Origin: Saccostrea echinata
Lineage: Eukaryota
Assembly (NCBI RefSeq): GCF_033153115.1
Contig: NW_026889758.1
Location: 48,298,001 to 48,362,000, forward strand
Direction of reading: 5' to 3'
Length of the DNA stretch: 64,000 nucleotides
Shown: positions 1 to 64,000 of the stretch, one piece after another
How positions within the stretch are numbered: the first letter of the stretch is position 1
How the letters are laid out: every line of letters starts with the position of its first letter
The notes under the pieces: generated by a model
What the model saw: the letters and a program-made list of their open reading frames with translations, nothing else
Databases searched by the model: none
Told to the model about the DNA's origin: nothing
Position numbers and translations under genes: made by a program

Positions 1-23400: not shown

Positions 23401-26400
23401 ACCGAGAGTCGAAGCCTTAAAATCAGGATCATTAACTGTCAAAAAAAAAGTCACATCTTTAGAATAAATCATCATAATATCTCTGAAAGTTTATACCGAG
23501 AGTCGAAGCCTTAAAATCAGGATCATTAACTGTCAAAAAAAAAGTCACATCTTTAGAATAAATCATCATAATATCTCTGTAAGTTTATACCGAGAGTCGA
23601 AGCCTTAAAATCAGGATCATTAACTGTCAAAAAAAGGTCACATCTTTAGAATAAATCATCATAATATCTCTGAAAGTTTATACCGAGAGTCGAAGCCTTA
23701 AAATCAGGATCATTAACTGTCAAAAAAAAAGTCACATCTTTAGAATAAATCATCATAATATCTCTGAAAGTTTATACCAAGAGTCCAAGCCTTAAAATCA
23801 GGATCATTAAATGTCAAAAAAAAGTCACATCTTTAGAATAAATCATCATAATATCTCTGAAAGTTTATACCAAGAGTCCAAGACTTAAAATCAGGATCAT
23901 TAACTGTCAAACCAAAAGTCATATCTTTAGAATAAATCATCATAATATCTCTGAAAGTTTATACCAAGAGTCCAATTACAAATCAGTACAGATAAATGGA
24001 CTGTTGCCATTAATATATATTAATTTTAACTTTACATAGAATCAAGAGTGCCACTCACAATCCAAATTATCTAAAGGATTTGAAGAAGGGACACGGTCTG
24101 TTTGGGACATGGCTATATTAGAAGGATCTACTGCCTTGTATTCATCAACTGAAAAGGAATTAAACAAATAGTGAATGACCTGATGGATGGAATGATTTGA
24201 ATAGGATTGGAAAGTTATTATAAATGAGTTGGAGCATCAAAGACACACTTATTCTATTACCAGCCTCTGCCTTCAAATACTCGTTATCAGTCAAGATGAT
24301 TCATACTATATTATTTTTGTATTATGATAGAAAGATATATCTGATATTCCCTAGATAAACAAGTTAATAACTACAAAACAAATTAGTCCAGTCAATTTAT
24401 CATTAACATCAAATTAATTGCAAAAGAATTTTTTTTGTTATAAATAAAAATTATTACAAATGTTTAGGCCTATTTCAGAAATTCAGAGTGTATGTTGCAT
24501 TTCCTTGCCTCAATATGATAAAATTTGGGGAAGAGGATATCTGAAAATAGGTCAAGTTTTGTCACTACTCTTTATGTATGATTTTTTTTCATTATATTTA
24601 GAAAATATAAAAGAAATGACTAATACATACTAAATAATACTTTAAAGGAAATTTTTATTTTGTTTTCTAAACTCTGTATTCACTATTTATTAAACAAATG
24701 CCAATATTTCCAAAATATCAAAAAGGTGTAAGTTAAATTCAAAATATCCATTTGAAATCTTTACTATCTATGTGAAGTAATGATCTGTTAAACTACATGT
24801 ACATCAAAAATGTTTAAATCAGATTAAGCAATCATGAAAATGGGAATTTCTTTTGATCATTGGTGGATTTACAGAGCTATGCCTCTATTCTATAATAAAT
24901 GTAATTCCCAAAAGTAATTAAAATAAATCATGTCAAAATTATGCTTTCCCTTCATTGCATTTTCTTAGGCTTTTTACTTTATATATTTTGTACATGCTAG
25001 ATTTTATTTATCACAAAATAATTTCTGTTGCAATTACATGTAGTTTTACATTGGAACTACATTTTTGCTAAATTGACTGGACTAAATAGTAAATATGGAA
25101 AAATAGTTTTACCATGGTCTCCATATTCGAGCCTAACTGCATATGCTAATATCCATTCAATCATACTGGTTCTCTCAGATTGCTGATAAGGACATCCTAG
25201 ATCTTTAAAATACTGAAAAATGTACATGTGTATGTTAAGTAAATATACTCCTGAGGAAAGAGAAATGACTTTTGGTCATAATGTGAAGCACTGTTACGCA
25301 GCCACTCACAGATTCACATGCTTTAGTCCAGTCACTGCTTTTAATATTCCTGAGTCCTGTTCGGTCTTCTATCTTGTAATGACGAATTTTCTGATCCTCT
25401 ACCCATATGATGAAATTGCGAAATTCATTTTCATCTGTCAGACCAATAGATGTGCAATTTATTATCAATGTGATATAAATAAATGCATCAAAACTTTAAT
25501 AATTTGAAAATTACATCAAAATGACAATCAATCTTTAAAGTCATATATGGCGTATTTTTTATATGTTCAGACTAACTAAAATTAAAAAGATCTTTCTATT
25601 TGTTTTATTATTTTATATAAAGATAGGACTTTCCTGTAAATTACACAATTTAAATCAATCACGTTTCAAAGATTTTAGAAATTTAAAAAAATAACCGGTT
25701 TATTTACAGACTCCGCATTTAAATAACAGACACAGATTAAAGTCAATATAACTATGGAAACATGAGGTTATTCAAGTTTAAAATCGGTGAAAATTTTAAT
25801 TTGAACGTAAATAACATATATCATGTTTATTTACACTCATTGTCGTATTTCTATTTTTTTATAGCTCAGATAAGCCATACATAGCTTTAACAGTTAAAGC
25901 ATTCTTTATGTAAAAATAAATAAGTAATAATTGGCAAGTTGCTTTTCGACAAGAAATAAACAGGTCCGGCACAATCTCTTGATTTAGCTATATAGCTTGA
26001 TTTAGCTATATAGCTTTATTAAGCTATTCAGAATAGCTTGATTTAGCTATTTTATCACACTTTTTTCTTAAATGAGTTATTTTCTCAGAATGCACAAATA
26101 GTCGCACCTTGGTGCAGTGATAATATTCAACCTTGAACTCCTCTGAAAATAATGCATGTAAAGATCACTCATCAAATTACGTCTCCTTAAGAGACTTTGT
26201 ACTCAAAGTTCTTAAAGTTTTGGGGCTATATAAAGCAATTGATACAGTTACTTCTTCATTGAAATTATAAAAGAGGCCAATTATGGTCAACAAGATAATT
26301 GATTAGTAATAATTCAGTACAATGAGAAGCAATCATACTTATCCACGCCTCGAAACACACAAGGTGGTGTACAGTTACTCAAACAATGGAAATTCATCTT

Positions 26401-26841
26401 TTGCTTAAAAGTATTCAAATGCTGCAATGTTAGAACTATCTTTGATTTCAGTTGTTGTTTTGATAGCCCATAGTACATATATGAATAATCAAATACTTCC
26501 GACTTTTTGTCTATTTCTTACAAAAAACATTTTTCTGAAAAACTGCACATAAATAGCTTTATCAAGCTATTTGGAATAGCTTAATAAAGCTATATAGCTT
26601 TTTCAAGCTATATAGTAGCTTTTTCAAGCTATATAGCTTAATCAAGAGATTGTGCTGGACCTGATAAATAATGAAAATGCTTAGTCTAGCAAAGGTTTCT
26701 GGAAAACTTCTTTTTCATATGATGTATAGGCGCAACCTGTTATAAAATTCAGCAGAAAATATGGTATATACATATCGTACCATTTGCATTGAATTCGTTT
26801 GGGTTTTGGTAACCGAGAGCGCTTAATTTTCTTCTAAACAT
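20406..26841 (-). CDS. RTRAF: RNA transcription, translation and transport factor (C14orf166/CGI-99; tRNA ligase complex subunit), 245 aa. Exons: 26841-26781, 25434-25310, 25212-25113, 24148-24059, 21276-21188, 21090-21022, 20877-20829, 20560-20406
   Basis: MFRRKLSALGY, FRNFIIWVEDQKIRHYKIEDR, AVRLEYGD, NPLDNLDFNDPDFKAGV, AAKILRLIHIKNLRDLQTQIN...ANPKTDSRLGKVGY*. The eight GT-AG exons sum to 738 nt. Confidence 0.96.
21255..23973. repeat. 94-bp tandem array (~29 copies) in RTRAF intron 4 that includes the exon-5 acceptor
   Basis: Unit gccttaaaatcaggatcattaactgtc-a9-gtcacatctttagaataaatcatcataatatctctgaaagtttataccgagagtcgaa; copies are near-identical. Confidence 0.97.
25961..26663. mobile_element. 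MITE with long TIRs in RTRAF intron 1
   Basis: caggtccggcacaatctcttgatttagctatatagc ... gctatatagcttaatcaagagattgtgctggacctg. Confidence 0.8.
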
Positions 26842-27247
26842 TCTAACTGCAATAATGCCAATATCAGTTTTGATCACACGTTTCAACCTAATATCGTTAC
26901 CGGATGTGGAGCGTGCAAGAGAAAAGATGAATTGTAATGGGAACATCAACAGTTTCCGGATTGTTTTATATCTACGAGTCCCCCCCCCCCCCCCTCAAAA
27001 AAAAAAACTAAATATAACGATAATAATAAAAGTTAACAATACTGTAAAAATGAGATGAGGAAATTGCATGCGTGGATCTAGAGGGGGGGGGGGGGGTTCC
27101 GGACCCCCTGCAATTTGCAAAGTTATTAAAAGTATATATGAAGAAAATAAAAAATGACTTTGGACCCCCCCCCCCCCAAAAAAAAAAAACGTGGACCCCA
27201 CCGTCATCACCACAACATAGGTGTTTTTCACATTTGGAAAATGGATT

Positions 27248-27401
27248 NNNNNNNNNNNNNNNNNNNNNNNNNNNNNNNNNNNNNNNNNNNNNNNNNNNNN
27301 NNNNNNNNNNNNNNNNNNNNNNNNNNNNNNNNNNNNNNNNNNNNNNNNNNNNNNNNNNNNNNNNNNNNNNNNNNNNNNNNNNNNNNNNNNNNNNNNNNNN
27401 N
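27248..27401. other. Assembly gap (N run) within a G/C-homopolymer-rich interspersed repeat
   Basis: Run of n flanked by gcgtggatctagaggggg ... cctggatccgcgccc. Confidence 0.95.
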
Positions 27402-28079
27402 GGATTTAATACGTTTCGGAAGGGAATTTGGTGTTTTTGTTTTTGTTTTGTTGTTGTTGTTGTTGTTTTTTTTTTTTTTTTTTTTTTTTGCTTGTCAAGA
27501 AATTTTGGGTTGGAAATTTTTTTGACTGGGATGGTCCCCCCCCCCCGGAAAAAATCCTGGATCCGCGCCCGAATTGTAAATATTTTCAATTAATTTTTCA
27601 CGAACTATTCGTAATAATCTGTCGTTTATAGCCAAAAACATATTTTTTAAAAAAGAGAACACCGCTCCCCCTTTTGAAAATACAAAACTAAGGATATTGA
27701 TACAAAACACACGTCAATAACATTTCTTGACTTAATTATAACGTTTAATCTTATCATGGGAAGGTAAAGGCGTAGGCCGGGGCCTTGGTACAGAGGAATG
27801 GAGACAAGTGCCTCGGTACAGGACCCCCCCCCCCACCTCCACCCCCACTCCTTTCCCAGTCACAAAGCGGCTTCATGACTATATTTCCAAGATTTATTCT
27901 TCTACTCAAAAATATATAAAACAAGCCACTGGTATAAACAAGGAATTTTTACAGGATGGTGTCTGCCAACTTTCTTATCTTTATACCGGTGGCTTATGAA
28001 GCGGCAAATTAACATAACTCAGACAAATGGAGATACCTGCAAATAACTGAAGATTTCATTTACATTGTATCCCATTATT

Positions 28080-28170
28080 CAATCTGATTAAAATCAGATC
28101 CTTTGATCCGCTCACAGATCGCTAGCGATCTATATGAGCGGATCAAAGGATCTGATTTTAATCAGATTGC
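28080..28170. mobile_element. ~90-bp near-perfect palindrome with 9-bp flanking direct repeat
   Basis: caatctgattaaaatcagatcctttgatccgctca...tgagcggatcaaaggatctgattttaatcagattg, with cccattatt on both sides. Confidence 0.75.
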
Positions 28171-29236
28171 CCCATTATTGTGCGCAATAATTGATGTGGT
28201 GCACTTCAAATCAATTATTGCTTTCATCAGTTGAATTAATGAGAGCAATGTTTTATTTGATGCATGCATTAATATTATTGTATTTAGTTCATTTGATGTG
28301 TGTACGTATGTATAATAGTTGACCTCAACAATGTGATGGAATAATTAATTATTTGTTTTAGACCTGTGTATAAATGATTTGTTGATCCCTTTAGATATTC
28401 AGTTGATTTTTTTTTTTTTTTTTTTTTTGCTTGTCAGAAAATTTTTGGTAGTGCCCCCTCAACTGTCAACTGAAAAATATTTGGCTGTGCCCCCCCCCCC
28501 CCCCCAAACTGAAATTGCTTCCTACGGGCCTGGTATTGATGCGTGCATCATTTCGTTTCTAGCGAGCAATAATATTCAATTAAAGAGATCATTATAATGT
28601 TGCTTTGAAGATATCACTTGCTGCTTTCTCTAAAAGAATTGTTGTCCACATTTGTAGGATAAATATGTCACTAATATTCAATTAAAGAGAGAAATAATTT
28701 CAATTAATGCTCGCATTAATTGAATTATTGATCTCTTCCATTGAATTGCTTCGCGCATAAATTCAGTTAGTGTACTTAAAGAGTTAACACCCCCTCGCAC
28801 TTTACATTCAAGGATACCCTACTCATTTCTAATGCTCCATGGTGGTTTATTTTTTTAATCATTTATTGCTTTTTTCTTCTTCTTTTTCGATGGGGTTCCA
28901 TGAATGTAAAGTGCTGGGGGATCAGTGGGTAAGTTTTTTTTTTTAGCAAGAAAATAGGGCCTAGTTTTTAATTATGTACACACAACTATACCTAATTTCG
29001 TCTGAGATTCGTTTAGTTTTGATATTTGGAGTGACGCCGTCGCAACAGACAAACATCCAGTCAAGTCAATTACACATGACATGTTATTTTTTTGGCGCGG
29101 AAAGTCACAAATTGATTTGTAGCCAATCAAAATAGAGAAAAATTACAGTGCGAGCCTGTTTTGTTGTGATTAGTTCCTCTTCGAGTTTCCTCGGGTGCAC
29201 GCAAGGTCCTCTAGGTGTGCACAGGTAAAAGCAATA

Positions 29237-31506
29237 ATGAAGGGAACGATCGAGTTGAACAATGTAATTATATCGGAGGAGAGTGTGAAGGAAATTTGTG
29301 ATGCAGCTAACGGTGGGAAATTGAAGACACTTTCTTTGCGCGATTGTGAAATTGACGAGACATTTTGCAGCTCTATTTTGAAGGCAGTTGGAGCTTGCAA
29401 GTCAATTTTGCAGTTAAGCTTGTGCGTTGGCATGGTAAAAACTAAAAAAGATGTTTCAGCACTTTGTAGGTGCTTACAGAAAAACAGATCTCTACTCGCT
29501 TTGTTGTAAGTACTTAATTCTAATTTATTATTTTTAATCAGTTAATATCAAGAATAAAAGCTAGTAACTTAATTATTCATTATTTTGAACTTTCAATATC
29601 GTATTTTCACAAACTTGCCTAAGAATCGCAAAATATTGCGTGACTTCTGTAAAGAAATGGAAAAAAAATCAATGAAAAGAATCCATACATGCAGTAATTA
29701 ATTGGCTGGCAAATAATAAATATTTAATCTAAATGGCCCCAGTGGTTATTTGCAATCACTATTATCAGTATTCAAATGTATACTGTATTCAGTACCCATA
29801 TAATACATTACTATTATAGCATCCATGGTAATCCCCTAAAGGATTCAGGTATGCAGAGAATCTGTGGAGAATTAATCCATCATCCACACATTGCAACTCT
29901 TGATGTCAGTGACTGTGAATTAACAGACCAGTCTATGGAGTACCTGTGTAATCTATTACCAAAGACTGGCACAAAATCAGGTGGAGAAAGGGTTTATCTT
30001 CTGTAATAATACCAATAAAATGTAGCCCACCATGATAAAGATTCTAAAAATGATATATACTATAGGTGCATGGAATACATCTGTTTAAAACCTAAATTCT
30101 CATTTTAAAAAAATGTATGTCTTTGACAGATATTTCTGTAAATAACATAATTAGTGTGAAATTAATTTGGCAAGGTTAGATTATATTTATTCCTAGATTT
30201 GCACATACTGTCTCTAAAAAAGTAATTAGATTAACTTCAATTGTATTATTTTTATTTTTTTTTTTTGATGAGAAAATCTTGTAAAATTGCAGAAGAGATG
30301 ATTTTTTGGCAAACAAAATGTGATTTACATGTTTAGTACCCCCCAATATTTTCTGATATAAAAACTAAATAAAATAAAATTATTTAAAACATTAAAAAGG
30401 CAAATAATATTCTTGTACAATCTGTAAAGGGAGAAAACTCTTTGTAGGTTTGAAAGACCTTTCCCTCAGTGCTAATCCTGGAATATCACAGAAATCCTGG
30501 ACAAAGTTTGCTGCTTCACTAGCAGCCAGCAGCAATCTTCGTGAGCTCTATCTAGATTACAATAACCTTGGTGACTATGCAGCTAGTTGTATCGTGATTG
30601 GGCTTACTGGGTCACAAAATCTTCAGGTCCTTGATTTAGAAGGCACAAACATTGGAGACTCCACAGCTGAGGTGAGTGACAGTCTTCCTTTCAAATGACT
30701 AAATATGAAAATACCCACCCATCTTAACACCCCCCCCCCCCCCCCCCCCCGTAGAAAAAAATTCAATCCATCAAGATTGTTAATCTGGACTTTTAAAATA
30801 TTTGTAGTAATACCTGTACATCTTTTATTATATTATTCAAAAGTGATGATTCTGTATCATTTAACTGGTAAAGGAAGGATGTAATAAAATATAAACAATA
30901 TAATAATTCAGACACAACCTGAAATGCTACATATTCTTATTGCAGTTGATTGAGCATTTACTTGAAAAGTTTCCCTCCCAGCTTCATAAAGTGGTGCTGA
31001 AAGAAAATAAAATAAACAGCAATATCATAGAAAAGATTTCTTCCTTTCTGGATGAAAGTGACGACATTTCTGACACATTTAGCATTCAATCCATGAAACT
31101 AAGAACAAAATCATCTGGTAAAACTTCAAAGTCCAAAACTTCCACACAGAAGAGCTCCACCCTGAAAGACAGCACTAGAGAGGATGAGTTATCATCAGAG
31201 GATGAAAAAACTGATAAAGAAAAAGAAGAAGAAAGTGATATGAAAGACACTGTGAAAACTGATGAAGATTATCGTGTGCTGGCGATGGCTTTGGAGGAGG
31301 GACTGAGCACCGGGAAGATCAGTGCCCTGTCTGGAACCATGGAGGAAGATAATGAAGAGGAGGAGCTTACAGAAGTCCCGGTGACATCACAAAGTCCTGT
31401 GATACGATTCACAGAGAACAAACCACAGACTTGCTCTGCAGAGGACTTTGGTGATGAAGGAGATGAACTTAAAGAAATCCCCCTTTTTCAACATGCCACT
31501 ATTTGA
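29237..31506 (+). CDS. LRRC73: Leucine-rich repeat protein 73-like. Exons: 29237-29505, 29820-29980, 30448-30671, 30946-31506
   Basis: LSLRDC, NRSLLALFIHGNPLKDSG, LDVSDCEL, KSGLKDLSLSANPGISQKSW, LDYNNLGD, VLDLEGT; acidic C-terminal tail; consistent splice phases. Confidence 0.88.
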
Positions 31507-32662
31507 CAAGCCGGAATATTTTTATTGTCAACATAATATATGTCTTAAATTGATTAAACAAATTGTTTTAAACATTGAAAAGAATTTGCCATCTTGTCAC
31601 CTTTGAAATGTCACAAGATCTATAGCCCTAATAAATATTAGTGATGAATATCAACTAAGTTACTATTATGGTACAAACCTATTTATAATGAATGACATCT
31701 TTAAGTGAGGCAAGTCTCACCTTGAATGAATCTTCAACTAAATATTATGTTGCTACTCAACCTTAAATGTACTAAGTTTGTCCAAAACTAGAATTCATAG
31801 ATTCAACATCCTTGCAAGTGTGATTAATGTTGAGGTTATCTTGCATCTGGGCTGCGTTCAAGATTGTAGCTGCTATGTAGCTCCATGTAGCTGCTATGAT
31901 CTTGAATGATATGCTAGCCTAGCCATAACAAGCATTATGATAGAAAACAAAGGGTTTACTTCAGAAAACCACAGAATCTTCAAGATACCAGTAACTACTC
32001 TCTGTGTTTGTCCTTATCACATTCATCACAAAATTTCACATTCATAGAACATTTTATTTCCTTTGTTCCATTAAGTTTACCATTTTCTGAATAAATTATT
32101 CCATAAATACAATTATCAGAACATGTACCATATATATACACATTCATTGTAGAGCCTTTCAGTTACTGCTTACAATTTCTGTAAATCATGTTTTTGTTTC
32201 CAAATTTACAGCATTTTGGCATGTGTATTCGCCTAGGGATACTTTCATATTTAGTATATCTATAATGCACATGTAAATAGATTAAAATTGAATGAAATAT
32301 ATATGGAAAAGTGGTTTTGAAACCTACATGCATGGCAGCATCATAAGTAATGCCTGCTTTTACTTTTCCAAATAAGAAAATTTTTCCTTAGTACTTGCCA
32401 GTAAAAGTTTTACAGTCTCAGTTTCTGTTTCTTGGTGAATCAATTTAAAAGGTGAAGCCATGTAAGTTATAATTATTGGTTCTTGGTCACAGAAAAACAA
32501 ACTTAAAAGCATTGTATACACATACATTAAATACAGAATTTTTGGCTTGAACTGAAGACCCAAGAGTAAAATAATCATGAGTACAACATATTCTAAATGT
32601 CTTTTGAAAAAAAAATGAATTGAAAAAATTGTAATTTAAATTTCACTAAAGCACAGATGCAA

Positions 32663-35600
32663 TCAAACTGCTTTAGTATTCTTATGTTTCTTTTTCTTCT
32701 TTTTCTCTGATGGGGGAGTGGGTGGGGGGTAGTCAAATTTGAGCTTCCTGGGTGTCATGTACTGCCTGACCACTTCATCCGTGATCGTGGTCCTCCTCTG
32801 TCGATGTTCTCCAATCAACTTCTGTAGAATTTCTATCAACTCCTTCTTAAGGAAGCCTGTCAACAGCTCTCCACTTGTGTAAGTCTGAATACATAAATAT
32901 TAGCATGTGACAGAAGTCTTTCTCTGAAAGGCATGAAAACTTACTTAAGCATGCAGAAATGAAAGTAAAACTTGGATATATATTGAATCACCCAGAATGA
33001 TTGAAATAAATGATTTTCTAGTAATTTCTGTGTTCACTATAAATATGTTTTTATTGTGCCATATGTGTGAAAAAGATGTCAATAATTATTGACGATGTAC
33101 AGTAAAAATCCCAATAGCAAGGACTAAGCATTCATTTGCCTGTTTAATGTCTATGAGTAGAGAAGAAGATTTTCAAAGATGAAATGTAAATGAAGTTTCA
33201 ATGACCAACTACCAGGTAAGCCCCACCTTATGGCTGAACCAAGGACAAAAGGGGTCTAAATTTTATAATTTTGCTGCGAAAGGCATGAAGATTTTCTAAG
33301 ATGTAAAATATCTTCACTGTATTAGTGTAAGCCCAACTTTTCCTCAGTCTGGAGCCTGAACCCTGCGCTCAGGTGCTATGAATTTCAAAATTTTGGCAGA
33401 GGATCTTTTGCTTATTACTGGTACAATCACACTAACAGTTTGACTGCTTGATGCCCAGGAGTAGAGAAAAATAGAGGGTTTTTAAAAATTGCATTAATTT
33501 TGATGGTTTTGACCACATCTCTAAGGCCCCAGGGTGGAAAAGACTTTGAAATGTACAATTTTTGTTCCCCTTTACCCATAAATGATATAGACTAAAATTG
33601 GTTAAAATTGGTTCAGCAGTTCCAGAGAAGAAGCTGAAAATGTTCAAAAGTGTAAAAGCAAGGAATGATCAGGAAAAAAAGCCCGAGATAGCAATATTTC
33701 ATGTGAGTGATTCGTGTGACCAAATGAAACTGTTTTATCTCAAGAGTCAAACAAAATGTTGTAGTAATTATTCTAACCTTCTTAATTTCCTCCAGTCTTT
33801 CATCACTCTCCATGAAGAATGTCATATACTGAAATGCCACGTCAACATCGCAGTTACCTCCCTTCTCCTTGTGTTCCTCAACAGTGGCTCCACCTCCAGA
33901 AAACGCATACTTGTTAATCTGTAACAGTGAAGTCATCATTGTCACATCTCCTATCATGACTTACTTCCTCATATACCTGTATGACCCGTATAAAGAGCTG
34001 GGTTCTCTTAATGCATAAAATAGCCCTTCTATAGACCAGTTAAATGTCACAATATGTCAAAGAATGAGTGGATTTAACACCTAATTTTGGATCTTTTTGC
34101 GATTCCTCTACCAAGCTGTAAATGAAGTGAATCCAAAATATTTTACAAGCAATAGAAAGAGCTAGGTAGAAAATTTGTACAAAAGCAGTGCCTTGTTGCT
34201 ATGAATCAAAATTGAAGCAACGATACATTAGTGTTGCCGTCCGGAATTTGACATGTACCCGGAGTGGTTTTTAGGTCGCTTAATCAATATTAATAGGAGG
34301 TGGGGTTATTGATCGGCGTCAGTGTCGACATCTCTCTCTCCTTTCTCTCTCTAGAAATTCGAAATTGTGTATGGTATATTACAGCAATGTCAATATGAAA
34401 TTAATGTGAGAACACGCAAAATTGTAACAACGTTTAATTCGCTAAATTCTGAAAATTGCAACCAAACACACTCCAATGATTTAGATCAAGGTCAAGCTGA
34501 AGAATACAATGTATAATAGTTTTCACGAGTACACTCGCAGGTGGACATCACGTGATGAATTGAAATATTCAACAGGTCAATCGAAGTCAAATCAAGGTTA
34601 ACGCAGTCATTACAATGGAAGCGATAAGTTTGTTTTGAACATGTTTTTTGTAAAATTAAGTATGAGTGCACGTTTGTCGGCTCTTCTCCTTTTAATGACA
34701 TTATTTTGTTCAATATACAACTACAGTTTTCTTAAGAACAGCCAACAAACATGTGCTGACTATGTATTCAGATGATGAAAAATGTGTGACCCTGATTATC
34801 TATTGATATTCAAGAAATCTTCGGGCCCCATGCCTTTGATATTAATTTAGTTTTTCTCGAAAAGAGCGTTTTAAATTCATATCTGCACCAAGAATACACG
34901 GTTAACATATGCGGTATTTACATGATGGAAAGAAATAAACATTTTATAACACTTTAATTTACGGCATTTTTTCTGGACACTTAAGTCCATCCATTCTTTC
35001 AAACATTAATATAAATTCATGCTTTCATTAGCCATACCAGGTTTCTTCTGGGAAACCAGATATATAAGAACAGGCTTAACGATATTCTGATGTTCTTAAA
35101 ATTGTTGTACAACAAAGAATTTACTTATGAGCACAGGTATAATCCAAAAAGTAAAATTTGTGACAATATGCCACGAGTGATACTTGCTTCTAACTACATG
35201 TAATTGATTACAATCAATCTTCCTGAAGATAAGGCCTATGTTTTACAAGTGCTGAAATCCTACTGATAAGAAAATAAATTCACTGAAAAAAGAAATCTTT
35301 TGAAATTTCACATGGACTTATTAAAGGTGCATAGACACAGATCTGAACTTAATATTTTCTCAAATTTTCTGCATAATATCACAACTTATATATTGCAATA
35401 ACATTTCACACGAAAATATAATTAAAAACTTATTTTATCTGGAAATTATTGGAACTGTGAATTCTGGGACGCGTTTGATTAACACATTTTTATACTTACT
35501 CAAATTTTAACTTTATCCTTAATATTTAAGAAAAGAAACGATTTTGTTATGTATTAATGAAAAATATTACATCCATAATCCAGAAAATTCAGAGTAGAAA

Positions 35601-38600
35601 TGTTTGAAAGCAAAACCAACTCACCAGTATTGTCAGTCCATGCTCTGTGATGTGTACAGAGTTTAACAAATTGAACATACCCGTGAAACGTAAACTGTTT
35701 TTGTAAACAGGGCACAAGCTCTGTTATTGTTAATGTTTACGATTCACCAGGTGTGTTCAATTGTTAAACTCTGCACACACCACTGAGCACGGACTTGCAA
35801 TACTGTAAGTGGGTTTTGCTTTCGAACATTTCTACTCCGTATTTTCTGGGTTATAGTTTTAATATTTTTCATTAATACACAACAAAATTGCCACTTTTCT
35901 TAAGTAATAAGAATAAAATTGAAATATGTGAAAGTGCAAGGATGTGTCAATCCAACGCATCCAGAAATTCGAAGTTTTAATAACTTCAAGATGAAATAAG
36001 ATTTTTATTATATTTTAATATGAAATGCTATAGCAACATATGTCATGAAATTATACAGAAAATTTGAGAAAATATTAACTTCAAATCTGTGTCCAAGCAC
36101 CTTTAATTCGATCCTTTTTGAAATTTGGTATGAAAGTGCTGTATATAAATTCCAACATGAGAATTTGGAGCAGAGGAAATCAAAGGGAAATTAAATGTTG
36201 GGATGATTTAGTTAAAACCTTGTTTACTTAACAAACATTCAGTAAAGATATGCATGAAAGTAAATTTTTTCTAATTTTATACAGGTACCTTATCTTTGAT
36301 CTGCTTGTCAGAGTCTGTCACAAAAATGGATGTGGTGGGGTCACTTGCACTCATTTTGGTCTGTGCTCCCTGTAAAGCTGGGAAGAATGTGGAGTGGATC
36401 AAAGCTGGCTTCAGGCAGTTCATTCTTGGAGCTACATCTCTAGTCATTCTGAAGTAGGGGTCCTGAAGAAGGATTAAATGCATTTAACAAAGTTATATGT
36501 AATCGTGATACCACCATTTGAAATCAGTTTTCTCAGTACAGGGGGCAGTATTAAACTCTAAAACCAAGAAATCTGCAGTCATTTTCAAAAAAATCTTGGG
36601 ATTAATTTTCAATGTAAGAGAAAACTTACAATTTTGTTCCTTTTCAAAGAAATTTATGCAAACCTTACATCTTACCAATGGTAAAATTATTTTATGTCAT
36701 AATCTTACTCTCCTCTAAAGCATCTTTTATTCAGTAAGACAAAGAGGCTACTGGTACACCATAACAATCAACTCCTAACATTTGACGCATTGGAAGATTT
36801 TTTTTTCTCAACAAACCTGATCTATTGCACAAGGGATGAGACAGGGTATGTCAGATCTGCCATTAAAGATCTCTGGAAAGGAGGAGCTGAAGCTCGGAGA
36901 AGCTTGGATAGCGGGGAAACTTATCTTCCCAATGCAGTCACTGTCACCAAAACCAAAGATTCCCTTCACTTGATTGTAAGTCACCAGCTTCTGTACCCGG
37001 CACATGTTTCTGTAGAAAGCTGGACTATTCCTGGAAATTAAAGAATTCTGTGTATATGACAGTAACCTCAGACCATAATTTTACTGCAAGAATAATTTAC
37101 CATTTTAAATATTAATATTATTGCAATACATGTATTAGGCTTAACATTTATTGAAGTTCCTTATCATTTACCTTAAATATTCATACCATCAAGCAAAAAT
37201 CAACTTTTCATAAAGTGGAAGTACATATATTGACATTAATTTCTAAATGTTATAGTATTGCTTAATTGTGAAACATCGGGGCTTACGATATAAAGTCTAA
37301 ATCACTGAAAATGAATGTCTTCTCAATATCAAATCCACAGGCTATAATATCCTTTGCATTCTCAATGGCCATATGATTAGCCTGTTCAAGAGTAAGGTCC
37401 TTCCACAAGTATTTCTCATCATCTGTCAGCTGTATAACTAGTGGTACATCAAATGTGTCTTGCAACCACCTGTAATCAGGAATAGGTAGTAATCATTAGT
37501 AATTATGACATGTACATATACATATAGCCTGACATAGTCATTTATAGAGGTTTACTTTGAAAGATTAGTAAAACAAAAAAAAAAATTATGACAAAATCTA
37601 ATAGAAAAGCAATTTTTTTTTTAAGAAAGTACTACATGTAAATCATTACTTTTTCTAACAAATATTGTTTTCAGAAATAACCCTGGTGATCTCTTATTTT
37701 ACAAAATATGATCTGAATGTGATTTCTGAAGATTGCAATATTTTTTTACTTTGTTAAAATCATCTAATTTTTTTTTGCCTCAATATAAGCAGAGACTTAA
37801 ATAACAGAGATTCCCAACTGTTCGAAACTCACAATTTCTCAGAGGCTTATAGTTAACTTTTTTCAAACCTTGCACTGTTTTTAAAAATCACATAAATTCT
37901 TAAAATAATAAAGGAAAAGAAAGTAGAATCTTTTTTTTCATATCAACAAATTATTCGGAAAGTAGAATCTTTTTATTCATATCAACAAATTATTCGGAAT
38001 GACACTGTCATGATAGTGTAACCTGAAGTGGTCACCCATCCAAGTGTTATACAGGCTCGCCATTGCTAAACTTGCCTGAAATAGAGGGAAACTCTACCGA
38101 TCACTAAAAGAGCTAGCTGACTAGCGAGGCAGTATAAGTTCCCTATATACTGTCTGCTACAGTAGCTCAGTCGGTAGAGCGCTCGCTCCATAATCAGAAG
38201 GTTGCGGGATCAAATCCCAGCCTTAACTAAATATACATGTTATGTGGAGTTGCAAATCTCTGTTACAAAATTTATGTTTTTATAAAATATATGTCAAGTT
38301 GCTTTATATCAAATACATGTATCATTAAAGTTTAGTGCATATTAACTTCAATCTGATGAAAAAAATGTTGGGGAACTAAATATTTTGTAATAAATATGTT
38401 TACGTAATACATGTATTTCAATCAAAGTTACATAAAAACTGTTTCTTACTTGGTGAAGATAAATGGAATAAGATGACCCATATGCATTGCATCAGAGGAA
38501 GGCCCTCTTCCTGTATATAGATAGAAGGGCTTCTTTTGTTCATACATGTCTAGGATAGAGTGCATATCCCTGAAAATATACAAAAAATATTTTTAAAAAA

Positions 38601-41338
38601 CCCATTTTTTCATCACATCATAAATTAATTAAATAAAAAAGTACAACATATTTTGAAATACATTACAAATCATATTTACACAATTAAGGCTCCTATAAAC
38701 AACCAATATGATTAATCAGTTGAATAAATACGTTTCAGTAACTACAGTTGAACTTTGGTATCTGGAACATAATACAGTTAAACTTCGTTATCTCGAAGTT
38801 GAAGGGACCGTTGATGAACTTCGAGATATCCGGGGGTTCGACATATCGAGGATTATAATTCTAATGAACTTCAAATAAACTTAGTGCAGTGAACATACAC
38901 TTAATAGTAGAAACATGTCAAATTCCTTCTTGTTTGAAATTCTGTATACGATTTCTTTAATATACATGTACATGTAATTAGCATTAAAAACATTTTTGCA
39001 TCCTCTTTATAATTCACAAAATAAAAACTTTGTATAATATGTACAGAAGTATAATCCTTAAACCAACCCGGCAAGTCAACCGCTAGCATCGTTTACCATG
39101 TATACATAACCGGATATCGTCTATGCATTGTAAATTTAAAACCGGTCGCTGTCAGAATAACGCAAACGAAATATACATTTTTTTTATTGGAAAAACATGT
39201 TCATACATGTATAATCATTTAAATAAAATATTTTACCATAATAAAATCAAATGCAAAAGAAGAAACACGCACTTTTGTCTAACTACAGATGAACACTGAA
39301 TCACAGGACACTATAGCAGAAGCTTGCTCACATGATTGTGTAAATTCTGTGCGCTCATATAGGAAAAATAAATTCTTATTGCATTAATTACAGAATTTTG
39401 TTTCACTTTCATGTTTATAATTTTCGCTTTCATATGCATAAACTATGCAAGCGCGCATATTACACATAGCATTAAATAGTAATTATCAAGATAAACGTAC
39501 CCCAGCCACGAAAGAATTAACGTGTCATCCACGCGTATGCATAAGACTAATACACACAACCTTTGGCTTGCATAATTAAAATCAAGGTAAGCCATACATA
39601 CACCTCAAATAATTATCGCGCTATTATCTGTTGATCACAGGAACACAGGTAACCCGTGCGTGACAGATGGGTGGCTGTTGTCAATAGAGCGTTCAGTTTA
39701 CCTAACGGACTTGATCATCAGAGCGGAAAATTATCCTGACTTCGAGATAACGCATGTGATTTTAATGAATGGGTACACAATTTTACTTCGAGATAACCGG
39801 GGTATTCGACATTACCGTGTTCGAGATAGAGGGGTTTATTTTAATCATTTATAAAGCAAATTTCGTCGGGACCGCGGTCTTACTTCGATATATCCAGGGG
39901 ATTCGAGATATCCGTGTTCGAGATTTCGAAGTTTAGCTGTAGCTTAAATATCATGGATATGTCAAAGTGAGATTTGCAAGTCCCAGCAACTTTCTCTATG
40001 CATTTAAGCCTCAATATTTCAAACTCCCAGTTATCTTCAAGTTTTTCTTTGCCCAAATAAGTCCAAAATAATGATATTTGAGTGACTGCATTAATCGAAC
40101 AAACCTCTGAGAGAAGAACTTCCCCCTCCTGAGGAGATGGTGTACAGGCTTTCCTGTGACCCTCTCCATTCTCTCTATCAAGGCATCATCTATTTTGGTG
40201 CTTCCAAACCTTTCTGATGAAAATAATATAATTTTAAATTAAGAAGGTATAAACACAAATGAATAATAAGGTATAACATTACAATCAAATCTAAAGTGGA
40301 ACACACATTATGACAATATTATTGCAAATGCAAATAAATCATTAGGATTCCTTAAACGTAATCTGAAAATTTCAAATACAGAAGTAAAATCCAGAGCCTA
40401 TCAAGCAATAGTGTGCCCTAAAGTCAAGTATTGTTGTAGTGTTTGGGATCCACATACGACACTGTATAGACAAAAACTTGAAATGGTTCAAAGAAGGGCG
40501 GCTCGCTATGTACATAACAATTACCACAATACCAGTAGCGTTACAGACATGATTAGTACACTACAGTGGCCAACACTAGCTGAGCGACGCCTCAAAACCA
40601 GATTAATAATGTTTTACAAGATAGTTAATCAACTTGTTACTATACCCACAGACATACTCATACCTACAGATGCAAGAACCAGACAAAATCACACACAAAC
40701 ATACATACATTTACAATCAACAAAAGAAACATACAAATGGTCCTTTTTTCCACAAACTATAATACAATGGATTTGCTTCCCCAGTCTGTTGTCCAAGCCA
40801 CTAAAGTAGAAATTTTTAGAGAACAGCTAACCCCAGCTGTTCTCAACACTATCACGTAAAAAGTAACATTTCTTTTAATCACAAATGTAAATAAAAGCAG
40901 TTTTTTTTTTCTTTATATTAAGTTTGCTTAAGTCACGCATGCACACCAGCAAGTAATCTTCAGCGCTCTGAAGTTTTGTTGTAAATAGAAGAAGGAAGAA
41001 GAATACTAAAAATGTACATCACTTTTAATATACATGTAATAATTACTTTTAAATCAAAAATTCAAATGTTTTTATTAGATAAGTTGTGTATGTGTGTGTG
41101 TGGGGGGGGGGGATGCGTAAATATATTGATAAAACTCTTTTATATATTAATTTAAACATATTACAATAAATCCCAATCTTTATACAAAATGCCTACTTAT
41201 CAACTTGTCATAGTCCACCCCGGTTGCAGAGGTTGAAACCACTTCCCATGGATTCACGATGAAGTCGTCATCGCCAGTCCCTAATTTGTCTTCTTCTTTA
41301 ATTGACATATTCTCCATTTCTTGTGCTATATCAGTCAT
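32663..41338 (-). CDS. WARS1: Cytoplasmic tryptophanyl-tRNA synthetase. Exons: 41338-41197, 40213-40105, 38569-38450, 37469-37287, 37030-36817, 36462-36289, 33918-33778, 32884-32663
   Basis: [30 protein letters not shown] (HIGH motif), [30 protein letters not shown] (KMSKS motif), INKYAFSGG. Confidence 0.97.
33100..33726 (-). mobile_element. Degenerate HINE-like element in a WARS1 intron
   Basis: Same unit motifs as 17360-18303 (gagaagaagattttc, aattttgatggtttt, agaagaagctgaaaatgttcaaaag). Boundaries approximate. Confidence 0.45.
35325..36102. mobile_element. Foldback MITE with TTAA target duplication (Kolobok/piggyBac-type target)
   Basis: ttaa|aggtgcatagacacagatctgaacttaatattttctcaaattttctg ... 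cagaaaatttgagaaaatattaacttcaaatctgtgtccaagcacct|ttaa. The arms pair over most of the length. Confidence 0.8.
38007..38225 (+). pseudogene. Degenerate tRNA / tRNA-SINE head, interrupted by the 145-bp insertion
   Basis: gtcatgatag + ctcagtcggtagagcgctcgctccataatcagaaggttgcgggatcaaatcccag (A box and degenerate B box). Confidence 0.6.
38017..38161 (-). mobile_element. Putative solo LTR containing a 5S rRNA-derived internal promoter
   Basis: Ends TGTA...TACA, flanks ATAG/GTAG. Minus strand 38073-38030 reads AAGTTTAGCAATGGCGAGCCTGTATAACACTTGGATGGGTGACC, a 5S box A to box C segment. Confidence 0.6.
38775..39939. mobile_element. pogo/Tigger-like MITE with TA TSD, nested in an older related element
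   Basis: ta|cagttaaacttcgttatctcgaa ... ttcgagatttcgaagtttagctg|ta, with subterminal ttcgagata repeats. Confidence 0.8.
40270..41003 (+). mobile_element. 5'-truncated non-LTR retrotransposon (CR1/L2-group LINE, 3' end of ORF2) in WARS1 intron 1
   Basis: [61 protein letters not shown], then a 3' (gaa)n tail. Confidence 0.85.
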
Positions 41339-42246
41339 ATTTCCGCAATTTCACACCGTATGTTTGAAGGCTATACTTTTCACACGTGTTGCATCACGTA
41401 CTTTCAATTTCGAGACTGAAAATGGTTTGACTAATGCACGATATTGCTATTAATGATAGGTATAAAAGATTGATGAAATAAATAAGAATTCTGGCTGTGT
41501 GATTATTTACATTCTTATTATATATATTTTTTGTATTAAGCAGAAGAAATAAAATAATGAAATATCTTTCTTTTTTCCTTCAAAATAATTTTTACTAGTA
41601 TTAGCCTTCCCAGCATTCTGTGCGACCTTACAATATGTCTGCGCCCATGTTTTGTTGATGTTTTATCAAGCCGGTGCCCTGAGTATAGTTGTATATTGTT
41701 GTTTGGACTTATCCTTTTAAGAAATAGGTTCATGTAAGGTAACAAATGTTCTATGTTAGAGTTCCAGCAGGAGTACTGTAATTACTTCAAAAGATACACT
41801 AGTTTTGGTCCATTTTTTCTATAAGACTAGATTATTCTAAGATACACAATTCTGTTTATTGGTTTCTGATTTAGACAAACGGTGTTGCGATGGTTATTAA
41901 AAATAGAAATATCTTTGAAATTCTTTTAAAACGATACTCCTCCTCCTATAGTCTTGACTTAATGCACAAGTAGTCTGTACCAAGATACATAACTTAAAAA
42001 TTAATTCAAATTATGTTGTTCAGCAATATCATCTTCCTCTGAAAATATTTTTTAATCATGTTATTTAGTACATATAATGAAAATTAAAACCGTAAACTTT
42101 ATTTTTTAAAAATTACTCTCTGCAATACTGGAAATAGTTGCTCTCCTTAGCAATACTTGAAAGGGTTATTCCCCCTTTGTTGCTTCTCCTGTAAATAAAT
42201 ATATACCAGTATCTTGTATTAGCAGGGATTGAATCTCAATCTAGTA

Positions 42247-42433
42247 CAGTTGAACTAAATGAACTTTGGTATCTCAATCATCAATATCTTAAATACCATG
42301 GATATATCTAAGTAATTTAGAAGTCTCAACCACATATTCCTTTAGCATTTTACTCTTGATAGATCTTGAATCCTCGGATATCTCAAAGTTTTTTTCTTGG
42401 TCCCATGGAGTTTGAGATATCAAGGTTTGACTG
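42247..42433. mobile_element. Small degenerate pogo-like MITE
   Basis: tacagttgaact ... gtttgactgta. Confidence 0.5.
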
Positions 42434-43081
42434 TATTTCTAAATTTTTTGAGCATTGTAACAATTATGTTGCTAATTTACTCTGGTGTTCTGTCTTGCAT
42501 TGAAACAATATCAAGGCTGTAATAATATAATTTTCCACAAGAGATGTTTGAAAGTGTAAGCTTTCCAAAACACAACAAGTTTTAATACTGACATTTGACT
42601 AAAACTGTCTATTGAATTCATCAGCCAATTTTTGATTTATTTTGGAATATGGTGGAAAAAAGGAAAGAAAACATTGTGTCATTCTGAACTACTATAGTAA
42701 CTCCTAGCAAAGCTACATGTAAGGCTGGTAGATGTGCTACTGTTACCTTGTGTAAAGAATACTAGCTTTGAACAAATGATAACTGTAGGAGCAAGTAAAA
42801 TGTAAAATGTCACCTCCTATGAAAAAGGACACACAGTAAACTGCAAATTTACAATATATGTAAAGGCACAATAGGATCATATCAATAATATCAATACTTG
42901 CATTCCCTCCCCTTAAAAAAAATCTAGTTTTTAATGTTTTGTTGTGCATAGAAATTTTAGAAAGCATCATACTTAAAGGTAAATATGTGTTATAATCAGA
43001 AGGAATAGATAAGGCCATCATTAAAAAATTGTTTGGTTGTCCCCTTCCAACCAACTGGCTAAATTGACCCAACTCAAAACT

Positions 43082-44380
43082 TTTTTTAGCTCACTTTGTC
43101 AAAGTTAAGATGAGCTTATGCTATACCCCCCCGGCATTGGCATCAGTGTCCCGGTTAAAGTTTATTCCCAAGTATCGGTAAGCCCTACCTGGACCAAACT
43201 TGGATGGTGCATCTAGGGATGGACACTTATACACTTGCTTAGGATGCTGGATCTTGCCCACATTTTCCAGATGAGTGACCAGGTTAAAGTTTTTTGAGCA
43301 GTTTCATTCCCAAGGAACTATAAGACCTACCTGGATAAAACTTGTATGGATGAAGCATCTAGGGATGGACACTACCAGACTTGCTTTGGATGCTGGGTCT
43401 GACCTTTATTTTCCAGTTGAGTGACCAGGTTCGTTTTTTGAGCAGGTCCATTCCCAAGTAACTATAAGCCCTACCAGGACCAAACTTGCATGGATGATGC
43501 ATCTAGGGATGAACACTACCAGACTTGCTTTCGGATACGGGTCTGACGTATATTTTCCAGATGAGTAACCAGGTTAAAATTTTTGGAGCAGGTCCATTCC
43601 CAAGTACCTACAAGCCCTACCTTGATAAAACTTGCTTGGATCATGCATCTAGTGATGGGAACACAAACCAATCTGCTTCGGATGCTGGATCTGACCTACA
43701 TTTTGAAGATGAGTGACAAGGTTAAAGTTTTTGGAGCAGGTCCATTCCAAAGGAACTATAAGACCTACCTGGACCAAACTTGTATGGATAATGCAGGGTG
43801 AGCACTACCAGACTTTCTTCAGATGCTGGATCTGACCTACTTTTTCCTGATGAATGATCAGAATAAAATTTTTGGTGCAGGTCCATTCCCAAGTAACTTT
43901 AAGACCTTTCTGAACCAAATTTACATGGTGCATCAATCTAGGGATGCACACTACCTAATCTGCTTCAGATGCTGAGTGAATATTTGCCCTACATGGCATG
44001 GATGATGTATCTAGAAATGGACACTAACAGACTTGCTTCCAATACATCTGACCTAACAGTGTATTTTCCAAATGACTAACCAGGGTATTGTTTTTGGAGT
44101 AGCTCTGTATATGGCCTGTTATTAAGGGACTTGCATGGATGATGCATCAAGGGATGGACATTACTAGACTTGTTTCGGATGTTGGAACTAACCTATAATT
44201 TATGGATGAGTGAACAGATAAAAGTTTTTGGAGCAGGTCCATTCCCAAGTAAGTATATGTCCTACTTAAATCAAACTTTTTTAACTTGCATGGATATTGC
44301 TATCAGGATGCACACAAACTAGAAAAAAATTTGTTGTGAGATTTCCCTTACTTATGGATATCATCAAGGTGAGCTTCATA
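43082..44380 (+). mobile_element. HINE-type element with ~120-bp central tandem repeats, between WARS1 and WDR25
   Basis: ttttagctcactttgtcaaagttaagatgagcttatgc head, repeated gatgcatctagggatggacactaccagacttgcttcggatgctggatctgacc units, end tcaaggtgagctt. Confidence 0.7.
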
Positions 44381-45169
44381 ATCTTTGATTACCTATGTTT
44401 TTAACCTCCAGGAAACAATATTTTTTTATGCATTCAAGAAAACAGATTTTGAAAATTCAGCATTGATGTTAAAATTTTCTTGGGGAAAAAATTTCCCACT
44501 TACCTACAGACCCAATGTTTTCATCCTTAGTCAGGAGAGGGAAAACAAACATTATTTTAAAGTTGGCCAAAGGTAACTTTGTAAATGCCTGTGTCATTCA
44601 GACAATTATAGAATTTATTTTGTCGAAGGGATTACAAAAGATGATGAAAAAATTTACATTTTGCTGAATAGATATGTTTGAGGTCATTTATTATGGTAGA
44701 TCTATTTTTGCCGATCTTTATGTTTTAGTATTTTCTTTAAGATATGCATGATAGAGGTATTAAAAAATATGTCATATACTTTTAGTTAGGAAATTTTTTT
44801 TATCCTTATGTAGGTAAACTTTGCTAAATTGGTCATTTATGGAAATGTCCATATTTCAAATAGCACATATTTTGGGTGGGCAAAAAATAAAAATATGTCT
44901 AAAATTTAGACTATTGGGTGAAAAAATTAACACATTTTAATTTGATTAGCACAGATTTTTCTATTGTCTTTTAAAGATATACACGCTATAACTTGCGTCA
45001 CTTAAAAATAAAGTTGGAAATTTATTTATTTCGTTTACCAAATAAAGTTACGAAAATATTGTAAATTACACAATTGGAAATGAACGCTTTATAAAGATCT
45101 CAAATTATAATTATTTATTATCCTACTAGGAAAATAATGCCTCTTTTTAAATTTCATGCATCATGTGAC

Positions 45170-45219
45170 ACCGTCGCTACTTTTAGATTGATAAACAAAA
45201 ATGGCGTCAAGAAAATGAG
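45170..45219 (+). promoter_or_regulatory. Candidate 5' non-coding exon/promoter of WDR25 with a YY1-like motif
   Basis: aaaatggcgtc followed by donor gag|gtagg; locally CpG-enriched. The next exon's acceptor is at 46449-46450. Confidence 0.4.
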
Positions 45220-46459
45220 GTAGGCCGTTTGGTATACAAAATAACTTTTGATATGGATGGCATACATTTTATGCTTAAAGATACTTATCTTTGAAAACAA
45301 CCAGTATTAACCATCTACTCTGTAATGACAGATATTAACTTTTATTCAAAATCATAGTCAAAATGCAACATACCTCGTTGTCTATGATTTCCCGCGGACA
45401 TGCGTGTCTATATACTGTTTACGCACTTCCTTCATCAATATTCATGAATAGGCTGAATTTTTAATTGCAGATCTTGCTTATTTGTTTTGTTATTACAATA
45501 ACTTATTTAGTAAAACTTTGTGGAAAGTAATTATTTTTAATTACATATCATGTTTCTCTAATCATTTAATCACTTTGTTTCACATAAAAAATCGCATTTA
45601 TATAGCGTGTATATCTTTAAATGGTAATTTTCATGAACAAATGGCCTAAAATTGATTGTTTTAAAGATTACACAAATTCTATGTTTTGAGGTCAATTATC
45701 ATGGTAGGTAATTTTTCCGAGCATGTTGTTTTAGTATTTTTTTTAAACCTATGATGGAGGTTTCAAATATAATAGGAATATGAAAAACAATGACATATCT
45801 TAAGAGATACATGTATATTACTCAGAATTTAGGCAAAATTTGCTAATTCGGCCATTTATGGAAATTCCTTATTTCAGGTGGTCCATTGGGGGTGGGGGTG
45901 GGGGCCAACAAATTAAGATTTCATTGTTAGATTTTTTGTGTTAAAAAATTATATATTCTAATTATATTAGCACAGATTTTCCACTCATCTTCTGAAACTG
46001 TAGTAATTTTTATGAAAAAAATTACCTAAATTGATTTTTTTAAAGATCAAATATGAGGTCTGATAGCAAAATGATAGGTGGCACTTCATATGACACCACA
46101 CCTTCAAATATCAAAAATTATTTTGTATTCGGAATTCTTATGCCTAGTATCAATATGTATGTTATTTATGTAAAATATCAATGATTTTGCTGAAATATAT
46201 GCTTGTGGACAGTTTTGCATGATTTTATCTGAGACAAGTTCTTCAGATGTACCAGTTTGCACAGCCAGTTGTTTACAATATGTAGGCCTTTTTCGGAGTA
46301 ATTTGTGTGATGATTGCTATTTGCTATAGTGTCTTCATTGCAATTTCAGACATAGACAATGAATTAGCTAAATCCTTTGTTTAAGTTGTACTGTCAGTAA
46401 TATTTATCATTTTAAGTAATGTAAAACTTTTTATATATTTGTATTTTTAGAATAATTCA

Positions 46460-58930: not shown

Positions 58931-60678
58931 TTTATTATAATATATAAAATATTTACGAGTATTATGCGAGTCCACTCAAAGTTATTTACGAATTTAATGA
59001 TTCGTGCTTTTTCAGTTTTTTTTCCTTTAAAAACTTATCGAACCAATTTTAGGTCATTTTAAAACTAATCAAATTTAAGTCAACAAATTTTAGTACATGA
59101 ATTGTATAGCATATATATTTCAATTAAATTACAACCGAACCGATACGTGATATGGGTTTTCGGGCCGGTCTTTGATAGAGGTTTTGTGTCGTCACTCGTA
59201 TCCCACAGTGCGGAATCGGTGTAAATGATAAAGTACGTATCTTAACACTTAGTAGCATTTTCAATGACTTTTATATATTAATGGCGTTTTTTTCTTCCCA
59301 ATCTCCCGTATTCATGTTTAACCTTTTTTCTATACATCCAGTGAAGAAAGGGCTTGGGCGGGCGTTATGTTGAAATTGATAAAGAAATTAAACGAAGACG
59401 TCATATATTTCGAATACATGTATATCTTAAAATGATAACATGGACTCAAGTCGATTTGATAGGGACGGGGAGGAGACGTCCACGATGTAAACAATTTACC
59501 TATTAATTCATAAAAGTATTGAAAAAATACAATAAAATCAATATCTAAGGAGCAAATCTACCAATTTTAGCGGCGAGGGTTTACATTGACTCTTCGATTC
59601 ACCGTCTCTAGCATTACCTCTACTTCTATAGAAACTCATTTAAAATATAAAAAACATAAATTCCGATTATTGTTAAAGATTTATTACCAAGAATACATAT
59701 TCTCTATCTGAAACACGGAAAAAACGTATGGTAAAAGTATTAATATAAATAAAACAAAAATAAAAGATTAATAAAATTAACACAAAATAAAAAATGGCAA
59801 AAAAGTTATTTAGGACAAAACAAAACAAAAAATGCAACAAAAGATGTAACAGAAGGAAAAACAACAACAAAAAGCCCTGGAAAAAAGTCTCAAAGTGCAA
59901 ACAAAAAAAATAAAATAAATAACGATAAAAAATAAAAAGAAGATGGTAAGTAATTGACCTTCATTAAGTACAAAGAACGCACCACAAAATAATACAACTT
60001 TGATAAAAATCAGTTCATATAAAAGTTTCGATGCAATCAGAAATTTTTGCTGCGGGCAAGTATCAAATAAATGTGTATAGCCGTCATCCGTGTATAAATG
60101 CTTAGTCTGTATGCAGTATCACTTTTGGCATTTGTGACAGTCTACACGCTTGTAGCATACTCCTCGACGATGAGTTGAACAGAAACAAATGGCGTTGCTA
60201 TAGAAATATCAAGGAAGTTAAAAAAGAACTGACCATATTACTAGTAGAAATGCTAACTTTCCCCCACCTGTGTTATAACAAAAGTTTGCCTTTTCTATCC
60301 CATTTGTAAACAAAAATTGCATCTGTTATTGCTCAATATAAACATCTGTATATAAATGTAAACTGTCGGAATTAATAAATTAATCTGCGTATAAAACTTG
60401 GTTTTGAATAATTGTCGATCTATCACGCAAATATAACGGTTAACTTTGCGTGTCTCTAAGCACTTTGTTATTTAACAGAAAAGGTAAATTTTGTCCAAGT
60501 AATTTGGCATCAATTGACACCTAGCACCTTTCAAACTAGAAAATCGATACCGGCAGGTGCGTGGCAGAGTGTGGGAATTTGGCGGGGTTTTTCTGTCGGA
60601 ATGTCACGAGGTTTTGTGATGTAAATTACACACTTGAAAATGTCAATACATGTCGCAGCATCGAAGTTCATTGCAGTG

Positions 60679-61734
60679 TTAAATCTCGCTCCTTTCGTAC
60701 AATTCCAGCAGTGTCGGTTTAAATTGCTTGGTTGCATAATACTTGGCGAGGACAAGTGAGGACAAGGATGAAATTATTTGTAAAGTTGGTCGGCAAAGTG
60801 GTCGAGGGTCCAAGCAGGCGGCAGCCAAGTCTTTAAGTTGCATAGAATAATAGCCGAATTCTCCGATGCAACATTTATTTTCTTGGGTAGTTTGAGCAAT
60901 TTGAGACGTCATTTCATGGAGGATTAGACCTAATCCCCACACTGTACTCTCTGGCCCGACGTATCCCCAGCTCAAAACCTCAGGGGGTACATAGGTAATG
61001 GAAGAAGGAGTTTGAAATTGAAAGTTTGACCCACTTTTCACCGGCAAATAGAGCAGCATGTTTTCTATTAAAATCCTGCCACGTTCGCCGATAACAATGT
61101 GGCGAGGTTGACACAGTTCCCACGGGTATACCCCATGGTTCCCCAAGTATATCAGAACGTCTGATAGCTGCAAAATGGTCTCCCAAATCAAAACCTCTGG
61201 AATGTGTCGTCCTTGAAGACGTACTTTGAAAAGAAGTTCTTCCAAATTTATGACTGAAAAATCGAAAATATGGAATATCCGATTGCTCTCGATCGCGCAC
61301 ATTTTCAGGTGACAGGTCATTAAATTTTTATGCCTGAAGGTGGCCCACATTTCCCGCGTTTTTGCATTGGTCATTTGTTTTGACCCGGATCCATTGCATA
61401 ATGAACATATTTCATCCTCTTTTTCTGATTTCATCAATATATTTGTCCCTGAGAAAGTACACTTCCCTGGATAAATCTGATGAACTTTGTGATGCACATG
61501 ATTTGGAAAATTGAAATTGTATTCAACAAACAAATCATCCAGAGTAAAGTCCGTTGGAATGTGAAACGTGCATAGAAATTCTTTGATCACATTTGGCAAA
61601 GGAAGAGTTGACACTTTATGAATATTGTCTATACCAATCCGTTGTAAAATCTTGTGTCTACAAGCATTCTGCAACGATGTCACACCAGTTTTAGTTGTTA
61701 CGCCGAGCGCGTGTGCCCTTCTATCTGCTTTCAT
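60679..61734 (-). CDS. Intronless 351-aa protein: N-terminal SOCS box + degenerate protein-kinase-like domain
   Basis: SLQNACRHKI...LPLPNVIKEFL (BC box + Cul5 box). Kinase C-lobe traces IPEVLIWETILQL, YVPPE, VWGLG, CLDPRPLCRPT. HRD and DFG are absent. Confidence 0.75.
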   Translation of the reverse strand: MKADRRAHALGVTTKTGVTSLQNACRHKILQRIGIDNIHKVSTLPLPNVIKEFLCTFHIPTDFTLDDLFVEYNFNFPNHVHHKVHQIYPGKCTFSGTNILMKSEKEDEICSLCNGSGSKQMTNAKTREMWATFRHKNLMTCHLKMCAIESNRIFHIFDFSVINLEELLFKVRLQGRHIPEVLIWETILQLSDVLIYLGNHGVYPWELCQPRHIVIGERGRILIENMLLYLPVKSGSNFQFQTPSSITYVPPEVLSWGYVGPESTVWGLGLILHEMTSQIAQTTQENKCCIGEFGYYSMQLKDLAAACLDPRPLCRPTLQIISSLSSLVLAKYYATKQFKPTLLELYERSEI

Positions 61735-61936
61735 TGTCGTTACTAAAGTGATACCGATAAGTGAACTGACTGCTAAAATTAGCGACGTTTAGCGCCATTT
61801 TCGCACCAGCCAATTGCCGATAAGCAAAAGGGATTCCTTGCATGACGCATATAATGTAGGGGTTTTCCAATTTTTCCCATGGTTCCACATAATAATATTG
61901 AAAAATTATTATGAATGTAAACTATGGCTGCTAAGC

Positions 61937-62738
61937 ATGAACAGAAAGGGAAATGGTCGGTTATTTGGCCGAAAAAGAGGTGAAAACAAGAACAAAGGAC
62001 CTCAACGACAAAGAGTGCCGTTCTACAGACGAAACATCGGCATAGCAGCTAGCCCGTTGCTGTTTATTTTCGGTTTGATTCGGCAACTTGCCTTTCAACT
62101 CTGGTTGGTACTTACATTGGTTGTATGCAAGTCTCGAGATTTGACGCGAGGGCAGTGCTATCGCCGTTTGAGAGCTGACGTCTCGGTGGACGCCGAAGCA
62201 GCTATGACGTCACCATCCAGAGCCAAGTCGCCCTCCCCTGCAGGACCTTCTCTGAGTCAGCAAAAACATTATCATAGAAAAGCGTTTGAATACATCTCAA
62301 AGGCGCTAAAAATAGATGAAGAAGATGCAGGTTATCCATCATTTAGTTTCAGTACCTCAAATTATAAAACGGCGGAAAAATAATAATCATAAGTCTCCCT
62401 GCACTGAATACAGAAACCATTGCTTTTAGATCTTATCTCTTGCATGATAACATGTATCATATAACACAAGCTTATTTAATCTAATTACCATTACAAATGG
62501 TTTGATAGATAGACTGTTACATTTATTTTGTTTGGTCTTTGATGTCATAATTGGTTTATCTTAGGCACCATGTATTGCTTGTGTAAGAAATATTCCATGT
62601 TAACAGTATTAAGTTTTCTTCATGTCTGGGTAACTTTTGTTTGTTTTATAGGGAGGAAGGATCAAGCAATTGAGATGTACAAGAAAGGCATTGATGCTCT
62701 CCAGAAAGGCATCGCTATAGAGGTTGCTAATGGCCAGG
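61937..62738 (+). CDS. SPAST: Spastin, 5' exons 61937-62330 and 62652-62738; the gene continues beyond the window
   Basis: Hydrophobic hairpin segment, then MIT domain [43 protein letters not shown]. Confidence 0.92.
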
Positions 62739-62891
62739 GTAATGATTTAACTTCTTTATCAATGACATCAAACCATTCTAGTGAACCAGGGCAACAATTC
62801 ATACCTTCTCCAACTCCTCCGTTTCTTTAGTACTCTTTTTTTCACGATCCCACCTCTATGTATCTAAGCACTCATAAATTTATCATTGCAC

Positions 62892-64000
62892 TTATTTTTC
62901 GTGCCCTGCCATGGATAGCATATAGTGTTTGTCATGTCTGTCTTCTGTCCTTATGTCCTTAAGTCTGTCCTTTCTTCACACTTTCTGTTTAGCTCAATTT
63001 CAAAGAAACTATTCAAGATATTTTTATCAAACTTCAAATGCTGAATTGCTGATACATATTGATGACAGCTATTCAGTATCATCAACACTTTTTGACCTTG
63101 ACCTTTTTGAAAATTTGTGTTTAGCTCAGTTTCAAAGAAACTATTCAAGATGATTTTATCAAACTTCAGGTGCTGATACATGTTATATAGTGAAAACTAT
63201 TTAACTTCATCAACTTTTTTTTGAGCTTGATTTTCCCTTTGACCTTGAACTCACTTTTCTTAAAGTTGTGTTTAGCTAAGTTTCAAAGAAACTATTCAAG
63301 ATGTTTTTATCAAACTTGATTCATGTTGGTGAAATCTAATCAACTTCATCCACTTTTTGGACTTTGTCCTTTCCTTTGACTTTGACCTCACTTTTCTTAA
63401 ATTAGTGTTTAGCTAATTTTCAAAGAAACTCTTCAAAATATTTTTATCAAACTTCATATGCTGATACATGTTGGTGAGAACTATTCAACTTCATCAACAT
63501 TTTTTTTTACCTTGACCTTTCCCTGCAGCTTGACCTTACTTTTCTTAAATTTGTGTTTTCCTCAGTTTCAAAGAAACTATGGAAGATGTTTTAATCAAGC
63601 TTCATATGCTTATACATATTGATGAAAGCTATTCAATTTCATCAACATTTTAAACATTGACCTTTCATTTGACTTCATTTTTCTCAATTTTGTGTTTAGC
63701 TCAGTTTTAAAGAAACAAATCAAGATATTTTTATCTGATACATTTTGGTGAGTGCTATTGACCTATATCAACATTTATTTGACATAGGCCTTCCTCTTGA
63801 CCTTGACCTCTTTTTCCTTAAATTTGCATGTAGCTTATCTTCAAAGAAACTATTCAAGATATTTTATGCACTGATACATTAATTGGTGAGAATTTATCAA
63901 CTATGTTCAATTTTTTTTTACCTTGACCTTCACAATGATAATTTATTGTGTCTAAAACTCAGTTTTGAAGAAACTATTCAAAATATTTTCATCAAACTTC
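62892..64000 (+). mobile_element. HINE-type element with long degenerate tandem central array, in a spastin intron; runs off the window
   Basis: ttttcgtgccctgcc..gcatatagtgttt..(tgtc)n head; repeated tgtgtttagctcagtttcaaagaaactattcaagatatttttatcaaacttc units. Confidence 0.7.

Follow-up and report, generated by a model that had tools for sequence, protein, structure and literature searches.

A single-exon gene of Saccostrea echinata encoding an N-terminal SOCS box and a NEK-like pseudokinase, a likely Cullin5 substrate receptor

Tribbles proteins hold their substrate with a dead kinase fold and attract an E3 ligase through a short motif; they are CAMK-derived and their C-terminal motif binds COP1, not Elongin BC/Cul5. 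The classical CRL5 receptors (SOCS/CIS, ASB, SPSB, WSB, RAB40 and MUF1) carry a BC box and, after it, an LP-phi-P Cul5 box, within a SOCS box that is classically C-terminal and in MUF1 N-terminal. NRBP1 is a pseudokinase that carries a BC box; PMC3365428 and PMC12254500 describe it as the receptor that brings substrates to an Elongin BC cullin-RING ligase, and work by Yasukawa from 2020 is cited there in this connection, so that the design of a dead-kinase Elongin BC receptor is already known. The substrate domains of classical CRL5 receptors listed in the accessible text of PMC3355856 are SH2, WD40, SPRY, ankyrin, LRR and GTPase domains, with no kinase fold among them. NEK6 and NEK7 are active kinases (GxGxxS loop, HRDIKPAN and DLG) without a SOCS box.

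The window, i.e., the whole stretch of 64,000 nucleotides analyzed here (contig NW_026889758.1, positions 48,298,001 to 48,362,000), contains an ORF of 351 aa, open in a single frame, whose gene has a copy number of 1 in the 923-Mb genome. Its product shares with the classical CRL5 receptors the succession of BC and Cul5 boxes, here N-terminal, and with NEK6/NEK7 the best profile and fold match, all three active-kinase motifs being missing. The features of the locus, in window positions, were as follows:
60679..61734, minus strand: single-exon ORF encoding a SOCS box and a NEK6/7-like pseudokinase
61573..61683, minus strand: SOCS box, residues 18-54 (Pfam match; three helices in the model)
61648..61677, minus strand: BC box, residues 20-29, SLQNACRHKI
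61573..61605, minus strand: Cul5 box, residues 44-54 (LPLP..I..FL), by the LP-phi-P rule of PMC3355856
60730..61566, minus strand: pseudokinase domain, residues ~57-335, from a NEK7-led profile, Foldseek and VIA-align
61477..61518, minus strand: His-rich loop, residues ~73-86, in place of the Gly-rich loop, from the family alignment
61396..61407, minus strand: CxxC insert (C110 and C113) between beta-3 and alpha-C, candidate zinc ligands with the His loop
61099..61125, minus strand: degenerate catalytic loop, residues 204-212, PWELCQPRH, from alignment to NEK7 and the family rows
61054..61062, minus strand: DFG equivalent N225-M226-L227, aligned with D179-L180-G181 (DLG) of NEK7
59920..60678, minus strand: probable 3' UTR, from the extents of contigs X1 and X8 (see below), which cannot fix its ends
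61735..61936, no strand: spacer of 202 bp between two start codons, candidate bidirectional promoter
61937..62330, plus strand: spastin exon 1, the divergent neighbor (PDB spastin, E 3e-11), followed by intron 62331-62651

A profile search gave 28 matches, 27 of which were close clusters with open full-length frames. The nearest relatives were 72-76% identical, and one such cluster was from Magallana; close members were also named from Pinctada, Sinanodonta, Potamilus and Mactra, five bivalves in all. Distant named members came from the limpet Patella caerulea and the jellyfish Rhopilema esculentum, as well as from the corals Oculina and Montipora and the sea anemone Nematostella. This range was read from the named members: most matches carried no name, and no vertebrate, insect or nematode was among those named. 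The best match of the Oculina protein in the host genome was the locus described here (E 2e-19). A lineage-specific innovation, as first suggested for this gene, is contradicted by the same architecture in Patella, Rhopilema, Oculina, Montipora and Nematostella. For the comparisons below a family set of 83 rows was used: 28 bivalve-like, 29 distant and 26 coral/anemone-like.

The original prediction placed an N-terminal SOCS box at residues ~18-54, and it was confirmed there: Pfam SOCS_box PF07525 matched with 35.4 bits (cut-off 23.5, E 1.2e-8), and the AlphaFold model from 74 rows showed helices at 21-33, 35-43 and 48-54 with pLDDT 95-97, where an earlier model from 29 rows had reached only 40-55. 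The peptide SLQNACRHKI satisfied the BC box consensus [APST]-L-x3-[CSA]-x3-[AILV], as given in the accessible part of PMC3365428. Downstream, LPLP at 44-47 satisfied the LP-phi-P motif that the accessible text of PMC3355856 links to Cul5, above all through the Pro at the fourth position. The full BC plus Cul5 pattern appeared in none of 100,000 shuffles of the protein. In a PDB search with the 47-aa N-terminal piece the top matches were the SOCS boxes of ASB9 and ASB7 (E 0.002-0.004), with KtrA, a chance match, ranking between them.

Both boxes were widespread in the family. The BC box consensus was present within the first 160 aa in 76 of the 83 rows, with L21 in 80 and C25 in 79. Strict LP-phi-P was found in 62 rows and failed in 21 because the second position is often Glu, Gly or Thr (14/28 bivalve-like rows), whereas P47 was present in 83/83 and formed the sole invariant column of the 74-row alignment. 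Pfam SOCS_box matched all 13 close relatives; among 25 more distant ones it scored above cut-off in 16, below it in 5 and gave no match in 4, three of the latter being N-terminally short. A profile built in this analysis assigned a family-type SOCS box to 33 of the best 150 representatives at 50% identity; it matches its own training rows by construction, and the 16/25 from Pfam is the independent figure. Across the host genome, 63 SOCS-box matches were found among 94 candidates scored, many in long open frames and part of them apparently duplicate contigs.

The remainder of the protein was recognized as a kinase with differing strength. Pfam kinase matches, spanning 124-317, were weak: PK_Tyr_Ser-Thr scored 25 bits (cut-off 23.1) and Pkinase 24.4 bits, under its cut-off of 31.7. 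The nearest solved sequences to the protein alone were those of NEK7 (E 2e-7), and the family profile against the PDB gave NEK7 at E 4e-45, NEK1 at 1e-28 and NEK2 at 5e-27. The 74-row AlphaFold model had an overall pLDDT of 90.1 and a pTM of 0.88; VIA-align placed NEK7 (2wqm) first (Z 20.9, rmsd 3.4, 230 aligned), with NEK2 and PAK2 within 1 Z, and Foldseek also ranked NEK7 first (E 7e-14); the order was the same with the 29-row model. These structure searches returned kinases throughout and bear on the kinase part, not on the SOCS part. With the Magallana homologue as query, the ESM Atlas returned kinase clusters only and no SOCS-kinase cluster, the NEK6 subfamily being first by structure. 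Wording shared with NEK6/NEK7 included beta-2/beta-3 (C..D), IPE..W and W..G. The NEK-like wording noted originally thus agreed with both profile and structure.

The catalytic apparatus, in contrast with that of NEK7, was degenerate, much as the original prediction had it. No GxG motif was present in any of the 83 rows, in line with the claimed absence of a Gly-rich loop, and no row combined the catalytic Asp with the DFG Asp. HRDLKPxN had been described as lost, and PWELCQPRH stands in its place: the NEK7 catalytic D161 falls on L207 when the family is aligned and on E206 in the pairwise alignment, and the Asp is absent both ways. DFG had been read as replaced by ENM; its loss held, but the letters need correction by one residue, the equivalent being N225-M226-L227 and E224 the counterpart of the Gly that precedes DLG in NEK7. 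Roles of the NEK7 residues used for comparison were taken from the accessible part of PMC4632185, in which the kinase-dead NEK7 mutant is D179N; a change of this type (Asp to N225) is carried by the protein itself. Further, NEK7 L86 aligns to a nearly invariant Trp and NEK7 Y97 to C141. With both the HRD and the DFG Asp lost and the beta-3 Lys kept (K102, equivalent to K63 of NEK7), the protein classifies by sequence as a pseudokinase.

Like NRBP1/NRBP2 (Madm, HPO-11), the predicted protein combines a dead kinase domain with an Elongin BC box. The arrangement is different: in NRBP the pseudokinase domain comes first and the BC box follows in the C-terminal half (PMC12254500), whereas here the box is N-terminal. 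NRBP needs homodimerization and its kinase domain is WNK-related, according to the available part of bioRxiv 2024.12.12.628181, while the fold here is NEK-like; and its cullin has been reported, in the sources available in part, as Cul5 or Cul2/Cul4A, against a full Pfam SOCS box with Cul5 motif in our case. The 60 best PDB profile matches, led by NEKs, did not include WNK, and WNK1 reached Z 18.6 versus 20.9 for NEK7, in a comparison made with the published NRBP layout and WNK structures rather than NRBP sequence. Since the NRBP layout failed and the domain is NEK-like, the protein would work like NRBP1 without being an NRBP, and the family, as far as alignments and models tell, reached the known dead-kinase receptor design independently of NRBP1. 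A literature search (titles and abstract openings, excluding subscription journals and kinome supplements) found no description of a SOCS-box NEK-like pseudokinase family, which is apparently undescribed. The original prediction had recognized no named family; the members are conserved and circulate under misleading names, the database labels being 'Nek6-like', 'Nek7-like', 'Nek2' or hypothetical, mostly automatic.

Where NEK7 has its Gly-rich loop, the protein has a helix and the His-rich loop, and the CSLC insert noted earlier in the N-lobe is present as C110/C113. All 40 rows with CxxC have at least three His in the loop and none of the 43 rows without it do, a co-occurrence counted over related rows and not an independent test. 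Within the 28 bivalve-like rows conservation was highest in the His loop (0.89), with 0.79 in the catalytic loop, against 0.64 in the SOCS box. The co-occurrence suggests that the CxxC and the His loop form a putative zinc site. Coral/anemone rows are without CxxC and have a His/Cys set of their own at 79, 85, 86 and 113.

We consider it likely that the product serves a Cullin5-Elongin B/C ubiquitin ligase as substrate receptor, its pseudokinase fold binding the substrate. Known SOCS-box biology predicts that the BC box binds Elongin C and that the LPLP box selects Cul5 over Cul2. The substrate itself would be gripped by the dead kinase fold, and the likeliest binding surface in molluscs would be the remodelled ATP-site face (His loop, CxxC, PWELCxP and ENxLLYLP), possibly zinc-braced, a candidate because the best-conserved segments of the bivalve-like rows surround the former ATP site. 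As to the partners, a host Elongin C exon (residues 67-112) was identical to the PDB chain at 45 of 46 positions, and exons of both Cul5 and Cul2 were found in the host genome. Matches of a Skp1_POZ scan were rejected as Elongin C; they were Skp1-type genes instead.

An unlikely alternative is a pseudokinase scaffold or allosteric partner that engages Elongin B/C chiefly to support its own folding or turnover, with no ubiquitination of other proteins. The pTM of the model suggests packing of the SOCS box against the kinase domain, a quarter of the rows have an imperfect Cul5 box, some SOCS boxes are poor Cul5 binders, such as that of SOCS1 despite its Cul5 box (PMC3355856, accessible text), and NRBP2 acts independently of Elongin B/C (accessible part of PMC12254500). 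Against this stands the Cul5-specifying Pro47 as the only invariant column of the alignment; recruitment of Cul5 is favored because this invariance is hard to explain otherwise.

Improbable, too, is a decoy in the NEK6/7 pathway, in which a NEK7-type C-lobe groove would bind NEK9 or NLR proteins and the SOCS box would destroy them. In the accessible part of PMC4632185, R131, L132 and K140 of NEK7 contact NEK9 and the kinase-dead D179N form is dominant-negative; NEK7 also binds NLRP3, with contacts that include Q129 and R136 (PMC7830601, accessible part). The coral/anemone set keeps R/K at R131 in 26/26 rows and at K140 in 26/26, and L132 in 17/26. The 28 bivalve-like rows, however, have Arg at R131 in 6 and Lys in 4, Lys at K140 in 3 and M122 in none, and the NLRP3 contacts Q129 and R136 are not conserved. 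A NEK9- or NLRP3-docking role in bivalves is not supported, the NEK7 contact residues not being kept there. As the coral/anemone branch has both its own His/Cys set and R131/K140, the two branches of the proposed receptor may bind different partners.

The gene lies head-to-head with spastin. The spastin intron has a GT..AG joint in X1 and in X8, and AAA motifs were found downstream of exon 1 in the host genome. The same arrangement recurred in the two clam-type metagenome contigs recovered, L002 (spacer 341 bp) and L003 (326 bp), and was thus seen in 3/3 bivalve-type loci examined at 202-341 bp, although the proteins encoded there are only 36-38% identical to the one described here. A promoter shared by the two genes is likely. 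Head-to-head gene pairs are often kept without shared function, and a function shared with spastin is only a lead. A co-regulated controller of spastin or of microtubule severing, with the promoter pairing the gene to its substrate or pathway, is improbable: NEK6/7 act on the spindle (PMC4632185, accessible part) and the pairing persists at the low identities just given, but no paper connecting the SOCS-kinase gene and spastin turned up in the literature search.

Several other elements were observed in the window. Within a spastin intron, 63111-63865 holds a tandem repeat of ~148 bp in 5.3 copies that is very abundant in the sequencing runs. An open frame of 733 aa at 56001-58202 (minus strand) has RVT_1 and GIY-YIG domains, a build we take to be that of a Penelope-like retroelement, and related contigs occur in the runs. 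A BTB-BACK-PHR exon, presumably of Cul3-adaptor type, lies at 52812-53888 (minus strand), a WD40 exon at 46451-47389 (plus strand) and a tandem repeat resembling tRNA-derived sequence at 16148-16855.

That the protein is an atypical yet active kinase, or an ATP-binding protein, is very improbable. The beta-3 Lys is kept in 71/83 rows, as are the APE Glu and the alpha-H/I Arg. Opposed to this are the missing Gly loop, the lack of any row with both Asp, a variable alpha-C Glu and the hinge, whose third residue is Pro in 65/83 rows and Ser in the S. echinata protein; this hinge position donates a hydrogen bond to adenine, which a Pro there removes.

The original prediction named selection and expression as means of checking the gene, and both spoke in its favor. 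Contig X1 (59920-62328; RNA type presumed, same-species-like) spans the whole ORF in one piece and crosses into spastin as well, which is not proof of a single transcript; contig X8 (RNA-seq, related species) covers 60019-61649 and thus 60679-61649 of the ORF. The segment 59204-59737 had no cover in any of the four sequencing runs, and run X6 did not cover the ORF. Of 45 listed-type differences between X8 and the ORF, 38 were classified (18 synonymous, 20 non-synonymous), with a pN/pS of 0.31 (P 4e-4) that ranges over 0.22-0.41 depending on the seven unclassified ones; there were 51 differing letters in all, and the ratio, calculated by hand, would be ~0.5 if all 13 unclassified were non-synonymous. 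Both indels preserved the frame. The differences from X1 were all non-synonymous, a small number (3/3), and dN/dS across distant bivalves was saturated (pS 0.80-0.84). The gene is under purifying selection, and it is a real gene of an old conserved family. A decaying processed pseudogene or chance ORF, which the intronless structure and lost catalytic motifs might suggest, has a negligible probability and is refuted by conservation: full-length frames in 27 close clusters, the pN/pS, RNA-type contigs and cnidarian relatives.

As to origin, one branch splits the family from intact NEK-type kinases, with 100 SH-aLRT in a quick tree of 73 rows and 100/99 in a tree of 26 rows. The 73-row tree leaves the place of the family among NEKs open. 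In the 26-row tree, whose reference kinases were labelled here by their motifs, the family groups with NEK6/7-type kinases and one unassigned kinase (branch 90/91, unstarred). The AU test rejected a NEK2-type sister group (p 0.013) and left NEK10-type (p 0.14) and NEK6/7-type (p 0.13) standing, and the trees, on the rows sampled, do not single out NEK6/7 as the parent. The host also has an intact NEK6/7 gene of at least seven coding exons; therefore the gene studied here would be a paralogue and not a decayed orthologue. In that NEK6/7 gene (G000:C56:7844570-7844990, L021) the intron that follows the GTPYYMSPE exon seems to hold ~5 repeats of that exon's 3' end.

The intronless structure described originally was found again here and in both L002 and L003; since genes in the database are called on raw contigs, the share of intronless relatives may be inflated. 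A retrogene, also proposed originally, is plausible given the exons of NEK6/7, but not a recent one: it would be a very old event, and an old retrocopy is a plausible origin. Before cnidarians and bilaterians diverged, a copy of NEK6/7 type, possibly made by retrotransposition, would have acquired a SOCS box and given rise to the gene. A broader proposal, possible but doubtful, is an ancient animal family of ligase receptors: a NEK6/7 copy made before the coral/mollusc split would have lost catalysis and gained a SOCS box, the mollusc branch would have developed a zinc-braced His/Cys substrate face, and the family would be a second independent dead-kinase cullin receptor, placed beside spastin in bivalves and possibly targeting proteins of microtubules or the NEK pathway.

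The labels of active 'Nek6', 'Nek7' or 'Nek2' kinases on these proteins in corals, jellyfish and bivalves affect kinome counts and expression studies. With a family member in Nematostella, a tractable animal is available for testing the mechanism. If the likely receptor role is true, it would add the kinase fold to the substrate-binding domains of Cul5 receptors, as an independent parallel to NRBP1.
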